Shown here: positions 1-64,000 of the stretch, in pieces | Numbering within the stretch: the first letter of the stretch is position 1 | Layout: each line of letters begins with the position of its first letter | Origin: an uncultured Sphaerobacteraceae bacterium | GTDB taxonomy: Bacteria; Chloroflexota; Chloroflexia; Thermomicrobiales; UBA6265 | NCBI GenBank assembly: GCA_964610045.1 | Contig: CAZSUN010000008.1 | Location: 5,236-69,235 of the forward strand | Length of the DNA stretch: 64,000 bases | Direction: 5' to 3' | Notes under the pieces: generated by a model | Databases searched by the model: none | Seen by the model: the letters and a program-made list of their open reading frames with translations, nothing else | What the model was told of the DNA's origin: nothing | Translations under genes and position numbers: made by a program

Positions 1-772
1 CCGAACCGTTCACCGGCTGGACAACGGTTGGCACGGAATGCAGGACGGGTTGGGTGGTGTCGAACGTGCTGGTATCGGTACTCGCGGCCTGGTGCATTGC
101 CTGCTCCCTTCGAGCCTGGCACGGAAATCCGTGCGTACGCCGGTTCTCGACCAGGATCGTGCGATCCGGCATCGAACCGAAGGGGCGAGAGGCGATGTTT
201 CCCGCGGTACCACCCTTCTTGCGCGGACGAGGACCGCCACCTGGCGGAGTCCACGCATCTCTCGGCTGTTGTTGCCCTGGGAGCCACCCATCCGGACCTA
301 CTTGCGCGCGTGCGCTTTCTTCGGCCGGCCGCTCGAGGACGCGTTCGGAACCGCTTCGCCATTCCCGGGCTCTCACCATCTCCGGGTCGCTCAGGCGTGC
401 CTGGCTCGTACTTCTCCCTGTCGCTGCGGGGATTTTCGTTGCTGATTGTGGATCGGATTTCAGCGCTAACGGGCGGCCGTTAGCGCGTCGTACGCCGACA
501 ACGCGCAGGCCGCCTCGAGGGAGAGCGGGAAAGCAACTCCATCTCGATGCCGTGATGCTGGTCCATCACCAAATGACCTCCGCGATCGACGAATCCGGTT
601 CTTGAGACGCTGAACGGGCGTCCAGGAGACACCCCACCCCAAACTCACCGACATCTTGTCGTGAGCGCACAATCAAGATAGTGCACGGGGTACGACCGTG
701 TCAACGCGAAACCCATCAACACATCGGCAATGATCGGGCTGGAATCCAGGAGACCAGCCCGATCGTTGGCGG

Positions 773-3700
773 CTACACGGCGGAGATGAACTCGCTGACG
801 ATGTAGCCGGTCCCGACCGTGGCGCTGGTCGCCCGGTACCACGAGTACCCCCCGGCTGATGTCGGCCCGCTGACGATCGTCAGGCGATGTCCCTGCGGCA
901 GGGACGCGATGATCGTGGCGGAGGTCGATGCGCTCGCTCGCAAGCGGACGTTTGGATCGGTCGTCTGGACGATCGCGCCCGCGGGATACGTGCCGGGCGG
1001 CGTGGAACCATCATCGTCTCCAAGTCCGTCCTCGATGCACCATCCGGTTGAGCCGCCCGATGTCCGGATTTGCCACCAGGTGTAGCCATTGGCGATCGTT
1101 GGTCCACCGAGGATTGTGCCGGTGGCGCCGACATTCAGGATGGTGACGACCGAAGCCGAGGTACCGGCCGCTGAACGCAGGTTGATGCGCTCGGTGACCC
1201 GGACAGCGTCGCCGACCTCGAACACTTCGGTTGGAGGAGGCGTGGTGGTTCGCTCGACCAGCCAATCCTGCACGGCCCAACCGGTGCCCTGGGAGGTTTG
1301 GATTTGCCACCAAGTGTAGCCGCTGCCGGCGCTGGGCCCAGCCAGCACGGTGCCGACAACACCAGGTTGCAGGATCGCCACGATACTGCCACTGGTGCTC
1401 GCGCTGGAACGCAGGTTCAACCGCTCGGAAACCTGAACGGCATCCCCGATGTCGAACTTCCCGGTGGGTGGCGGGGTCGTCGTGGTTTCCTCGAGCCAGT
1501 CCTGGACGGCCCAGCCCGTTCCCTGCGAGGTCTGGATCCGGTACCAGGTGTACCCGCTCCCGGTGCTCGGTCCGGCGATAACCGAACCGGTCACTCCGGG
1601 CTGGAGCACGGCGATCACCGATCCACTGGTATTCGCCGCCGACCGCAGGTTGAGGCGTTCTGACACGCGAATTGAGTCGCCGACCTCGAACTTGCCCGTT
1701 GGCGGAGGGGTGGTCGTGGTTTCGACCAGCCAGTCCTGGACCGCCCAGCCAGTGGTGCCGCCGCTGGTCCGGATTTGCCACCAGGTGTAGCCGTTGGCAG
1801 TACGTGGTCCAGCCAGCACCGTCGCGGTTGTGCCTGCGGGCATCGACAGGACAACAGAGCCTGAGGTCGACGGCGCCGAACGCAGGTTCATCCGCTCGGT
1901 CACCCGAATGGAATCGCCAACCTCGAACTTCCCGGCCGGTGGCGGGGTTGTTTCCCGGAGATAGTTTTCGACGATCCAACCGCCACCGTACGGAGCGCCG
2001 TACGCGCCGTACCAGACGTAGCCATTGACGGCTACCGGAGCCACGGTCACCTCGAAGGTCGCCCCGGATGGAGCGCTGGCGGTCACTCCCTGGGCGAGTC
2101 CCGGCCTGGCCCGGACATTCACGGACTGGGTCGTGACCACATAGTCGCCGATGGCAAACGCGGCGGCCGGCGAATCATCGAACGGAACCGGCTCGATCAG
2201 ACTGCTGGCAACCCAACCATCGGCCACGTCCATGACGCGAACCTGGTACCAGTCAAGCCCGTCGCCCTCCAGTGGTCCCATCATCACGTACGCCAGGGAA
2301 TTGGCGGGAACCGATGCGACCACCGCGGCGCTCGTAGTGGGTCCTCGCCGGAGATTGCCGGTCGAGGTAAAGCGGATATTGAGACCGAACGGATACCCGG
2401 TGCCGTCTCCCGGGAATGGCGGCGGGTCCACGATCAGGAAGGCAGCCGATACCCAACCGGTGGGACCGGAGTCGATCGGATCGATCTGATACCAGTTGGC
2501 GCCACCAGTCGTGGTCGGGCCGTCGGTGACCCAGGCGAGGTCACCATTGGCGATGCTGCCGGTCACTGTTCCGTTGGCCGAACTCCGGATGTTCAGTGCG
2601 CCGCCGGTGTCCGTTTGCACGCGCACGCGATCGCCAGGAGCGATCCCGGCCGGTGCGCCGGTTTCGAGAACGCCGGTGTCGAGGGTCTGGGCAGCAAGTT
2701 GGCGAATGGAGGGCAGTTCGTTCCAGAGCATATTGCCGGGACAGGAGGTGCCGTTGACATCCCGGTGCGACGAAATCGTTGGCAGTTCGGGAGCCTCGTG
2801 GAAGTCGGATCCACCGGTGAGATCGAGATCTCGCCCCACCCAGGCAGAGATGGAGACCAGTGCGGACTTCGCCGCTTCGGGGAGCGACGTCGACATGAAA
2901 TTGCCGATCACCGAAATGCCTGAACTGCCAACCGCATACTGGAAGGCATGACCGCCGATGACATCCTGGCCGCCGTATCTCCCCTGGTAGATCCGACCGT
3001 TGTGGTCGACCAGGTAGTTGTAGCCAATGTCGCCCCATTCCTGCTCGACGGCATGGTAGTAGTAAATGGACCGGATGGCTCCGGGCACATCGACCGGTCG
3101 GTTCGCGGTGGCCGTATGGTGGACGATGATGTGACTGACGGTTTCGTATTCGGGCGGCCAAATCTCGCCGAAGCTGGCAAAACGCCAGGTCTCGTTCGCG
3201 CCCCACTGGGCACGGGTGACGATCTCCGGCGGCGCGAGCGTATCGTCGTTCAACGTAAAGGCCGAGATGGCTGGTTGCGGGACGCTCGACAGGTCGTCTT
3301 CCCACGGGCCATCAGTGGGATCGATATACAGGAATGACAGACCGCTGACCGTGCCGGGAACTCCGGCGATGTCGGTGGTCTGGAACCGGACGAACGACTC
3401 GCCCGACGTGAAGATCAGCGCCGTGAACAACCGGTCGTCGCGGGTCGGTTGCCCGCCATCCTCGGTCTGCGCTGCCATCTGCACCGTGTCTGACCAGGTG
3501 ACACCATCCTCGCTCACCTGCACCTGGATCACCGGCCATTCGCCCACCGTGCCGTCCCAACTGGCGCCGAGCGCCCAGAATGGGTAGGCCGCCTCGAACG
3601 TCGCCCATTCGCCGGAGGCTGCGGTCGCCAGGGTTTCGCTGTCGGGAACGAACCGCTCAGCTCGCGTGCCACCGGATTCCTGTGCGGCCGCGATCCTCGC

Positions 3701-3955
3701 TGGGCCGGGCGCGACGCCAATGCCGGATGCTGCCAGCGCCGCCACACCAGCCGCGGCCCGGAGGACGATGCGCCGGTTCGCCCGAACGGTCTCGAGACCG
3801 GAAGCGGAATTGGTGGCCGTATGGTCGTTGCCACGACCTTTTGTCGCTATCCTCCGCATGTCCAGCCTGTCCCCCTCATCGAGTAAATGAGCCACTGGCA
3901 TGGCTACGTGCCCGGAACCATCCTTCCGGTCACGAATAAACGAATGCCGGCTCAC
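773..3955 (-). CDS. Secreted N-acetylmuramoyl-L-alanine amidase (Amidase_2/PGRP type) with about 8 C-terminal SH3b-like domains
   Basis: 1060-aa ORF. Amidase_2 blocks: HIIVHHTA, YYYHAVEQEWGDIGYNYLVDHNGRIYQGRYGG, SHRDVNGTSCPG. A Tat-like signal (ANRRIVLRAAAGVAALAA) suggests the real start is the internal ATG at 3859 (or 3901) rather than 3955. The C-terminal half consists of repeated units of the form G-D-x-V-x-V...LNLRS...SG...GYTW(W/Y)xI...GW. Confidence 0.85.
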   Translation of the reverse strand: MSRHSFIRDRKDGSGHVAMPVAHLLDEGDRLDMRRIATKGRGNDHTATNSASGLETVRANRRIVLRAAAGVAALAASGIGVAPGPARIAAAQESGGTRAERFVPDSETLATAASGEWATFEAAYPFWALGASWDGTVGEWPVIQVQVSEDGVTWSDTVQMAAQTEDGGQPTRDDRLFTALIFTSGESFVRFQTTDIAGVPGTVSGLSFLYIDPTDGPWEDDLSSVPQPAISAFTLNDDTLAPPEIVTRAQWGANETWRFASFGEIWPPEYETVSHIIVHHTATANRPVDVPGAIRSIYYYHAVEQEWGDIGYNYLVDHNGRIYQGRYGGQDVIGGHAFQYAVGSSGISVIGNFMSTSLPEAAKSALVSISAWVGRDLDLTGGSDFHEAPELPTISSHRDVNGTSCPGNMLWNELPSIRQLAAQTLDTGVLETGAPAGIAPGDRVRVQTDTGGALNIRSSANGTVTGSIANGDLAWVTDGPTTTGGANWYQIDPIDSGPTGWVSAAFLIVDPPPFPGDGTGYPFGLNIRFTSTGNLRRGPTTSAAVVASVPANSLAYVMMGPLEGDGLDWYQVRVMDVADGWVASSLIEPVPFDDSPAAAFAIGDYVVTTQSVNVRARPGLAQGVTASAPSGATFEVTVAPVAVNGYVWYGAYGAPYGGGWIVENYLRETTPPPAGKFEVGDSIRVTERMNLRSAPSTSGSVVLSMPAGTTATVLAGPRTANGYTWWQIRTSGGTTGWAVQDWLVETTTTPPPTGKFEVGDSIRVSERLNLRSAANTSGSVIAVLQPGVTGSVIAGPSTGSGYTWYRIQTSQGTGWAVQDWLEETTTTPPPTGKFDIGDAVQVSERLNLRSSASTSGSIVAILQPGVVGTVLAGPSAGSGYTWWQIQTSQGTGWAVQDWLVERTTTPPPTEVFEVGDAVRVTERINLRSAAGTSASVVTILNVGATGTILGGPTIANGYTWWQIRTSGGSTGWCIEDGLGDDDGSTPPGTYPAGAIVQTTDPNVRLRASASTSATIIASLPQGHRLTIVSGPTSAGGYSWYRATSATVGTGYIVSEFISAV
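1016..1951 (-). repeat. Four tandem 234-bp (78-aa) coding repeats, each one SH3b-like domain plus a TTTPPPTGKF linker
   Basis: Protein units TTPPPAGKFEVGDSIRV...WAVQDWLVE occur four times back to back. Boundaries were computed from the ORF frame. The DNA copies are similar but clearly not identical. Confidence 0.85.
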
Positions 3956-4080
3956 ATCGGGACGATTCTACAACAGCCCCCCACCAGAAGCGCTTCCCGA
4001 TCGGTCACCTGCTGCGGTGTGATGCAGGCACTCGCCAGGCCGGACGATCCCGGGTGGAGCAGCACTCATGGCCAACCAGA

Positions 4081-4113
4081 CAAGGCCAGCCGCGTGATAC
4101 GCGGCTGGCCTTG
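4081..4113 (-). terminator. Perfect 14-bp GC-rich hairpin just downstream of the first VanW gene (candidate terminator, no U-tract)
   Basis: caaggccagccgcg / tgata / cgcggctggccttg. It lies 18 nt after the stop codon at 4132. The following sequence is not U-rich. Confidence 0.45.
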
Positions 4114-4131
4114 TACGAGCGGGAATTGCTG

Positions 4132-5973
4132 CTACTTGAAGGTCGTGGCGAAATCCCGATCGGCGACGACATTGCCATCGGCATCGTAGATAACGCGGGT
4201 AAACCCGGTGCTTTTGTTGTTGATACCCCACTTCGTGATATCGACAGACCGCCCGGTATCGGTGCCGTAGATATTCACGTACAGACGGTAATTGTCCGTG
4301 TATGCCTGGATGTACAACCAACCGTCCGTGAAATTCTCGAAGGTGAAATCGGCCCAGCCGTCAGGATCACTGCCGATCTGGAGGATGGAGGCGTCAAAAC
4401 CCGGCCCCCAGCCATCGCGCTCGTAATTGGTCAACCGGTAGGTGTGTGCGTGCCATTCCCCGATCGGCATACCAGACAGCAAGGCAGCCCGGAACACCGT
4501 GGTCGAGACCTGGCAAACACCACCGCCGATTCCGCGTCCGATCTGCTCGGCCACGACGACGGCCGCTTCCTGATAGCCCTTGTCGGCGGTGATTTCGCCA
4601 ATCGCATCGTTGAACGAGAACTCCGCGCCCGGCCGGACCAGCGTGCCATTGAGCAGGCTGGCGGCAACCCGGATGTTTTCGTCGCGCTCCCAGGAGCCTC
4701 CCGCGAAGTTGGAGTCGCCGCTGGCGAGGAAGTTCGTAATACCCAGCGCCGCGAGGTTCGATGAGTCGATGTCCGGATGCACGACCACGGTTGGGACCTT
4801 GACTTCTTCCTTCCCGTTGAGGAAGCCGTCAGCCACGACCTGCGCGAACGCGCCGCCGTTGACGGTCACCCCATCAACGCTCTGGCTCACCGCCACCAGC
4901 CCGACAGCGTTGTCCCAGACGACCCGGGCGTTCACCGGTTCCCGGTTGATTTCACTGGCGTACAACTCGCGAAGCGCGCTGGCGAGGGTAGACGTCTCGA
5001 AGCCGAGTTGCACGGACGGCTGTCCATCGACCGTCACGTTTTCGACGGTCAGGTATGGAACGAGCGCCAAACCGTCCACCCGCCAGGTCCGATTTTCGAA
5101 CGTGACCCGCATCGAGCGGTTCATTTGCTCGTCCACGGTCGCGATGACCGGCGCGAGATCGGCTGCCGTGACATCGGGAGCGGCTACTTCGGTGGGGAGG
5201 TCCTGGCTCACCGGCGCCAGCGTCCGCAGTGTCTCCGTGATCACCGCCGTCGCCGCCGCCCGGTCCACCTGCACCCCCGGTTCCTCCGGCGACACCGTCA
5301 CCGTCGTCCCCTCCACCACCACCGCCGCGTTCACCGCCGGCTGCCCCAGCGCCGCATCCACTTCATCGAACCACGCGTCCAGCACGTCCGCGTTCAACTC
5401 CGTCCGCAACGGCACCACCTGGTCGTGCTGCAGCAACTCCCGTGCCGCCCCCAGCCGCGTCGCCGCGTCCCCCGTCCGCCCCAGGGTCTCCGCTTCCGCC
5501 AGCGAACCCGCCAGGTCCACCGTCACCCCCAGCTCGCTCAATGTCGGCGTCCACGTCTGGCCCCCGTACCGGAACTCCACCGTCCCCGCTTCCAGTTCGC
5601 CCGCCCGTGCCGCCAGTTCCTGTTCGGCGGCCGCCACCGTCAGCCCGCCGACCGGCACGTCCCCCACGATCACCGCCGGGTAGATCCGCCCGTCGTACAC
5701 CGCCCGGAACACGAACATCCCCACCGCCAACACCAGCACCACCCCGGCGAGGCCGAGAGCGATTGCCGGGATGAAAGCCAGTGCCTTTTGCCGGCGCGTA
5801 CGCGGTTGGCTCGACCGGGTCGTGACCGGTGTGTAGGGCTGGTCGACGGACGGGAGCACGCTCTGGCGCAAGTTGCCGAACATCCCCAAAACGCGCTGCC
5901 TGGCGTTTTCGAAGGTGCCGGCTGCGGTCTCCGTCACAGCGGGAAGGTGCTGCGTGGGGGTGGTTTGGGCCAT
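4132..5973 (-). CDS. VanW-domain protein (YoaR-like), N-terminal membrane anchor
   Basis: VanW core GGGVCQVSTTVFRAALLSGMPIGEWHAHTYRLTNYERDGWGPGFDASI. TM segment ALAFIPAIALGLAGVVLVLAVGMFVF. The likely start is ATG at 5973 (MAQTTPTQ); the ORF maximum is 6030. Confidence 0.85.
   Translation of the reverse strand: MAQTTPTQHLPAVTETAAGTFENARQRVLGMFGNLRQSVLPSVDQPYTPVTTRSSQPRTRRQKALAFIPAIALGLAGVVLVLAVGMFVFRAVYDGRIYPAVIVGDVPVGGLTVAAAEQELAARAGELEAGTVEFRYGGQTWTPTLSELGVTVDLAGSLAEAETLGRTGDAATRLGAARELLQHDQVVPLRTELNADVLDAWFDEVDAALGQPAVNAAVVVEGTTVTVSPEEPGVQVDRAAATAVITETLRTLAPVSQDLPTEVAAPDVTAADLAPVIATVDEQMNRSMRVTFENRTWRVDGLALVPYLTVENVTVDGQPSVQLGFETSTLASALRELYASEINREPVNARVVWDNAVGLVAVSQSVDGVTVNGGAFAQVVADGFLNGKEEVKVPTVVVHPDIDSSNLAALGITNFLASGDSNFAGGSWERDENIRVAASLLNGTLVRPGAEFSFNDAIGEITADKGYQEAAVVVAEQIGRGIGGGVCQVSTTVFRAALLSGMPIGEWHAHTYRLTNYERDGWGPGFDASILQIGSDPDGWADFTFENFTDGWLYIQAYTDNYRLYVNIYGTDTGRSVDITKWGINNKSTGFTRVIYDADGNVVADRDFATTFK
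5183..5750. repeat. Copy 1 of a 568-bp tract identical to 7404..7971
   Basis: Read base by base at both ends and at several internal lines with a constant offset of 2221 nt. It encodes the TM end plus 189 identical residues of both VanW proteins. Confidence 0.9.
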
Positions 5974-6232
5974 GCGTGAAGCTCTCGATTCAAAACTTGC
6001 CCGGAAAGGATACCCCGAGCGCGAATGCATTGCCGCACAAAGCCAACCAGCCAGATTGGCGGGATCAGGAACTGGCCTGTGGGAACGGTATCTGGCGGGG
6101 CGCCTTACCGGCTGTCATCCGTCGCCGGCGCGGAGGATCTGGACATCGAATCCTTGATCAGTTTGTCACAGGTTGGGACCGGTCGCAACTGACCCGGAAT
6201 CACTGCCCCAGCCGGATCAAGTCACCCCTGGC

Positions 6233-8182
6233 CTACCCCGTTCCCACCTCGTAGACGTTGCCCCTGCCCTGGAAATACGAATAGAACTGCCGCTCGCCCA
6301 CGACTTCGCCGTTGGCGTCGTAGATCATCCGCACGAAGGATGTTTCCAGGCCCGCCATCGGCCATTCCGTTTGGCGCCGCTGACCGGCTGGGAGATCGGA
6401 TGTGTACACCACCACATCTTCGTTGTTGGTAATTGGATCGCTCTGCCAGTGATTCACGATATCGACGGTGTTTCCGGTTTCCGGCCCGTAAATGTTCACG
6501 ATCACGTAAGGCCAATCGGTCCAGGCTTCCACCAGCAGCCAGCCGTCGGTGAAGTTGGTGAAGGTCAGGTCTCCCCAGTATGCCGGATTGTCACCGGATT
6601 GCAGGATCGATGCATCGAATCCCGGTCCCCAGCCGTCGCGCTCGTATCCCTTCAACCGGTACGTGTGCGGGTTCCACTCCCCGATCGGCATGCCGGCCAA
6701 GAGCGCGGCCCGGAACACCGTGGTCGAAACCTGGCAAATGCCTCCGCCGTAATCCGTGCCGACCCGCTCGGCAACCACCACGGATGCTTCCACGTAGCCT
6801 TTCTCGGGCGTAATGGTGCCGATCGCTTCGTTGAACGAGAACTCCGCACCTGGCCGGACGAGCGTCCCGTTCAGGAGACTCACGCCGACGTTGATATTCT
6901 CGTCACGCTGCCAGCTGCCTCCATCGTAGTTGGAATCGCCACGGCCGAGCCGCGTCTCGATCTTGAGGGCAGCGAGGTTCTGGTCGTCGATTTCGGGACG
7001 TACTTCAACCACGGGAATGGTGACCTCGGTTTCACCGCCGAGGAAGGCCGCCTCCACCCGCTCCGCGAACTCACCCGCCTTGAGCGTGATCCCGGTCTGA
7101 CTTGGATCGAGCGCGATCAATCCGTTCTCGGTGCTCCAGGCCACGCGGGCGTCGATCGGATCCCGGTTGATTTCTTCGCTGAACTGGGTGCGCAAATCCG
7201 CCGCGAGAGAGTCGGTGTCCATCGTCAGCTGCGCCTGCGGCTGGCCATCGACCAGCACGGTCTCGGCTGTGACGTACCCGGCCAATGAATCCGCACTGAC
7301 CCTCCAGGAACGCCCCTCGAAGATAACGCGCAGGTTGGCGCCAAGGATGCTGCTGACGTAGGCCTGCGCCTCGACGAGGTCGGTGGCAAGGATCGCCGGC
7401 ACCGCTACTTCGGTGGGGAGGTCCTGGCTCACCGGCGCCAGCGTCCGCAGTGTCTCCGTGATCACCGCCGTCGCCGCCGCCCGGTCCACCTGCACCCCCG
7501 GTTCCTCCGGCGACACCGTCACCGTCGTCCCCTCCACCACCACCGCCGCGTTCACCGCCGGCTGCCCCAGCGCCGCATCCACTTCATCGAACCACGCGTC
7601 CAGCACGTCCGCGTTCAACTCCGTCCGCAACGGCACCACCTGGTCGTGCTGCAGCAACTCCCGTGCCGCCCCCAGCCGCGTCGCCGCGTCCCCCGTCCGC
7701 CCCAGGGTCTCCGCTTCCGCCAGCGAACCCGCCAGGTCCACCGTCACCCCCAGCTCGCTCAATGTCGGCGTCCACGTCTGGCCCCCGTACCGGAACTCCA
7801 CCGTCCCCGCTTCCAGTTCGCCCGCCCGTGCCGCCAGTTCCTGTTCGGCGGCCGCCACCGTCAGCCCGCCGACCGGCACGTCCCCCACGATCACCGCCGG
7901 GTAGATCCGCCCGTCGTACACCGCCCGGAACACGAACATCCCCACCGCCAACACCAGCACCACCCCGGCGACAGCCATCGCCAGGGTTGGCCACAGTCTC
8001 GCCAGGCGGTGGGGAATACCGGGTGCCTGTTGAGTGGTCCTGCCTTCACCGGAATCGCTGGATGGCAGGACAGATGTCCACAGCCGTTCTGGGAGGGATC
8101 CAGGCCAGGAAGTCCCCCGCGATCCGGCCTCCGATCGCGATGTGACAGGCGCTGTTTCGTTCAGCGGTAGATTGTGCGCCAT
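6233..8182 (-). CDS. VanW-domain protein, tandem paralog
   Basis: VanW core GGGICQVSTTVFRAALLAGMPIGEWNPHTYRLKGYERDGWGPGFDASI. The likely start is ATG at 8182 (MAHNLPLNE); the ORF maximum is 8245. The C-terminal two-thirds is only roughly half identical to the neighbouring paralog. Confidence 0.85.
   Translation of the reverse strand: MAHNLPLNETAPVTSRSEAGSRGTSWPGSLPERLWTSVLPSSDSGEGRTTQQAPGIPHRLARLWPTLAMAVAGVVLVLAVGMFVFRAVYDGRIYPAVIVGDVPVGGLTVAAAEQELAARAGELEAGTVEFRYGGQTWTPTLSELGVTVDLAGSLAEAETLGRTGDAATRLGAARELLQHDQVVPLRTELNADVLDAWFDEVDAALGQPAVNAAVVVEGTTVTVSPEEPGVQVDRAAATAVITETLRTLAPVSQDLPTEVAVPAILATDLVEAQAYVSSILGANLRVIFEGRSWRVSADSLAGYVTAETVLVDGQPQAQLTMDTDSLAADLRTQFSEEINRDPIDARVAWSTENGLIALDPSQTGITLKAGEFAERVEAAFLGGETEVTIPVVEVRPEIDDQNLAALKIETRLGRGDSNYDGGSWQRDENINVGVSLLNGTLVRPGAEFSFNEAIGTITPEKGYVEASVVVAERVGTDYGGGICQVSTTVFRAALLAGMPIGEWNPHTYRLKGYERDGWGPGFDASILQSGDNPAYWGDLTFTNFTDGWLLVEAWTDWPYVIVNIYGPETGNTVDIVNHWQSDPITNNEDVVVYTSDLPAGQRRQTEWPMAGLETSFVRMIYDANGEVVGERQFYSYFQGRGNVYEVGTG
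7404..7971. repeat. Copy 2 of the 568-bp identical tract
   Basis: See 5183..5750. Confidence 0.9.
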
Positions 8183-8428
8183 TCGCTCGTTGCTCTCGTG
8201 ATCGAAGCCAACCCGCATGCATACGAAAACCGACGAATCAACCACAAGGTGGTCGACCGATTTTCCATGCCTACAGTGTACCTGCGAACCAATCAGCCTG
8301 CACCACGTAATGCTCGCCTCGTTGCCACATCAAAAGAACCCTTGATCGGGCGATTGGTGGCGAGTCGTTCACCAGCGCGATGCTGCCCTCAAACCTGGTC
8401 TACGCCGCGCCATTCCACCCGGATGCAT

Positions 8429-8439
8429 GCGACATCGCC
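8429..8439. promoter_or_regulatory. Direct-repeat box GCGACATCGCC (copy 1 of 3)
   Basis: The exact 10-mer GCGACATCGC is present three times within 300 bp of the VanW / two-component-system divergent spacer. Confidence 0.35.
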
Positions 8440-8593
8440 GAAAGACACAGTTTCGTGATACTCCTGTCGTACTTCCACGGCATCCGGAATCTATCCTGCA
8501 ATTGTCGTCGATGGCGACCCGGAGAAAGCGGGAACAGCCAACCGCCCGGATCGGCCAGGACGTCATGAGGATCCCCCATCCTTCCCCTCCCCC

Positions 8594-8646
8594 AAGGAAG
8601 GCCGCAGGTGCAAAGGTGCCTGCGGCCTCTCCTTCCTTAAACGACC
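8594..8646 (-). repeat. REP-like hairpin element with AAACGACC tail (variant of family A)
   Basis: ggccgcagg / tgcaaaggtg / cctgcggcc, flanked by aaggaa...ttcctt and followed by ttaaacgacc. The tail matches the copies at 52722 and 63656. Confidence 0.5.
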
Positions 8647-8657
8647 ATGACGGGATC

Positions 8658-8668
8658 GCGACATCGCC
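8658..8668. promoter_or_regulatory. Direct-repeat box GCGACATCGCC (copy 2 of 3), positioned where a -35 would lie relative to TACAAT at 8689..8694
   Basis: Exact repeat. A TACAAT hexamer lies 20 nt downstream. Confidence 0.35.
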
Positions 8669-8719
8669 GGAGGAATGGACCAGGTAGGTACAATGGCTTG
8701 AGCAAGGTGCAGGATGGCC

Positions 8720-8730
8720 GCGACATCGCG
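8720..8730. promoter_or_regulatory. Direct-repeat box GCGACATCGCG (copy 3 of 3)
   Basis: Exact 10-mer repeat, 32 nt upstream of the response-regulator ATG. Confidence 0.35.
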
Positions 8731-8761
8731 ACCCCGGCATCGTTGGGGGATCTCGAGGACC

Positions 8762-9496
8762 ATGGCCAGCATTGTTGTCGTCGAAGATGAACGCGAACTC
8801 GCCCGACTCATCGGACAGACGCTCCGCGACAGTGGCCACCTGGTGGAAACCATCCACGACGGTCAGGTGGCGCTCGATCGACTCACCGGTCCCAACCGGT
8901 TGACACCGGACCTGATCGTCCTCGACCTGATGCTGCCGAGGGTCGACGGTTTGACGATCTGCCGACGCATTCGCCAGGACCGTATCATTCCAATCCTGAT
9001 GTTGACCGCCAAATCCACCGAACTGGATCGCGTGCTTGGCCTTGAGTTGGGGGCGGATGACTATCTCACCAAACCGGTCTCGCTGCGAGAGCTCCAGGCG
9101 CGTGTGTCCGCGATCCTGCGGCGGGTCGAAATGATGCGCGTCGAGTCGCAGACCCGCGAGAGTGTCTCCGAGGTGATCGAGCACGAGGACCTGCGGATCG
9201 ATCCGGTCGGCCGGGAAGTCCTCGTGGAGCAGGTCGAGGTCAATCTGACCGCCAAGGAATTCGACCTCATCTACCTGCTTGCCTCGCACCCTGGCCGCGT
9301 CTTCTCCCGGAATTACCTCCTCGACCGGCTTTGGGGAGACACCTATTCCGGGTTCGAGCGAACCGTTGACACGCACATCCAGCGACTCCGCCGCAAATTG
9401 GGAGGCTCGGGCTCGGTCGCCGACCGGATCGTGACGCTGTGGGGTGTTGGCTACAAGTACGAGCGGAACGCCAGCCCTGCCGCAGACGGCACCTGA
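8762..9496 (+). CDS. OmpR/PhoB-family response regulator
   Basis: The receiver domain begins MASIVVVEDERELARL and continues DLIVLDLMLPRVDGLTICRRIR. The C-terminal winged-helix region reads LTAKEFDLIYLLASHPGRVFSRNYLLDRLWG...VDTHIQRLRRKL. The start was moved to ATG at 8762. Confidence 0.9.
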   Translation: MASIVVVEDERELARLIGQTLRDSGHLVETIHDGQVALDRLTGPNRLTPDLIVLDLMLPRVDGLTICRRIRQDRIIPILMLTAKSTELDRVLGLELGADDYLTKPVSLRELQARVSAILRRVEMMRVESQTRESVSEVIEHEDLRIDPVGREVLVEQVEVNLTAKEFDLIYLLASHPGRVFSRNYLLDRLWGDTYSGFERTVDTHIQRLRRKLGGSGSVADRIVTLWGVGYKYERNASPAADGT

Positions 9497-9502
9497 TCGC
9501 CG

Positions 9503-11164
9503 ATGCGATCGCTGCGAAGCGCCAAACGCCTGCCCGACGATGCCACCATCCCCGAGCAGCTCCTCTACTGGCTGTTCACTCCCGTTCGTCTCTACCGGCA
9601 GCGCACCGCCGTCCAACTGGTCATTAGTTATGTCATGATGACCGTTATCACGGTCCTGCTCCTCGTCGCTGGTGTGGTCGCCATCGTCTGGTGGCCACGC
9701 ATCGCCGAAATCGGCAACTTCGAGGACATCACCCTGGATTACGGTCTCGGTGAAAAGGCGCGATCCTACGCCTGGTGGCTCGATCCGGATGGCCTTGCGC
9801 CGATGATGACCGAGGGACCGACCGATGCCGAACTGGCAACGCTCGAACAGCAACTGGCAGACATCGTCCACTACGAGGTGACGGGCTTCGACGGTCCGGT
9901 CAGCAACAACCACGCGTTCCAGATCGCGCATGTTGCGATCGTCAACATGGATGGCATGATCGTTGCCAGCGACGACGCCAGCTGGGTGTCACAGGGTTCT
10001 CCACTGTCGCGTTTCGCCCTCGGTTCCACCCGGTCGGTCGTCGCCCGTACGCTCGTGCTGGCCGGCCAGCCAGATCCGACCTGGGGCACCCTCTACTCAC
10101 TCGAGGTCGAACACGAGCGAACCTCGGCATCCTATCCATTGATCACCCGGGACGGCGAGATGATCGGCGTCATCGTGCTCGAAGGCAATCCCATACGCTC
10201 GGTGATCGGTGGCGAATCCCGGTTCGGGCTCATCCACTATTTCCTGGGGCAACTCCGGTACGTGATGGTGCTGATCATCGTCCCCGCGATTGTCGTCGCC
10301 ATTCCGTTCGGCGTCTGGCGGGCACGGTCGATGTCCCGCCGCCTCGAAGGCATGGCCGCCGCCGCCGACGCAATGGCCGAAGGCGAACTCGACACTCGCA
10401 TCCCGGTCAAGCAACGAGACGAGATTGGACGTCTCGCCGAGCGATTCAACGAAATGGCGTCGACCATCTCCACAACCGAACGGCAGCGGCAGGCATTCAT
10501 CTCAAACGTTTCGCACGAATTACGCACCCCCATATCGATCATCCAGGGCACCGTCGAACGTCAACTCGAGAGCCAACCACCGCCGGATCCCGAGCTTGTC
10601 ACGTCGCTGCAGGTCGTCCGGCGGGAAGCGGACATGCTCGAGCGGATGATCGCAGACCTCTTCACCCTGACCCGCCTCCGGGAAAACAGCCTGCGTCTCG
10701 AACGCAAGGCCTTCGATTTTGCCGACCTCGCCAGCAAGACCGTTGGCGGCATCAGTTCCCTTGCCTGGACGCAGTCGCGGGTCAGCATGGAGTCCCTGGT
10801 CCCGCCGGACTTGCCACTCGTCTACGGTGATGAGACCCGGATCCGGCAAATCCTCAACAACCTCCTGTACAACTCCCTCCGGCACACGCCCGAAGGCGGG
10901 TTGGTTGTGCTGCAGGCGAAACCAGCCGGTGCCATGGTCGAGGTCGCCGTGAGTGACACCGGCCTCGGTATCCCGGAAGACGAAGTCGAATTCGTGTTCG
11001 ACCGCTACTACCAGGCGGAGCGGGGCAACCGGCACGATGAAGGGAGTGGCCTGGGCCTGAGCATCGTCCAGCAGCTCGTTCGCGCCCACGGTGGTGACGT
11101 CAATGTGTCATCCCGCCAAGGCGAGGGAACCACCTTCCGCTTCACCTTGCCACAGGCAAGCTGA
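9503..11164 (+). CDS. Sensor histidine kinase (two TM segments, HAMP, HisKA, HATPase_c)
   Basis: H-box FISNVSHELRTPISII. N/G boxes LNNLLYNSLRHTPEGG, DTGLGIP and GSGLGLSIV. It starts 7 nt after the regulator stop. Confidence 0.9.
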   Translation: MRSLRSAKRLPDDATIPEQLLYWLFTPVRLYRQRTAVQLVISYVMMTVITVLLLVAGVVAIVWWPRIAEIGNFEDITLDYGLGEKARSYAWWLDPDGLAPMMTEGPTDAELATLEQQLADIVHYEVTGFDGPVSNNHAFQIAHVAIVNMDGMIVASDDASWVSQGSPLSRFALGSTRSVVARTLVLAGQPDPTWGTLYSLEVEHERTSASYPLITRDGEMIGVIVLEGNPIRSVIGGESRFGLIHYFLGQLRYVMVLIIVPAIVVAIPFGVWRARSMSRRLEGMAAAADAMAEGELDTRIPVKQRDEIGRLAERFNEMASTISTTERQRQAFISNVSHELRTPISIIQGTVERQLESQPPPDPELVTSLQVVRREADMLERMIADLFTLTRLRENSLRLERKAFDFADLASKTVGGISSLAWTQSRVSMESLVPPDLPLVYGDETRIRQILNNLLYNSLRHTPEGGLVVLQAKPAGAMVEVAVSDTGLGIPEDEVEFVFDRYYQAERGNRHDEGSGLGLSIVQQLVRAHGGDVNVSSRQGEGTTFRFTLPQAS

Positions 11165-11190
11165 CCGCTCCGGGTCCAGCTTCACGTTTC

Positions 11191-12609
11191 ATGCCTATAC
11201 TTTGGCGTCGCGGTGACCCGCGGTTTGGGGTCATGTTCCAGTTGTGCGCTCCCGGAGGCCGCGTGTTTTCGAGATCAAGTTCCACCCTTCTGCGCCAGCG
11301 AAAAGGCTCGTCCCTTGCAGCGGCGACCATCAACGGCGGGCTCCAGGCCTTGTCCGAAACGTTGCTGCAACCAGTTATCATCCTTGCCGCCATCGCGTTC
11401 CTGTTCGGTGGCTCGAATATCCAGATAGCGGCGTTCACGACCATCACCGCGGTTGCCTGGGCGCTCGCTCCATTGGCCATGTCGCTCATTCGGCGGATGA
11501 CCAGCCGCGGCGGCCTGATCGTGCTCGTCGTCTCGATCGTCCGCCTGACCGCGCTCCTGTTCGCCGGATTCGCCGCGGTTCGCATTGACGACATCCCGAC
11601 ATCCCGGTTCCTTGGCCTCCTGATCGGCGCGTACATCGTCTACCAGTCAGGGACGGCACTCTCGAGCCAGGCATCGGCCGGCGCCGCTGCGATCGCGACC
11701 GGTGGCAACCTCACCCGGCGCATGGTTCGGTATCGCCGGTTGACCGCCGTGGTTGCGGCACTGATTGCCGCCCTGGTCGCCTGGAGCGTCCTCAACTCGG
11801 ATCTCGCGTTCCAGCATGCCGTCAGGCAAATCGTTCTCCTGGCCACGCTTTCCGCCATTGCGGCGATATGGTTCCTGTTGCAGATACGCAGAAACCGGAC
11901 GGCAGTCTCGCAGCGCTCCCCCGGCGGAACGTTGGCGAGCGCACTGGCTGCGTTCCGGGTCGCGGCGTTCCGCCGTTTCGCGGGATACAAGATCCTGCTC
12001 GCGCTCGCTGCCGCTGTCGATCCCTTCCTGATCGTCTTCGGTTTCCGCGAGCTTGGTCTCGATGTGCAGTACATCGGACTGGCACTCGTGGCGCTCGTGG
12101 TTGGGCACGCCGCAGGGGCGTATCTCTGGCCGCGCTGGATCGCGCGGAGCGGTCCAAGGGCGCCATTCCAGGTGGCCGCGCTATTCCGGCTCGTCCTGCT
12201 GCTGTGGCTCATCGCCATTCCCGGGGTCCTCACCAACAGCCTGTACACCGACCGTTTCGACGATGGCACCGCCGCAATGCGGGGTTTCGCGATCGGGTTC
12301 GTGCTGCTCGGTCTGGCAGGCAGCGCCGGCACGGCCGCCAACCAGCGATACCTGATGAACCTGACTCGTCCAGAGTCATTGGCTGGCGCGACGATGTCCA
12401 TCAACGTTCTGATGGCCATCTGTGGGTTCGGTCCACTGGTGGTGGCACGCCTCCTCAACGACTACGATCTCGACCACATCCTCTGGGGCGCGACCGCCTG
12501 CGCGGCCGTTGCGCTGTTCGCGAGCGGACTGCTTGTGGAATCGACCGTCCGGGTCCGCACGCCAGTGGGGACCTGGCGCTCTACCCGGCACGCGGCCAAC
12601 GGCGCCTGA
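11191..12609 (+). CDS. Polytopic membrane protein, probably an MFS-type transporter
   Basis: About 12 hydrophobic segments and basic loops (RRMTSRGG, RRNRTAV). No diagnostic motif that I can name. The start is uncertain (11191 or 11233). Confidence 0.45.
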   Translation: MPILWRRGDPRFGVMFQLCAPGGRVFSRSSSTLLRQRKGSSLAAATINGGLQALSETLLQPVIILAAIAFLFGGSNIQIAAFTTITAVAWALAPLAMSLIRRMTSRGGLIVLVVSIVRLTALLFAGFAAVRIDDIPTSRFLGLLIGAYIVYQSGTALSSQASAGAAAIATGGNLTRRMVRYRRLTAVVAALIAALVAWSVLNSDLAFQHAVRQIVLLATLSAIAAIWFLLQIRRNRTAVSQRSPGGTLASALAAFRVAAFRRFAGYKILLALAAAVDPFLIVFGFRELGLDVQYIGLALVALVVGHAAGAYLWPRWIARSGPRAPFQVAALFRLVLLLWLIAIPGVLTNSLYTDRFDDGTAAMRGFAIGFVLLGLAGSAGTAANQRYLMNLTRPESLAGATMSINVLMAICGFGPLVVARLLNDYDLDHILWGATACAAVALFASGLLVESTVRVRTPVGTWRSTRHAANGA

Positions 12610-12622
12610 ACATGGAGATCAC

Positions 12623-13759
12623 ATGAAAATCGCACGGTTCGAACTCGAGCGATGGATGACCCGCTGGGAACTCGATGTCGACTACGACATCTGCGAAAGC
12701 GGGATCCTGCCCCTCTCCCTGGATGCGCTGTCAGCGCTGCTCGACGATGATGTCGCCCTTGAACTTCGTTCCGAACTGATGTCGATGCCCCTCGGCTACT
12801 CCGAGGCGCGCGGCTCGCTCGCGCTGCGGTCCGCGCTCGCCGCGACCTATCGCGGCGTGACACCGAACGACATCCTCGTTACCACCGGCGCGATCGAAGC
12901 CAACTTCCTGGTGATGAATGCCTTGCTCGAACCTGGCGATCATGTCGTCGCGGTCTCACCCGCCTACCAGCAACTGCACAGCGTGCCGCAGGCAATCGGG
13001 GCCGGCTTCACGCCCTGGCCGGTGGTCTCCGGCCCGGCCGGATTCCGGTACGACCTCGACCAGCTCGAATCGCTCCTTCGCCCGAACACCAAACTCATCG
13101 TCATCAACACGCCGCACAACCCAACCGGCGCGATCCTGAGCGATGCCGAACTGGATCGCGTGCTGGATCTCGCCCGGGAGCGGGACGCCTGGGTCCTCTC
13201 CGACGAGGCGTACCGCTGGCTGGAAATCCCGGGCGGGGAACGCCTGGTCGAGCCGGCCCGCAACCGCTACGAAAAGGCGATCAGTGTCGGCACCATGTCG
13301 AAACCCTTCGGGATGCCCGGACTACGCGTGGGCTGGATGGCGGCAACCAGTGAGATCGCGGCTCAGGCATGGGCCATGCGCGATTACCTCACCCTGAGTC
13401 CGGCAAAGATGAGCGACGCCATCGCCAGGGTGGCGATCGAACACCGGGATCGCATTCTCGCCCGGAACGGCGAGATCATGGCCACGAACCTGGCCACCGC
13501 CCGAACCTGGTTCTCGGAGAACGCCGATCTGGTCTCCTGGACAGAACCGAGGGCGGCCCTCCTGGCGATGATGTCCTATACCCTCCCCATCGACTCGGTG
13601 ACCCTGGCCGACAGGCTCGCTGCCGAGGCCAGGGTCATGCTTGCGCCTGGTTCGGCCTTCGGAATGGACCGGCATCTCAGGATCGGCATCGGCCAGCGGC
13701 CCGACATCTTCGCGGCGGGACTCGACGCCACCGCGACCTTCATGGCAACGCTGACCTGA
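12623..13759 (+). CDS. PLP-dependent aminotransferase, class I/II
   Basis: INTPHNPTGA and SKPFGMPGLRVGW (PLP lysine) motifs. The start was moved to ATG at 12623 (MKIARFELERW). Confidence 0.8.
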   Translation: MKIARFELERWMTRWELDVDYDICESGILPLSLDALSALLDDDVALELRSELMSMPLGYSEARGSLALRSALAATYRGVTPNDILVTTGAIEANFLVMNALLEPGDHVVAVSPAYQQLHSVPQAIGAGFTPWPVVSGPAGFRYDLDQLESLLRPNTKLIVINTPHNPTGAILSDAELDRVLDLARERDAWVLSDEAYRWLEIPGGERLVEPARNRYEKAISVGTMSKPFGMPGLRVGWMAATSEIAAQAWAMRDYLTLSPAKMSDAIARVAIEHRDRILARNGEIMATNLATARTWFSENADLVSWTEPRAALLAMMSYTLPIDSVTLADRLAAEARVMLAPGSAFGMDRHLRIGIGQRPDIFAAGLDATATFMATLT

Positions 13760-13938
13760 CCGCTTCCCGGTAGGGCGTCGCCTGTCAAACGCAGGGTTCC
13801 TGCCGCTCCGAGGCGATGTGCCAGCGGTATGTTGTCACGATGATACGAATATCAGCCTAATTTTCTTCCGGCACGCGTATTGCTAGACTCCGTGTGGGTC
13901 CCAGGCAACATCGTCTCGTCATGGAAGGAAGGTTCACC

Positions 13939-14529
13939 GTGCCGGAGGTCCTGATCATCGAGTTCAACGATGCCACTGCGGATGACTATCAGGCGGTCAA
14001 CTCGCTTCTTGGCTTCAACCCGGCAACTGGCGCCGGCGAGCCACCCCAGGGACTGATCCAGCATACCGCCGCGATTGGTGACCACACTCTCCTCGTCGCC
14101 GAGGTCTGGGAATCGCAGGCTGCACAGGGCGCCTTCCTGGCCAATCGGCTCGGCCCCGCTTTGGGCCAAGCTGGTGTTGCCGCTCCCAGCCGAAACGCCT
14201 GGTTCCCAGCGCTCGCCTGGTGGAGCAAGGATTCCCAAGGCCCGTTGGCCATGATCCTTGAGTTTCCGGGCTTTGGTCCAGAGCAGTTCCGGGCAGTGCT
14301 CGATCTCCTCAAGTCGAACGCCGACGGCAGCGGCAACTGGCCAGCCGGGATGACCGCGCACATCGGGGCGTCGGACGGCGAGCGGGTGCTGGTCGTCGAG
14401 CAATGGGCGTCTGCCGAGGCGCAGGAAGCCGCCATGCGTGATGTCCTGATCCCAGCCCTGACACACTTCAACGTCCCGCCACCGGCACGTGCCGAATCGC
14501 TCACGGCAATCGGTCACTGGGCAAGGTAG
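13939..14529 (+). CDS. Hypothetical protein with two internally repeated ABM/Dabb-like (ferredoxin-fold) halves
   Basis: Two halves match each other: VLIIEFNDATADDYQAV...LLVAEVWESQAAQGAF and MILEFPGFGPEQFRAV...VLVVEQWASAEAQEAA. The RBS GGAAGGAAGG lies 7 nt before GTG at 13939; the ORF maximum is 13894. Confidence 0.4.
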   Translation: MPEVLIIEFNDATADDYQAVNSLLGFNPATGAGEPPQGLIQHTAAIGDHTLLVAEVWESQAAQGAFLANRLGPALGQAGVAAPSRNAWFPALAWWSKDSQGPLAMILEFPGFGPEQFRAVLDLLKSNADGSGNWPAGMTAHIGASDGERVLVVEQWASAEAQEAAMRDVLIPALTHFNVPPPARAESLTAIGHWAR

Positions 14530-14565
14530 CTGGCGGTCCCGGCCACCTCGAAACAGCCGCGATCA

Positions 14566-14601
14566 CGGCCGTGGCATCCCGCCTGGGTAATGCCACGGCC
14601 G
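14566..14601. terminator. Hairpin between convergent genes (12-bp perfect stem, 12-nt loop)
   Basis: cggccgtggcat / cccgcctgggta / atgccacggccg. It lies between the stop at 14529 (+) and the stop at 14609 (-). Confidence 0.5.
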
Positions 14602-14608
14602 GTCCGGT

Positions 14609-16219
14609 TCACTCGCCTGCGGGTTCGAGGTTTTCGGGCTGCGCGGCGGTGTCACGGACGACCGTGCGCGACTGCTCCCGCAGGAACTGCATGACATAGT
14701 ACGGGCCAAGCGCGCCCTTCCCGGAGGATCCACTCCCCTTCCAGCCGCAGAACGGCTGGCACTCCGGCCAGGCGCCGGTCGTGGCGCCACCTGACCGGTT
14801 GGCGTAGACCACGCCAGCCTCGATCGTGTTGAAGAACTGGTCGATCTCGGCCTCGTCCTCGGTGAAGATACCGGCTGTCAACCCGTACTCGGTATCGTTC
14901 GCGGCGACGAGTGCCGCATCGAGCGACTCAATCGGGGCGACCGCCAGGAACGGCAGGAACAACTCACGATGGAACAGTTCGTGGTCGATGGGCAGGCCAT
15001 CGACGATCGTGGGCTCGACGAACGTGCCGTTGGCAAGTGCCGGATCGTTTGGCCGCTGGCCACCTGCCCGGATCGTCCCACCCTCGGCAAGCCTCACCGC
15101 CTCCTCGAAGCGCGCAACCGCGCTGGCATCGATCACCGGACCGACGAATGTCGCCCGCTCGGCCGGATCGCCCACCACCAATTCGGCAGTACGCGCAACA
15201 AGCCGGTCAATGAACTCGTCGTAGATCGGGCGCTCGACATAGACCCGCGAGCAGGCCGAACACTTCTGGCCGGAAAACCCGAATGCCGACCGGGCAACGC
15301 CCTCAACCGCCTTGGCGATGTCGGCGTTGCGCGTGACGATGGCAGGGTTCTTGCCACCCATCTCGGTGATGATCGGCTTCGGGAATTCGGTCGCGAACGT
15401 CGAATAGAGGTCCATCCCGACCTCCTTCGAGCCGGTGAAGACCGCGCCGTCGACATCCGGATGCTTGACCAGCGGTTCGCCGACAGCGCCACCGCCGCCG
15501 GTCACGAAATGCAGGACGTCAACCGGGATCCCGCCAGCAATCAGCGCCTCATACAGCTTGTACCCGGAGAGCGCCGTCGCGCTGGCCGGCTTGAAGACGA
15601 CGGTGTTGCCGGCGACGAGTGCCGCCGAGATCGGTCCGGCCGCCAGCGCGGTCGGGAAGTTGAACGGCGAGAGCACCGCCCAGACTCCAAACGGCCGCAG
15701 CACCGAAACGTTCTCTTCACGCGGGTCGATGGACTGCATCGGCAGGGTGTACCCGTCGGCAAGGACGACCTGCTTCGCGTAATAGTCGAGGAGATCGGCG
15801 GCCTCCTCGACCTCACCGATCGCTTCCGTCCGGGACTTGCCCGCTTCATGAATCATCGTCGCCGCGAGGTCAAACTTCCGGTCGCGAATTGCATCCGCGG
15901 CGGACTGAATGATGGCGACCCGCTCGTGCCACGGGCGCGCCGCCCAGGCCGGGTAGGCAGCCTTTGCCGCCGCCACGGCGGCATTCACATCATCGACGGT
16001 ACCGGACTGCATCCGGGCCAGCACCACCGTCGTATCCGCCGGCGCGACGACATCGAAGGTCGAGCGCCCGGAGATACCCTCCCCGGCAATCACCATGGGG
16101 TACTCAGCGCCGAACGTCTTGCCGAACGCTTCCAGCGCCTCATCGAAGGTGGCGTGCATCGCCTCGATCTCGGCGGGCGTGGAGGTGTACGTGATCTTCT
16201 GCTGGGCGGATGCGGCCAT
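14609..16219 (-). CDS. Aldehyde dehydrogenase family, probably 1-pyrroline-5-carboxylate (glutamate semialdehyde) dehydrogenase
   Basis: ALDH core FTGSKEVG, EMGGKNP, GQKCSACSR. The N-terminal architecture (EEAADLLDYYAKQ) resembles P5CDH-type enzymes. The start was moved to ATG at 16219. Confidence 0.75.
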   Translation of the reverse strand: MAASAQQKITYTSTPAEIEAMHATFDEALEAFGKTFGAEYPMVIAGEGISGRSTFDVVAPADTTVVLARMQSGTVDDVNAAVAAAKAAYPAWAARPWHERVAIIQSAADAIRDRKFDLAATMIHEAGKSRTEAIGEVEEAADLLDYYAKQVVLADGYTLPMQSIDPREENVSVLRPFGVWAVLSPFNFPTALAAGPISAALVAGNTVVFKPASATALSGYKLYEALIAGGIPVDVLHFVTGGGGAVGEPLVKHPDVDGAVFTGSKEVGMDLYSTFATEFPKPIITEMGGKNPAIVTRNADIAKAVEGVARSAFGFSGQKCSACSRVYVERPIYDEFIDRLVARTAELVVGDPAERATFVGPVIDASAVARFEEAVRLAEGGTIRAGGQRPNDPALANGTFVEPTIVDGLPIDHELFHRELFLPFLAVAPIESLDAALVAANDTEYGLTAGIFTEDEAEIDQFFNTIEAGVVYANRSGGATTGAWPECQPFCGWKGSGSSGKGALGPYYVMQFLREQSRTVVRDTAAQPENLEPAGE

Positions 16220-16309
16220 TGGCGAGATACTCCTGGACCGGGACGGCCCCGGCGAGCCGCCCCTGCAACATCGATTCACGATTCGCCGTCCGGCCACAAA
16301 CGACCGCCG

Positions 16310-16690
16310 CTACGAATACGGACCCAGTATCGCCGATATTTCCACCCGGTTCCCGAACGGATCGAGGGTAAAGAAGCGCGGCCGGTTCGGAATGGCGTCC
16401 GTTTCCTCGGTCCCATAACCATTGGCTTCCAGCGCGGCCCGGATCTCGTCCGGGTTATCGACACGGATGCACAGGTGCTGTCCAGGAGAGTTCGGGCCGC
16501 GGTCGTCGGTGTACACGTGGACCTCGTCGCCACTGTCACCGATGGTGAACCAGACGAATCGCTCCGTTCCGAGCACGGACGGCGGCGTGATTTCGGTGAG
16601 CCCGATCGTCTCGCCGTAGAAGCGCCGCGCCTTCTCGTTGCCGCCGGTCGGCATCGGGACGCTGGCGTGCTGGAGACTGATGACTGCCAT
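16310..16690 (-). CDS. VOC/glyoxalase-bleomycin-resistance family protein
   Basis: 126 aa. LQHASVPMP...ARRFYGETIGL...GQHLCIRVDN...DPFGNRVEI matches the typical VOC pattern. Confidence 0.7.
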   Translation of the reverse strand: MAVISLQHASVPMPTGGNEKARRFYGETIGLTEITPPSVLGTERFVWFTIGDSGDEVHVYTDDRGPNSPGQHLCIRVDNPDEIRAALEANGYGTEETDAIPNRPRFFTLDPFGNRVEISAILGPYS

Positions 16691-16725
16691 GGTGACGGAC
16701 CTCCCTGGTTGACGGTAAATGTCAA

Positions 16726-16755
16726 CGTTCGTAGCGGCGATCCTCCGCGATCGCC
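16726..16755 (+). repeat. REP-like unit (family A): CGTTCGTAG plus 7-bp hairpin
   Basis: cgttcGTAGc ggcgatc ctccgc gatcgcc. The head is identical to the copy at 52608. Confidence 0.5.
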
Positions 16756-16800
16756 TTCAATGGATCAACCTCTCACCAGCGGGCAGGGCTTTCCACAACC

Positions 16801-17982
16801 TTACCGGGTGAGAAGACTGGCGAGGTTGCGCTTTACTCGATCACCAATCTTTCCCGGTAGCTTCGCACCGTTCGCCGGTGTCGTCACCCCGGCAACACCG
16901 GACAGTTCCGGCAGGGAGAACCAGCGCCAGGGTCGTTCCCGATCGAGCTGCCGGTCTCGTTTCATCATTGCCCGGGCGTCGGACTCGAATGCCCGGTCCA
17001 ACCGGTCAGAGAACTTGCCCAGCTGGCGGGTCGACAGGTCGCTCCCTGATACCGCCTGGTGAATCACGTCTGCGGCTATCCGGACAAGGGTGAGCGTGGT
17101 GGAGAATCCGTCTCGATTGAGGGGATTCGTCACCCCGACCAGATCGTTGACGACCATCGCCCTGCCGCGCTGGAAGCGATTCCTGCGACTCAATCCGCCA
17201 ACGGGCACCACCTCGGTCACGAACGCACCACGCGTCAGTCCATCGATCCGGTCCATCACCATCGTATCGGCAAGGACTTCATCAAGGAACTCGCTGATGT
17301 GACGGGCGGTTGCCATTTCGTCTTCCAGAAGCATCGCGACCTTGACAGTGACGGCGTCACGACCGGGAATCACCAGGACATGCCCGTTCGATCCCCAACT
17401 CGCGGCTCGCGTGTACGCCAGGACGCTTCCGGCTTTCGGCGGTATGCCGTCAAAACGCAGTTTCGCCAGGTGCATCAATTCTGTTGGCAGCCAGTCCGGG
17501 CGCAATCCCAGGCTCTCCGGCAACCGGGGGTCCGACTCATCGGCGAACACCACCAGATCGGCTTCGAAGGTCAGGTGCCCGGATCGCGTGCGGACACCAC
17601 TCAGCACAGACTGACGCCAAACAAGGTCCACTTCATCCTGGTTCGCCACGATGGTGACGCCCCGCCGTTTGGCTCTGGATCGAAGCGCGTCCAGCAGCTG
17701 GCGGTGCTCGACCGCGTACCACCCGTTGACCGTCACGCCTGCTCCGGCACGCATCACCTCGCTGACCGGCACGGCAACCAGGGATTCCGGGTCCAGCCCG
17801 ATATCCCCAAGTGCGGAACTCGTCACGATCCCGTGGTATTGCTGCGACCGGCCCGGCGGGAAGCTTTGCTCCAGGACGAGGACGTCGAGCAGGTCAGTGT
17901 CGAGCATCGTCGCCAGTGTCAGGCCCGACAAGCCCGCCCCGAGGATCAGCACGAGTGGACGTTGCCCGGCCTCGCGCGTCAT
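16801..17982 (-). CDS. FAD-dependent oxidoreductase, FixC / ETF-quinone-oxidoreductase-like
   Basis: N-terminal dinucleotide fold LVLILGAGLSGLTLA. Its start shows ATGA overlap with the etfA stop. The second FAD motif looks degenerate (VVNDLVGVTNPL). Confidence 0.6.
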   Translation of the reverse strand: MTREAGQRPLVLILGAGLSGLTLATMLDTDLLDVLVLEQSFPPGRSQQYHGIVTSSALGDIGLDPESLVAVPVSEVMRAGAGVTVNGWYAVEHRQLLDALRSRAKRRGVTIVANQDEVDLVWRQSVLSGVRTRSGHLTFEADLVVFADESDPRLPESLGLRPDWLPTELMHLAKLRFDGIPPKAGSVLAYTRAASWGSNGHVLVIPGRDAVTVKVAMLLEDEMATARHISEFLDEVLADTMVMDRIDGLTRGAFVTEVVPVGGLSRRNRFQRGRAMVVNDLVGVTNPLNRDGFSTTLTLVRIAADVIHQAVSGSDLSTRQLGKFSDRLDRAFESDARAMMKRDRQLDRERPWRWFSLPELSGVAGVTTPANGAKLPGKIGDRVKRNLASLLTR

Positions 17983-18980
17983 TCCAGTTCCGCCTCGCGG
18001 GTCGCACGCAACTCCGCAATCAGTGCCGGAACCACTTCGAAGAGGTCGCCGACAATGCCGAACGATGCCAGCTTGAAGATGGGGGCATCGGGATCACGAT
18101 TGATAGCGACGATGAATTCCGATCCCTGCATACCGACGAGATGCTGGGGCGCTCCGGAGATGCCGACCGCGAGGTAGAGCTTCGGGCTGACGATATGGCC
18201 AGTGGAGCCTACCTGGTCATCATGCGTGCGCCATCCAGCGCCAACGGTGGCGCCGGAGGCCCCGACCGTGGCATCGAGTTCCACCGCCAGCTCCTCGATC
18301 AGGGCGAACTGTTCGGGACCGCCGAGACCGCGGCCACCCGCGACGATTCGCTCGGCGTCCGCCAGGGCTTTCGCGCCCGAGTCGTGCGCGGCCACGGATT
18401 CGAGGACGACCCGGCAATCGGTATCGTCGACGGCGACCGCCAGACGTTCGATCGGGGCCTGCTGATCGCCTCGCTCGGCGGGCTTGAATGTGCCCGGTGA
18501 AACAGTCACGACTGCCGGCTGCGCGTCCACGAACCGGACGGCAGTGACGACCCGCGCCCCCAGCACCGCGCGGGTCGCGACCAGGGCGCCGTCCTCGACC
18601 GTCAGTCCGGTGGCATCGGGGACGAGTCCGGTGTCAAGCCGCGCGGCGACCCGTGCGGCGTAGTCGCGGCCCGTGATCGAACTCGGAATCAGCACCGCGA
18701 AGGGTTCGATCGCCAGAATGATCTGGGCAATGGCCGAAACCCACGGTCCGGCCACGAACGGTTCGAGCGCATCGTGGGCAACGCTGACGATCCGATCGAT
18801 ACCGGAAATCGTCGCCAGGTCATTCGCGAACCGGCCGGGATTGCTGCCAGCCACCGCGACGACGACCTCGCCACCGGTCTGGCCGGCGAGCATGCGAGCA
18901 GCCGTGACGAGTTCGAGTGATTGGGGTCGGAGCCTGCCCTCGTGGTGCTCGGCGATGACGAGGATGTCGATGTTGGTCAT
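17979..18980 (-). CDS. etfA: Electron transfer flavoprotein alpha subunit
   Basis: The C-terminal FAD-binding block VGSTGHIVSPKLYLAVGISGAPQHLVGMQGSEFIVAINRDPDAPIF is diagnostic. The start was moved to ATG at 18980 (MTNIDILV). Confidence 0.88.
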   Translation of the reverse strand: MTNIDILVIAEHHEGRLRPQSLELVTAARMLAGQTGGEVVVAVAGSNPGRFANDLATISGIDRIVSVAHDALEPFVAGPWVSAIAQIILAIEPFAVLIPSSITGRDYAARVAARLDTGLVPDATGLTVEDGALVATRAVLGARVVTAVRFVDAQPAVVTVSPGTFKPAERGDQQAPIERLAVAVDDTDCRVVLESVAAHDSGAKALADAERIVAGGRGLGGPEQFALIEELAVELDATVGASGATVGAGWRTHDDQVGSTGHIVSPKLYLAVGISGAPQHLVGMQGSEFIVAINRDPDAPIFKLASFGIVGDLFEVVPALIAELRATREAELE

Positions 18981-19059
18981 GGCATGGCACCGCGCGATGT
19001 CGTGCGCGCAGCGAGTCCCCGGACGATACGTCGCTGGTACTCCCTGCAGCGAAGGTGGT

Positions 19060-19830
19060 TCATGCGAGCTTCCGTTCCTTGAGCCAGGCAACCAGTTGGC
19101 GGGCCGCTTCCGGTGCGGAGACATCCCGGAGAATGGTCCCGATGGATTCACGAACCTCGGCGACCGGCTCCGTCCAGGCCAGGCGAATGCGTTGGTCCAG
19201 GTCCGGCGTCACCGTCTGGATCTGCTTCTTTTTCGCCTGCATCATCCCTCGCAGGGTCGGGTAACGCTGCTCACCATCGCGGCCAGACAACACGACGAGC
19301 ACCGCCGGCAGCATCACGGACACGTCTTCCTTGGTCCGCTCGGCATCACGGCGAATTTGGAGCCTGTCGCCATCGAGTGACGCCTGGGTCACCAGTGAGA
19401 CGTGGGGCCAACCCAACACTTCCGCAACCTGTGGCCCAACCTGTGCAGCTTCGTAGTCCTCGCTCGCCTGCCCGGCAATCACGATGTCAGCGCCAAGATT
19501 CTGTGCCTGGGCCGCGAGCAAGCGCGCCAGTGCGAGGGTGTCGATCCCGTTGTGATCCGGCAGATCGATCAGGACCGCCTCGTCGGCGCCGCTGGCGAGA
19601 CACCGGAGCAGGATCTCGCGGGAGGAGGGCGGACCGGCCGTCACCACCGTCACGGTGCCGCCTGCCTGTTCGCGCAGTCCGATCGCCGCGGCCAGCGCGT
19701 AGCGATCGTACGTGTTCATCGCAAGCGTCGAACCCAGGCGGGGACGATGGGTATTGGAGTCAATCGTGATCTCGTTGATGTCGTGAACCTGCTTGACCAG
19801 AACCACGATGTTGGGCTGGACCAGACTCAT
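19060..19830 (-). CDS. etfB: Electron transfer flavoprotein beta subunit
   Basis: NIVVLVKQVHD...MNTYDRYALAAAIGLRE...TVVTAGP. ATGA overlap with the upstream crotonase stop. Confidence 0.88.
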   Translation of the reverse strand: MSLVQPNIVVLVKQVHDINEITIDSNTHRPRLGSTLAMNTYDRYALAAAIGLREQAGGTVTVVTAGPPSSREILLRCLASGADEAVLIDLPDHNGIDTLALARLLAAQAQNLGADIVIAGQASEDYEAAQVGPQVAEVLGWPHVSLVTQASLDGDRLQIRRDAERTKEDVSVMLPAVLVVLSGRDGEQRYPTLRGMMQAKKKQIQTVTPDLDQRIRLAWTEPVAEVRESIGTILRDVSAPEAARQLVAWLKERKLA

Positions 19831-20606
19831 GAGTCACCGCCGTCGGCAAACGCCGGTTTCCGCCGTTCGATGAACGCGTGCATACCTTCCTTCCGGTCAG
19901 GGAGTACAAAGGCATCGGCAAAGGCTGCTGCCTCTGCATCCAATCCGGCCTGGTCCGCGCCGCGCGTCATCGCGATCATTCGTTTCGCAGCCCGGACGTT
20001 GGCGGGACTATTGGCCGCGATCGCCTCGGCCAGCGCGATCGCCGCGGACATCAATCTGTCAGGCTCATAGACGGAGTTGATGAGGCCGATCCGGAGTGCC
20101 TCGACCGCATCCACACGACGACCGGTGAAGATCAACTCGGCGGCCATTCCCGGCCCTACAACGCGCGGCAGGCGTTGCGACCCTCCCCAGCCAGGCGGTA
20201 TGCCAAGCGAGACCTCGGGTTGGGCGAATACGGCATTGGTCGAGGCGATCCGGATGTCGCTGGCCAGGGCAAGCTCGCACCCACCGCCGAGGGCGAACCC
20301 GTTGACGGCCGCGACGACCGGCTGGGACGCCAGCTCGATGGCGCGGGTGGCGGCATGACCGAGTTCGCCGAACAGGCGTCCTTCATCCGCGGTGTACTCC
20401 GCCATTTCGCGGATGTCTGCGCCGGCAACGAACGCGCGGTCGCCAGCCCCGGTCAGGACGATGGCGCGCACGCCCCGATCACCGGATAACTCGTCGATGC
20501 GCGCACGGAGTTCCCGCAGCCCATCCGCGTCAAGCGCATTGAGCTTGTCCGGCCGGTTGATGGTGACGACCGCGACGGGACCCCGGCGCTCGACCTCAAT
20601 CGCCAT
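19827..20606 (-). CDS. Enoyl-CoA hydratase/isomerase (crotonase family)
   Basis: VAVVTINRPDKLNALD, FVAGADI, AAVNGFALGGGCELALASD. The start was moved to ATG at 20606; the ORF-track version carries a spurious 108-aa extension. Confidence 0.88.
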   Translation of the reverse strand: MAIEVERRGPVAVVTINRPDKLNALDADGLRELRARIDELSGDRGVRAIVLTGAGDRAFVAGADIREMAEYTADEGRLFGELGHAATRAIELASQPVVAAVNGFALGGGCELALASDIRIASTNAVFAQPEVSLGIPPGWGGSQRLPRVVGPGMAAELIFTGRRVDAVEALRIGLINSVYEPDRLMSAAIALAEAIAANSPANVRAAKRMIAMTRGADQAGLDAEAAAFADAFVLPDRKEGMHAFIERRKPAFADGGDS

Positions 20607-21201
20607 CGGAGATTTCGCCTTCCTGCACGCCGTACAGAACGGCCAGTTCATCGCGGTAGACGCGGCTGACCTCGACGTACCGCCCGGGAATCGCCGCCAG
20701 GTGTTCCGCCTGGGCCTCGTCGAGCCGGCTGCGCTCCTTCGCGGGGACGCCAACCATGACCGCCCCGGCTGGAACGGACACGCGTTCGGACACGAGCGCT
20801 CCCGCGGCGATGACCGCGCCATCGCCAACCGACGAATACGACATGATGATCGCGCCCATGCCGACCAAAACGCCATTCCCGATCGTCGTGCCGTGGACGA
20901 TGGCGGTGTGACCCACCGTGACATCGTCACCGATCACGACCGGTGCATCCTCGTTGACGTGGATGAGGGTGCCATCCTGGATGTTGCTCCGGCTGCCGAT
21001 CGTAATCGGCGCGATGTCTCCTCGGACGGTGGTGTTGAACCAGATGCTCGTCTCCGGACCGACGGACACATTCCCGATGACAACCGCGCCAGGCGCCACG
21101 AACGCGGAATCGTCGATGGTTGGCCAGGCGTCCCTGTACGGCAGGATGATCGCTCCCGGAAATCGATGGGCATACCCGGCGCGCCGGTCGAGTGCAGTCA
21201 T
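20596..21201 (-). CDS. Gamma-carbonic-anhydrase-like / hexapeptide-repeat protein (PaaY/YrdA-like)
   Basis: Left-handed beta-helix repeats (VIGNVSVG, IGSRSNIQDG, IGDDVTVGH, IGNGVLVGMG). The start ATG at 21201 overlaps the thiolase stop (ATGA). Confidence 0.75.
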   Translation of the reverse strand: MTALDRRAGYAHRFPGAIILPYRDAWPTIDDSAFVAPGAVVIGNVSVGPETSIWFNTTVRGDIAPITIGSRSNIQDGTLIHVNEDAPVVIGDDVTVGHTAIVHGTTIGNGVLVGMGAIIMSYSSVGDGAVIAAGALVSERVSVPAGAVMVGVPAKERSRLDEAQAEHLAAIPGRYVEVSRVYRDELAVLYGVQEGEISDGD

Positions 21202-22385
21202 GTGGCATCCACCTTCACAATGATCGCGTCTCCCTGCCCGCCACCGGAGCAAATACCGGCCGCACCTATACCGCCGCCCCGTTCGCGAAGGGACTCGATG
21301 AGCGAGAGGACGATCCGGGTCCCGCTGGCGGCAAGAGGATGGCCGATCGCGATCGCGCCGCCGTTGATGTTCACCTTGTCGGCGGAAATCCCGAGTCGCC
21401 GGGCGGAGATGATCGCCACGCTGGCGAACGCCTCGTTGATCTCAACCAGATCGAGGTCGTCGACGGTGAGTCCCGCACGAGTCAGCGCCTGCTCGATCGC
21501 CATCGCCGGGGTATAGGCGAGATACGGCGGATCCCAGGCTGACTGCCCGGTGCCAAGGACAGTGGCCACGACTGGAAGGCCGTTCGCCGACGCCCAGTCG
21601 GCATCTGCCGCGACCAGGGCCGCGCCACCATCGTTCAGGCCCGGCGCGTTGCCGGCCGTGACGCTGCTCTGCTCGCCAAAGGCAGGCTTGAGCCGGGCAA
21701 GAGCCTCCAGGCTGGTGTCGGTGCGTGGCGCTTCGTCGTGCTCCACAACGGTCACCGCGCCCTTGCGGCAGGCGATCTCGACCGGGACGATTTCCCGCGC
21801 CAGGCGTCCGGAATCGCGCGCCGCGACCGCCAACTGGTGCGAGCGGAGCGCCCAGGCATCCTGCTCCTCGCGCGAAACCCCGTTTTCGTGGGCCACGTTC
21901 GAACCGTGCACGCCCATCAGGCAGTGCTCTTCGGCGCAGATCAGGCCATCGACATAGACGAGGTCTTCGACCGTGCTCTCGCCAACCCGGAGTCCGGCGC
22001 GAGCCCCGCGCATGATGTAGGGCGATTGGGACATGCTGTCGATGCCACCGGTCAGGATCGCACGGTGCTCGCCGAGGCGGATTGCCTGATCGGCAAACGT
22101 CAATGCCCGCATGCCGGACCCGCACACCCGGTTGACCGTATCTGCCGTCACCGTGCGACCGAGCCCGGCACCAAACCCCACCTGGCGAGCCGGGTTCTGT
22201 CCCGTTCCAGCCTGCAACACCTGGCCGAGAAAGACGTGACCGATGTCCGCCCGGTCGACGCCGGCGCGCTCGATCGCCGCGTTCGCGGCCACTACCCCGA
22301 GTTCGATCGACGATTTCGTCGCAAGGGTTCCATTGATCTTGCCGAACGGGGTACGAGCCCCACCGAGAATCGCGGTTCGGCTCAT
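21198..22385 (-). CDS. Acetyl-CoA acetyltransferase (thiolase II)
   Basis: VNRVCGSGMRA (active-site Cys), NEAFA, GGAIAIGHPLAASG, CSGGGQG. Confidence 0.92.
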   Translation of the reverse strand: MSRTAILGGARTPFGKINGTLATKSSIELGVVAANAAIERAGVDRADIGHVFLGQVLQAGTGQNPARQVGFGAGLGRTVTADTVNRVCGSGMRALTFADQAIRLGEHRAILTGGIDSMSQSPYIMRGARAGLRVGESTVEDLVYVDGLICAEEHCLMGVHGSNVAHENGVSREEQDAWALRSHQLAVAARDSGRLAREIVPVEIACRKGAVTVVEHDEAPRTDTSLEALARLKPAFGEQSSVTAGNAPGLNDGGAALVAADADWASANGLPVVATVLGTGQSAWDPPYLAYTPAMAIEQALTRAGLTVDDLDLVEINEAFASVAIISARRLGISADKVNINGGAIAIGHPLAASGTRIVLSLIESLRERGGGIGAAGICSGGGQGDAIIVKVDAT

Positions 22386-23593
22386 ACCGCCTCCCCCTCC
22401 GCCTCGTACCCGCTGGCGGGAGGTTGCGGGTTCCGGAGCGGTTTGTCCTCACGGTACCCGAGGGCGTATTCGGCCTGGACGATCTGGTGGATCTGGCTCG
22501 TGCCCTCGTAGATCACCGAGCCGCGTGCATTCCGCATGAACCGCTCGACCGGATACTCGTTGGAAAACCCGTAGGACCCATGAATCTGGATCGCATCGTC
22601 TGCGGCTTCGAGGGCGGCATCGGTGGCATACCATTTCGCCAGAGACGTTTCCTTCGTGTTCCGGATGCCGCGATTCTTGAGTTCCGCTGCCCGGTAGACC
22701 AGCAATCGGGAAGCTTCGTGTCCCGCAACCATCTTCGCGATCATCTGCTGCACCAACTGGTGCTTGCCGATCGGCACGCCGAAGGTCTGCCGTTCGTTTG
22801 CGTAGGAGACACTGGCATCGAGCGAGGCCCGGGTCAGGCCGACTGCCCCGGCGGCAACCGTGAACCGCCCCTGGTCGATGGCGCTCATCGCGATCTTGAA
22901 GCCTTCGCCCTCTTCGCCGATCCGGTTCTCGACCGGCACCCGGACATTGTTGAACGCCAGTTCCCCGGTGTTTCCGGCCCTGACTCCAAGCTTTCCCTTG
23001 ATCGTGCCGGTGGTGAATCCTTCCATCCCGCGCTCCAGCACGAACGCGGTCAAACCTCGATGCTTCAGGCTCCGGTCGGTGCTGGCGAAGACGAGAAAGT
23101 GGTCGGCGATGTCCGCCAGCGAGATCCACATCTTCGAACCGTTGAGGAGGTAGCTGTCGCCGTCGCGAACGACAGTCGACTCGATGGCACCGGCGTCGGA
23201 CCCGGCGGCGGGCTCGGTCAGGCCGAAGGTGGCGATCTTCTCGCCCATCGCCTGGGGCACGAGCCAGCGCTGCTTCTGCTCCTCGGTCGCCCACTGCAGC
23301 AACGTCAGGGAGTTCAGGCCGACGTGGACACTGAGGATCACCCGGAGTGACGTATCGACGTATTCGAGCTCCTCGCAGGCAAGGGCAAGACTGATGTAGT
23401 CGAGACCAAGCCCGCCATATGCCTCGGGAATCGGCAGCCCGAGGATGCCCATTTCACCGAGCTTGTCGATGATCGAGCGATCGACCTTGCCTGCGATGTC
23501 CCACTCGCGGATGTGCGGGGCAACTTCGCGAGCCGCCCACTCGCGAACCAGATCCCTGACCTGGATCTGCTCGTCGTTGAGGTCGAAGTTCAT
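22382..23593 (-). CDS. Acyl-CoA dehydrogenase
   Basis: FGLTEPAAGSDA, KMWISLA, QIHGSYGFSNEYPVERFMRNARGSVIYEGTSQI. The start was moved to ATG at 23593 (MNFDLNDEQ). Confidence 0.92.
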   Translation of the reverse strand: MNFDLNDEQIQVRDLVREWAAREVAPHIREWDIAGKVDRSIIDKLGEMGILGLPIPEAYGGLGLDYISLALACEELEYVDTSLRVILSVHVGLNSLTLLQWATEEQKQRWLVPQAMGEKIATFGLTEPAAGSDAGAIESTVVRDGDSYLLNGSKMWISLADIADHFLVFASTDRSLKHRGLTAFVLERGMEGFTTGTIKGKLGVRAGNTGELAFNNVRVPVENRIGEEGEGFKIAMSAIDQGRFTVAAGAVGLTRASLDASVSYANERQTFGVPIGKHQLVQQMIAKMVAGHEASRLLVYRAAELKNRGIRNTKETSLAKWYATDAALEAADDAIQIHGSYGFSNEYPVERFMRNARGSVIYEGTSQIHQIVQAEYALGYREDKPLRNPQPPASGYEAEGEAV

Positions 23594-23778
23594 GGTGATG
23601 CGGATCGCTTTCCACGAAGACGACGGGACACGCACGCAACCCTGCGAGCCAGCCCGTCAGAACCGCGTCAAGTATACCGGGACACCTGACGGCCTACTGG
23701 CGGATTTCCTCGATGGAAACCGCACGCCGCTCCGTATTCAACCGCCTGGCGAGAGCGAGTACCTCAAACCTGTACCGG

Positions 23779-24549
23779 TCAGCCCAGCCTCGATGGATGC
23801 ACCCGGGGTCCGCGGGTGAGGTCGCCGGCAACGATCCGAACCACATTCCCCATCGAGTCTCGCACGAGCAGTGAACCGTCGATGTCGAGGCCATCCAGGG
23901 TGCCGGTGTGCGTGCGATCCCCATCGCGGACGGACACCGGCTGACCACGCCAGGCGAGGCGCTCGTTCAGGTGATCGGCAATGCACCGATCATCACCTTC
24001 CTCGAAGCTGGACACAATCTCCGAGAGATTGATCAGGAGCTTGCCCAGGACAGGTTCGATCCCAACTGGGCAGCCCGCTTCGATCGAGAGGCTCGTGGCG
24101 GTCCCCGGCAAGGTTTCGGAGAGGCTCCCAACATTCAACCCGATGCCGCAGATCACGCGCGTTCCTGCACCACCATTCAGTGAACGGGTCGTGACGAGAA
24201 CACCGGCGAGTTTGCGGCCATCGACCAGGACATCGTTCGGCCACTTGACGTTCGTCACATTGGGGAGCCAGGCATCGGCCGTGATGGCCACCGCGAGACC
24301 GATGGCGGGGGCGAAGAGTCCGAGCGATGCCTGCGATCGATGACTGACGTGCAGGAACGACAGGAGAATCGACGACCAGGGTTCGGCATGCCATTCGCGG
24401 CCGGCGCGGCCACGCCCAGCCGACTGGAAACCAGCCTGCACGGTCGTGCCGGGAGTCGCGCCACGGTCGGCGAGCGCGGCCAGCAGATCCATGGTCGAGC
24501 CGGCCGCGTCGACCCGGATGACAGGACACCCGATGGTCACTGCTGCCAT
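23779..24549 (-). CDS. birA: Biotin-[acetyl-CoA-carboxylase] ligase, group I (no HTH domain)
   Basis: GFQSAGRGRAGREW motif (GRGRxGRxW), KWPNDVLVDGRKLAGVL. The start was moved to ATG at 24549. Confidence 0.82.
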   Translation of the reverse strand: MAAVTIGCPVIRVDAAGSTMDLLAALADRGATPGTTVQAGFQSAGRGRAGREWHAEPWSSILLSFLHVSHRSQASLGLFAPAIGLAVAITADAWLPNVTNVKWPNDVLVDGRKLAGVLVTTRSLNGGAGTRVICGIGLNVGSLSETLPGTATSLSIEAGCPVGIEPVLGKLLINLSEIVSSFEEGDDRCIADHLNERLAWRGQPVSVRDGDRTHTGTLDGLDIDGSLLVRDSMGNVVRIVAGDLTRGPRVHPSRLG

Positions 24550-24652
24550 CGTGGCCTCACCCTCCGATCCCCGACGAAGGCGGTGGCACGCCCGGGGAGT
24601 CGCGCAGATCGGCTGGGATGAGTCCCGGCACTCCGCGCAGACAGGATTCCCC

Positions 24653-26002
24653 TCACTCCGCGTCGGGTGCCTGGGCCTCAGGCTCCGTCTCGGTTTCTTC
24701 AGGAGCCTCGTGGCGATTGCGGCGATCCGAGCCACGATCGTCGGGCACCACCGGCGGCGGCAGGCGAGTAACCAGCAGCTTCCTGATCCGTTGGCGCTCA
24801 ACCGCCAGGATTTCGACCCGTACGCCCTCAGCCTCGAAGGAATCACCCTGATTCGGCAGACGGCCCAAATGCTTGTGCACGAACCCACCGAGGGTTCCGA
24901 AGTCGTCATCCTCGGTGAACTGGACGTTCAATGCGTCTTCGACATCCTCGATCGGGAGGCGGCCATCGGCCAGGAGCTGGTCGTCAGCGATCTGGTCGAA
25001 CAACCATTCCGCCGTGTCGAACTCGTCCTCGATCTCGCCGACGATTTCCTCCAGGATATCCTCGATCGAGACGATGCCGGCGGTACCGCCGTACTCATCG
25101 GCAACGATGGCGAGGTGGTTTCGTGTGCGGCGCATTTCGGCGAACAGCACATTCAATCGCTTCGACTCCGGCACGACGAACGGCGGCCGGATATCGTCGA
25201 GCCAGGGAATGCGGGTGGCATTGCCAATCACAAACTGAAGCAGGTCCTTGGCGTACAGCACCCCAACGATGTGGTCGATCGACTCCTGGTAGACCGGGAT
25301 CCGGGAATGCCCTGCCTTGACGATGATGTCGATCAGTTCTCCCGGCGCCACGGCCCGATCCACGGCGACAATGTCGATCCTTGGCACCATGATGTCTCGC
25401 GCGGTCATTTCCTCGAGACTCAGGATCCCTTCGATCATCTCCCGTTCGTCGTCTCCAATCAGGTCGTCCGCTTCCAGCAGGCGAGATCGCAGTTCCTCCT
25501 CGAACCCGAAGGTCTCGCTCGGGGCAACCGGTCCCGGCAAAATCCGCGCGATCAATTCGGCCGTTCGCTCGACCAGCCAGTTCAAGGGAATCAGGAGGCT
25601 GGTCGCGATGTTCCCCAGCCGAAGCACGACCGCGACGAACCGGTCGAGTTTGCGCGTGGCAAGTGCCCGTGGCAAGGCGATACCGAGCAAGAGATAGGCA
25701 ACGCCCACGATGGACATGGCGAGCCACTGGCGCGGGGCGCCGGAGGCCGCGGTCAGCACCTCGATGAGCGCGCCGGTCGCGAGGATGGCCGCGAGGACCT
25801 GGAGCAGGACCATCGATGCCGCCAGCACACGGCGTGGATCGACCAGCGACTGCACGGTTCGCCGCCTCGACTCGGCGTCGCCACTGAGTTCACGCAAGCG
25901 GACGGCACTGGTCAATCCAAGGGTGGACTGCACGATTCCGGCCAGCACCATGACGGCGAGGGCGACGAGGGCGAGAACGAGGTGTTGCCAGGCATCAGCC
26001 AA
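24653..26002 (-). CDS. CNNM/CorC/TlyC-family protein (DUF21 membrane domain, CBS pair, CorC_HlyC)
   Basis: The N-terminal part has four TM segments. CBS region ARDIMVPRIDIVAV...HSRIPVYQESIDHIVGVLYAKDLL. C-terminal domain GGFVHKHLGRLPNQGDSFEAEGVRVEILAV. Confidence 0.82.
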   Translation of the reverse strand: MADAWQHLVLALVALAVMVLAGIVQSTLGLTSAVRLRELSGDAESRRRTVQSLVDPRRVLAASMVLLQVLAAILATGALIEVLTAASGAPRQWLAMSIVGVAYLLLGIALPRALATRKLDRFVAVVLRLGNIATSLLIPLNWLVERTAELIARILPGPVAPSETFGFEEELRSRLLEADDLIGDDEREMIEGILSLEEMTARDIMVPRIDIVAVDRAVAPGELIDIIVKAGHSRIPVYQESIDHIVGVLYAKDLLQFVIGNATRIPWLDDIRPPFVVPESKRLNVLFAEMRRTRNHLAIVADEYGGTAGIVSIEDILEEIVGEIEDEFDTAEWLFDQIADDQLLADGRLPIEDVEDALNVQFTEDDDFGTLGGFVHKHLGRLPNQGDSFEAEGVRVEILAVERQRIRKLLVTRLPPPVVPDDRGSDRRNRHEAPEETETEPEAQAPDAE

Positions 26003-26226
26003 ATCGGTGTCCGTTTCTCTCGACGGTCGCCAGATGCCGACCGCGCCGCCGATCTGATCCTTGCCGGTTCACCGGACCGCGGCTGTTCGGGGCGGGGCAG
26101 CACAACCGGACACATCCTGGCCCTGGTTCGGCTCTCGCCAGCACATGCGACGTGGCGGCCACTCGCCCACTATCCGCCATGTTCACCGGCTCGCTCAATG
26201 GGATACCCGCTCTCCCAGGTCTACGG

Positions 26227-27630
26227 TTACCCCGGATCGCCGCGCCCGATCCGGCGAGCGGGAACCCCGACGACCGTCGCGCCACTCTCGATATCACGTG
26301 TCACCACCGCCCCTGCCCCGGTGCGAGCGCCCTCTCCAACGCGGACGGGCGCCACCAGCACGGTATCGCTCCCAACGAAGGCATGGTCGCCGATGACGGT
26401 GGCGTGCTTGGTCGTGCCATCGTAATTCGCGGTAATCGCACCGGCGCCGATGTTGACGTCCTCACCCACCCGTGCGTCACCGAGATACGAGAAGTGGCCA
26501 ACCCTGGTCCCCGGCCCAAGCGTGGAGTTCTTCACCTCCGCGGAGGTCCCAACATGAACGCCGGGGCCAACCACCGTGTTGCCCCGGAGATGCGCATACG
26601 GTCCGACATCGGATCCGGCGCCGACTTCGGAATCGGTCACGGTGGACGACCGGACCTGGGCGCCATCACGCAGGACCGCGTTGTGCAGCACGGCGTGTGG
26701 ACCAACTACGCACCCGCGGCCGATAACCGACTTCCCTGTGATGATGGAGAACGGATGGATCACCGTATCGGCGTCAACAGCCACGGTCTCATCGATGAAG
26801 ACGGTCTCCCCGCCGATAATGGTGACGCCGCGTCGCTGCAACCGCTCGCGGACGTTTTTCCGGATCACTGCATCGGCATCAGCCTGCTCAACCCGGTCGT
26901 TGATGCCCAACGACACATCGCTGTCGCCAACGACTGCCGAGACGGGCCAGGGCTCGTCCTCTGCCGTCTCCGAGACGGCGAATGCGACGATGTCGGTCAG
27001 CATGAGTTCCCCGGTCTCCGGGTTGACTGGCAGGCGAGCGAGTGTCTCACGGGCCCAGGCGGCATCGAGCACCATGATCCCGCTGTTGATTTCGGTTTCA
27101 CCCTGACGAAGATGCGGTTGGTCGTTCTTCTTTTCGACAATGCGGGTGACATGACCCACGGCATTGCGCTCGATGCGGCCGTAATTGCGCGCGTCTGGCA
27201 GGACGCAGGACAGGATCGTGACCTTGCACCGGGAAGCCCGGGCACCCTCTATCAACCGGTCTATCGTCTCACCGGTCAGGAGTGGGCTGTCGCCAAGCAG
27301 CGAGACGAGCCAATCCACCGGTTCCAGGAAATCCAGGGCCGTGCGCACCGCTCCCGCCGTGCCGTAGGGATGAACCTGCGGCGTCGCGTCGAACTCGCCT
27401 TCCATTCCCAACCGGCTCGCAAGGTCGACCATGTCCGGACTTACGATGGTCACCAGTTGGTTGGGCTGGACGGCGAGTCCGGCCCGGATCACCCGTTCCA
27501 CGATCGGGACGCCCCCGACCGGGTGCAGGTGCTTGGGTGTTGCGGACAGCATGCGCGTCCCCTGGCCGGCGGCAAGGACGGCGACGGCAATCCGGTCACC
27601 TGTTTTTGGGGAGTGGGGAGAGGTTGTCAC
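26227..27630 (-). CDS. glmU: Bifunctional GlcNAc-1-P uridyltransferase / GlcN-1-P acetyltransferase
   Basis: LAAGQGTRM, and C-terminal hexapeptide repeats ending NYDGTTKHATVIGDHAFVGSDTVLVAPV. The ORF-track ATG at 27720 abuts the 3' CCA of the tRNA, so I prefer the in-frame GTG at 27630. Confidence 0.88.
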   Translation of the reverse strand: MTTSPHSPKTGDRIAVAVLAAGQGTRMLSATPKHLHPVGGVPIVERVIRAGLAVQPNQLVTIVSPDMVDLASRLGMEGEFDATPQVHPYGTAGAVRTALDFLEPVDWLVSLLGDSPLLTGETIDRLIEGARASRCKVTILSCVLPDARNYGRIERNAVGHVTRIVEKKNDQPHLRQGETEINSGIMVLDAAWARETLARLPVNPETGELMLTDIVAFAVSETAEDEPWPVSAVVGDSDVSLGINDRVEQADADAVIRKNVRERLQRRGVTIIGGETVFIDETVAVDADTVIHPFSIITGKSVIGRGCVVGPHAVLHNAVLRDGAQVRSSTVTDSEVGAGSDVGPYAHLRGNTVVGPGVHVGTSAEVKNSTLGPGTRVGHFSYLGDARVGEDVNIGAGAITANYDGTTKHATVIGDHAFVGSDTVLVAPVRVGEGARTGAGAVVTRDIESGATVVGVPARRIGRGDPG

Positions 27631-27719
27631 GATCCGGGGTTGACTCCCAGGTGGGCCGGATTCGGGGACTACGACGGGCGCCGCCTGCCGATCCGGAGTG
27701 CACGGTGCAATGGAATGCA

Positions 27720-27793
27720 TGGCTCGCGGGCCAGGATTCGAACCTGGAATAAAGGTTCCAAAGACCCTTGTGATACCTTTTCACCACCCGCGA
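27720..27793 (-). tRNA. tRNA-Gln (anticodon UUG), CCA encoded
   Basis: Hand-folded cloverleaf. Acceptor tcgcggg/cccgcga, T-arm ccagg-ttcgaat-cctgg, anticodon arm agggt-cTTTGGa-acctt with TTG centred. U1-A72 and discriminator G73 are as expected for bacterial tRNA-Gln. Confidence 0.85.
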
Positions 27794-27924
27794 ATGTGGC
27801 CGGAACCAGTGTAGCGGCAGGCAGGTGTGACGTGCCAGACAGCAACGCACCGCCGCGAATGCTGTACGCTCACTTCAGGCGCGGGTCAGGTGATTGCGCT
27901 TTGCCCGAATCGAGCAGCGACCGG

Positions 27925-28686
27925 ATGGCTGAACACGCGACACAACCGAAGGGCTCGCCGCCACAACTTGGCATCATCGTGCTGCCGCTCCGGCTTGGCG
28001 CCAGTGGCCTCGAAGCTGCCTACGTCCAGAATGTGGGCGGTGACCACCTCATCTCGGCGGTTCCTGGTTCTGGCGAGCCACTCGATGACGCCGCCCATCG
28101 CGTCAGCCAGGCGTGCCTGGGCCGGCCATCGCAGTACGTCGAACAGCTCTATACCTTCGATTCCCGTTCCGGCGCCGCTCGCGAAGTCGTGGTCAGTTAC
28201 CTGGCCCTGTACCGGCACGAAACCAGTGAGCCTGCCACGCATGGCGACCTGATCTGGTTGCCCGTGGAAGCGATCTCCCTCACGGACGAGGTACATCGGA
28301 GCGTGTTCGAATACGGACTCATCCGTCTCAAGGCAAAATTCGGCTATACCAACATCGCCTTTCACCTCCTGCCGGACGCATTCACCCTCTCCGACCTGCA
28401 ACTGGCATACGAGGAAGTGCTCGGCCATCCGGTCGACAAGCGGAATTTTCGCCGCCGGATGGCCAGTTCCACGATCCTCGAACGCACCGGCGAGATGCGG
28501 CGCGACGGCAGTCACCGGCCTGCAGCGCTCTACCGGTTTGCAGCCCGGGACGACCAGGCCGCCTATCTCACGCCGTCCTGGGCCGCTGCAAGTCTCTCCC
28601 CACCCGATCCGGGCAGCGAATCAAGAACCTTCACCACCCGACGTGCGGCATCTGACGGTCCTGATACTCCCGGAGGAACACATTGA
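27925..28686 (+). CDS. NrtR-like regulator (degenerate Nudix domain plus C-terminal winged helix)
   Basis: The C-terminal block FTLSDLQLAYEEVLGHPVDKRNFRRRM...RPAALYRF is what I recognise as the NrtR wHTH. The Nudix box reads GSGEPLDDAAHRVSQACLG and so lacks the REUxEE glutamates. Only this last third of the 844-aa track ORF is credible. Confidence 0.62.
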   Translation: MAEHATQPKGSPPQLGIIVLPLRLGASGLEAAYVQNVGGDHLISAVPGSGEPLDDAAHRVSQACLGRPSQYVEQLYTFDSRSGAAREVVVSYLALYRHETSEPATHGDLIWLPVEAISLTDEVHRSVFEYGLIRLKAKFGYTNIAFHLLPDAFTLSDLQLAYEEVLGHPVDKRNFRRRMASSTILERTGEMRRDGSHRPAALYRFAARDDQAAYLTPSWAAASLSPPDPGSESRTFTTRRAASDGPDTPGGTH

Positions 28687-29570
28687 CCAGGCGATTCGGC
28701 ATCATCGCGGCACTCAGCAAACCGGAAGCCAAGGTCCTGGGCGACGAAATCTCGCGCTGGCTCGAATCGCAGGGTCACATGGCCGTCACCGAGGCCGAGC
28801 TCTCCTCCAACGGGACCGCCGATGTGGAAGCCGTCATCGTCCTTGGGGGCGACGGGTTGATGATGCGATCGGCAAACGTGTTCCCCGACATCCCGTTGCT
28901 CGGGATCAACTTCGGGAAGGTCGGTTTCCTCGCCCTCGTGGAGCAGCAGGTCTGGCGTCCCGCGGTTCGCAACCTGATCGAAGGAAACTTCACGATCGAA
29001 GCGAGTTCAACGTTGGAAGCCACCCTGATCCGCGACAACCGGGAGTTCGAGCAGGGGTGGGCGATCAACGATGTCGTCATTCGCGGCGGCAGCCGGATGG
29101 TCGATGTCGAGGTCTATATCGACGGACACTTCGTCAACACCTACCCGGGTGACGGCATGATCGTGTCGACGGCGCGGGGAAGCACCGCCTACTGCATGGC
29201 AGCGGGCGGTCCGATCCTCACCGCCGGGGTGCGAGGCTTCGCGATCGTCCCCATCTCCTGCCATTCGCCGATCCGCACACCGGTCATCGTGTCGGAATCG
29301 GCCGATATCGAACTGGTAGTGACCAACGATCACGAGGCATCGCTCATCCTCGACGGCCGGCCACGGATCAGCCTGCACCAGAACGACAACATCCGGATCC
29401 GGCGTGGACTCCACACCTTCCAGCTGGTGACCTTCGGATCGACGAACTTCTACGACGCCGTTCGCGAGAAGTTCAATTTCCAGATCCGGCCGGATGTGTT
29501 GCCGACCCGCTACGCAGCCCGGCTGACGGCGCATGGCAACCAGCAATCGGATAACCCTGCGGCACGCTGA
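28683..29570 (+). CDS. nadK: NAD kinase
   Basis: VIVLGGDGLMMRS, GINFGKVGFLA, TARGSTAYCMAAGGPIL. The TTG start overlaps the upstream stop by 4 nt. Confidence 0.9.
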   Translation: MTRRFGIIAALSKPEAKVLGDEISRWLESQGHMAVTEAELSSNGTADVEAVIVLGGDGLMMRSANVFPDIPLLGINFGKVGFLALVEQQVWRPAVRNLIEGNFTIEASSTLEATLIRDNREFEQGWAINDVVIRGGSRMVDVEVYIDGHFVNTYPGDGMIVSTARGSTAYCMAAGGPILTAGVRGFAIVPISCHSPIRTPVIVSESADIELVVTNDHEASLILDGRPRISLHQNDNIRIRRGLHTFQLVTFGSTNFYDAVREKFNFQIRPDVLPTRYAARLTAHGNQQSDNPAAR

Positions 29571-29677
29571 TCCTGGCGCGAAGGCGGATGAACGGGGACG
29601 GGTTCCTGCCCGCCGTACGGGCGAACCTCCGAGCGCAGCGAGGGGACGGCGGCCCGCCATGACGTGCGGGTTGACGC

Positions 29678-29730
29678 GGGCCGACAGACCTTCCGGCCTG
29701 CGGCCGTCAGGCCGATCGGCCCCTACGATG
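29678..29730 (-). repeat. REP-like unit (family A variant): GGGCCGA...TCGGCCC followed by CTAC
   Basis: gggccga / 31-nt loop with a nested ggcctg...caggcc hairpin / tcggccc ctacgatgg. Confidence 0.4.
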
Positions 29731-29869
29731 GGTGATTCGACCAACCTACACCTGTGAGCGCAGCGCACCCGGGGCGGACGACCACCTCGCCTGGCGGCTC
29801 GGTGGGTCCGCCCGTACGATGAGATGGCGGGACGCCCGGAGGGCACGCGCGGCGCATCCGCCAGCGCCG

Positions 29870-30682
29870 TTATCGGACGCGGAAGCGCTCGGGAACGGTG
29901 GTCACCTGTTCGTCCTCGGCGGGTTCTTCCTCGCCATCCTCGCGCAGCAGGGACATGTCGGGCTCGGTTGGCTTCCGCGTGATCTCCGCGGGAGCGGGTT
30001 CCTGGATGGTTGCGCCGGAAACGACGCCATTCGATCCAGGGACCACCGGACCCACCTGATCGCTGCCGGCCTGGACGGTCACCGGATCGAGCACATCACG
30101 GCCAAGGGTGGTCGCCGCAGTTGCAGCAGGCAGCGCGCGTGTTTCCTCACGTTGCCGTCGCCGCTCTTCGTCCCGCAGGCGTTTCTCGATCGCCGCGGGA
30201 TCGATCCAGCGGTCCTCGTCGATCTTGACCTCTTCCCGATCGTGATCGTGCGCGTGCTGTTCGCCGCAGTACGGACAGAGATCCCAGTTCAGGTCGATCA
30301 AACGGCCGCAGTTGTCGCAGTCCTCCCGCAACTGCGTGTTGCAGTGGGGGCAGATGCGCCACTCATCCTCGACGAAATGGTGACAGGTCGGGCACAGCGG
30401 CAATTCCTGGAGATCGTTCAGGAGGTACTCCTCCTCGAGCGACCGCTGGTACGCCTGGTCGAGCGTTTCGCTCGGCCGCAGGATCCGGTACAGAATCCAT
30501 CCGGGTATCCAGAACAGGACGACCACCAGCGTGGAGAACACCTGGGTCACCACACTGCGGCTGCGCGACTCGATGTCGCGAAACGTCCAGATCGCCAGCA
30601 CGAACCAGGTGGCGATCAGGTAGGCGCCACCCAGCGCCAGCAGAATCTGGAGCGCACGGGCGACGAAAGACTCGATATCCAA
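29870..30682 (-). CDS. Membrane-anchored double zinc-ribbon protein
   Basis: Two N-terminal TM helices, then CPTCHHFVEDEWRICPHCNTQLREDCDNCGRLIDLNWDLCPYCG (four CxxC pairs), then an acidic/charged tail. Confidence 0.6.
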   Translation of the reverse strand: MDIESFVARALQILLALGGAYLIATWFVLAIWTFRDIESRSRSVVTQVFSTLVVVLFWIPGWILYRILRPSETLDQAYQRSLEEEYLLNDLQELPLCPTCHHFVEDEWRICPHCNTQLREDCDNCGRLIDLNWDLCPYCGEQHAHDHDREEVKIDEDRWIDPAAIEKRLRDEERRRQREETRALPAATAATTLGRDVLDPVTVQAGSDQVGPVVPGSNGVVSGATIQEPAPAEITRKPTEPDMSLLREDGEEEPAEDEQVTTVPERFRVR

Positions 30683-30709
30683 ACGATGGGACTCCTTGGT
30701 TCCGGGTGA

Positions 30710-31048
30710 TCAGGCGATGCCAAGCCGCTCGTAGCGCTCGACATTGAGCACGAAGACGGTTGCGCCGCCGACCAGGACCTCGACCGGACTGGGGATGTAG
30801 AACTCGCCGGGTTCGACGATCGGCATCAAGGGATTCACGAACCGGGTCCGGGAGTGACAGTTGGCGCGGACGATTTCCTGGACATCGGCCACGTCTTCAT
30901 CACGAACGCCGATGAGGAGGGTCACGTTTCGCTCGCGGAGGAAGCCGCCGGCGCTGTTGATCTGGGTTGCCCGGTAACCTTGCCGGGTCAGGGCTGCCAG
31001 GAGCTGTTCGGCATCCGTACCCTGGACCACCGCAATGACGAGCTTCAT
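30710..31048 (-). CDS. darA: PII-like cyclic-di-AMP receptor (DarA/PstA, YaaQ/DUF970 family)
   Basis: MKLVIAVVQGTDAEQLL...SAGGFLRERNVTLLIGV...PVEVLVGGATVFVLNVE aligns along its whole length with my memory of B. subtilis YaaQ. It sits next to tmk, as in Firmicutes. Confidence 0.8.
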   Translation of the reverse strand: MKLVIAVVQGTDAEQLLAALTRQGYRATQINSAGGFLRERNVTLLIGVRDEDVADVQEIVRANCHSRTRFVNPLMPIVEPGEFYIPSPVEVLVGGATVFVLNVERYERLGIA

Positions 31049-31097
31049 TCCGTGCAATCCGTTCGTGCCGTCTGGGGCATGCCCTCGCGTACGGCGA

Positions 31098-31739
31098 TCA
31101 GTGCGTACTCGCCAACGGCGATAACCGTTCGGTCAGCCCGTCCCATACCTGGCTCGCGACCTCGTCCAATCCGGCCGATGCGTCCACAACCAGCCAACGA
31201 TCGGGCTCGGCAGCGGCGAGATTGAGGAATGCCTGCCGCACTCGCCGGTGGAAATCGACGCCGGCCAAATCGATGCGATTGACGGATTCGGGATCGGCAT
31301 GGCGACGCGCGAGTCCGATCTCAACCGGCACATCCAGCAACAGGCGCAATCGTGGCATGAGGCCACCAGTCGCGTAGTGCTGAATCGTGCGCAACTCCTC
31401 GATCGACAAACCGTGGCCTCCGCCCTGATAGGCGTAGGTGGAGTCGACATACCGATCGCACAGGACCCACGCTTTCCGGGATAACGCTGGCGCTATCACC
31501 TCGCGCACATGTTGAGCGCGGGCGGCGGCCAACAGCAGCACCTCGGTTTCGGGGAGGATAGCATAGTCATCCCGGCCGAGGAGGAGTTCCCGGACGGCAT
31601 TGCCGAGCCGCGTCCCACCGGGCTCTCGGGTCTCCACCACCTCATCTCCGGCTGCGCGCAACCGGCCGGCAAGCCGCGCCAGTTGCGTCGACTTGCCGCT
31701 GCCTTCCGGGCCCTCGAAGACCACGAACGATGGCGTCAC
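31098..31739 (-). CDS. tmk: Thymidylate kinase
   Basis: FVVFEGPEGSGKSTQ P-loop, DRYVDSTYAYQG. The GTG start is directly adjacent to the upstream stop. Confidence 0.9.
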   Translation of the reverse strand: MTPSFVVFEGPEGSGKSTQLARLAGRLRAAGDEVVETREPGGTRLGNAVRELLLGRDDYAILPETEVLLLAAARAQHVREVIAPALSRKAWVLCDRYVDSTYAYQGGGHGLSIEELRTIQHYATGGLMPRLRLLLDVPVEIGLARRHADPESVNRIDLAGVDFHRRVRQAFLNLAAAEPDRWLVVDASAGLDEVASQVWDGLTERLSPLASTH

Positions 31740-33566
31740 TTACTGGACGCCTCGACGGTAGATCTCGACATGGCGGAACGGATCGCGTCCCCTGCTCCGG
31801 GAATCGAGACTGTAGCGCTCGGCCATTTCGTGCTGCATCCGGCGAATCCGTGGTCCCTGGGGACTGAGGGCGGTCACCGGCGCGCCCTCCATGACTGCCG
31901 AAATGGCGGTTTCCGTTTCGGTCAGCGCGCGCATCACGGCGTCGTTGCTGACCTCCTCACGAGGCCGCCGCTCCCGATCCTCCGGACCCGCATCGTCGTC
32001 CTGGTGGACGCCGGGTTGGGCAGTGGGGAAGAGGGAAACGAGGACGTGCTCCATCTGGGTCGCCGTATTGGAGCGAAGCACATACACCGGGATACCGCGC
32101 AATTCCGCGTCCCGCACCGGTTGCGGCTTCTGCCGGTAGGCGTTCTTGAGAGTCATCACCAAATCGGCGTCAACCGGTTCGCGGACCATCACCACCGGGA
32201 CCCCCAGCCCGCTGATCGCCTGTTCCAGGCGATTCCGGCTGACGCCGTAGGGAAAGACACGCAGCGGTTTGGCGCGTGTCCCGCGGCCTTTGGCAAACGC
32301 CGCCACAGTTGGGGCGGTTGGGGCGTCCGCTCGCGCCGCGGGTGTGGCTTCGGCCTCCGCGAGTTCGTCCGGCGTCGGGTTGAGACGTTGCCGGCTGGTG
32401 ATATCCACCACCGTCTGCGATCGGTGATCGCGTCCACTCCGGACGGGTTCCTGGAACAGCGTATTACCGCGTCCTCCCGCCGGTTCGGCGTGCGTCCGCG
32501 GATCGCGCCGCTGGTCCTGGCTGGAGGTGCGTTCGACGGTGCCGTCGTCCAGCCGGCGGCGTCGCTCCGAGCCGATCGGCGCTCCCCGCAGGATGGCATC
32601 GACCGTCGCCGCGACGTCCAGGTGCACGATGACTTCATCCCGATCGACGATTTCAACCATGACGTTGAAGGTCGGCGGCGCCTTGCGCTCCAGGATCGAT
32701 TTCTGGGTACCCCGGCGGCGCGCTTCCTCATCGGACAGGGTCACGGACTGGATTCCACCGATGAGATCGGTCAGGGTCGGGTTCAGCATCAGGTTTTCGA
32801 GGGTATTGCCGTGGGCGGTCCCGATCAGCTGGACCCCACGCTCGGCGATCGTCCTGGCCGCCATCGCCTCGAGTTCGGTCCCGATCTCATCGATCACGAC
32901 CACCTGTGGCATGTGATTCTCGACAGCCTCGATCATGACCGCATGTTGGGCGGTCGGCGTGGGAACCTGCATCCGGCGGGCGCGGCCGATTGCCGGGTGC
33001 GGAATATCCCCATCCCCCGCGATCTCGTTGCTGGTATCGACCACGATCACCCGCTTGCGCAACTCGTCCGAGAGGACGCGGGCGGTCTCACGCAACAGCG
33101 TCGTCTTGCCGACGCCTGGGCGGCCCAGCAACAGGACGCTCTGTCCCGATTCGATCAGGTCGCTCACGATGGCGATCGTGCCGTAGACGGCGCGACCGAT
33201 GCGACACGTCAACCCGACGATCTCTCCGCTCCGGTTCCGGATCGCGGAGATCCGGTGAAGGGTGCGCTCGATACCGGCCCGGTTGTCGTCACCGAAGTCA
33301 CCGATCCGCTGACTGACGAACGCGAGATCCTCGCGGGTGACATCGATATCGGAAAGGTCGGTTTCCCCATACTGGAATCGCGCTTCGGGAGGACGTCCCA
33401 GGTCCATGACAATCTCGATCAATGCCCCGGAACCGGCTGATTGCTGGACGGTGGCCAGGTGACCCGAGACATGCTGGGGCAGGACCGCCAGCAGGTCCCT
33501 GAGATCGTCGGTGATCTCGATTTCCTGGCTGGTGCGGCGCGAGTGATCTGGGCGTGGCTCTGGCAT
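31740..33566 (-). CDS. AAA ATPase with C-terminal R3H-like domain (SpoIIIAA/Ycf45-like)
   Basis: Walker [17 protein letters not shown] and Walker [26 protein letters not shown] is typical of this family. The C-terminus [17 protein letters not shown] resembles R3H. The start was moved to ATG at 33566. Confidence 0.7.
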
Positions 33567-33671
33567 GCTACTCAACTGAACCCCCCGTAATCCGTGTGGC
33601 CCGTTGCACCCGAGAGATGTGCGTCGTGGCCGCGACTCCGGCAAAGGCAGACGCTGTTCGATGGCGGGGAA

Positions 33672-34763
33672 CTAGACCGGCGACCCCTGTGCGGGATCCC
33701 GGGACGAACCATTCAGGAATGTGGGAACTCGCTTTCCAACGGGATCCTTGACGTCGTGCGGGAAGGAGACGATGGCGGCCTGTGAAGCGCGCGCCATGGC
33801 AGTGGTGTGCTTGATCAGCAATTCCTGCTCCAGATGAAGGGAAAACCCCCGTTCGCCGAGAGGGCGTATGAACTCCTGCTGGTACCCTCGGACCACAACG
33901 TAGACGGGACGCGGTGACATCGTCGCAAGATCGGCAAATGCGCTGTCGATCAGCTTCGGGAAGAGGTCGCTACGGTCTGGCAGCACCTGGAATTCGATGA
34001 CGTGAAACTCCGGGCGCGACTCGGACCGCGCGTAGGCAGCGACATGGTGACCGGTTTCGATCAGCCATCCAGACCTCACGGAGAGCGTGGCCAGGCGTGG
34101 ACGGATTTCCCAGTGATGGCTGGTGAGCGCCTCGGCGAACTGCACGGGGTGCGGCACCGTGGCCATGTAGAGTTGATGGATGGACCACACGTCGGATGGC
34201 TGCTGCTTGCGGACGCCCGTACTGGCGCCTCCACGGCCAGCGATCGACCCGCCCAGCAACATCTCGTTCGCGTAGGGCGAGAACCCACTCGCCCGGATCA
34301 CCGGACCAAGCCCTGAACGGCGAGGCACTCTGGCATAAAGCCGTTTCGCCCCTTCGAGTCCGGCGGCCACGATGCCAAAGTTGACCAGTTCCTCCAACAC
34401 CGGCTGCGCCTCGTAGACACCGAGGTTCGCGCCGATCCCCTCCAGTTCCCATCGCCGATCGGGATCGACCACCCTGAACACCGCATATCCAACCGGATGC
34501 CGCTCGGATCGAGCGACGAACACCCGGTCGGAGGTGCGAACCATTGGCAACACCTGCCGGAGGCCAGCGCCAATCGGCTGACCGGATCCTGCCATCGGTT
34601 GGTTCAGGAAATAGCGTTCGCGAATGGCGCGTAGGGGAAGCAGATCCGACCAACGAAGCCAGCCGACATCAAGGTTCAGTTGGGGGTCAACCTGATCATG
34701 CGGGGCACCTTGCCGCAAGGGCACGCTTGCCTGACTGGTCTGGCGCGAGGAACTGGTCCTCAA
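33672..34763 (-). CDS. Hypothetical protein, possibly tandem GNAT-like folds
   Basis: 363-aa ORF in a coding-looking frame. There is weak resemblance to acetyltransferase folds (VGYAVFRVV...LYARV...ASGFSPY) and no motif I can name with confidence. Confidence 0.35.
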   Translation of the reverse strand: MRTSSSRQTSQASVPLRQGAPHDQVDPQLNLDVGWLRWSDLLPLRAIRERYFLNQPMAGSGQPIGAGLRQVLPMVRTSDRVFVARSERHPVGYAVFRVVDPDRRWELEGIGANLGVYEAQPVLEELVNFGIVAAGLEGAKRLYARVPRRSGLGPVIRASGFSPYANEMLLGGSIAGRGGASTGVRKQQPSDVWSIHQLYMATVPHPVQFAEALTSHHWEIRPRLATLSVRSGWLIETGHHVAAYARSESRPEFHVIEFQVLPDRSDLFPKLIDSAFADLATMSPRPVYVVVRGYQQEFIRPLGERGFSLHLEQELLIKHTTAMARASQAAIVSFPHDVKDPVGKRVPTFLNGSSRDPAQGSPV

Positions 34764-34909
34764 CCTGCCACATCCTCACCGCGGGGCGTTGGCACGGTCG
34801 TCATCGCCTGATGACGATCCGTCCATACCCATTCTATCGCGTGACCGCGGCCCACTCAAGGCCTACGGGACTGTCCGTACAATCCATACATCCTGCATCC
34901 GGGTTCGGC

Positions 34910-35521
34910 CTAAAGGGCACGACGCCCGGCCATGGCGCGGCCAAGGGTCATGTCGTCCGCGTACTCCAGATCACCGCCTACCGGCAGGCCACTGGCGGGA
35001 CGGCTGACGGTGACACCCATTGGGGTAAGCAGCCGGTGCAGATAGGTTGCGGTTGCCTCGCCAGGCAGATCGAGGTTGGTGAAGACAATCACCTCGTCCG
35101 GATTCTCCGAGATCACCCGCTGCTGCAATTCGCGAATGCGAAGCTTGTCCGGACCAATTCCGTCGACGGGGGAGATTGCGCCGTGAAGGACGTGGTATTT
35201 CCCGCGATAGGCCCCGGTGCGTTCGATCGCGACCAGGTCGAGCGGCTGCTCGACCACACAGATGCGATGGTCGCGGGTTGGGTCGGCGCAAATCGCACAT
35301 GGATCGATCTCGGTCGTATTGAAGCAGATCGAACAAAGCCGGATCCGTTCCTTGACCGCAAGAATAGCCTCGGCCAGCCCGATGGCGTCATCGCGGGAGG
35401 TTCGGAGCAGGTGATAGGCGAGCCGGGAAGCGGTTTTGGGTCCAACACCGGGGAGTTTCCCCAGTTCCTCGATGAGCCGGGCCACAGGCTCGGCGGTGGC
35501 GGCGGACGATCGCTGCATCAT
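34910..35521 (-). CDS. recR: Recombination protein RecR
   Basis: LIEELGKLPGVGPKTASRLAYHLL (HhH), C4 zinc finger CSICFNTTEIDPCAIC, Toprim VVEQPLDLVAIE. The start was moved to ATG at 35521/35518. Confidence 0.92.
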   Translation of the reverse strand: MMQRSSAATAEPVARLIEELGKLPGVGPKTASRLAYHLLRTSRDDAIGLAEAILAVKERIRLCSICFNTTEIDPCAICADPTRDHRICVVEQPLDLVAIERTGAYRGKYHVLHGAISPVDGIGPDKLRIRELQQRVISENPDEVIVFTNLDLPGEATATYLHRLLTPMGVTVSRPASGLPVGGDLEYADDMTLGRAMAGRRAL

Positions 35522-35579
35522 GCTGGCTGGCCTTGAAAAGTGAAAAAGAACGGCCGAAACGCGGGGGGACTCCGGTGGA

Positions 35580-35597
35580 TGGAATGGTACCATTCCA
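35580..35597. promoter_or_regulatory. Perfect 18-bp palindrome TGGAATGGTACCATTCCA in an AT-rich divergent promoter region
   Basis: Exact self-complementarity was checked by hand. It lies 59 nt upstream of the recR ATG. There is no loop, so a dimeric protein site is more plausible than an RNA hairpin. Confidence 0.35.
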
Positions 35598-35824
35598 AAT
35601 GTCAACAATTATTTCGATACTTACAATGAAATGACGCGAATCCACTAATCAGATGCCGCATGTTCGCGTTCAAATCCTATTGATTTTCATACATGATGAT
35701 GGTACTGTGGCCTGGAATCCGGGCAGGATTTGCAGAATGGCTGGACGAGTGGCTGGCGTCCCGCCGATGCGTGATGCGCCGCCGGGGTGGCAGGCGCGGA
35801 GCAAATACGCTGGGGGTCTGATTC

Positions 35825-36148
35825 GTGGAGTATCGAGACAAGACGCTAACGTGTCGTGATTGCAGCAGCCCCTTCACCTGGACCGCCGGAGAGCAACAGT
35901 TCTTCCGAGAGAAGGAACTGATCAACATCCCGGCCCGCTGCACGAAGTGCCGGTCGGCGCGGAAGGCCAAGATGGGCTTGCCGGACCGGGCACAGACCGA
36001 TGTGGTCTGCGCAGAATGCGGACAGCGCACCACCGTTCCTTTCGTACCGCGAAACGGAAATCCCGTGTATTGCTCGACCTGCCTGGCAGCAGTCAGGGTT
36101 CGACAGGCGGCCGAAGTCTCCGAAGAGGTGGCATCGATCGCGGTCTGA
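35825..36148 (+). CDS. Small zinc-ribbon protein with a CxxC-x17-CxxC domain
   Basis: CRDC...CTKC, then CAEC-GQRTTVPFVPRNGNPVY-CSTC with exactly 17 residues between the pairs. GTG start with a G-rich RBS. Confidence 0.6.
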   Translation: MEYRDKTLTCRDCSSPFTWTAGEQQFFREKELINIPARCTKCRSARKAKMGLPDRAQTDVVCAECGQRTTVPFVPRNGNPVYCSTCLAAVRVRQAAEVSEEVASIAV

Positions 36149-36178
36149 GCGTCGACGCAATTCCGGAAGGGGTGGCAA

Positions 36179-36212
36179 GCCCGGATTCCCATGGAATCCG
36201 GGCATTGTTGTG
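36179..36212 (+). terminator. Intrinsic terminator candidate after the zinc-ribbon gene
   Basis: gcccggattcc / cat / ggaatccgggc (11-bp perfect stem) followed by attgttgtg, 30 nt after the stop. Confidence 0.6.
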
Positions 36213-36549
36213 CCCTCCCTGGCTGCCCTGCGCCTGGAGCGGATTGCGGGGAGGTTGATCGCAGAAACAGGGCAGCCACACGTTCGCTGACGCTCCACCC
36301 AACCCCTGACCCACACCCCTCCTGACCGCCCCTCATCCTGAGGGGCGGGACCGTCCCAGACTCGGGAAGTGGAACCGTGGGCTGCCCCGACAAACCTCCG
36401 AGCGCCGATCAATTCCACCGCAAAGCACTGGAATTCCGAGTCCGGATGAATGGTTCCCGGTGGCGGATCGCGTGTCTCCGTCGAGTTCAGGCAGGGACAC
36501 GCGACCCGCCGCTACCACACATCCCAGGAGTCAGCATCTGGAGTTGGCG

Positions 36550-38763
36550 TCACTCGTCGCCAATCAGGACCGTGCGCCCACGCACCCCGTCGGACGGACC
36601 GATCACGCCATCGTCTTCCATCTGCTCGATCAGCCGGGCAGCGCGGTTGTAGCCGATCCGCAATCGCCGCTGGAGCATCGAGGCCGACGCTGAACCCTGT
36701 TGGCGAACGATCTCCAGGGCCTGCGCCATCATTGGATCGTCCTCAGCCGATTCACTCCCCGTCGCCCCGCCTTCGGCAGTCTCGCTGCTGGGCAGATCGA
36801 GCCAGGCCGGGTCGTACTGCGGGATCGGCGATACCGTCAGCCAATGGTCGACGATCGCCTTCACATCCTCATCGATGAACGAGCCCTGGACGCGCACTGG
36901 CTTGGCCGCGTCTGGCGGCAGGTAGAGCATGTCGCCCTTGCCGAGCAGGCGCTCGGCTCCCGGCATGTCGAGCACCACCCGGCTGTCGATCATGGACGAG
37001 ACGGCGAAGGCGATGCGCGCCGGCACATTCGCCTTGATCAGCCCGGTCAGCACATTCACCGACGGCCGTTGGGTCGCGATGATGAGGTGAATGCCGGTGG
37101 CGCGCGCCATCTGCGTCAGGCGGGCAAGCAGGCTCTCGACTTCATCCGGGGTGGTCATCATCAGGTCGGCAAGCTCGTCGATGATGACCACCATATACGG
37201 CAAGCGTTCCGCTTCGGGCTCGTCGGTCACCTTCAGGCGGTACCCGTCGATGTTGCGCACGCCAAGCTTCTTGAACAGCTCGTAACGGCGGGTCATCTCT
37301 TTCAGGACCATCCGCAGCGCCCCGACCACCTTGTCCATCTCCGTCACCACCGGGCACTGGAGATGCGGGACGGCGTTGAACATGGTGAGCTCGACCATCT
37401 TGGGGTCGATCATCACCAGCCGAACGTCTTCGGGCCGGAGCTTCAGGAGGAAGGTGCTGATGATCCCGTTGAGGCAGATGCTCTTGCCGGCGCCAGTGGC
37501 ACCGGCGATGAGCAGGTGCGGCATCTTCGTGAGGTCGCCGACGATGTACCGCCCGTTCACGTCACGACCAAGGGGCAACGGAAGTTTCGCCTTCGATTTG
37601 CTGAAGGCAGGCGACTCCATCACCTCCCGCAAGCCAACGGTTGCGATCTCCGGATTCGGGATTTCGAGGCCAACCCTGGCCATGCCCGGAATCGGCGCCT
37701 CGACGCGGATGCTCTGGGCTGCCAGGGCCAACGCGAGGTCGTTCTGCAGTTCGGTGATGCGCCGGACCTTGACGCCATTGCCAGGCTCGAGGGCGAACTG
37801 GGTAACCGCGGGACCAGGGTTGATTTCCCTCACCGTGGCCTCGACCTTGAAACTTGCAAGTGTCTCCTCTATCGCCCGTGCCTTCGCCTCCAGGTCGGTT
37901 GGGCTCGGCGCGATCGTTTCGTAGTACGACAGCAACCGGAGGTCTGGCAACGGCAGCGGCTTGCCGGCATCGACCGGCGCGGCCGGCTTCGACGGCGCGG
38001 AGGGGGGCTCCTTCCGCTCCTCGGCCCTGGGCAGATTGATGACCCGCTCGACAGGTTTGGCCTTCGCGGCTGGAGGCGCGGCAACGGGTGCAGGCCGCGT
38101 CTTCACCGGCGTCAATGGCGTGGCAGGAGCCGCGACTGGCCGGAGCTTCGGTGCGCGCTTCGGCCACAGTCTCCGCACGTCGCGCTCAAGTGTCATCAAG
38201 TCCGTGTTGGCCAACAGGAAAACGGAAATGACCCCGACGGCGAACAGCACGAGGCCGGAGGCGAATCGCCCAAGACCGCCCCGCGCAATGTCCCCAATCA
38301 CCATTCCGAGCGCGCCCGAGTCATCCTGGCTCCCGAAGGACAGGAGTCCAAGCGCGGCGGCGGCGAACAGGAACGTCCCGAAGTAGTGCCGGAAGAGCAG
38401 GATCGGGCCAGCCTGTGTCGAGAACGCACGCACGGCCACAAGCGTGATGAAGATGGGCACGAGGGGAGCACCTCGACCAAACGCGCCCGAAAGCACGCTC
38501 CCCCACCACGAGAGTATGGCGCCGTCCCGCTCACCCCGGCCGAGGGCCCAGGCGCTCAGGAGCGCAAGCAGCACGAATCCGATACCGGCAATCTCGCGGC
38601 GGAGACGATCCGAGACGGTGAACGATGGAACCAGCCCGGCGAAGAACGAGCGAATACGAAGCCACCACCGGGAAAGCGGGGAAACCTGTTGTTTCCTGCG
38701 CGATCGGCTCGCTGTGCCACGGGTTTTGCTCGTATCAGTGCGGGCTCGAGTCTGCGTCGCCAT
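36550..38763 (-). CDS. ftsK: DNA translocase FtsK
   Basis: N-terminal TM helices and a Pro/Ala-rich linker. Motor domain with PHLLIAGATGAGKS, VVIIDELADLMM, HLIIATQRPS. The gamma domain ends ASASMLQRRLRIGYNRAARLIEQME. Confidence 0.93.
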   Translation of the reverse strand: MATQTRARTDTSKTRGTASRSRRKQQVSPLSRWWLRIRSFFAGLVPSFTVSDRLRREIAGIGFVLLALLSAWALGRGERDGAILSWWGSVLSGAFGRGAPLVPIFITLVAVRAFSTQAGPILLFRHYFGTFLFAAAALGLLSFGSQDDSGALGMVIGDIARGGLGRFASGLVLFAVGVISVFLLANTDLMTLERDVRRLWPKRAPKLRPVAAPATPLTPVKTRPAPVAAPPAAKAKPVERVINLPRAEERKEPPSAPSKPAAPVDAGKPLPLPDLRLLSYYETIAPSPTDLEAKARAIEETLASFKVEATVREINPGPAVTQFALEPGNGVKVRRITELQNDLALALAAQSIRVEAPIPGMARVGLEIPNPEIATVGLREVMESPAFSKSKAKLPLPLGRDVNGRYIVGDLTKMPHLLIAGATGAGKSICLNGIISTFLLKLRPEDVRLVMIDPKMVELTMFNAVPHLQCPVVTEMDKVVGALRMVLKEMTRRYELFKKLGVRNIDGYRLKVTDEPEAERLPYMVVIIDELADLMMTTPDEVESLLARLTQMARATGIHLIIATQRPSVNVLTGLIKANVPARIAFAVSSMIDSRVVLDMPGAERLLGKGDMLYLPPDAAKPVRVQGSFIDEDVKAIVDHWLTVSPIPQYDPAWLDLPSSETAEGGATGSESAEDDPMMAQALEIVRQQGSASASMLQRRLRIGYNRAARLIEQMEDDGVIGPSDGVRGRTVLIGDE

Positions 38764-39031
38764 TCACCACTCCCGCAACGCCAGCCGCAACGGCTGGGCC
38801 ATGGGAAACAACCGGCACGCCTCCGACAAGGGCGTACGTACATTATACACAGGGGGAGCCCCGCCAGGAGGTTTCGCTGCCGGTGAGGCATCGGACGGCC
38901 AGGAGGCTGCGATTTCTCCCTCAGTGAGTCTTGCGAGCACGCCAACTCGGTCGTATCATAAAGAAATACGGTCAAATGTCCTTATCACGGAATTATTCAC
39001 TGTTCCATGACATTTTCATTGTGCATCGCCA

Positions 39032-40084
39032 ATGCATAACGGACGTGTCACTTCGAACGAGAGTTTGGCCATGCTAAATCGCTCGATGACTGCATCGACC
39101 AACCCGATACCAATCATCGGCAAACCCGCGCCCCGAGGAGATCGCCCGTTGTCCACGCCTGTCCGGCCTACGCCGTCGCTGACACGGTACGCCTGGCTGT
39201 CGATCGGCGCCGCGATCCTGACGATCGCCCTCAAGGCACTTGCCTGGCGGCTGACCGGCTCGGTCGGTTTGCTGTCGGATGCCCTCGAATCGGTGGTGAA
39301 CCTCGTTGCCGCGGTAGCAGCGCTCCTGGCGCTCCATGTTGCCGACCAGGCGCCGGATGAAGCGCATGCCTACGGTCACAGCAAGGCCGAGTACTTCTCC
39401 AGCAGCCTGGAGGGGTTGCTCATCCTGGTCGCGGCCAGTGTCATCGTCGTCACCGCCATTCCGCGACTGTTCAATCCGGCCGATATCGAAAGTCTCGGGA
39501 TTGGCATTGCGGTTTCGATTGTGGCGGCGCTGGTCAACCTGGCCGTCGCCTGGAAGCTGTCGGCAGCGGCCAAAGCGTACCGGTCGGTCACCCTCGACGC
39601 CGACGCGAAACACCTGATGGTGGATGTTTGGACGACCGCCGGCGTTGTCATCGCGATCGGCCTGACCGGGTTGACCGGATGGAACCGCCTCGACGCAGTC
39701 GTCGCGCTGGTGGTGGCCGCCAATATCATCTGGACCGGGATCCGATTGATCCGGTCATCCATGCTCGGCCTGCTGGACACCGCGATTTCGCCGGATGAGA
39801 TGGCGGTCGTGGAAACGATTCTCGATGCGTACCGGCGCGATCAGGGCATCCAGACCCACGCGCTGAGGACCCGGCAGGCGGGATCGCGGCAGTTCGTGTC
39901 GTTCCACCTGCTGGTACCGGGCGAGTGGTCGGTCGAACGCGGGCACGATCTGGCCGAGCACATCGAGCAACAAATCCGGGCAGCATTGCCGGGAACGACG
40001 GTGTTCACCCACGTCGAACCCGTGAACGATCCAGTCTCCTGGGCCGACGCCGGGTTGGACGGGGCCCCGCCGGTCGCGGGGTAG
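39032..40084 (+). CDS. Cation diffusion facilitator (CDF) metal efflux transporter
   Basis: LLSDALESVVNLVAA, HAYGHSKAEYFSS, and a C-terminal cytoplasmic domain HALRTRQAGSRQFVSFHLLVP. The true start may be 39071 or 39083. Confidence 0.85.
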   Translation: MHNGRVTSNESLAMLNRSMTASTNPIPIIGKPAPRGDRPLSTPVRPTPSLTRYAWLSIGAAILTIALKALAWRLTGSVGLLSDALESVVNLVAAVAALLALHVADQAPDEAHAYGHSKAEYFSSSLEGLLILVAASVIVVTAIPRLFNPADIESLGIGIAVSIVAALVNLAVAWKLSAAAKAYRSVTLDADAKHLMVDVWTTAGVVIAIGLTGLTGWNRLDAVVALVVAANIIWTGIRLIRSSMLGLLDTAISPDEMAVVETILDAYRRDQGIQTHALRTRQAGSRQFVSFHLLVPGEWSVERGHDLAEHIEQQIRAALPGTTVFTHVEPVNDPVSWADAGLDGAPPVAG

Positions 40085-40129
40085 CGCAATGTCCGGCGAC
40101 GCCGGAACGGTCAACCAGCGTGCTCCGGA

Positions 40130-40756
40130 CTAGAACAACGTACCCTGAGTCGCGGACTCGCCCTTTTCCCGGGCGGATTCACGCGCCCGTTCGCGGTCGG
40201 CGAGCAGTTTCGGCAACTTCGCGAAGTCCTCGATGATGGTTTCCTTGAGCGCGCCCTGGTGGAGGGCAGCGGCGGGGTGATACATCGGCACCACCAGGCG
40301 ATGCCCGATTTCCTTCGCCTGACCATGAATGCGTGAAATGCGCTCACCAGGGAAGTACCGGGACATCGAGAACCGTCCGAGCGTGACGACGACGTCCGGA
40401 TCGATCAGGGTGACCTGACGATCGAGGTAGCCGGAACACGCCTGCATTTCGTCCGGCAACGGGTCGCGGTTGCCGGGCGGGCGACACTTCACGACATTGG
40501 TGATGAACACATCCTCGCGTTGCAACCCTGCGTGGCCGATCAGTTCGGTCAGGAACTTGCCGGAGGCGCCGACAAAGGGTTTGCCCTGCTGGTCTTCATG
40601 CCAGCCCGGCCCTTCGCCGATCAGCATCACCCGCGCCTTCGGGTTGCCTTCACCGGGAACGGCATGGGTCCGCGATCGCGACAATTCACAGAGGGTACAC
40701 GAGCGCACCTCGTCCGCGATCCTGTCCATCGAATCGCCAGCGTCATCGATTGCCAT
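40130..40756 (-). CDS. Uracil-DNA glycosylase, family 4
   Basis: CTLCEL...MLIGEGPGWHEDQQGKPFVGASGKFL...NVVKCRPPGNRDP...HPAA. Confidence 0.85.
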   Translation of the reverse strand: MAIDDAGDSMDRIADEVRSCTLCELSRSRTHAVPGEGNPKARVMLIGEGPGWHEDQQGKPFVGASGKFLTELIGHAGLQREDVFITNVVKCRPPGNRDPLPDEMQACSGYLDRQVTLIDPDVVVTLGRFSMSRYFPGERISRIHGQAKEIGHRLVVPMYHPAAALHQGALKETIIEDFAKLPKLLADRERARESAREKGESATQGTLF

Positions 40757-40861
40757 AGAGTCCCCTCCCGGATCGCGTGCGTCGTCAGCGTGGGAGTATA
40801 CCCAGTCTCCAGCGTCCGTACACCCGGTTTATCGTCCTGCGCGCCACTCTGCCCGAGGACG

Positions 40862-40900
40862 GACAACGGGCCGTTCCCTGCCGGGGAACGGCCCGTTGTC
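40862..40900 (-). terminator. Perfect 17-bp hairpin immediately downstream of the 942-aa gene (no U-tract)
   Basis: gacaacgggccgttccc / tgccg / gggaacggcccgttgtc, 20 nt after the stop at 40921. Confidence 0.5.
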
Positions 40901-40920
40901 GTCATTCCGTGTCGCGGAGG

Positions 40921-43749
40921 CTACCCGCCGGCGGTCAAGGGGAAGGAGAATGCCTGGACCCGCCCCGACTCAGTCTCGAACGAGACCAGCAAGGTCGCCT
41001 CATCCGTCTCGGGAACCGTGCCGTAACTGGCGCCGTACCAGTTGTTGGCCTCAATCTCCTTCTCCTCCTGGAGCAGGATGTTCCCGTCGGCATCGACGAC
41101 GAAGACCACCATTGTGCCGTTCTCGCTGCCACTGGCCCAGGAGATCTCCAATTGGCCATCGCTGATAGCCGGTGTCCCCTGGAAGGTCAGACCCTCACCC
41201 TCAGCCACGCTTGCGCGGCCACCCAGTCCAACACCATCCCACGCCGATTGGGCGATGGATTGGGGAGAACGCGTGCTCTGGGCGACATCGAGCGGCATGA
41301 TCGGTGCATCGATGTCTTCGGAAACGACCACGTCCTCCGTCGCGGCCACGGCGACCGGTGAGGCGACCGGAGTCGCTCCCACGGCCTCGGGCGAGGCCGA
41401 GACGACGGGTAGTTCGTCGACGAGGGTGATCTGGCCCCAGCGGTACGGATCGCCCTGGACACCGCCCCAGGTCGACCAGCCGAGTCGCGTTTGCCCGGTC
41501 AGGTCCTGGGTGTCGGAGTCGTAGATGAAGATGTTGAGCGCCGCCTGGTTCGGATCGAACTCGGCTGGCAAGGCGTCGAACGGAATGAATGTCTCGAGGA
41601 CATAGCCGCTGTATGGATCGCTGAGCGTGCTGGCGACTTCGAAGCCCGGGGCGGTCTCCGCGACCGGTCCCTGGTGCGCATCGGCATCGCGATACGCCTG
41701 CGGCTGGCCGTCGGTCGAGGTCGGGAACACGCCGACCTTGAAGGTGGCGGAGGTATTGGATGCCGTGCCCAGCGGATCGATCGCGATCTCGACCGAATCG
41801 GTCCGCCAGTGGCGCTTGGCATCTTCGGGCGTCAGGACGGTGCCGAGGATATCGTCGTGGACTTCAACGGCGACATAGAGGCCGTTCTCGTCCCAGGCGA
41901 GCCACGCGGTACCAGAGGCATCTTCCGGGGAGTCCGGGGGATCGCCCTCCCAGACCCGGCTCACATCGATACCGTCGCCGGCGTACTCGCCGTCGGAAAT
42001 GACGCCGTCGATCGCCAGGTCCGGCGAGGCGGGACCAACCAGCGCGGCCGGAACGAGATTGAGCCCGGCCTGGTTCGTGGACGAACCTGCGCTGGAGTCG
42101 GTGGTGACGGTGAACCAGTAGGTGCCGTCCTCGCCGCCCTCGTTCGAGGTCGGGAGCGACGTGTCGGTATTGGTGACGGAGAACGAAACGGTCGTCGACT
42201 CGCCGGCGGCGAGGCCATCGTATGACTGGCTCGATTCGGCGGCGGTGAATCCACCAGGCAGGTCGATCGACACGCTGCCGGACTGCGCCTCCGCGGAATT
42301 GTTGGTCACCAGCACATCGAGGTCACGCGTTTCGCCAACGGCGATCGCATCCCAGGCGCCGATGAGGCCAGTGAGTTGCGGCACATTGGAGGCGACCGCC
42401 CAGTCGAGGAACTGCGCGATTTCCGGCCGCGGCGCAAGTACGCCAGACACGGCGGGCGCGACATTGACCGCTTCAACGGTGCCGCCGATCACACCATTGG
42501 CGTTGAGCGTGCCGCCGATCCGGTACTTCGTGTTGGCGGCGGCATCGGCAGCCGGGGTGATCGTGAACTCCTGGGCCAGGCTGGCGCCGTCGGCCACCGG
42601 ATCGCCGGCTGCCTCGGAGGTCCAGCCGTCAGGCACGGCAAGCATGAAGGTGCCGGCGGAGATGTCCTCCCCCTCGGCAGCGGTGGCGCTGGCGGTGACG
42701 GTGAACGCCTCACCCGCCAGGACGTTGAACTGACTCGCCGTCAACGACAGCTGGGTCCCGAGTGGCAATCCGCCCGGTTCCGGCAAGACGGCATTCTCGA
42801 GTACGGCTGTCGTGCTCGCCTTGTAGGGAGAGATCGGCACGCGGGAGTCGATCAGGGTAAAGAAGTTGCAGGGGATCTCGGCGGGGTCAGTCGGGGCGTC
42901 GGGGAATCCAGCCCACCCCTGCGATGCATAGGCGCGTTGGCCGTCGCGGGCGATTTCACCCCAATTGCGACCACCGTTGGCCTCGGAAATCGTGCCCTGC
43001 CAGACACCGAAGGTAACTTCGGTCGGATCGCTGGGGTGGTACGACGTGGCGCAGTCCGGACCTGGCGCGGCGAAGAGGAACGGCGACTGCCAAATACTGG
43101 CCGCGCTCCACGCCTCGAGCCCTTCATCGGTGATCTGGTCCGGGAATCGCTCCGGATCGGCCGCGGCGTAGAAGGCATCGATGGCGAGCCTGGCCGCCAC
43201 CTGGTGGTGACCGTGATTCCCCGGTGTTGGCGACGGGTTCATCGTGATGATGACTTCCGGCCGGGTCGTGCGAACGACGCGGACGACGCGTTCAAGGGTG
43301 TCCTCGTAGTCCCAGGTCTGGATCGTCAACGGTGCGCTGACGGTGTAGTAGAAGTCCACCTTGTCCATGTAATAAACGTGTTCGATGCCGGCGTAACCAA
43401 CCGCCGTCCGCTCTTCCGCTTCGCGGATGAGGCCCAGCGCCGGTCCCTCTTCGGGCCCGATCGCATTGCCGCCGCCTTCACCACGGGTGACCGTGATCAC
43501 ACCCATGTTGACATCGGCGAACTCGTTCCACTGCCCATAGGCGGCCAGGCCAAAGGCTTCGTCGTCCGGATGAGCACCGATGAAGAGGACATCGAGGTCA
43601 ACCGGTCCATTGGCTTCGGATTCGGCAACCGGCGACGCCTGGGGTGTCGCACTCTCCTGGGCGTAGAGGGTGACTGGCGCAAGCATCGAGGCAACAAGCC
43701 CGAACACCGCTAGCAGTGCGAGCACGGTACGAGGTATTGGGATCCGCAT
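40921..43749 (-). CDS. Secreted multidomain protein: N-terminal PIG-L/LmbE-type deacetylase, NEW3-like domains, CBM9/DOMON-like carbohydrate-binding domain
   Basis: Signal peptide MRIPIPRTVLALLAVFGLVASMLAPVTLYA. LmbE motifs FIGAHPDDEAFG and GNHGHHQ. NEW3-like SVSIDLPGGFTA. CBM9-like AIDGVISDGEYAG...WLAWDENGLYVAVEVHDD...DSVEIAIDP. Confidence 0.72.
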   Translation of the reverse strand: MRIPIPRTVLALLAVFGLVASMLAPVTLYAQESATPQASPVAESEANGPVDLDVLFIGAHPDDEAFGLAAYGQWNEFADVNMGVITVTRGEGGGNAIGPEEGPALGLIREAEERTAVGYAGIEHVYYMDKVDFYYTVSAPLTIQTWDYEDTLERVVRVVRTTRPEVIITMNPSPTPGNHGHHQVAARLAIDAFYAAADPERFPDQITDEGLEAWSAASIWQSPFLFAAPGPDCATSYHPSDPTEVTFGVWQGTISEANGGRNWGEIARDGQRAYASQGWAGFPDAPTDPAEIPCNFFTLIDSRVPISPYKASTTAVLENAVLPEPGGLPLGTQLSLTASQFNVLAGEAFTVTASATAAEGEDISAGTFMLAVPDGWTSEAAGDPVADGASLAQEFTITPAADAAANTKYRIGGTLNANGVIGGTVEAVNVAPAVSGVLAPRPEIAQFLDWAVASNVPQLTGLIGAWDAIAVGETRDLDVLVTNNSAEAQSGSVSIDLPGGFTAAESSQSYDGLAAGESTTVSFSVTNTDTSLPTSNEGGEDGTYWFTVTTDSSAGSSTNQAGLNLVPAALVGPASPDLAIDGVISDGEYAGDGIDVSRVWEGDPPDSPEDASGTAWLAWDENGLYVAVEVHDDILGTVLTPEDAKRHWRTDSVEIAIDPLGTASNTSATFKVGVFPTSTDGQPQAYRDADAHQGPVAETAPGFEVASTLSDPYSGYVLETFIPFDALPAEFDPNQAALNIFIYDSDTQDLTGQTRLGWSTWGGVQGDPYRWGQITLVDELPVVSASPEAVGATPVASPVAVAATEDVVVSEDIDAPIMPLDVAQSTRSPQSIAQSAWDGVGLGGRASVAEGEGLTFQGTPAISDGQLEISWASGSENGTMVVFVVDADGNILLQEEKEIEANNWYGASYGTVPETDEATLLVSFETESGRVQAFSFPLTAGG

Positions 43750-43858
43750 GACTCAGCCCCCTGAATTGTGACCGGAAGACACGACGCTACTACCGACTAC
43801 CCAACCACAGAATCAGGTATCTCGCAATCCCCCATCTGCCGGTTCCGTCGCAGTCGCA

Positions 43859-44683
43859 CTACCCCTTGAGGGCTCCCTCGGTCAAGCCGGCGATGAGCTG
43901 CTTCTGGAAGAGGAGGAAGATGAGGATCAGCGGCAGGAAGATGATGGTTGCCCCGGCGGCGATCAATGGCATGTTCGCGGTCCAGCGCTGCTGGAAGTAG
44001 AGGATGCCGACCGGGAGCGTGTGGTAGTCGGGGTCGATGTTGACGACGAGCGGCAGCAGGAACTCGTTCCATGTCCAAATGAAGAACAGGAGCGCCAGTG
44101 TCCCGATCAGCGGTCTCGCCAGCGGGAACATCACCTGCCAGAGGATTTGCCAGGAATTGGCGCCGTCGAGCACCGATGCTTCCACGATATCCGGCGGCAC
44201 GGAGGCGAACGCCTGGCGCATCAGGAGCGTCCCGAACGACATGCTCATCGCGATCTGGGGCAGGATCAGCGCCCACAGGCTGTCGAGCAGATTGACCTCC
44301 CGCATCAGGTAGAAGAGCGGCACGACCATCGCCTGCAAGGGAACGACGAGTCCGATCAGGAAGTAGGCGAAGATCGCATTCGAGCCGCGAAACCGATAGC
44401 GCGCAAAGGCGTAGCCGGTCATTGCGGAGAAGAGCACCGAGGGTATGACGACCGCAATCGCGACCACCGTGCTGTTCAGGAAGAACCGGCTGAAGTGACC
44501 GACCCGCCACGCCTCGCGGTAGTTCTCCCAGGCCGGTTGCTCGGGCCAGGCGAATACGCTCTGGACGATCTCAGGCATCGTCTTGATCGATGCCAGGGAC
44601 GTGATCAGGAACGGCACGATCGCAACGATGCAGCCGATGGTCAGCAACAGGTAGGCAAGGCCGCGCCGGATCATCGCTGCCAC
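43859..44683 (-). CDS. Carbohydrate ABC transporter permease (MalG-like)
   Basis: EAA loop EASVLDGANSWQILWQVMFPLARP, six TM segments. Confidence 0.87.
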   Translation of the reverse strand: MAAMIRRGLAYLLLTIGCIVAIVPFLITSLASIKTMPEIVQSVFAWPEQPAWENYREAWRVGHFSRFFLNSTVVAIAVVIPSVLFSAMTGYAFARYRFRGSNAIFAYFLIGLVVPLQAMVVPLFYLMREVNLLDSLWALILPQIAMSMSFGTLLMRQAFASVPPDIVEASVLDGANSWQILWQVMFPLARPLIGTLALLFFIWTWNEFLLPLVVNIDPDYHTLPVGILYFQQRWTANMPLIAAGATIIFLPLILIFLLFQKQLIAGLTEGALKG

Positions 44684-44738
44684 CGGCTCTCGTTGACGCT
44701 GCGTGCTGATCGCGAGGACGCCGGCACAACCCCTGCCG

Positions 44739-44813
44739 TTGTCACTCCGAGCGCCAGCGAGGAATCTGCAAACGGCACGATCTTCAGATTCCTCGCTTCG
44801 CTCGGAATGACAA
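44739..44813. repeat. Family B composite palindrome (two inverted GTCAYTCCGAGC..GCGAGGAATCT units, 18-nt spacer) between the two permease genes
   Basis: Units at 44741..44767 (gtcactccgagcgccagcgaggaatct) and 44786..44811 (agattcctcgcttcgctcggaatgac). Confidence 0.8.
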
Positions 44814-44848
44814 CACCGGTGTGTTTGGCCACAGGCATCGCGCCAGTC

Positions 44849-45796
44849 CTAATCATCGGATTCCCCGAACATACGCAGGACGAGCAGGGACAGCACCAGG
44901 GTGATCACGGCCAGGAAGATGGCGATCGCAATCGCGAACCCGGCACGGTTGGCATCGAGGTTGTTCATCATGAAGAGGGCCAGGACAGTGGTGGAGTTAC
45001 CTGGCCCACCGTCCGTCGTGGCCTTGACCACATCGAACGCCCGCAGCGCGTTGATGAGGTTGACGGAGAGCACCACGGCGATCTCGCGCCGCAGGCCAGG
45101 GAGCGTCACGGCGCGGAATTCCTGCCAGCCGTTGGCGCCGTCGAGACGCGCGGCATCGTAGAGATCGGTCGGGATCTTCTGGATTCCGGCGACGAATACC
45201 ACGTAGCAGAACCCGTAGGCAGCCCAGGCCCCGATAAAGCCAATGGAGGGCAGCGCCCAGGTGAAGTCGGCGAGCCAGGTGGGAGGGTCGAAACCCCAGC
45301 CTTTCAGCACCGAGTTGACCGGGCCGAAGATGGGATTCAGCATCCAGCGCCAGACGACGCCGATCAGCACGCCTGGCATGATGTAGGGCAGGAACAGTCC
45401 AGCCTGGAAGATCGCTGCCCCACGCAGCTTCATCTGGTGAACGAGCGCGGCGGGAACGAGCCCGAGGATGGCCGGCAGGATCACGAAATATGGGATCAGG
45501 ATGAGGTTGTGGCGGAGTGCGGTCCAGAACTGGTCATCGCTGAAGGCATCGAGATAGTTATCGAACCCGATGAACGTGGCCGTGTCCCACGAGATGCCGT
45601 TCCAGGCCGTAAGGCTCAACACGATCGCCGCGATTACCGGGAAAATCACGAACGCCGTGAAGATGAGCAAACCCGGCAACAGGTAGGCGTAGGGGACCCA
45701 GGCAGCGCCAGCCCGCCGCTGGCGCGACGACGAAGAGCCGGTCACAAGGACCGGCTCCGAGATCGTCATACCAGGATCAGGCAAACGAGGCGGCAT
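44849..45796 (-). CDS. Carbohydrate ABC transporter permease (MalF-like)
   Basis: EAA loop YDAARLDGANGWQEFRAVTLPGLR, six TM segments. Confidence 0.87.
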   Translation of the reverse strand: MPPRLPDPGMTISEPVLVTGSSSSRQRRAGAAWVPYAYLLPGLLIFTAFVIFPVIAAIVLSLTAWNGISWDTATFIGFDNYLDAFSDDQFWTALRHNLILIPYFVILPAILGLVPAALVHQMKLRGAAIFQAGLFLPYIMPGVLIGVVWRWMLNPIFGPVNSVLKGWGFDPPTWLADFTWALPSIGFIGAWAAYGFCYVVFVAGIQKIPTDLYDAARLDGANGWQEFRAVTLPGLRREIAVVLSVNLINALRAFDVVKATTDGGPGNSTTVLALFMMNNLDANRAGFAIAIAIFLAVITLVLSLLVLRMFGESDD

Positions 45797-47126
45797 AGAA
45801 CTCCTGGAGTTTCGCCTGGAACTCTTCCGCCGTTACCTGTCCACCCAGCAGCTCCTGGAGCGCCGCGGTGAACGGGTCGTAGAAGCCCGGCGCGGCCCAG
45901 TCCATGTAGTGTCCGATCGCATCGGCTGCCACTGCCGCGTTCCACCCCGTGTAGAGGTCACCCGTGACCGTACCGGCAACGATCTTGTCCTCGCCAATCT
46001 CGCCGAGCGGCAGCAGGCCGGCGTCGATGAACGCGTTGAACGCCTCATCCGAGACCATCGCATCCAGGAATTTGGCCGCCACCGCCGGATCGGCGGCATT
46101 GGCAGTGATGCTGTAGGGGATGCCGACGCCACCGACGTGGAGCACCGGCCCGCCACTCGCTGCGGGGGTGGCCGCGCTGTCGCCTGAACCACTTCGCGCC
46201 GGCATCAGGAAGAACCCGGCATTTTCGCCCAAACCGTCCCGCACGGCCCCAGCCGCCCAACTTCCCTGGAGCAACACGCCACCGACACCGGAGATGAAGA
46301 GCGCCTGGGCATCGTCGCCGGTGACCCCGTCGAACCCGTCCATGAAGTACCCGGCATCGTTCCAGGCAATGACAGTGTTCGCCGCTTCCAGGATCGACGG
46401 ATCGTTGAAATCGGCATCGCCGCGGCGGAAGATCAGGCCGTCTAGGAACTCGCGGGTGGTGTTGGTGCCGTGGATCTCTCCGAAGAGGTGGATCGCCTGC
46501 CACTTGTCGAGGTTGCCGAAGACGAGCGGCTCGACTCCTGCTTCGCGAAGCGCACCGAGCAGGGTCTCGAACTCCTCGAAGGTCGTGGGCACCTCGAGGC
46601 CGTTATCGGAGAAGATTTGCTTGTTGTAGTAGAAGCCGACAATCTCCGAATCGGCCGGCAGTCCCCACAACTCCCCTTCGCCAAACACCGTGCCATCGGC
46701 ACTGTACATCGCGCGAGCGAGCAGGCTGGATGCGAAACGCTCCGACCAGCCGAACTCGGCATCGTAGTCCTTCAGGGTCAGGATCTGGCCGGCTCGGGCC
46801 ATCGGTCCCGCAAGGGCCTCGCCGTTGTTGACCTGGGCGACATCCGGCCCCTGGTCGCTATCAACGGACCGCGGCAAGGTGTCCTGGAGTTCTTCCAGCG
46901 CCCACGAGCGATGGGCGAACGTGACCCCATTCGCCTCTGCGAACGTCGTGCCGATTCCCTCGATCACCGCAGTCCGGATCTCGTCGGTCCAGGTCGTCCA
47001 GACATCGAAGTCCTCGCTCTGGGCCGCGACGGCCGCGAGGCCGAGACCGGCCACCGGCAATCCACCACCAAGGGCTGCGCCCGCCGATATCGCGCCAGTC
47101 CGCTTCAGAAGTTCACGACGGTCCAT
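45777..47126 (-). CDS. ABC transporter extracellular sugar-binding protein (Tat signal)
   Basis: MDRRELLKRTGAISAGAALGG, and an SBP_bac_1-like body. The start was moved to ATG at 47126. Confidence 0.85.
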   Translation of the reverse strand: MDRRELLKRTGAISAGAALGGGLPVAGLGLAAVAAQSEDFDVWTTWTDEIRTAVIEGIGTTFAEANGVTFAHRSWALEELQDTLPRSVDSDQGPDVAQVNNGEALAGPMARAGQILTLKDYDAEFGWSERFASSLLARAMYSADGTVFGEGELWGLPADSEIVGFYYNKQIFSDNGLEVPTTFEEFETLLGALREAGVEPLVFGNLDKWQAIHLFGEIHGTNTTREFLDGLIFRRGDADFNDPSILEAANTVIAWNDAGYFMDGFDGVTGDDAQALFISGVGGVLLQGSWAAGAVRDGLGENAGFFLMPARSGSGDSAATPAASGGPVLHVGGVGIPYSITANAADPAVAAKFLDAMVSDEAFNAFIDAGLLPLGEIGEDKIVAGTVTGDLYTGWNAAVAADAIGHYMDWAAPGFYDPFTAALQELLGGQVTAEEFQAKLQEFYAASFA

Positions 47127-47372
47127 TGGAGTGCCTCCATCCCATGCCAGCAACGTGTCGCGATCGAGCCCCGATCGGTCACCCCCATGTGGGGTACGGG
47201 CATGTCAAGCCAGTCATGCCTGCATGATGTCACAGTGCACGATGGGCGGCAAGAAATGGCCCGATTGGGACGGCGCGCACAGGATGCCCCACGCCCTCAC
47301 CGGAACAACCAGCGCGCAGGGGAGGACCAGCGGCGCACGTCCAGATGGCGCCGCCCGTATGTTCACTGCGCC

Positions 47373-47460
47373 GCGTGTGTCCTCCCGTGGTGCAGTCCCC
47401 ACCGATCACGGGAGGACACACGCTCGGCTGGCGCCTCGCTGATCCTCCCCTACCAACACG
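47373..47460 (-). repeat. Family A-related element with two mutually exclusive hairpins, downstream of the Cho-like gene
   Basis: A 17-bp perfect inverted repeat pairs gcgtgtgtcctcccgtg (47373..47389) with cacgggaggacacacgc (47407..47423). The same GGGAGGA (47410..47416) can instead pair with TCCTCCC (47443..47449), which is followed by CTACCAACACG. Confidence 0.6.
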
Positions 47461-47517
47461 GTACTCGACGGAGCCTGTGTGCGATCCGGCAGAGGTCCAC
47501 CGGGGGGTGGGCGAGCG

Positions 47518-49767
47518 TCACTCCTCGTCCTGTGGGGCCGGGAGGATGGGGGTGACCTCGTCGTCGGGCAACGGCTCGTCGCCAGGATCAGTTTCCGCCG
47601 TCTCCTGTATCACGGTTTCCAGCGCTTCGTCGGTGAGGGAGAGGACCTTCACGGCGAGGGAGACGAGGTAGCCGCGGTCGGTGAGACGGTCGAGATCCAG
47701 CGGCAGGATGGCAGGATGACCCCAGTTGCGGAACAGCCACCGGTTGACGATGTTGGCCTCATCGGCCCGATACTGGTCCAGCGGTTGCATGGCAGTCGAG
47801 CTCGCCCGCTGCATCACCGGCAGCAGGCGGTCGGCCAGGTCGGTGACGCGTGCACCGTCCATCACGGTCACCTCGTCGGCCGCGCGACGAGCGACCGGCA
47901 TGATCACGACCAGGTCGTCGTCGGGCGGCTCCGGGTCGTCCTCGTCAGGGAAGCCCTCGATCTCGATTTCCGGCATGCGCTGAACGCGAAGCTGGGCCCA
48001 GGTCTGGCCGTGGAGGATGACCAGCACTTCGCGCGCGTCAGGATCGGCCGAGAGTTGGACGAGAAGCAGATTGTGGGACTGTTCGGCGACGCGCAATCGA
48101 TCCTGTTCCTCTATCAACCCAAGGGCGGCACGCAAATCCTTGCGCAACGCGGTGGCCTTCTCGAAGTCCAACCGCTCGGCGGCGGCTTCGAGATCCGTCC
48201 AGAGCCGCGCCCGTAGTCCCTCGTCGCTCCCGTCGAGGAAGTCCAGCACTTCGTTGACCCGGTCCCGGTAGTCATCCAGCATCGTCCGGCCGACGCAGGG
48301 ACCGAGGCACTTGCCGAGGTCGAGCCGCAGGCAGGGATTCCCGTAGCTGCGCGCGTTGCGGAACGACCTCGTGCAGGTTCGCAGCGGCACCGCGCTGGTG
48401 ATCACGTCGATCGTGCGGCGTGCGCCACTGGTGCTGCGATACGGCCCATAGTAGCGTGCGCCATCGTCCTTGCGCTGTTTCGCCAACGTAATACGGGGCC
48501 ACGGGTTGGTGAGATCGACCCGTATGTACGGGTAGTGCTCGGCCGACCGCAGGACCGTGTTGTAGCGAGGCTGGTACCGCTGGATCAGTTGTGATTCGAG
48601 CACCAGCGCCTGCAGTTCGGTGCCGACGACCTCGGTTTCGACGCTGGACATGGCTTCCAGCAGTCCGTCCATCTTCCGGGTGTAGCCCAGCGGCTGCGCG
48701 TAGTAGGACGCCAGCCGTTCGCGCAGGTTCTTCGCCTTGCCGACGTAGATCACCTCTCCCAGATTGTTCCGCATGATGTAGACGCCCGGTTTTTTCGGGA
48801 TGTCCTTCAACCAGGACCGGTCCATCACCGCCCTGCCGCGCCCAACATCGTCGCGAGGCCGCTGCTGGGCAGGCATGGCCATGGTCTTCAGGTCGTCCAC
48901 GCTGCGGACACCCGCCCTGGCCGCGATGGCGGCCAGGCGCAGGGCAACCTCGGCCGTGAGGGCGGCATCCGCCCCGGCGCGATGGATGTCTCGCGGTTGG
49001 AGACCCACCGCGGTGGCGACACGGTCCAGGCTGGGCTTGCGGAGGTTGTTCAGGTAGCGCACCGCCAACGTCAGCGTGTCGAGGCGTTCGTTGATGAGGG
49101 GCAGGTGGCCCGCACGCTTGAGTTCCGCATTGATGAACGAGATATCGAACCGGACGTTATGTCCAACAAGTATGGCATCGCCGATGAATTCCAGGGTGCG
49201 TTCCGCCAGGAGCTCGAAGGCGGGCGCTTCGGCCACATCCATGTCGCGGATGGTGGTGAGCCGGGTAATGAACTCCGGGATCGGGCGGCCAGGATTAACC
49301 AGGGACTCGAATCGCTCGACGAGTTTTCCCTCCCGGTAGCGGTAGAGGGCGATTTCAATCACTCGCTGGGCACCTGGCTTGAGTCCGGTCGTCTCGACGT
49401 CGATTGCCACAAACTCCGCGAGGACAGAGCCGTTGGGAGCCTCAACCTCGCCTTGCACCAGCGTCCAGTGCTCGTTGACGAGGGCAACCGCCCCCGCCTG
49501 CTCGGCCATGACGTTGCGGAGCAGCGGTCGCCAGATCGCGATTGAACCGGCATTCCCGAAAACATGCCGGACAAGCGCGTCTTCGTGAACCGAGCCGCCT
49601 TTCTGGTCGATGAACGAGAGCGCTCGCTCGCAGAGTGCGTTGTAACGCGGTCCATCGTCGATTGTGGCCGGCGTTGACGAACCGGGAGCATTGGGCATGG
49701 ATTGAACCAATAGAGAGTGCTTCGCACAGGGGTGTCCCGCTGCGCTCGACATGACGGATGGCGGCAA
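47518..49767 (-). CDS. DEDD (DnaQ-like) exonuclease fused to a GIY-YIG/UvrC-like nuclease (Cho-like)
   Basis: Exo motif FVAIDVETTGL. GIY-YIG KPGVYIMRNNLGEVIYVGKAKNLRERLASYY. UvrC Cys-rich region and UVR-like DFEKATALRKDLRAL. The start is uncertain (49767, 49752 or 49698). Confidence 0.75.
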   Translation of the reverse strand: MPPSVMSSAAGHPCAKHSLLVQSMPNAPGSSTPATIDDGPRYNALCERALSFIDQKGGSVHEDALVRHVFGNAGSIAIWRPLLRNVMAEQAGAVALVNEHWTLVQGEVEAPNGSVLAEFVAIDVETTGLKPGAQRVIEIALYRYREGKLVERFESLVNPGRPIPEFITRLTTIRDMDVAEAPAFELLAERTLEFIGDAILVGHNVRFDISFINAELKRAGHLPLINERLDTLTLAVRYLNNLRKPSLDRVATAVGLQPRDIHRAGADAALTAEVALRLAAIAARAGVRSVDDLKTMAMPAQQRPRDDVGRGRAVMDRSWLKDIPKKPGVYIMRNNLGEVIYVGKAKNLRERLASYYAQPLGYTRKMDGLLEAMSSVETEVVGTELQALVLESQLIQRYQPRYNTVLRSAEHYPYIRVDLTNPWPRITLAKQRKDDGARYYGPYRSTSGARRTIDVITSAVPLRTCTRSFRNARSYGNPCLRLDLGKCLGPCVGRTMLDDYRDRVNEVLDFLDGSDEGLRARLWTDLEAAAERLDFEKATALRKDLRAALGLIEEQDRLRVAEQSHNLLLVQLSADPDAREVLVILHGQTWAQLRVQRMPEIEIEGFPDEDDPEPPDDDLVVIMPVARRAADEVTVMDGARVTDLADRLLPVMQRASSTAMQPLDQYRADEANIVNRWLFRNWGHPAILPLDLDRLTDRGYLVSLAVKVLSLTDEALETVIQETAETDPGDEPLPDDEVTPILPAPQDEE

Positions 49768-49894
49768 GTCCGAACGGGCGTGCTACACTCGCGAGCGTGT
49801 ACGGACACCGTCGATGTGAACCAATTCTAGCTGACCGCACAGATGTTCGCATACCGGGTGGTGGAAACCGGCTGCCTCCGGGAGAAACGGGTGA

Positions 49895-51982
<2,088 letters not shown>

Positions 51983-52023
51983 GTCAACCTCCTTGTCTTC
52001 AGGAGTGTGCATCCACCACACAC

Positions 52024-52048
52024 AGATTCCTCGCAAGCTCGGAGTGAC
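52024..52048 (+). repeat. Solo family B unit 42 nt after the ligA stop
   Basis: agattcctcgcaagctcggagtgac. Confidence 0.7.
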
Positions 52049-52235
52049 AATCCCACCCCCACTGATTCGAGGCCACGAATCGGCTACCGCTTCGCGGAGC
52101 GTAAAGCGCCGATCTTGTCAGATTGCGATGTACGTACACACCCATCACGCGGCGGATCGTGATACGCTGTCGGCGTACTCTGGTCCCGCCTTGACTGGTG
52201 TGCTCATTCCCCGGTAGTTCACCTCGGGAGCATCG

Positions 52236-52451
52236 ATGAGCGGCTTCGGATCCCCCAAGCGCGACGACACCCCAGCGCAGACCGTGCGCACCATCGGCCG
52301 CCTCGCGCAGATGCTGGTCGAACTGCGCGACGAGTACGTCGAGCGGCCCCGCGAGGACACCATGGCGCAGATCGAGAAGCGCCTCGATGAGCTCAGCGAG
52401 TTGCGCGAAGAGTTACGCCAGAAACTGGAACACGCCCGGTCGTCCGAATAG
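52236..52451 (+). CDS. Small charged, probably helical hypothetical protein (71 aa)
   Basis: GGGAG RBS 5 nt before the ATG. Heptad-like charged sequence LDELSELREELRQKLEHA. No family recognised. Confidence 0.35.
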   Translation: MSGFGSPKRDDTPAQTVRTIGRLAQMLVELRDEYVERPREDTMAQIEKRLDELSELREELRQKLEHARSSE

Positions 52452-52607
52452 TCCGCTGCGGGCCCGGCACACATCCCTGTAGCGGTCGCCCTCCGCAATC
52501 TCCCTACACATCAAATCGCCCACCCCTGGACGACCTGGCGACCGTCACATCCGGTTCCGGGAGGGTACATGCGGTTCATATGGAATGCGGGTTGGCCGCG
52601 ATGGATC

Positions 52608-52731
52608 CGTTCGTAGGGCGGGCCCTGTGTGGCCCGCCGCTGCAGTCAACCGCGCAGGTTCTGTCCTAACTCCGTATCAGGTAGGGGAAGGGCCGACACA
52701 CGCTCGCTGGTCGGCCCCTACAAACGACCGA
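52608..52731. repeat. Family A inverted pair (REPIN-like): CGTTCGTAG-hairpin on the plus strand, and hairpin-CTACAAACGACCGA (GTAG on the minus strand)
   Basis: The left unit, 52608..52638, reads GTAG ggcgggcc ctgtgt ggcccgcc. The right unit, 52681..52731, reads gggccgac acacgctcgctg gtcggccc ctacaaacgaccga. Confidence 0.75.
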
Positions 52732-52958
52732 GGCGCGCCGGGCAGTGATACCGAATCGGGTAATCAGGTGAGGTTCCAGACAGTTCGTGGCGTTCGCGAC
52801 CTCGGCGTTCGTTCGCGGGCGGAGCAAGATCCGCAGCCCAACTGGTTCGGCCCGTGTTCACCCGGAGTCGGTATGCCCCGTCCAGGACCCGGAAAGTGGA
52901 ACTGTTGGCCTTCCCTGCCAGCAGTCAGGGTGAATTGACCATTGAAGGAGCCCCGGCG

Positions 52959-53552
52959 TCAGGAGCCAGGCACGGCGGTCGTGCCTGGTTTGGTGAGCGG
53001 GATGCCCTGCCGGCAAAGCGGGCACTCGTCCGCGTCCCAGGAGGCGACCGCCTGGGACGACAGCGCGAAGAGTGGCACATCGCCAAACGTCACCTTGCCG
53101 CCGCTACGGTCGACCATGACCCCAACCGCGACGACCTCGACCGGGTGACCGGCGAGAGCGTCGAGTGTTTCCCGGACCGATCCCCCGGTCGTCAGGATGT
53201 CATCGACCACCAGCACCCGCGTGCCGGGAGTGAAGACGGTGCCGCGGCGGATCTCTCGCTTCGATGAGCCCTCGGAGGCCCGCTCGGCATAAGCGGCCAC
53301 CGTCCCGAGTTGCCGCGCTGTCTCGAAGGCGAGGATGACGCCGCCCGTGGTCGGACCGACGACCACATCGATCGCGTCATCGCGGAACCGGTCCGCGAAC
53401 CCGGCGCAGACCTCGACGGTGGCCACGGGATTGCGGAGCAGATCGAACTTTTCGAGGTAGATATCGCCGTGACGGCCAGAGGAGAAGAGGAAGTGCCCGT
53501 GCTTGAGGGCACCGGACGCTTCCATGACACCGAGAACGTCGATTGCGGCCAT
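52959..53552 (-). CDS. pyrE: Orotate phosphoribosyltransferase
   Basis: PRPP motif VLVVDDILTTGGS. Confidence 0.9.
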   Translation of the reverse strand: MAAIDVLGVMEASGALKHGHFLFSSGRHGDIYLEKFDLLRNPVATVEVCAGFADRFRDDAIDVVVGPTTGGVILAFETARQLGTVAAYAERASEGSSKREIRRGTVFTPGTRVLVVDDILTTGGSVRETLDALAGHPVEVVAVGVMVDRSGGKVTFGDVPLFALSSQAVASWDADECPLCRQGIPLTKPGTTAVPGS

Positions 53553-53690
53553 TGACGTGGTTCCTCCAGGTGGCTATGAAACTCAACGGGGGACGAAGAC
53601 AATCCGACAGGGCACGGGCCGACACATCCGCCTGCACATTGACGGGCCAGGTGCCGCCTGCGACGGCGGAAGGTGCGGCCCCGTCCCGTG

Positions 53691-54758
53691 TCAGGGGACG
53701 ATCCAGAACGCCATCGCGAGGACGGCGTAGAGTGAGAGTAATTGGGCGCCTTCGAGCCAGTTGGTGCGGCCGTCGATCGATACCAGGGTCATGGTAAGCA
53801 CGGCGCCGACGAGGGCAGCCAGCTCGTAGGAGTTGAAGACGATCGACATTGGTTGCGGTCCCACGAACTGGCTGACCAGCACCAGCACCGGCGCGACAAA
53901 GAGGGCGATTTGCAGGCCGGACCCGGCGGCAATACCGATCGCAAGGTCCATCTTGTTCTTCCACGCCATCTGGACCGCGACCAGGTGCTCCGCCACGTTG
54001 CCGACAAGCGGCACGAGCATGACACCAACAAAGAGATCCGACATTCCCCAGGCTTCGGCCGTCGGCTCGATCACGCCAACCAGGATCTCGGACATCACGA
54101 CGATCGCGATGGTTGAGACGGCAAGCAACCCGATGGCGATGTAGAGCCCCCGCCGGGGCGGCTTGTGCAGCGATTCGTCGACCGTGTCCAGGACATCGTT
54201 GGTCCTGACCGCGAAGACGGTATACACGAGGTAGAGCGCATAGAGCAGGATCAGGATGACCGAGACGCCGTCGCTGAGATTGACGATGCTGTCGTGCGAG
54301 ACCTGCATGCCATCGGCGCCAAGGGCGAAAATGGCCGGGATCATGAGGACGACCACGGCCAGGCTCATCATCGTCGCGTTGGTCGAGGCGATCCGTGCGT
54401 TGAACGACTGCGGCCCGTTCTTGATCCCCCCGACAACGATGGCGGCTCCCAGCACGACGAGGATGTTGCCGATGATCGACCCGGCAATGCTGGCCTTGAC
54501 GACGTTGATGAGACCCTCGCGCAGGGCGACGATGGTGATGATCAGTTCGGCGGCATTACCGAGGGTGGCGTTCAGCAGACCGCCAATCTTCTGGCCGGTG
54601 AACTCGGCGACCCGCTCGGTGGCGACCCCCAGCACTGCGGCGAGCGGCACCAGCGCCAGAGCCGAGAGCACGAACATCACGCCGCTGTTGTCGAATCCGG
54701 AGAACTCCAGGACCAGCACGACCGGGACGAGGATGAGCAGGAAATAGAGGACCTTCAT
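53691..54758 (-). CDS. Ca2+/H+ antiporter (CaCA family, Cax/ChaA-like)
   Basis: Two alpha-repeat motifs: GNAAELIITIVAL and GNVAEHLVAVQMA. About 11 TM segments. The start ATG at 54758 overlaps the pyrD stop (ATGA). Confidence 0.85.
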   Translation of the reverse strand: MKVLYFLLILVPVVLVLEFSGFDNSGVMFVLSALALVPLAAVLGVATERVAEFTGQKIGGLLNATLGNAAELIITIVALREGLINVVKASIAGSIIGNILVVLGAAIVVGGIKNGPQSFNARIASTNATMMSLAVVVLMIPAIFALGADGMQVSHDSIVNLSDGVSVILILLYALYLVYTVFAVRTNDVLDTVDESLHKPPRRGLYIAIGLLAVSTIAIVVMSEILVGVIEPTAEAWGMSDLFVGVMLVPLVGNVAEHLVAVQMAWKNKMDLAIGIAAGSGLQIALFVAPVLVLVSQFVGPQPMSIVFNSYELAALVGAVLTMTLVSIDGRTNWLEGAQLLSLYAVLAMAFWIVP

Positions 54759-55765
54759 CCTTCGGCAACCTCTTCGGGCCACGCCTCGTCCGGTTCGACC
54801 CGGGCGCAGAAGCGGGGGTTCGCGATGCCGACGATGTCGGAGACGCGCGTGAAGCCGTTGATCGTCATCCAGGCGGCAAGTTCATCGATGAGACGCATCA
54901 GGACGGCAGGATCGGCGAAGACCGCTGTCCCGACCTGGATCGCACTGGCGCCGGCCATCAGGAATTCGAGCGCGTCGTTGAGCTTCGCGATGCCGCCGAG
55001 TCCGATGATCGGAATGCCGACCGCCTGGGCGACCTGGTAGACCATTCGCACCGCGACCGGTCGCACGGCGGGGCCGGAGAGCCCGCCGGTGTGGTTGGCG
55101 ATCACGGGGCGGCGGTGCCGCGTATCGATCGCCATCCCGACAAGCGTATTGATCAGCGAAATTGCGTCTGCACCGGCTTCCTCGACTGCCTGGGCAATCT
55201 CTACCACATCGACCGCGCCGGGGCTGAGCTTGACGATCATCGGCAGCGTCGTGGCGGCCCGGACCGCCCGCGTGACATCGGCCGACATCACCGGGTCCCA
55301 GCCGAAGCAATAGCCGCCGGCGTTGATGTTCGGGCAGGAGATGTTGACTTCGATCGCGGCGACACCGGGAACTTCGTCCAGGCGTCGGGCCATCAGCACG
55401 AAATCCTCGATCGACTCCGCCGAGATGTTGACGATGGCCGGCACGTCCCACGATTCCCAGATCGGCGGGTACTTCCGGATGAACCCCGAAATACCGGGAT
55501 TCTGGAGCCCGATCGCGTTGAGCATGCCGGACGGTGTCTCGGTGATGCGCGGCATCGGGTTGCCGGAACGCGGTTTTGGGGTAATGCCCTTGCTGACGAA
55601 CGCGCCGAGACGCTGGACATCCACGATCCCGCTGTATTCGAGCCCGTACCCGAAGCATCCCGAAGCTGGTATGACCGGATTGCGCAGCACCAGTTCCCGG
55701 GGGTTGCGCGGGGCGAGATCGACACGGAGATCGGGGGCGGTCACCAGGGATTCGCTCACGACCAC
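54755..55765 (-). CDS. pyrD: Dihydroorotate dehydrogenase B, catalytic subunit
   Basis: NPVIPASGCFGYG, VNISCPN, GGLSGPAVRPVA, GIGGI. Confidence 0.9.
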   Translation of the reverse strand: MVVSESLVTAPDLRVDLAPRNPRELVLRNPVIPASGCFGYGLEYSGIVDVQRLGAFVSKGITPKPRSGNPMPRITETPSGMLNAIGLQNPGISGFIRKYPPIWESWDVPAIVNISAESIEDFVLMARRLDEVPGVAAIEVNISCPNINAGGYCFGWDPVMSADVTRAVRAATTLPMIVKLSPGAVDVVEIAQAVEEAGADAISLINTLVGMAIDTRHRRPVIANHTGGLSGPAVRPVAVRMVYQVAQAVGIPIIGLGGIAKLNDALEFLMAGASAIQVGTAVFADPAVLMRLIDELAAWMTINGFTRVSDIVGIANPRFCARVEPDEAWPEEVAEG

Positions 55766-56586
55766 ACCAGCTCATCCATATCGAACACCGGCCCTTCGAC
55801 ACACGACGTTTTCATGCCATGCCTCGTCTCGACCACGCATCCCAGGCACGCACCTACCCCGCAGGCCATGGTTCGCTCGACCGAGACCTGCACCGATGGA
55901 GCATTCCCGATCCGGGCCCGCAGTACCTCGCGGCGCAGGGAGCGAAACATCGGCTCCGGGCCACAGGTGAACACCTGGTCCGCCCATGGGATGTAATTCG
56001 GAATGAGATCGGTGACGAATCCGTGATGCCCCGCGCTGCCATCGTCGGTCGCGACGACGTACTCGACTTCCCCCGGCAGGTGCTGCGGGGTCAGGAGCCC
56101 GCCCGCATGCATGGCGCCGAGCAGCCAGGTCACATTGAGATCGGCCTTCACCGCTTCCGCCGCCAGCATCCGCAGCGGGGCAGCACCAACACCACCGGCG
56201 ACCATCAGCAGGTTGCGGCTCTTCGGGTTGATGGAGAACGTGTTGCCGAGCGGTCCCAGGACATCGAGGACAGCACCCACTGGTTGCTGGACCAGCCAGG
56301 CGCTACCCCGGCCATAGGGCCGGACGAGTACGGTCAATTCACCGCGATCGGGATCGGCGGCGTAGACGGAGAGCGGCCGGCGCAGGAGTGGATCGGTGGA
56401 CCACTCCGTCCGGCAGAGGATTTCGACGAACTGGCCGGCTCGCGCCGTCGCCACCAGGTTCGGCGGCGCGACGAACGAGATCAGCGACGAATCGCCCATC
56501 ACGGGCTCGACGGATGTGATGGCGCCGCGAAACTCGCGCGACCAGCCGGGTTCGCGTTCATGGGTTGTCGGTGCCGGTACTGCCAT
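55756..56586 (-). CDS. pyrK: Dihydroorotate dehydrogenase B, electron-transfer (FAD/2Fe-2S) subunit
   Basis: C-terminal cluster motif MACGVGACLGCVV, RPLSV FAD motif. ATG at 56586 is preferred; the ORF maximum is the GTG at 56607. Confidence 0.85.
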   Translation of the reverse strand: MAVPAPTTHEREPGWSREFRGAITSVEPVMGDSSLISFVAPPNLVATARAGQFVEILCRTEWSTDPLLRRPLSVYAADPDRGELTVLVRPYGRGSAWLVQQPVGAVLDVLGPLGNTFSINPKSRNLLMVAGGVGAAPLRMLAAEAVKADLNVTWLLGAMHAGGLLTPQHLPGEVEYVVATDDGSAGHHGFVTDLIPNYIPWADQVFTCGPEPMFRSLRREVLRARIGNAPSVQVSVERTMACGVGACLGCVVETRHGMKTSCVEGPVFDMDELVWS

Positions 56587-56621
56587 GCGGTCCCCGTCTC
56601 GATCCACGCCATGTATCGGGG

Positions 56622-56700
56622 TCTGTAGGGGTTGCCCCGTGGCGACCCTGATTTGGCGGAAACCCCAGGGCCGCCACGGGGGCGACCCCTACAAACGAAC
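56622..56700. repeat. Family A inverted doublet (REPIN-like) filling the carB-pyrK spacer
   Basis: tctGTAGgggttgccccgtggcgaccctg / 15-nt spacer / cagggccgccacgggggcgaccccTACaaacgaac. The arms match at about 27 of 30 positions. Confidence 0.8.
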
Positions 56701-59700
56701 CTAGTACCCCACGTTGGCCTGGCGATAGGTCTGGATCGGGGCGACGGTGTAGATCGAACTGGCCTTCTCCATCGCGTCGACGACAACCCGGGCGGTGTCG
56801 ACCGACGTGATGCAGGGAATGCCGCGCTCGACCGCCGCACGCCTGATTTCCAGCCCGTCCAGGATCTCCTTGTCGGCTGGTCCCGGCGTGTTGATCACCC
56901 CGTGCACCGTACCGTCGAGGATCACATCCAGCATATCAGGCGACCCGCGCCCGATTCGCTTGGTCACCATTTTCACGGGCATCCCGTTGCGCTCGATCAT
57001 CGAGGCCGTGCCCTCGGTGGCATAGAGGTGGAACCCCATGCGGACGAGCTTCTGGATGAATTCCAGCGCGTCCGTCTTGTCTTCGTCGGCCACGGTCACC
57101 AGGATGTTGCCTCGTTCCGGCAGGGAGAGCCCGGCCGCAATCAGCGCCTTGAAGAACGCCGATTCGAACGTCCGGTCGATCCCCATCACCTCACCGGTCG
57201 ACTTCATCTCGGGTCCGAGGTGAACCTCCACACCACGCAGCTTGGCCATCGAGAAGACGGGAGCCTTGACCGCCATCAGGGGCTGGCGTGGATGCAGGCC
57301 GCCGTTGAACCCCTGCTCCTTGAGTGTCTGGCCGAGCATGATCCCGGTCGCCAGCTTCACCATCGGCACGCCGGTGGCCTTGCTGAGGAACGGGACCGTG
57401 CGCGATGAGCGAGGGTTGACCTCGAGCACGAAGATGCGCCCGGCGTGGATGACGTATTGGATGTTGATCAGGCCGCGGGCGCCGATGTTGAGCGCGATCC
57501 GGGTCGTGTAATCGACGATGGTCTCCACGTCGGACGGGAAGAGATTGATACCAGGGTAGACCGCGAACGAGTCGCCGGAGTGGACCCCGGCCCGTTCGAT
57601 GTGCTCCATGATGCCGGGAATCAGGACCTGATCGCCGTCGCAGATGGCGTCGACCTCGACTTCCTTGCCGATCAGGTACTTGTCGACGAGGACCGGGTGC
57701 TCGGGTGTCAGCGACGCCTGGTTGCGGATGTAGCGGGCGAGCTGGTCGGCACCGTAGACGACCTCCATCGCCCGTCCACCCAGAACGTACGACGGACGCA
57801 CGAGTACCGGGTAGCCGATGCGGGAGGCGACCGCTTCGGCATCGTGCAGGGAGGTGACAGCCGCCCCGGCCGGTTGCGGAATTTCGAGACCGCGCAGGAA
57901 TGCCTCGAACCGGTGCCGATCCTCTGCCAGGTCGATCGATTCAAGCGACGAGCCAAGGATCGGTACGCCGAAGTCGCTGAGGGGTTTGGCGAGATTGATC
58001 GCGGTCTGCCCACCGAACTGGACGATGGCGGGCGGCAGTGCCGCGGTAACGCCGCCTGCCTCGTGCAGCATGATTTCCTGCACGCTCTCGGCGTCGAGCG
58101 GCTCGAAATAGAGCCGGTCACTGGCGTCGAAGTCGGTGGAGACGGTCTCCGGATTGGAGTTCACCATGATCGACGAGACGCCGTTCTCGCGAAGCGCGCG
58201 CGAAGCCTGGACCGAGCAATAGTCGAACTCGATGCCCTGCCCAATCCGGATCGGGCCGGAGCCGACGACGACCGCCCGCTCACCCGCGAGCGGTGTGGCC
58301 TCGTCCTCTTCCTCGTAGGTCGAGTAGAAGTACGGTGTCTGGGCGGCAAACTCGCCGGCGCAGGTGTCGACCATTTTGTACACCGGGGCCATGCCGTGTT
58401 CGCGACGCAGCGCGGTAATGCTGGCGACTGGTTGGCCGCTACAACCGGCGATCTGGCGGTCTGAGAAACCGGCCCGCTTGGCCACCCACAGCAACTCCGG
58501 GGTCAGGTCCTCCGCAGACATGCGGCGCTCAAGGGCGACGAGTCCTTCCAGCTTCCAGAGGAACCATTCGTCGATGGCGGAGAGTTCGTGGAGCTTCTCG
58601 ACCGTCACATTGCGGCGGAGCGCCGCCATCAACGCCCACATCCGGATATCGGTCGGACGCCTGACGAACTCCAGGATGGTATCGAGGTCATCGCCCCAGG
58701 CGGGATCTTCCCAGGACATGTCCTTCGCGGTCGTCTCCAGCGAGCGGACCGCCTTCTGGATCGCCCCTTCGAAGGAGCGGTCGATCGCCATGACTTCGCC
58801 GGTAGCCTTCATCTGGGTGGTGATGGTGCGATCGGCACGCGGGAACTTGTCGAACGGCCAGCGTGGGATCTTCGCGACAACATAGTCGAGGGCGGGTTCG
58901 AAGGCAGCGGTGGTCTGCCCGGTGACGACGTTGATCAGCTCGTCGAGCCGCTTGCCGATTGCGATCTTGGCCGAGAGCCGCGCGATCGGGTAGCCAGTGG
59001 CTTTCGAGGCCAGGGCGGACGATCGCGAGACGCGCGGATTGACCTCGATCACCCCGTAGTCCATTGAGTCGGGATCGAGCGCGTACTGGACGTTGCACCC
59101 ACCCTCGATTCCCAGCGAACGGATGATGTTGATCGCCGAAGCGCGCAGCATCTGGTATTCGCGGTCCGACAGTGTCTGCGACGGGGCGACGACGATGCTG
59201 TCGCCCGTGTGAACGCCCATCGGATCCATGTTTTCCATGTTGCAGATGGTGATGCAGGTGTCGGCGCTGTCGCGCATGACCTCGTACTCGATCTCCTTCC
59301 AGCCAAGGAGGGAGCGTTCGAGCAGGATCTGGTGGATCGGACTGGCATTGAGACCGGAGGTGACGATACGGTCGAGCTCTTCCGGCGTGTGGGCAACGCC
59401 GCCACCGGTGCCGCCCAGGGTGTAGGCGGGCCGGATCACCAGCGGCAGCGGCGTGGTTTTCGCGAACTCGCGGGCCTCGTCGACCGAGTGGACGATGACG
59501 CTCGGAATCGCTGGTTCGCCGATGCGCTGAAGCAGGTTCTTGAAGAGGGCGCGGTCCTCGGCCTCCTGGATCGCCTTCAGGGGAGTGCCAAGCAGGCGTA
59601 CACCGTACTCGTCGAGGATGCCGAGCTCGGCGACCTTGACAGCCAGATTGAGGCCGGTCTGCCCGCCAAGCGTTGGCAGCAGGCCTTCCGGCTTTTCCCG

Positions 59701-59997
59701 CTGGATCACCCGGCGAATGACATCGGGCGTCAACGGCTCGATGTAGACGGCATCGGCGACGTCCTCGTCAGTCATGATCGTGGCGGGGTTGGAGTTGACG
59801 AGGATGGTGCGGACGCCGTCCTCGCGCAGGGCGCGGCACGCTTGCGATCCGGCATAGTCGAATTCGGCGGCCTGGCCAATCACGATCGGGCCAGAGCCGA
59901 TCACCAGCACGCTCTCGGGGGTCTTCTTCGATCCTCGTGTCACCGCTGTTACCACCAATTCCCTCATCCCTGTGTCATGTTCGTAGAGCCGTACCAT
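56701..59997 (-). CDS. carB: Carbamoyl-phosphate synthase large subunit
   Basis: LVIGSGPIVIGQAAEFDYAGSQ, duplicated ATP-grasp halves, C-terminal MGS-like domain. The start could be 59967 instead. Confidence 0.95.
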   Translation of the reverse strand: MVRLYEHDTGMRELVVTAVTRGSKKTPESVLVIGSGPIVIGQAAEFDYAGSQACRALREDGVRTILVNSNPATIMTDEDVADAVYIEPLTPDVIRRVIQREKPEGLLPTLGGQTGLNLAVKVAELGILDEYGVRLLGTPLKAIQEAEDRALFKNLLQRIGEPAIPSVIVHSVDEAREFAKTTPLPLVIRPAYTLGGTGGGVAHTPEELDRIVTSGLNASPIHQILLERSLLGWKEIEYEVMRDSADTCITICNMENMDPMGVHTGDSIVVAPSQTLSDREYQMLRASAINIIRSLGIEGGCNVQYALDPDSMDYGVIEVNPRVSRSSALASKATGYPIARLSAKIAIGKRLDELINVVTGQTTAAFEPALDYVVAKIPRWPFDKFPRADRTITTQMKATGEVMAIDRSFEGAIQKAVRSLETTAKDMSWEDPAWGDDLDTILEFVRRPTDIRMWALMAALRRNVTVEKLHELSAIDEWFLWKLEGLVALERRMSAEDLTPELLWVAKRAGFSDRQIAGCSGQPVASITALRREHGMAPVYKMVDTCAGEFAAQTPYFYSTYEEEDEATPLAGERAVVVGSGPIRIGQGIEFDYCSVQASRALRENGVSSIMVNSNPETVSTDFDASDRLYFEPLDAESVQEIMLHEAGGVTAALPPAIVQFGGQTAINLAKPLSDFGVPILGSSLESIDLAEDRHRFEAFLRGLEIPQPAGAAVTSLHDAEAVASRIGYPVLVRPSYVLGGRAMEVVYGADQLARYIRNQASLTPEHPVLVDKYLIGKEVEVDAICDGDQVLIPGIMEHIERAGVHSGDSFAVYPGINLFPSDVETIVDYTTRIALNIGARGLINIQYVIHAGRIFVLEVNPRSSRTVPFLSKATGVPMVKLATGIMLGQTLKEQGFNGGLHPRQPLMAVKAPVFSMAKLRGVEVHLGPEMKSTGEVMGIDRTFESAFFKALIAAGLSLPERGNILVTVADEDKTDALEFIQKLVRMGFHLYATEGTASMIERNGMPVKMVTKRIGRGSPDMLDVILDGTVHGVINTPGPADKEILDGLEIRRAAVERGIPCITSVDTARVVVDAMEKASSIYTVAPIQTYRQANVGY

Positions 59998-60003
59998 GGC
60001 TTG

Positions 60004-60077
60004 TTGTCATTCCGAGCTTGCGAGGAATCTGTACATGACTGTCGGGTCAAGATTCCTCGCTGCGCTCGGAATGACAG
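60004..60077. repeat. Family B composite palindrome filling the carA-carB spacer
   Basis: Units at 60006..60030 (gtcattccgagcttgcgaggaatct) and 60050..60075 (agattcctcgctgcgctcggaatgac), with a 19-nt spacer. Confidence 0.8.
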
Positions 60078-60084
60078 TCCGGTT

Positions 60085-61239
60085 TCATGCCGAAGCGGCC
60101 TCCCGGTCGCGGATCAGGTTGAGGAATTCGTCGAACATGGTGTTGGAGTCGACCGGGCCGGGAGATGCTTCCGGGTGGAACTGGACCGAGAGGACGGGCA
60201 GCCGGTCGTGTGCCAGTCCTTCCACCGAGCCATCGTTGAGATTTCGGAGGGCAACCTGCCAGCCGGTATCAGTCGGGACCGAGCCGTCGACCACCCGGAA
60301 ACTGTGGTTCTGGGCAGTGATCGTGACGCGGCCGGACCGCTCGTCCATCACCGGCTGGTTTCCGCCGCGATGACCGAACTTGAGCTTGTCGGTCTCGGCG
60401 CCGATCGCCCGTGCCAGCAATTGATGTCCGAGACAGATCCCGAAGTAGGGCCGCTCGTCTTCCAGCAGCGAGCGGACCACGTCGAGCCCGTCATCGAGAT
60501 TGGCGGGATCGCCGGGGCCAGGCGAGACGATGACGCCGTCCGGGTCGATCTCGGCGATCCTGCTGTATGGCGTACCGTACGGCACCACCGTCACCCGGAC
60601 TCCCCGCCGGGTCAGCGAGCGGATGATGTTCCGCTTCACACCGCAATCGAGGACGACCACCTGGATGTCGGCTTCGGGATCGCCGAATTGCTGCTCGGTG
60701 GCTTCCAGGACCTCGCCCACGACATCCTGCTCTCCCGGGAGCGGCGCAACCCTGGCCCGGGCGACGAGCACCTCATCGGTGAGTCCCTGCGCGTGATGGA
60801 CGAGCACGGCCCGCGTATCGCCCACCGCGCGAATGTGCCGGGTCAGGGCGCGAGTGTCGATCCCGGCGATGCCCGGAATCCCGGAGTCCTTGAGATAGGC
60901 GTCGATCGTGCCGGTCGAGCGCCAGTTCGAGGGAGCATCGCTCCACTCGCGGACAACCAGTCCGGCGATCCATGGCTGCCGCGACTCGTTGTCGTCGTCA
61001 TTGACCCCATAGTTGCCGATCAGGGGGTAGGTCATGCAGACGATCTGGCCGCGGAACGACGGATCGGTACAGACCTCCTGATACCCGGTCATGGTTGTGG
61101 TGAAGACGACCTCGCCGCTGCTGTCGGTGTCGGCGCCGAACCCGTGCCCGCGAAAGACCCGGCCGTCGGCAAGGGCGAGGGCGGCATCGCTGGGTGGGCT
61201 GTAGCGCTTCGGTTCAGGCACGATATCGTTCCTCTCCAT
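60085..61239 (-). CDS. carA: Carbamoyl-phosphate synthase small (glutaminase) subunit
   Basis: GICLGHQLL (catalytic Cys), QFHPEASPGP. Confidence 0.95.
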   Translation of the reverse strand: MERNDIVPEPKRYSPPSDAALALADGRVFRGHGFGADTDSSGEVVFTTTMTGYQEVCTDPSFRGQIVCMTYPLIGNYGVNDDDNESRQPWIAGLVVREWSDAPSNWRSTGTIDAYLKDSGIPGIAGIDTRALTRHIRAVGDTRAVLVHHAQGLTDEVLVARARVAPLPGEQDVVGEVLEATEQQFGDPEADIQVVVLDCGVKRNIIRSLTRRGVRVTVVPYGTPYSRIAEIDPDGVIVSPGPGDPANLDDGLDVVRSLLEDERPYFGICLGHQLLARAIGAETDKLKFGHRGGNQPVMDERSGRVTITAQNHSFRVVDGSVPTDTGWQVALRNLNDGSVEGLAHDRLPVLSVQFHPEASPGPVDSNTMFDEFLNLIRDREAASA

Positions 61240-62545
61240 CGACGAGGGTAAGGACGGCCCGCCCGGTGAGGGTCATGCCGAGCAAGGGGGTGTTGGCGCT
61301 TTTCGTCTTCAAGGCTTCCGGGGTCACCGTCCACGAACGGGCCGGGTCAAACACGGTGACATCGGCGACTGCGCCGGGCGTCAATGTGCCCTGGTCGACA
61401 CGAAGGATGCGGGCAGGCTCGACCGTCCAGCGGCGAACCAACTCCGGCTCACTGATGTGCCCCGCTTCGACAAGCGCCCAGGTGAGCGGGAAGGCGAATT
61501 CGAGGCCACTCATGCCCATCGCGGCATCCTCGAACGCCGAGCCGCCCTTCTCGGGAAAGGCATGTGGGGCGTGGTCGGTGCCGAAACAGTCGAAATCCTC
61601 GGCCTGGAGCGCCGCGAGCAGGGCTTCGGTGTCCGCAACCGTGCGCAAGGGAGGATTGACCTTCGTGTTGGGATCGCCCGGTTCACCCCGCAGGCCGGGA
61701 TTGATCCCGGTGTTGTGGAGGGTCCGGTCACCTGCAACCCACTCGTCAGTCATGGTCAGGTGGTGCGGCATCACCTCGGCGGTGACGTGGACGCCGCGTC
61801 GCCAGGCGTCAGCGATCAGTTCGATGCCGCGCCCGGTCGAGACGTGGCAGACGTGAAGCCAGCCGCCGGTGAGTTCCGCCAGCATCAGGTCACGGCTGAT
61901 GATGATTTCCTCGGCCGCCGCCGGAATTCCGGAAATACCGAGTCGCCGGGAGACGTCGCCCTCGTTCATCGCACCGTGGGCGAGGGCCTTGTCTTCGCAG
62001 TGCACGATCACCGGTCGGTCGAGCCGATTCGAGGCGTCGAGCGCCTGACGCATGATCTGGCTGTTGGCGGTCGTGTCGCCATCGTCGGACCAGCCGATGG
62101 CACCAGCCGCAATCACCCCCTCGAAGTCGACCGCCTCGTCACCCGTGCGACCTTTCGTGATCGTCGAGATAGGGTAGACGCGAACGAGACCACGCTCCTT
62201 CGCCCGGGCTACCAGATCGGCGATGATTTCGGGGTTGTCGAGGGCGGGTTTGGTATTGGGCATGCAGGCAATTGCCGTGAACCCACCAGCCGCGGCGGCG
62301 GCGGTCCCCGTTTCCAGGGTTTCCTTCTCCGCAAAGCCCGGATCGCGAAGGTGAACGTGAACGTCGATCCAGCCGGGTGTGACGAGCAATCCCGTCGCGT
62401 CGAAGACGTCGACATCGTCTGCCGGTTCGATCTCCGGTTCGACCTGTTCGATCCTGCCATCCAGGATCAGGACATCGAATCGTCCGTCACGCTCGTTGGC
62501 AGGATCGATGACGCGTCCGCCACGAATCAGGAGTGTATTCGCCAT
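61214..62545 (-). CDS. pyrC: Dihydroorotase
   Basis: DVHVHLRDPG, DHAPH, and an overall amidohydrolase pattern. The start was moved to ATG at 62545 (MANTLLIRGG). Confidence 0.9.
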   Translation of the reverse strand: MANTLLIRGGRVIDPANERDGRFDVLILDGRIEQVEPEIEPADDVDVFDATGLLVTPGWIDVHVHLRDPGFAEKETLETGTAAAAAGGFTAIACMPNTKPALDNPEIIADLVARAKERGLVRVYPISTITKGRTGDEAVDFEGVIAAGAIGWSDDGDTTANSQIMRQALDASNRLDRPVIVHCEDKALAHGAMNEGDVSRRLGISGIPAAAEEIIISRDLMLAELTGGWLHVCHVSTGRGIELIADAWRRGVHVTAEVMPHHLTMTDEWVAGDRTLHNTGINPGLRGEPGDPNTKVNPPLRTVADTEALLAALQAEDFDCFGTDHAPHAFPEKGGSAFEDAAMGMSGLEFAFPLTWALVEAGHISEPELVRRWTVEPARILRVDQGTLTPGAVADVTVFDPARSWTVTPEALKTKSANTPLLGMTLTGRAVLTLVDGEERYRA

Positions 62546-62580
62546 CACGCATCCTCCTGGCCACAACACGCGGCGGGCGC

Positions 62581-62616
62581 AAAAAGAAACCTCGACATCC
62601 GGAACGGGATGCGAGG
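62581..62616 (-). terminator. Canonical hairpin plus U-tract inside the pyrC 5' leader (attenuator candidate)
   Basis: The minus-strand RNA reads CCUCGCAUCC cguucc GGAUGUCGAGG UUUCUUUUU and ends 36 nt before the pyrC ATG. There is no co-directional upstream gene for it to terminate. Confidence 0.6.
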
Positions 62617-62736
62617 CGGGGTTGCCATGTCGGGTGGCATCTGGGTGGTATCGGGCACTTGGTGAAACCGCTTCCTGCTAATGCGCAAACTAGCGAACAA
62701 TATACCACCTCCAGCGCGAGGAAAAGGGCTCTTTCG

Positions 62737-63420
62737 ATGATTCATGACGACGAATCCCGCCAGGACCGCTTCGATGAGGTAACCCGGCAACTGGAAATGG
62801 CCTACGGACCACGTCCACTCGTTCCCAACCTGGACCTGCCTGGAACCCTGGTCGGCACCATCCTGTCGCAGAGCACCACCGATCGGAATTCGAGCGCCGC
62901 GTTCAGCGCGCTGCGGACTGCCTATCCATCGTGGACAGAGGTGGTCGAAGCGCCAACCAGCGACGTGATGGACGCGATCAGGATGGGAGGACTCTCGCGA
63001 CAAAAGGCGCCGCGCATCCAGCAGGCGCTGCGATCGATGCTCGATCTCGAAGCCAGGGGCATCCATCTCAACGATCTCTCCGTGGACGAGGCGATGGCGA
63101 TGCTCACCGGGCTGGACGGCGTCGGGCCGAAGACTGCGGCCTGCGTTCTGCTCTTCGCGCTCGGCATGCCCGTATTTCCGGTCGACACGCACATAGCCCG
63201 CGTGATGACCCGGATCGGCATCGTCCCGGATCGCACCAGCACGGTCACCAAGCAGCGCATCCTGGTCGACCTGACTGGCCCGGATCCCCCGACGATCTAC
63301 GCTGCCCACGTCGAAACCATCGAGCACGGGAGGCAGGTCTGCCAGGCGCGGCGTCCACGCTGCGAGGTGTGCTTCCTGCAGAACGTCTGCGAGTACTTCA
63401 ATCAGGTCGAGAGGGAATGA
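62737..63420 (+). CDS. nth: Endonuclease III-like HhH-GPD base-excision glycosylase with a 4Fe-4S cluster
   Basis: HhH LTGLDGVGPKTAACVLLF, catalytic-region VDTHIARV, cluster CQARRPRCEVCFLQNVC. The start was moved to ATG at 62737. Confidence 0.85.
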   Translation: MIHDDESRQDRFDEVTRQLEMAYGPRPLVPNLDLPGTLVGTILSQSTTDRNSSAAFSALRTAYPSWTEVVEAPTSDVMDAIRMGGLSRQKAPRIQQALRSMLDLEARGIHLNDLSVDEAMAMLTGLDGVGPKTAACVLLFALGMPVFPVDTHIARVMTRIGIVPDRTSTVTKQRILVDLTGPDPPTIYAAHVETIEHGRQVCQARRPRCEVCFLQNVCEYFNQVERE

Positions 63421-63623
63421 TTGCAGGTCGGCGCCCTCCTCACGACACCTCCCATTCCGGGTGCATGAGCGAACACAGTCGGCCAAAACGTGCTGTCATG
63501 TCGAGTAGAGCCCGACCCGAGGCACGGTTCCACCTTTCGCTGGAAGGGGGTCTGTGGGATGGCCAGCCGAGGGATGGGCGGAGTCGAGACATCCCTGTGC
63601 GGAGCACGTTCACCGTGAGCAAA

Positions 63624-63665
63624 GGGCCGCCACACGCTCGCTGGGCGGCCCTTACAAACGACCGA
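63624..63665 (-). repeat. Family A unit: GGGCCGCC acacgctcgctg GGCGGCCC TTACAAACGACCGA
   Basis: The loop and tail are identical to the copy at 52690..52731. The stem differs by a compensatory pair. Confidence 0.75.
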
Positions 63666-63798
63666 AACGCCGCGTCGTCCGGCAGACGTCCACCACCCGT
63701 TGCCCGCCCCTGATTACGTCCCGGTACGTGGAATCGTCGCTCGAGCGGCACGGCCACGCGAATGAGGCAAACTCTCAGGGAGAGAGCCTGTCCACACG

Positions 63799-64000
63799 AT
63801 GATCGTGCCGAGAGAAACGCACCGAATTCTGGTAGGATCAGGACATGTCGGCACCGCCACGACCTGGGAGAAGACCTTGACGTTTTCGGCACCACCGCGC
63901 ACCTTCGATCGATTGCAGCACGCGCAGGATCGACCCTCAAACCTCTACCTTGTCCGCCATGGCCAGACACCTGGCAATGTGAACCACCAGTTGATCGGCC
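63799..64000 (+). CDS. Histidine phosphatase (PGAM-like) family protein, 5' part only (runs off the window)
   Basis: The frame is open from 63766 to the window end and encodes NLYLVRHGQTPGNVNHQLIG (RHG catalytic motif). The start could be ATG at 63799 or TTG at 63877; the latter has GGGAG 6 nt upstream. Confidence 0.45.
   Translation, partial: MIVPRETHRILVGSGHVGTATTWEKTLTFSAPPRTFDRLQHAQDRPSNLYLVRHGQTPGNVNHQLIG

Follow-up and report, generated by a model that had tools for sequence, protein, structure and literature searches.

Within the window, the whole 64,000-nt stretch of DNA that was analysed, two paralogous genes, A and B, lie next to each other on the minus strand. Gene A (4132..5973, minus strand; longest ORF to 6030) encodes 613 aa from an MAQ start, and its product is the database protein P0001 (100% identity, 613 aa), in which the same MAQ start is used. 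The upstream paralog, gene B (6233..8182, minus strand; longest ORF to 8245), has a probable MAHNLPL start, placed by the MAQ/MAH starts of orthologues, and would encode 649 aa. The product of A consists of a cytoplasmic tail, a TM helix, PG_binding_4 modules and a VanW domain, and that of B is built alike, with an additional C-terminal insertion and a GRGNVYEVGTG tail that are typical of B orthologues. VanW (PF04294) scores 130.1 bits in A and 115.8 bits in B (gathering threshold 27), and PG_binding_4 (PF12229) scores 67.9 and 70.6 bits in the two proteins (Pfam residues 160-268 in A). The hydropathy maximum is located at residues 90-108 of A and 88-106 of B, and the TM anchor of A corresponds to a helix at 79-112 in the AF2 model. 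The motifs GGGVCQVST (502), WHAHTYR (526) and GFDASILQ (544) of A are matched by GGGICQVST (500), WNPHTYR (524) and GFDASILQ (542) in B. C506, H529 and D546, assigned to the triad by motif only, are invariant in 23 homologues and occur in both A and B. As judged from sequence, A and B are membrane-anchored PG_binding_4 + VanW proteins, i.e. predicted VanW-type L,D-transpeptidases. Since both ORFs are intact and carry the conserved Cys/His/Asp-bearing motifs, both genes probably encode active enzymes, with an identical anchoring module.

Like Ldt4 and Ldt5 of Clostridioides difficile (PMC11348318), A and B have the order TM helix, PG_binding_4, VanW, occur as more than one paralog per genome, and possess a conserved Cys in a GGGxCQ-type motif as well as a conserved His and Asp; the reference Cys of the triad is C286 in Ldt4 and C298 in Ldt5. 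Unlike Ldt4/Ldt5, they belong to Chloroflexota, have no detected G5 domain, stand in tandem, clustered with an amidase and a two-component system, and are predicted enzymes. Three of the seven VanW proteins assayed from outside C. difficile were active, and even for Ldt4/Ldt5 themselves PG4 is not known to bind PG (PMC11348318).

The amidase gene (773..3955, minus strand), which encodes Amidase_2 (N-acetylmuramoyl-L-alanine amidase) and seven SH3_3 repeats, lies downstream of the pair and also adjoins the locus in L001, L087, L088, L089 and L090. Divergent from the pair is a conserved neighbour, the two-component system (8714..11164, plus strand), composed of an OmpR-type response regulator (8714-9496, plus strand) and a HAMP/HisKA/HATPase_c histidine kinase (9503-11164, plus strand); its synteny is kept in L001, L087, L090 and L094. 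The order two-component system, B, A, amidase is found in other Thermomicrobiales, and a syntenic A/B pair is present in L001, L002, L087, L093 and L092. Copy number at the locus differs among relatives, with B only in L090 and A only in L094. In L094, an ORF of 172 aa that precedes the lone A gene was considered as a remnant of B and turned out to be unrelated. Promoters and terminators at 3800-8800 did not rise above shuffled expectation.

The two genes share a tract, located at 5183..5750 (minus strand) in gene A, where it covers codons 94-283 of the 632-codon ORF, and at 7404..7971 (minus strand) in gene B, where it covers codons 92-281 of the 670-codon ORF. As stated in the original prediction, the two copies are identical at a constant offset of 2221 nt; direct comparison gives 568/568 bases, with abrupt edges. 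The run is a maximal exact match, the bases flanking both ends differ, and both copies are in the same reading phase (phase 1) of their genes. With 384 differences within the 1551-nt ungapped A/B alignment, a GENECONV-style bound for 568 consecutive difference-free sites is log10 P <= -88. Only these two copies were found in the window, which holds neither a third copy nor other long repeats. A mobile element or repeat was rejected as the origin of the tract, since the reading frame runs through it and all relatives have an orthologous region at this place. Its product comprises the distal TM helix and the first two extracellular alpha/beta modules, PG_binding_4 included, and in the AF2 model it ends at strand 280-283, just ahead of the linker. 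The tract had been expected to encode the end of the TM helix plus 189 residues; the TM end is indeed encoded, but ~189 residues is the total, which includes the ~15-19 TM residues.

Downstream of the tract the 2221-nt ungapped offset runs on past the 3' junction into a diverged homologous flank, which consists of the middle region and the VanW domain (4200..5182 of A, minus strand, start approximate, ungapped vs 6421-7403 of B). Identity along the A/B alignment is not uniform, in line with what had been anticipated: it is 100% in the tract vs 60.9% nt identity overall in the flank, where it varies between 38 and 86% per 50 nt. At third codon positions the identity is 100% in the tract vs 33-63% outside; dS is 0 across the tract and saturated in the flank (1.37-1.42), where dN/dS is 0.20-0.41. 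The VanW catalytic domain had been described as about half identical, which does not hold, the protein identity between A and B being 45% in the middle region and 67% in the VanW/C-terminal region. On the gene-5' side (5751 onwards) the identity falls to the random level of 20-32%, and the cytoplasmic N-terminal tail of A (5751..5973, minus strand) has no detectable similarity to the B tail (7972-8182), as expected of proteins that were said to be wholly different at the N-terminus. A/B homology starts at the 5' edge of the tract, and the 3' edge falls at a module boundary, next to the region in which A and B differ most. The tail of A is 72% identical to that of P0003, and the tail of B has no homologue among 167 relatives.

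Because the flank dS of ~1.4 is saturated and orthologues of A and B occupy the same syntenic locus elsewhere, the A/B duplication is old. An alternative explanation is that a recent partial duplication or unequal crossover, and not non-reciprocal conversion, has created a chimeric gene. Tandem direct repeats do exchange unequally and the copy number varies (L090, L094), but a single event of that kind leaves one junction only, and either a deletion or a triplication, whereas here an internal patch with two junctions is found in colinear full-length old paralogs, with both ORFs intact, the spacing unchanged and the 2221-nt offset unbroken, as in a non-reciprocal event without crossover. Moreover, both flanks have remained orthologous to the A and B genes found elsewhere, and a B fragment of 92.7% aa identity in L092 opposes the idea that gene B is wholly younger than the speciation from L092. 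We therefore regard this explanation as very unlikely.

In the tract region the paralogs of one genome are closer to each other (100% aa identity in the window, 85% in L001, 81% in L002) than any orthologues are (55-71%), and by-genome pairs are recovered in NJ trees with bootstrap values of 1.00 for the window, 1.00 for L001 and 0.99 for L002. In the VanW region, by contrast, the corresponding values are 0.00-0.01 (0.01 for the window pair), the B-orthologue clade receives 0.53, and in the identity matrix A and B each group with their own orthologues. Paralogs are closer than orthologues in the window, L001 and L002/L093, and not in L087, L088 and L089. The original prediction had left it to the comparison of orthologous loci whether the tract is lineage-specific; in at least two lineages besides this one, the region was found to have been homogenised independently. 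Among the matches listed in a genome scan, most were single-copy, distant Chloroflexota loci and L002 was the only useful pair; a metagenome scan with protein A gave five loci, all distant.

L001, a 2.8-Mb contig from another species, contains five near-identical segments of 54-173 nt (95.5-100% identity, background 67%); its near-identical patches extend to the middle region (158 nt) and the inside of the VanW domain (61 nt). The L001 patches are older than the tract of the window and have kept scattered mismatches. Accordingly, the view of a homogenised N-terminal module next to a diverging catalytic part is correct in broad terms, for three lineages, but it is not absolute. In the near-identical strains L002 and L093, gene A has 30 differing sites, 27 of which are inside nt 88-731, the homogenised region, and 0 in nt 732-1851. 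The informative feature here is the clustering alone; the criterion 'A1 = B or A2 = B', applied to the differing sites, was discarded as conversion evidence because it is equally satisfied by plain mutation when A and B are ~83% identical.

Identity, significance, phylogenetic incongruence and recurrence in relatives are direct observations. From the by-genome clustering in the tract only, together with the L001 patches, it therefore follows as highly probable that recurrent interlocus (ectopic) gene conversion takes place between these tandem same-strand paralogs, and that a very recent event occurred in this genome. Recent conversion between adjacent diverged paralogs had been proposed from the start, and it is borne out by dS of 0 in the tract vs ~1.4 in the flank and by the confinement of by-genome clustering to the tract region.

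The perfection of the match raises the question of an assembly or polishing artefact, in which the copies truly differ and a collapsed repeat edge was threaded through both, or polishing homogenised them. The source is a metagenome-assembled contig of ~73.7 kb, and the protein collection, oddly, holds A but not B. De Bruijn assemblers can lose a few SNPs that distinguish near-identical repeats when they remove bubbles, and bubble popping or short-read polishing could turn ~97-99% identity into 100%. As the window comes from a metagenome-assembled genome, perfect (vs ~97-99%) identity could owe something to the assembler. However, such an artefact presupposes true copies that were almost identical to begin with, and this near-identity is what the biological finding consists in. 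A pure artefact is also opposed by the independent mosaics in other assemblies, where the region is homogenised in further species and strains (L001, L002, L093), and the 2.8-Mb L001 contig still has its scattered mismatches. Synteny confirms the two-gene arrangement, and the edges coincide with the end of homology and with a module boundary instead of falling at random k-mer positions. An artefact is consequently considered unlikely.

Recurrent gene conversion could have proceeded as follows. An old duplication gave rise to the A/B pair; RecA-type homologous recombination, which is the presumed mechanism, would have acted between the copies on the same chromosome or on sister chromosomes, and resolution without crossover would have overwritten ~568 nt of one gene with the sequence of the other. 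The 5' edge coincides with the end of A/B homology, where the shared TM segment begins, presumably because heteroduplex cannot reach into the unrelated cytoplasmic tails. Initiation is inefficient at ~61% identity, so the explanation requires a region that was similar beforehand, as is supported by the relatives and presumed for this genome. The region would remain similar enough to convert again, the tails and the greater part of the catalytic half having escaped. Given its independent homogenisation in no fewer than two further lineages, it appears to be a domain of ongoing concerted evolution. As to direction, there is a weak lean towards A as donor and B as recipient: the tract matches of P0003 and P0002 sit in A-like genes in the A-position (relatives that were perhaps homogenised themselves), and the tail of A is contiguous with that of P0003. 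Among the relatives searched, no B N-terminal region of a close relative was found.

Concerted evolution of duplicated bacterial genes by conversion is known from tufA/tufB and from the recurrent long-lasting cases catalogued by Wang & Chen 2018 (PMC6053082), the main text of which does not mention VanW. As in those cases, within-genome paralogs are closer than orthologues in several lineages, the exchange is non-reciprocal and both copies are kept. Unlike them, the homogenisation here is partial, as it covers ~30% of the gene and forms a patchy mosaic, and both the tails and the catalytic half remain diverged; A and B are, set against those cases, adjacent direct repeats. Mosaic divergence of tandem paralogs by interlocus conversion is described for mammalian TLR1/TLR6 (PMC2077338), and a mosaic-divergence model for HMA4 in Arabidopsis halleri (bioRxiv 10.1101/2025.10.29.685298). 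In both, tandem paralogs likewise reportedly have one part kept similar by conversion and the rest diverging, with sharp boundaries; in contrast to these eukaryotic genes, A and B are prokaryotic, and the event is extremely recent in this genome (zero differences). Because related genomes show the same, the case is a new example of a known phenomenon, clean but ordinary. Partial, recurrent interlocus conversion thereby gains a well-documented example from prokaryotes, in enzymes that cross-link the cell wall and form a newly recognised class. In practice, short reads cannot distinguish A from B over 568 nt, and phylogenies of this VanW family have to be inferred for each domain separately. Being a perfect direct repeat, the tract now offers a substrate for amplification or for a 2221-nt deletion, by which the head of B would become fused to the catalytic half of A.

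The GC content of the tract is 0.73, against a local GC of ~0.62, and its GC3 of 0.916 is the highest of 403 windows. The raised GC content, and the functional coherence of the module (TM + PG_binding_4), could speak for selection or convergence on the module, or for separate import of the same module into both genes by horizontal transfer. Protein-level selection was rejected, as the silent sites are identical and it cannot keep ~190 third-codon positions so; a single conversion is far more probable than two independent arrivals that share their end points, and the high GC3 is common to relatives homogenised in the same region. The tract has its closest homologues in related Thermomicrobiales genes, in the orthologous regions (P0003, 82%; P0002, 71%), and is therefore native. 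Selection or import is extremely improbable.

Under gene conversion the composition may have a different meaning. The GC3 difference of homogenised pairs is +0.13 in the window, +0.13 to +0.16 in L002 and +0.06 in L001, and in non-homogenised pairs and single-copy genes it is -0.08 to +0.04; GC4 is raised likewise, with slight overlap with controls (L014 +0.09, L089_up +0.07). Third-position GC is thus raised exactly where homogenisation occurs, in few independent lineages (3-4), and this may hint at a GC bias of the conversion. For bacteria, biased conversion of this kind was reportedly described by Lassalle et al. in 2015, with allelic recombination across genomes. As in that work, GC3/GC4 is higher in the recombining segment than in the rest of the gene and in non-recombining homologues, whereas the signal here would come from paralog-to-paralog conversion in one locus and from 3-4 lineages. 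It is conceivable, if rather doubtful, that the shared TM + PG_binding_4 module is a long-lived, selectively maintained concerted-evolution domain, in which both enzymes need one and the same module for anchoring or partner binding (e.g. for one complex or wall site with the neighbouring amidase) while the catalytic halves specialise, and in which repeated conversion drove silent-site GC to a local maximum. If so, the locus would be a natural, internally controlled demonstration of bacterial GC-biased gene conversion. The GC3 pattern, should further lineages share it, would provide tests of biased conversion in bacteria with a control inside the gene.

Genes A and B, which hold copies 1 and 2 of the tract respectively, lie in tandem on the minus strand. 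The longest ORF of A spans 4132..6030, and its version from the MAQ start (4132..5973) is 100% identical to the 613-aa database protein P0001; the longest ORF of B spans 6233..8245, and by analogy with orthologues its probable start is MAHNLPL (8182). Both proteins match PG_binding_4 and VanW far over the Pfam thresholds, possess one strongly hydrophobic segment (residues 90-108 in A, 88-106 in B) and retain the invariant C506/H529/D546 positions and motifs. Work from 2024 identified VanW domains as catalytic domains of L,D-transpeptidases, with a conserved Cys and, as proposed, a Cys/His/Asp triad, and peptidoglycan (PG) binding by PG4 domains is so far without demonstration (PMC11348318). 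In the model that AlphaFold2 predicts for A (mean pLDDT 78.6), the tail (1-78) is disordered, residues 79-112 form one long helix, and small alpha/beta modules follow up to ~417, ahead of the VanW domain. Gene B (6233-8245) has no 100% match in a collection of 5.8 billion proteins in which its neighbour A on the same contig is present (P0001); B may be uncalled or differently called in the source annotation.

Downstream of the pair lies an Amidase_2 gene that also encodes seven SH3_3 repeats (773..3955), in which an internal 107-nt direct repeat (705-nt spacing, 72% identity) is another potential substrate of intragenic recombination. Upstream and divergent are an OmpR-type regulator and a HAMP histidine kinase (8714..11164). 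A 520-aa minus-strand ORF without a Pfam match (8369-9931) lies antisense to the response-regulator gene and overlaps it; this ORF is probably spurious and due to high GC.

Positions 5183-5750 and 7404-7971 are identical at 568/568 positions with abrupt ends and a constant 2221-nt offset, as the original prediction had claimed, and they form a maximal exact run whose adjoining bases differ on both sides. At the same offset ~4200-5182 aligns with 6421-7403 without gaps (60.9% overall), and windowed comparison gives 38-86% identity per 50 nt in this flank versus 100% in the tract; from 5751 and 7972 onwards identity is at random level. Given 384 differences in the 1551-nt ungapped A/B alignment, a difference-free 568-nt window has log10 P <= -88. 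Neither a third copy of the tract nor other long repeats were found in the 64-kb window. The tract comprises codons 94-283 in A and 92-281 in B, read in one and the same phase, and in the model of A it extends from the distal TM helix up to strand 280-283, the last one ahead of a linker.

Homologues of A and B come from uncultured Chloroflexota/Thermomicrobiales. The window derives from an NCBI MAG contig of ~73.7 kb, and the arrangement two-component system, B, A and amidase is also present in L001 (a 2.8-Mb contig), L002, L087 and L093; because the locus is common to several relatives, the A/B duplication is old. In L092 the locus is partial, and the A-position gene P0003 is preceded by a C-terminal fragment of B that shares 92.7% identity with B of the window. 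L090 has B only and L094 A only, and in the more distant L088 and L089 an A-like gene stands upstream of a B-like gene, without mosaic identity. Between A and B of the window, the flank has dS ~1.4 (saturated) and dN/dS 0.2-0.4, and the tract has zero differences. Compared with L092, the closest relative, the catalytic part of B (6233-6890 vs L092:2-658) shows 92.7% aa identity and dN 0.06, and the A-position gene (4132-5182 vs L092:989-2749) 63% and dN 0.33, with dS saturated like that of B; A is therefore the fast-evolving copy. In the same comparison dS is 0.48 in the tract and 1.2-1.8 in the flanks.

The reading of this mosaic as recent gene conversion is supported by the relatives, where paralogs of one genome cluster in the tract region, but not in the VanW region. 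Within-genome aa identity of the tract-equivalent region is 100% in the window, 85% in L001 and 81% in L002, against 55-71% in any orthologous comparison. In the VanW/C-terminal region the closest matches of window A are A orthologues (77-78%), those of window B are B orthologues (69-73%), and A and B share 67%. In region-wise codon-aligned NJ trees (200 bootstraps), support for by-genome pairs in the tract region is 1.00 (window), 1.00 (L001), 0.99 (L002) and 0.14 (L087); in the VanW region it is 0.00-0.01, and the B-orthologue clade receives 0.53 there. The L001 pair contains five near-identical segments (134, 173, 54, 158 and 61 nt; 95.5-100%) on a background of 67%, with third-position identity of 87-100% in patches and 33-57% between them; the L002 pair is 80-91% identical in the N-terminal region and 51-70% elsewhere. 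Such a mosaic is the picture expected of repeated conversion events of differing ages, of which that in the window is the youngest and longest. Conversion thus recurs across lineages beyond the window genome, and the proposed homogenisation of an N-terminal module beside diverging catalytic domains holds broadly, although conversion is not strictly N-terminal only.

The A genes of L002 (2974-4873) and L093 (3078-4916) are 98.4% identical. Of the 30 sites at which they differ, 27 lie in the A/B-homogenised stretch (nt 88-731) and none in nt 732-1851. In a nine-site cluster (nt 687-731) L002 A matches L002 B at 8/9 sites; such matching to B was rejected as evidence of conversion, because ordinary mutation predicts the same pattern. 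The B genes of these near-identical strains (L002:651-2751 vs L093:821-2794) share 98-100% identity across their initial ~430 codons, with most windows at 100%, and only 74-90% (nt) in the VanW domain. It looks as if either the catalytic domain had been separately replaced by another allele or one of the assemblies were a chimera of strains.

The 5' edge of the tract is the point where A and B first become alignable. The A tail is 72% identical to that of P0003, none of 167 relatives has a homologue of the B tail, and the two tails are unrelated. The 3' edge falls on a boundary of structural modules, beside the segment in which the pair has diverged most (45% aa). This placement fits a model in which the direct repeats would recombine homologously with non-crossover resolution, heterology on both sides would limit heteroduplex extension, and the region would remain recombination-competent through similarity kept by earlier conversions. 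A crossover inside the tract is predicted to cause instead deletion or amplification of the 2221-nt unit. Assemblers and polishers can erase small differences between near-identical repeats, and a few real ones could have been lost here, so 'exactly 100%' is less secure than 'nearly identical'. However, such an artefact fails to explain the two-gene arrangement confirmed by synteny, homogenisation of the same region in independent assemblies, and where the tract edges fall.

As to the direction of conversion, the closest homologues of the tract belong to A-position, A-like genes (P0003 82%, P0002 71%), and the similarity of A to P0003 runs unbroken across the 5' junction. No B N-terminus of a close relative was found for comparison. 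These similarities weakly favour A as donor, and P0003 and P0002 may themselves be homogenised.

GC-biased gene conversion is expected to raise silent-site GC in the converting segment (PMC4450053). The tract has GC 0.73, GC3 0.916 and GC4 0.955, and no other 190-codon window in the 64 kb reaches its silent-site GC; for GC3 the comparison covers 403 windows from 32 long ORFs, which average 0.773 (sd 0.076). GC3 of the tract-equivalent region exceeds that of the rest of the gene by 0.13 in the window, 0.13 to 0.16 in L002 and 0.06 in L001, compared with -0.08 to +0.04 in non-homogenised pairs and nine single-copy genes; four-fold sites follow the same trend with slight overlap between groups. 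The excess is confined to relatives with an A/B pair homogenised in the tract region (L001, L002 and L093 equivalents). It looks like GC-biased gene conversion, as seen in three or four lineages and in unpolarised form, and of the loose ends this possible signature is the most interesting.

The comparisons support partial concerted evolution of tandem paralogs, a known process of which these VanW-type L,D-transpeptidase genes from Thermomicrobiales are a new case, of modest interest. Elsewhere in the window, a 49-nt repeat (52688-52736 and 63622-63670, 90% identical) comprises a GC-rich hairpin (GGGCCGAC...GTCGGCCC) with CTACAAACGACCGA after it. This repeat could be a small element repeated in intergenic DNA, or else a terminator.

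Follow-up and report, generated by a model that had tools for sequence, protein, structure and literature searches.

In a 64-kb window of DNA (the whole stretch that was analysed) from the chromosome of an uncultured member of the Thermomicrobiales (Chloroflexota), we identified nine short units that are probably REP elements of the GTAG super-family, arranged in part as BIME- or REPIN-like head-out doublets. Each unit carries a GTAG-type foot and, directly after it, an 8-bp GC-rich hairpin. The foot stands at offset 0 from the stem and reads GTAG in A, B, C, D, F and G1; the variants are GTAA in E, GTAC in G2 and a degenerate GCAG in F'. Altogether, the nine units form three head-out doublets (A/B, C/D and F'/F), one tandem pair (G1/G2) and one singleton (E). 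The consensus of the foot is (G)GTCGTTTGTAG with GTAG as its minimal form, and the 8-bp stem starts with GGG. Loops are either short (4–6 nt, pyrimidine-rich and mostly ending in GT) or long with a structure of their own, reaching 24–29 nt in some units.

The doublet A/B lies in a 507-nt convergent spacer between a 72-aa gene and a PRTase gene, with A as its left and B as its right half. Unit A (52605–52638, + strand) reads CGTTCGTAG-GGCGGGCC-ctgtgt-GGCCCGCC, composed of the foot (AT)CCGTTCGTAG and the 8-bp stem GGCGGGCC/GGCCCGCC, and is a strong member of the family (cmsearch 39 bits, E 4.9e-9; DNA fold -11.2 kcal/mol, z -3.2). Unit B (52690–52731, - strand) is equally classed as strong (46.3 bits) and combines the foot GGTCGTTTGTAG with the stem GGGCCGAC/GTCGGCCC and the 12-nt loop cagcgagcgtgt. 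The second doublet occupies the 93-nt spacer between carB and pyrK. Here, unit C (56617–56648, + strand; foot GGTCTGTAG, stem GGGTTGCC/GGCGACCC, loop ccgt; 34.6 bits) and unit D (56668–56700, - strand; foot GTTCGTTTGTAG, stem GGGTCGCC/GGCGGCCC, loop cccgt; 46.9 bits) are both strong members with one G-T pair each, and the foot of D begins immediately past the carB stop codon. C/D is symmetric and folds as one long hairpin (-30 kcal/mol, z -5.3). The singleton E (63624–63665, - strand) is found in a spacer of about 480 nt between an EndoIII-like gene and a His_Phos_1 gene; it has the foot GGTCGTTTGTAA with GTAA, the stem GGGCCGCC/GGCGGCCC and the same loop as B, and is likewise strong (43.2 bits).

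Further units have longer loops. Unit F (47410–47461, - strand; foot GTGTTGGTAG, stem GGGAGGAT/GTCCTCCC; strong, 30.1 bits) contains a 24-nt loop, cagcgag..gagcgtgt, which is a lengthened version of the B/E loop. Its head-out partner F' (47318–47386, + strand) shares the GGGAGGAC stem, paired as GGGAGGAC/GTCCTCCC, and has a GCAG foot and a long loop of the form cagcg..cgtgt (cmsearch E 0.083). Unit G1 (29678–29734, - strand) is a moderate member with the foot CATCGTAG, the stem GGGCCGAT/GTCGGCCC and a 29-nt structured loop (17.2 bits, E 6.5e-3; fold -18.7 kcal/mol, z -2.65). It is accompanied in the same convergent spacer by a head-to-tail tandem partner, G2 (29772–29825, - strand; foot CATCGTAC with GTAC, stem GGGCGGAC/GTCCGCCC, 26-nt loop; cmsearch E 0.11). 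The original prediction, which missed F' and G2, had proposed at least eight units of shared architecture, and the sequences given for them were all read and matched at their coordinates, including the GTAA at 63665. Units A–F hold as strong members and the unit at 29730 as a moderate one, but the candidate at 16726 is weak and the one at 8594 doubtful. The former (H, 16723–16756, + strand) has the foot CGTTCGTAG followed, at an offset of 1 nt, by a 7-bp stem, GGCGATC/GATCGCC (8.9 bits, E 1.4; fold z -1.3). The latter (I, 8594–8646, - strand), in a divergent spacer, shows AAGG in place of GTAG after GGTCGTTT, followed by a long bulged hairpin; it gave no match to the covariance model and has only the 8-nt GGTCGTTT in common with the family.

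The units are far more frequent than expected at random. A GTAR tetranucleotide with an adjacent 8-bp hairpin occurs seven times in the window, compared to 0.78 on average, and never more than 4, when the sequence was dinucleotide-shuffled 100 times. Likewise, the pattern GTTYGTAGSGS gave four matches against 0.10 expected and the 17-nt head, with up to three mismatches, three against 0.18; the proposed repeat family thus exceeds chance in all three tests. At a GC content of 64.5%, GC-rich hairpins are indeed common, with 794 window positions able to start an 8-bp hairpin, and a few of these might simply happen to follow a GTAG. However, as many as 12 nt of the foot are conserved, every unit falls within the non-coding 13% of the window, and identical or near-identical copies exist on unrelated contigs. 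Based on the head-pattern counts, the GTAR-hairpin scan and the covariation of the stems, coincidence is effectively refuted and its probability close to nil.

This covariation was analyzed in an alignment of ten units (A1), in which all 80 stem cells pair, although most units were chosen for having a hairpin and the pairing statistics are inflated to that extent. Four of the eight stem pairs are changed on both sides (14 cells), and the covariation score of 0.531 compares with 0.147 after shuffling, a value of 0.531 being reached by none of 500 shuffles. When the register was slid, at most 51% of cells paired. The units L008a and L011 were found by the head pattern alone (the foot plus the first six bases of the 5' arm, with the 3' arm unconstrained), and they have perfectly paired stems. 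The stem variants observed include GGGCCGAC, GGGCCGCC, GGGTCGCC, GGGAGGAT, GGGTGGAC and GGCGGGCC, and DNA folds of the solid units range from -7 to -19 kcal/mol. The stem is under structural selection, and the proposal of a GTAG next to an imperfect palindrome is borne out by the offset of 0 in six units and by stems kept through compensatory change. At gathering thresholds, Rfam gave no family at the units and only a tRNA in the window.

With respect to gene context, all nine solid units (9/9) are located in non-coding DNA according to a GC3-based gene map with 87% coding content, in agreement with the strictly extragenic position claimed for them. Four of them lie in convergent and five in unidirectional spacers, a distribution that has been reported for REPs (PMC3733652). 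If the window is typical, its density of nine units would extrapolate to a few hundred copies per 3–4 Mb genome; GTAG REPs are typically dispersed over a genome in more than 100 copies. The units also account for spurious small open reading frames (e.g. 47214–47402) and for puzzling long intergenic spacers.

Such positions could also suit non-mobile functional RNA or DNA hairpins, such as terminators lacking a T-tract, stabilisers of mRNA 3' ends or a protein-binding site, in which case a common function, rather than descent by transposition, would account for the shared foot. Most units are situated downstream of genes, D even directly after the carB stop; G-T pairs are present on the GTAG strand, and a T-run follows the copy of B on contig L003. 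On the other hand, four of ten units lie antisense to the local direction of transcription, no unit was picked up by a generic terminator scan, the copies in the window have no T-tracts, and a separate class of headless hairpins in the window, of 10–18 bp with 3-nt loops, suits a terminator role better. Intrinsic (rho-independent) terminators were rejected on the basis of the missing T-tracts, the empty terminator scan and the antisense units. As positions are not conserved either, with orthologous spacers of relatives being empty or containing other units or orientations, a purely functional origin of the hairpins is very unlikely.

The comparison with relatives (CarB identity 87–92%) covered four orthologous spacers, which are empty, filled or differently filled. 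For example, the carB-pyrK spacer shows five occupancy states among the window and its relatives. In the window it is occupied by C/D. L004 carries a head-out doublet unlike C/D, L005 has yet another insert, and the doublet of L008 is oriented heads-in; the spacer is empty in L006 and L007 (33 nt), and in L018 it measures 71 nt without a unit. These five states indicate insertion and turnover. Similarly, the spacer between the PRTase and 72-aa genes is 507 nt long with A/B in the window; its L005 counterpart measures 228 nt and contains another doublet, and in L006 the two genes are 8 nt apart. The L004 spacer orthologous to that of unit E comprises 107 nt and no unit. As expected under the original prediction, presence and absence thus differ at orthologous sites, and the sequence comparison points to lineage-specific insertion and turnover, with flanking sequences too diverged between filled and empty sites to place insertion boundaries. 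An exact-protein look-up of the window's CarB gave no record, and the nearest database CarB shares 95% identity with it.

Copies were also found in other contexts. Unit B recurs as an identical 42-nt copy upstream of a CRISPR array on L003, an unrelated contig, and a longer relative of unit F is present in L004 at 10049–10122. Doublets occur in the relatives L004, L005 (two) and L008. In public data, the extended exact head is rare, with one true match in 596 Gb of genomes and two in JGI metagenomes. Scanning the genome collection with the foot, the conserved loop and a free stem yielded only three matches; two of these correspond to the complementary strand of a conserved DhaK-like coding motif and were rejected. 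The metagenome scan with the extended foot gave four matches; L008 and L011 are true, and L009 and L010 were dismissed as chance. A protein-database search with the conceptual peptides of a B/E-type unit returned 22 candidates, none of which scored.

The predicted inverted doublets are present as A/B and C/D in head-out orientation, together with F'/F as a third. Folding of the whole doublet into a long hairpin applies to C/D and to the L005 doublets, which have identical arms, but not to A/B, where the stems differ. In principle, head-out doublets might be miniature inverted-repeat elements (MITEs) moved by a DDE transposase, with the GTAG-GGG... arms as terminal repeats, and the inverted ends GTAGGGG...CCCCTAC are found in three doublets. 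However, doublet lengths vary from about 70 to 145 nt with mutually unrelated interiors, the arms of A/B carry different stems, target-site duplications are not evident, and both a singleton (E) and a tandem pair (G1/G2) exist. The conserved module is a single footed hairpin rather than a pair. MITE identity was rejected given the non-uniform doublets, the singletons and tandems and the lack of evident duplications, and we consider it highly improbable. The foot, the stems, the extragenic placement, the doublets and the occupancy differences among relatives are all in line with the proposed REP/REPIN reading.

Under the REP interpretation, each unit would be a module foldable on single-stranded DNA, whose foot and hairpin would be recognised by a RAYT/TnpA_REP enzyme of the HUH-Y1 type, encoded once elsewhere in the genome. 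This enzyme would cleave and rejoin DNA, thereby seeding units and doublets into intergenic spacers. Inserted copies would be retained at tolerated sites downstream of genes, where they would be co-transcribed and might secondarily affect mRNA 3' ends. As predicted, two HMMs detected no RAYT gene in the window, and none was found in about 100 kb of DNA from relatives. With the second HMM, six RAYTs serving as positive controls gave E 1e-51 to 1e-98; the best value in the window and the loci of relatives was E 0.83. Tblastn searches of plasmids with the Roseiflexus RAYT rca_2775 and E. coli RayT produced no Thermomicrobium match, a profile search with rca_2775-type RAYTs gave 7990 matches of which none was attributed to Thermomicrobiales, and neither Nunvar 2010 nor the text of the HuH phylogenomics supplement contains an entry for a Thermomicrobiales RAYT.

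A link to RAYT genes is provided by the covariance model R1, which was trained on the window family only, with six training units in the window. It matches REPs in or around five of six RAYT loci of other bacteria (E 1e-6 to 2e-3), amounting to seven matches at E<1e-3 in 28.6 kb, compared to none at that threshold in the 64-kb window minus the six training units. Among the RAYT loci is one of Leptolinea sp. HRD-7, whose protein passes the NCBIfam model NF047646 REP_Tyr_transpos (82.2 bits, cutoff 80). Consequently, the units of the window share the format of REPs lying next to or within RAYT genes. A RAYT in this genome is inferred, as are its role as the mobilising enzyme and any effect at the RNA level.

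One variant of the REP reading deserves attention here, namely that the units are orphans or relics in a genome with no active RAYT, where copies decay or are spread or kept by recombination or another nuclease. In its favour are the missing RAYT in the 64 kb and in the loci of relatives, and the degenerate units, including F' with its GCAG foot, G2 with its GTAC foot and remnants at 36270–36399 and within 53553–53690. Moreover, the literature reports the loss of REPtrons by deletion, as well as CGTC REPs without a dedicated transposase. However, the identical 42-nt copy of B in another context suggests recent spread, and the young-looking, different doublets at one spacer in close relatives suggest ongoing activity. 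At one RAYT gene per 3–4 Mb, a 64-kb window taken at random is likely to miss it. We therefore regard an orphan state as unlikely.

Two features were counted against a conventional REP reading. The conserved foot extends to as much as 12 nt (GGTCGTTTGTAG), beyond the canonical GTAG, and stems and loops are combined anew as modules, a pattern not predicted by simple descent through copy-and-paste. One possible explanation, to which we assign a distinctly low probability, is a REP family served by a Thermomicrobiales RAYT subclass of novel specificity that reads an extended guide or cleavage sequence on single-stranded DNA, or one that spreads independently of RAYT. If such a subclass reads the extended foot, the stem sequence would be irrelevant provided that it is paired, and new units could arise on different hairpins and not just by copying.

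Returning to the REP interpretation as a whole, the family is a genuine but ordinary REP/BIME example. It adds an uncultured Thermomicrobiales lineage of soil type to the known range of GTAG-type elements and leaves the current understanding of REP biology unchanged. The close relatives of the window genome are split into REP-rich and apparently REP-free fragments, L004, L005 and L008 bearing REPs and L006 and L018 showing no unit in 23 kb each, and represent a compact natural experiment; the group is a convenient test of REP abundance against RAYT presence outside the Proteobacteria. Hot spots of the carB-pyrK type could show how doublets turn over.

Among known systems, the REPs of E. coli are recognised at a 5' GTAG on single-stranded DNA by RayT (TnpA_REP, YafM), the product of a single-copy gene elsewhere in the genome, and BIMEs are inverted pairs of two REP types, Y and Z. 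Experiments have shown that IHF, gyrase and Pol I bind to these REPs and that the elements affect mRNA. The window units resemble them as extragenic imperfect palindromes in convergent and unidirectional spacers, and A/B with its two unlike stems is reminiscent of the Y/Z pairs, but the E. coli elements have longer, bulged stems and another sequence. GTAG-footed GC-rich hairpins like those of the window are also typical of REPINs in Pseudomonas fluorescens (Bertels and Rainey 2011) and of SMAG in Stenotrophomonas maltophilia, which likewise comprise sub-families with compensatory stem changes. REPIN head-out doublets fold as one long hairpin, the proposed mobile unit, as C/D does. In the window, only C/D is symmetric, whereas A/B and F'/F join unlike units.

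RAYT genes with REPs inside the open reading frame are known from TnpA_REP subclass 2.4, which has three G-C pairs at the base of the stem (PMC6006769), and L015–L017 are candidate loci of this subclass. Their embedded REPs, GTAG-GGGCAACC-ccccgt-GGTTGCCC and ...-ccttgt-..., have the format and loop style of D (cccgt) and L005b (cttgt), but belong to other lineages with 55% GC and carry GACGCC upstream of GTAG instead of GGTCGTTT. Within the Chloroflexi, GTAG REPs (family GTAG-23) were already described in 2013 for Thermomicrobium roseum and Roseiflexus castenholzii (Di Nocera, De Gregorio and Rocco 2013, PMC3733652), T. roseum being of the same order as the window genome. GTAG-23 shares the GTAG foot directly before a GC-rich stem starting with GGG, and the Roseiflexus REP GTAG-GGGCGACC-ccttgg-GGTCGCCC, back-translated from the REP-encoded peptide GRPQGVAPT in the supplements of PMC3733652, has an 8-bp stem and a loop of about 6 nt in the format of C and D. 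Compared by description, the window units differ as dispersed singletons and doublets at which no target palindrome was seen, and the description of GTAG-23 does not mention the 8-nt extension GGTCGTTT upstream of GTAG.

Finally, the plasmid REPtron of Leptolinea sp. HRD-7 (AP024711.1, L013) consists of a RAYT gene flanked by GTAG REPs and stems from the same phylum. It differs in class (Anaerolineae), in its 49% GC, in its 3-nt loops and in a tandem array adjoining the RAYT, the window having neither array nor RAYT. Nevertheless, Leptolinea units such as TTTGTTCGTAG-GGGTGGAT-cgc-ATCCACCC reach 29.4 bits (E 1e-6) with the model of the window family. The flanking units TTCGTAG-GGGTGGAC-cgc-GTCCACCC have a stem, GGGTGGAC/GTCCACCC, identical to that of L008b, and the foot GTTCGTAG matches A and H. 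Long-loop units in Leptolinea alternate in head-out orientation with the short-loop type, as is the case for A/B and F'/F.

The repeats lie in a housekeeping stretch of the chromosome (64.5% GC), which carries ligA (49934-51982, +), pyrK (55756-56607, -) and carB (56701-59997, -) as well as carA, pyrC, NAD kinase, phosphoribosyltransferase (PRTase) and EndoIII-like genes. The window's CarB matches best to MAG proteins that carry the labels Thermomicrobiales or Chloroflexia; the protein itself has no database record, and its closest match is 95% identical. The window's own repeat copies did not turn up in the genome and metagenome collections scanned. The sole Rfam match at the gathering threshold in the window is a tRNA gene at 27723-27793 (-), and the cumulative GC skew runs from 0 to -0.75 across the first 32 kb and rises slightly after a weak turn at ~31-32 kb.

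Our analysis shows that the repeats are genuine and make up a REP/BIME family of the GTAG type, in a Thermomicrobiales lineage not described before. Written on the GTAG strand as foot-stem-loop-stem, the units are A (52605-52638, +; CCGTTCGTAG-GGCGGGCC-ctgtgt-GGCCCGCC), B (52690-52731, -; GGTCGTTTGTAG-GGGCCGAC-cagcgagcgtgt-GTCGGCCC), C (56617-56648, +; GGTCTGTAG-GGGTTGCC-ccgt-GGCGACCC), D (56668-56700, -; GTTCGTTTGTAG-GGGTCGCC-cccgt-GGCGGCCC), E (63624-63665, -; GGTCGTTTGTAA-GGGCCGCC-cagcgagcgtgt-GGCGGCCC), F (47410-47461, -; GTGTTGGTAG-GGGAGGAT-[24 nt]-GTCCTCCC) and G1 (29678-29734, -; CATCGTAG-GGGCCGAT-[29 nt]-GTCGGCCC). The sequences named in the original prediction were present at all of its coordinates, and its units are solid except for 16726, which is weak (family model E 1.4), and 8594, which is weak, has no GTAG and went undetected by the model. 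Two further units were absent from that prediction, namely F' (47318-47386, +), the head-out partner of F with a degenerate GCAG foot, the GGGAGGAC stem as in F and a related loop, and G2 (29772-29825, -), which has a GTAC foot and stands in tandem with G1. A 62-aa ORF overlapping F' (47214-47402, -) passed the GC3 filter and is probably spurious; false small ORFs can arise from REP units in the GC-rich genome studied. Two stretches are possible decayed members. One is CAGCGAACGTGTG at 36277-36289 (within 36270-36399; cmsearch E 0.15), which resembles a loop and is flanked by poor arms; the other, ..GTGTCGGCCC.., stands isolated in the Na/Ca-exchanger|PRTase spacer (53553-53690) and corresponds to the loop end and 3' arm of B-type units.

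All units fall within the 13% of the window left non-coding by a GC3-based gene map, in agreement with their predicted intergenic position. The solid units occupy convergent (A, B, G1, G2) or unidirectional spacers (C, D, E, F, F') and no others, which is the REP distribution reported in PMC3733652; only the doubtful variant at 8594 sits in a divergent spacer. The inverted doublets, too, were borne out: there are three (A/B, C/D and F'/F), all head-out, with GTAG at the outer ends, an arrangement that, according to the literature, dimers of most families prefer. A reading of the units as canonical terminators was rejected, as a terminator scan flagged 0 units and the window units have no T-tract; it is also opposed by the antisense orientation of 4/10 units to local transcription. 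Headless perfect hairpins also occur between genes (728-768, 4080-4114, 14566-14601, 36179-36203, 36326-36348 and 40862-40900), with stems of 10-18 bp and no T-tract after any of them; most have loops of 3 nt, two of 11-12 nt. These hairpins are a population separate from the GTAG units and suit a terminator role better; they may represent the true terminators of the genome, lacking T-tracts.

Chance origin of the units is excluded. In the window, GTTYGTAGSGS was observed 4 times (0.10 expected) and the 17-nt head with ≤3 mismatches 3 times (0.18 expected), and a GTAR directly adjoining an 8-bp hairpin occurred 7 times; 100 dinucleotide shuffles averaged 0.78 such sites and never exceeded 4. 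On other contigs, L001 (765-790) and L002 (4477-4502), one from a Chloroflexi and one from a proteobacterial MAG, 26 nt are identical to the left arm and loop of B (52697-52722; TGTAGGGGCCGACCAGCGAGCGTGTG), including the five free stem bases. Both stretches lie antisense to a conserved coding motif (..VTRSLVGPYITSLEM..) that by eye we take to be DhaK-like, and neither has a 3' arm; the identity probably arose by chance from GC-rich codons.

In an alignment of ten units (six from the window, four from other contigs), 80/80 stem cells are standard pairs, and 4/8 stem pairs show both-sided changes (14 cells). Covariation scores 0.531 versus 0.147 in shuffles (0/500 as high), and shifted registers reach ≤51% pairing. 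These figures carry an ascertainment bias, as hairpin presence was the selection criterion for most units. The pattern that retrieved L008a and L011, however, specified just the foot and the six leading bases of the 5' arm and left the 3' arm unconstrained, and pairing was still perfect. The stem is under structural constraint. Folding energies of single units as DNA range from -6.6 to -18.7 kcal/mol, and doublet C/D forms one long hairpin (-30 kcal/mol, z -5.3). The family is modular: stem GGGCCGAC is joined to loop cagcgagcgtgt in B and in L003, to ttcat in L008a and to cccgt in L011, while loop cagcgagcgtgt sits on two distinct stems (B, E), in a longer version on a third (F) and longer still in L004. 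The 12-nt foot GGTCGTTTGTAG is conserved in B, E, L003, L008a and L011 and near-identical in D; this foot, together with freely recombining stems and loops, makes the family mildly unusual.

The proposed comparison with close relatives at orthologous spacers covered carB neighbourhoods with 87-92% CarB identity and a further carB-pyrK junction (L008), and revealed differing occupancy. The carB-pyrK spacer exists in five states: without a unit at 33 nt (L006/L007) or 71 nt (L018), with doublet C/D at 93 nt (window), with a different head-out doublet, whose right-hand member has a long loop and is related to F, at 219 nt (L004), with another palindromic insert at 218 nt (L005), and with a heads-in doublet of stems GGGTGGAC and GGGCCGAC in L008. 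The PRTase|72-aa spacer varies similarly: in the window it spans 507 nt and holds A/B, in L005 it spans 228 nt and holds another doublet (two copies of GGTAG-TGGCCGCC-cttgt-GGCGGCCA), and L006 has just 8 nt between the genes. Unit E is missing from the orthologous 107-nt spacer of L004, and the Na/Ca-exchanger|PRTase spacer holds a doublet in L005 and at most a remnant in the window. L006 and L018 had no family members in 23 kb each, and the family is patchy among relatives. These spacer patterns fit a dispersed element with insertion and turnover, not a conserved regulatory hairpin.

Likewise fitting such a dispersed element, a 42-nt identical copy of B, followed by GTTTTT, lies in a context unlike the window's on a 2-kb contig (L003, 296-337), ~300 nt upstream of a CRISPR array (640-2033). 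The contig is binned as 'uncultured Microbacterium' and probably belongs to a mis-binned relative of the source organism. A second, unrelated palindromic family (CATTCCGAGCG..AGCGAGGAATCTG-[16-19 nt]-CAGATTCCTCGCT..CGCTCGGAATG) occurs at window 44746-44806 and 60008-60084, L005 3450-3590 and L011 ~780-870; a longer relative (GGAGCGAAGAATCCC...GGGATTCT.TCGCTCC, internal GCGAAGCGCA.TCGGCCGCAGGCCGA) fills the L005 carB-pyrK spacer and adjoins the REP unit in L011.

As anticipated, the window contains no RAYT gene (best E 1.2 with an HMM of 14 published RAYT/TIRYT sequences). With an HMM of 120 RAYT homologues, six positive controls scored E 1e-51 to 1e-98, whereas the best remaining match was at E 0.83; with the two HMMs, no RAYT/IS200-like ORF was found in the window or the relatives' loci, and homology searches retrieved no Thermomicrobiales RAYT. 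R1, a covariance model trained solely on the window family, matches REPs in or next to 5/6 RAYT loci taken for comparison. Beyond its six training units, it gave nothing at E<1e-3 in the 128 kb of strand searched for the window. The best remaining match there (27452-27484, +; 19.5 bits, E 1.5e-3; GTTG foot, stem GGCTGGAC/GTCCGGCC) lies within a predicted gene and is either chance or an intragenic REP-like sequence. The matches around RAYT genes, and the lack of further window matches at that threshold, indirectly support the view that the window element has the format of REPs physically tied to RAYT genes. We infer that a RAYT would be present in the source genome and would mobilise the units.

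Among the comparison loci, the plasmid AP024711.1 of Leptolinea sp. HRD-7, a member of Chloroflexota, (L013, 181938-183326) carries a gene annotated as 'hypothetical protein' that passes NCBIfam NF047646 REP_Tyr_transpos (82.2 bits, cutoff 80) and is flanked on both sides by footed hairpins (for example TTTGTTCGTAG-GGGTGGAT-cgc-ATCCACCC; R1 29.4 bits, E 1e-6). Downstream of it, long-loop and short-loop unit types alternate head-out three times in a BIME-like array, and one L013 stem is identical to that of L008b. Judged by the NCBIfam model, the gene is a RAYT, and it lies within an unannotated REPtron. In three other loci, REPs of the type GTAG-GGGCAACC-ccccgt-GGTTGCCC and variants lie inside the RAYT ORFs with unbroken frames (L015 3237-3262; L016 3243-3268 and 3312-3337; L017 4308-4335 and 4346-4373), as described for one TnpA_REP subclass (PMC6006769).

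The analysis shows the family's anatomy, extragenic dispersal and insertion polymorphism. Di Nocera et al. 2013 (PMC3733652) sort REPs into GTAG and CGTC super-families. The same paper reports GTAG repeats in Chloroflexi: it names family GTAG-23 for Thermomicrobium roseum and for Roseiflexus castenholzii, and it lists Chloroflexus aggregans as well. GTAG REPs in this phylum are already published; new here is a member from an undescribed Thermomicrobiales lineage. Like the window family, published GTAG families are described as having sub-families whose stems differ by complementary changes and whose loops can be alternative ones. GTAG-23 of T. roseum is described as forming clustered blocks and as inserting into small palindromes; judged by this description, the window units differ in being dispersed singletons and doublets.
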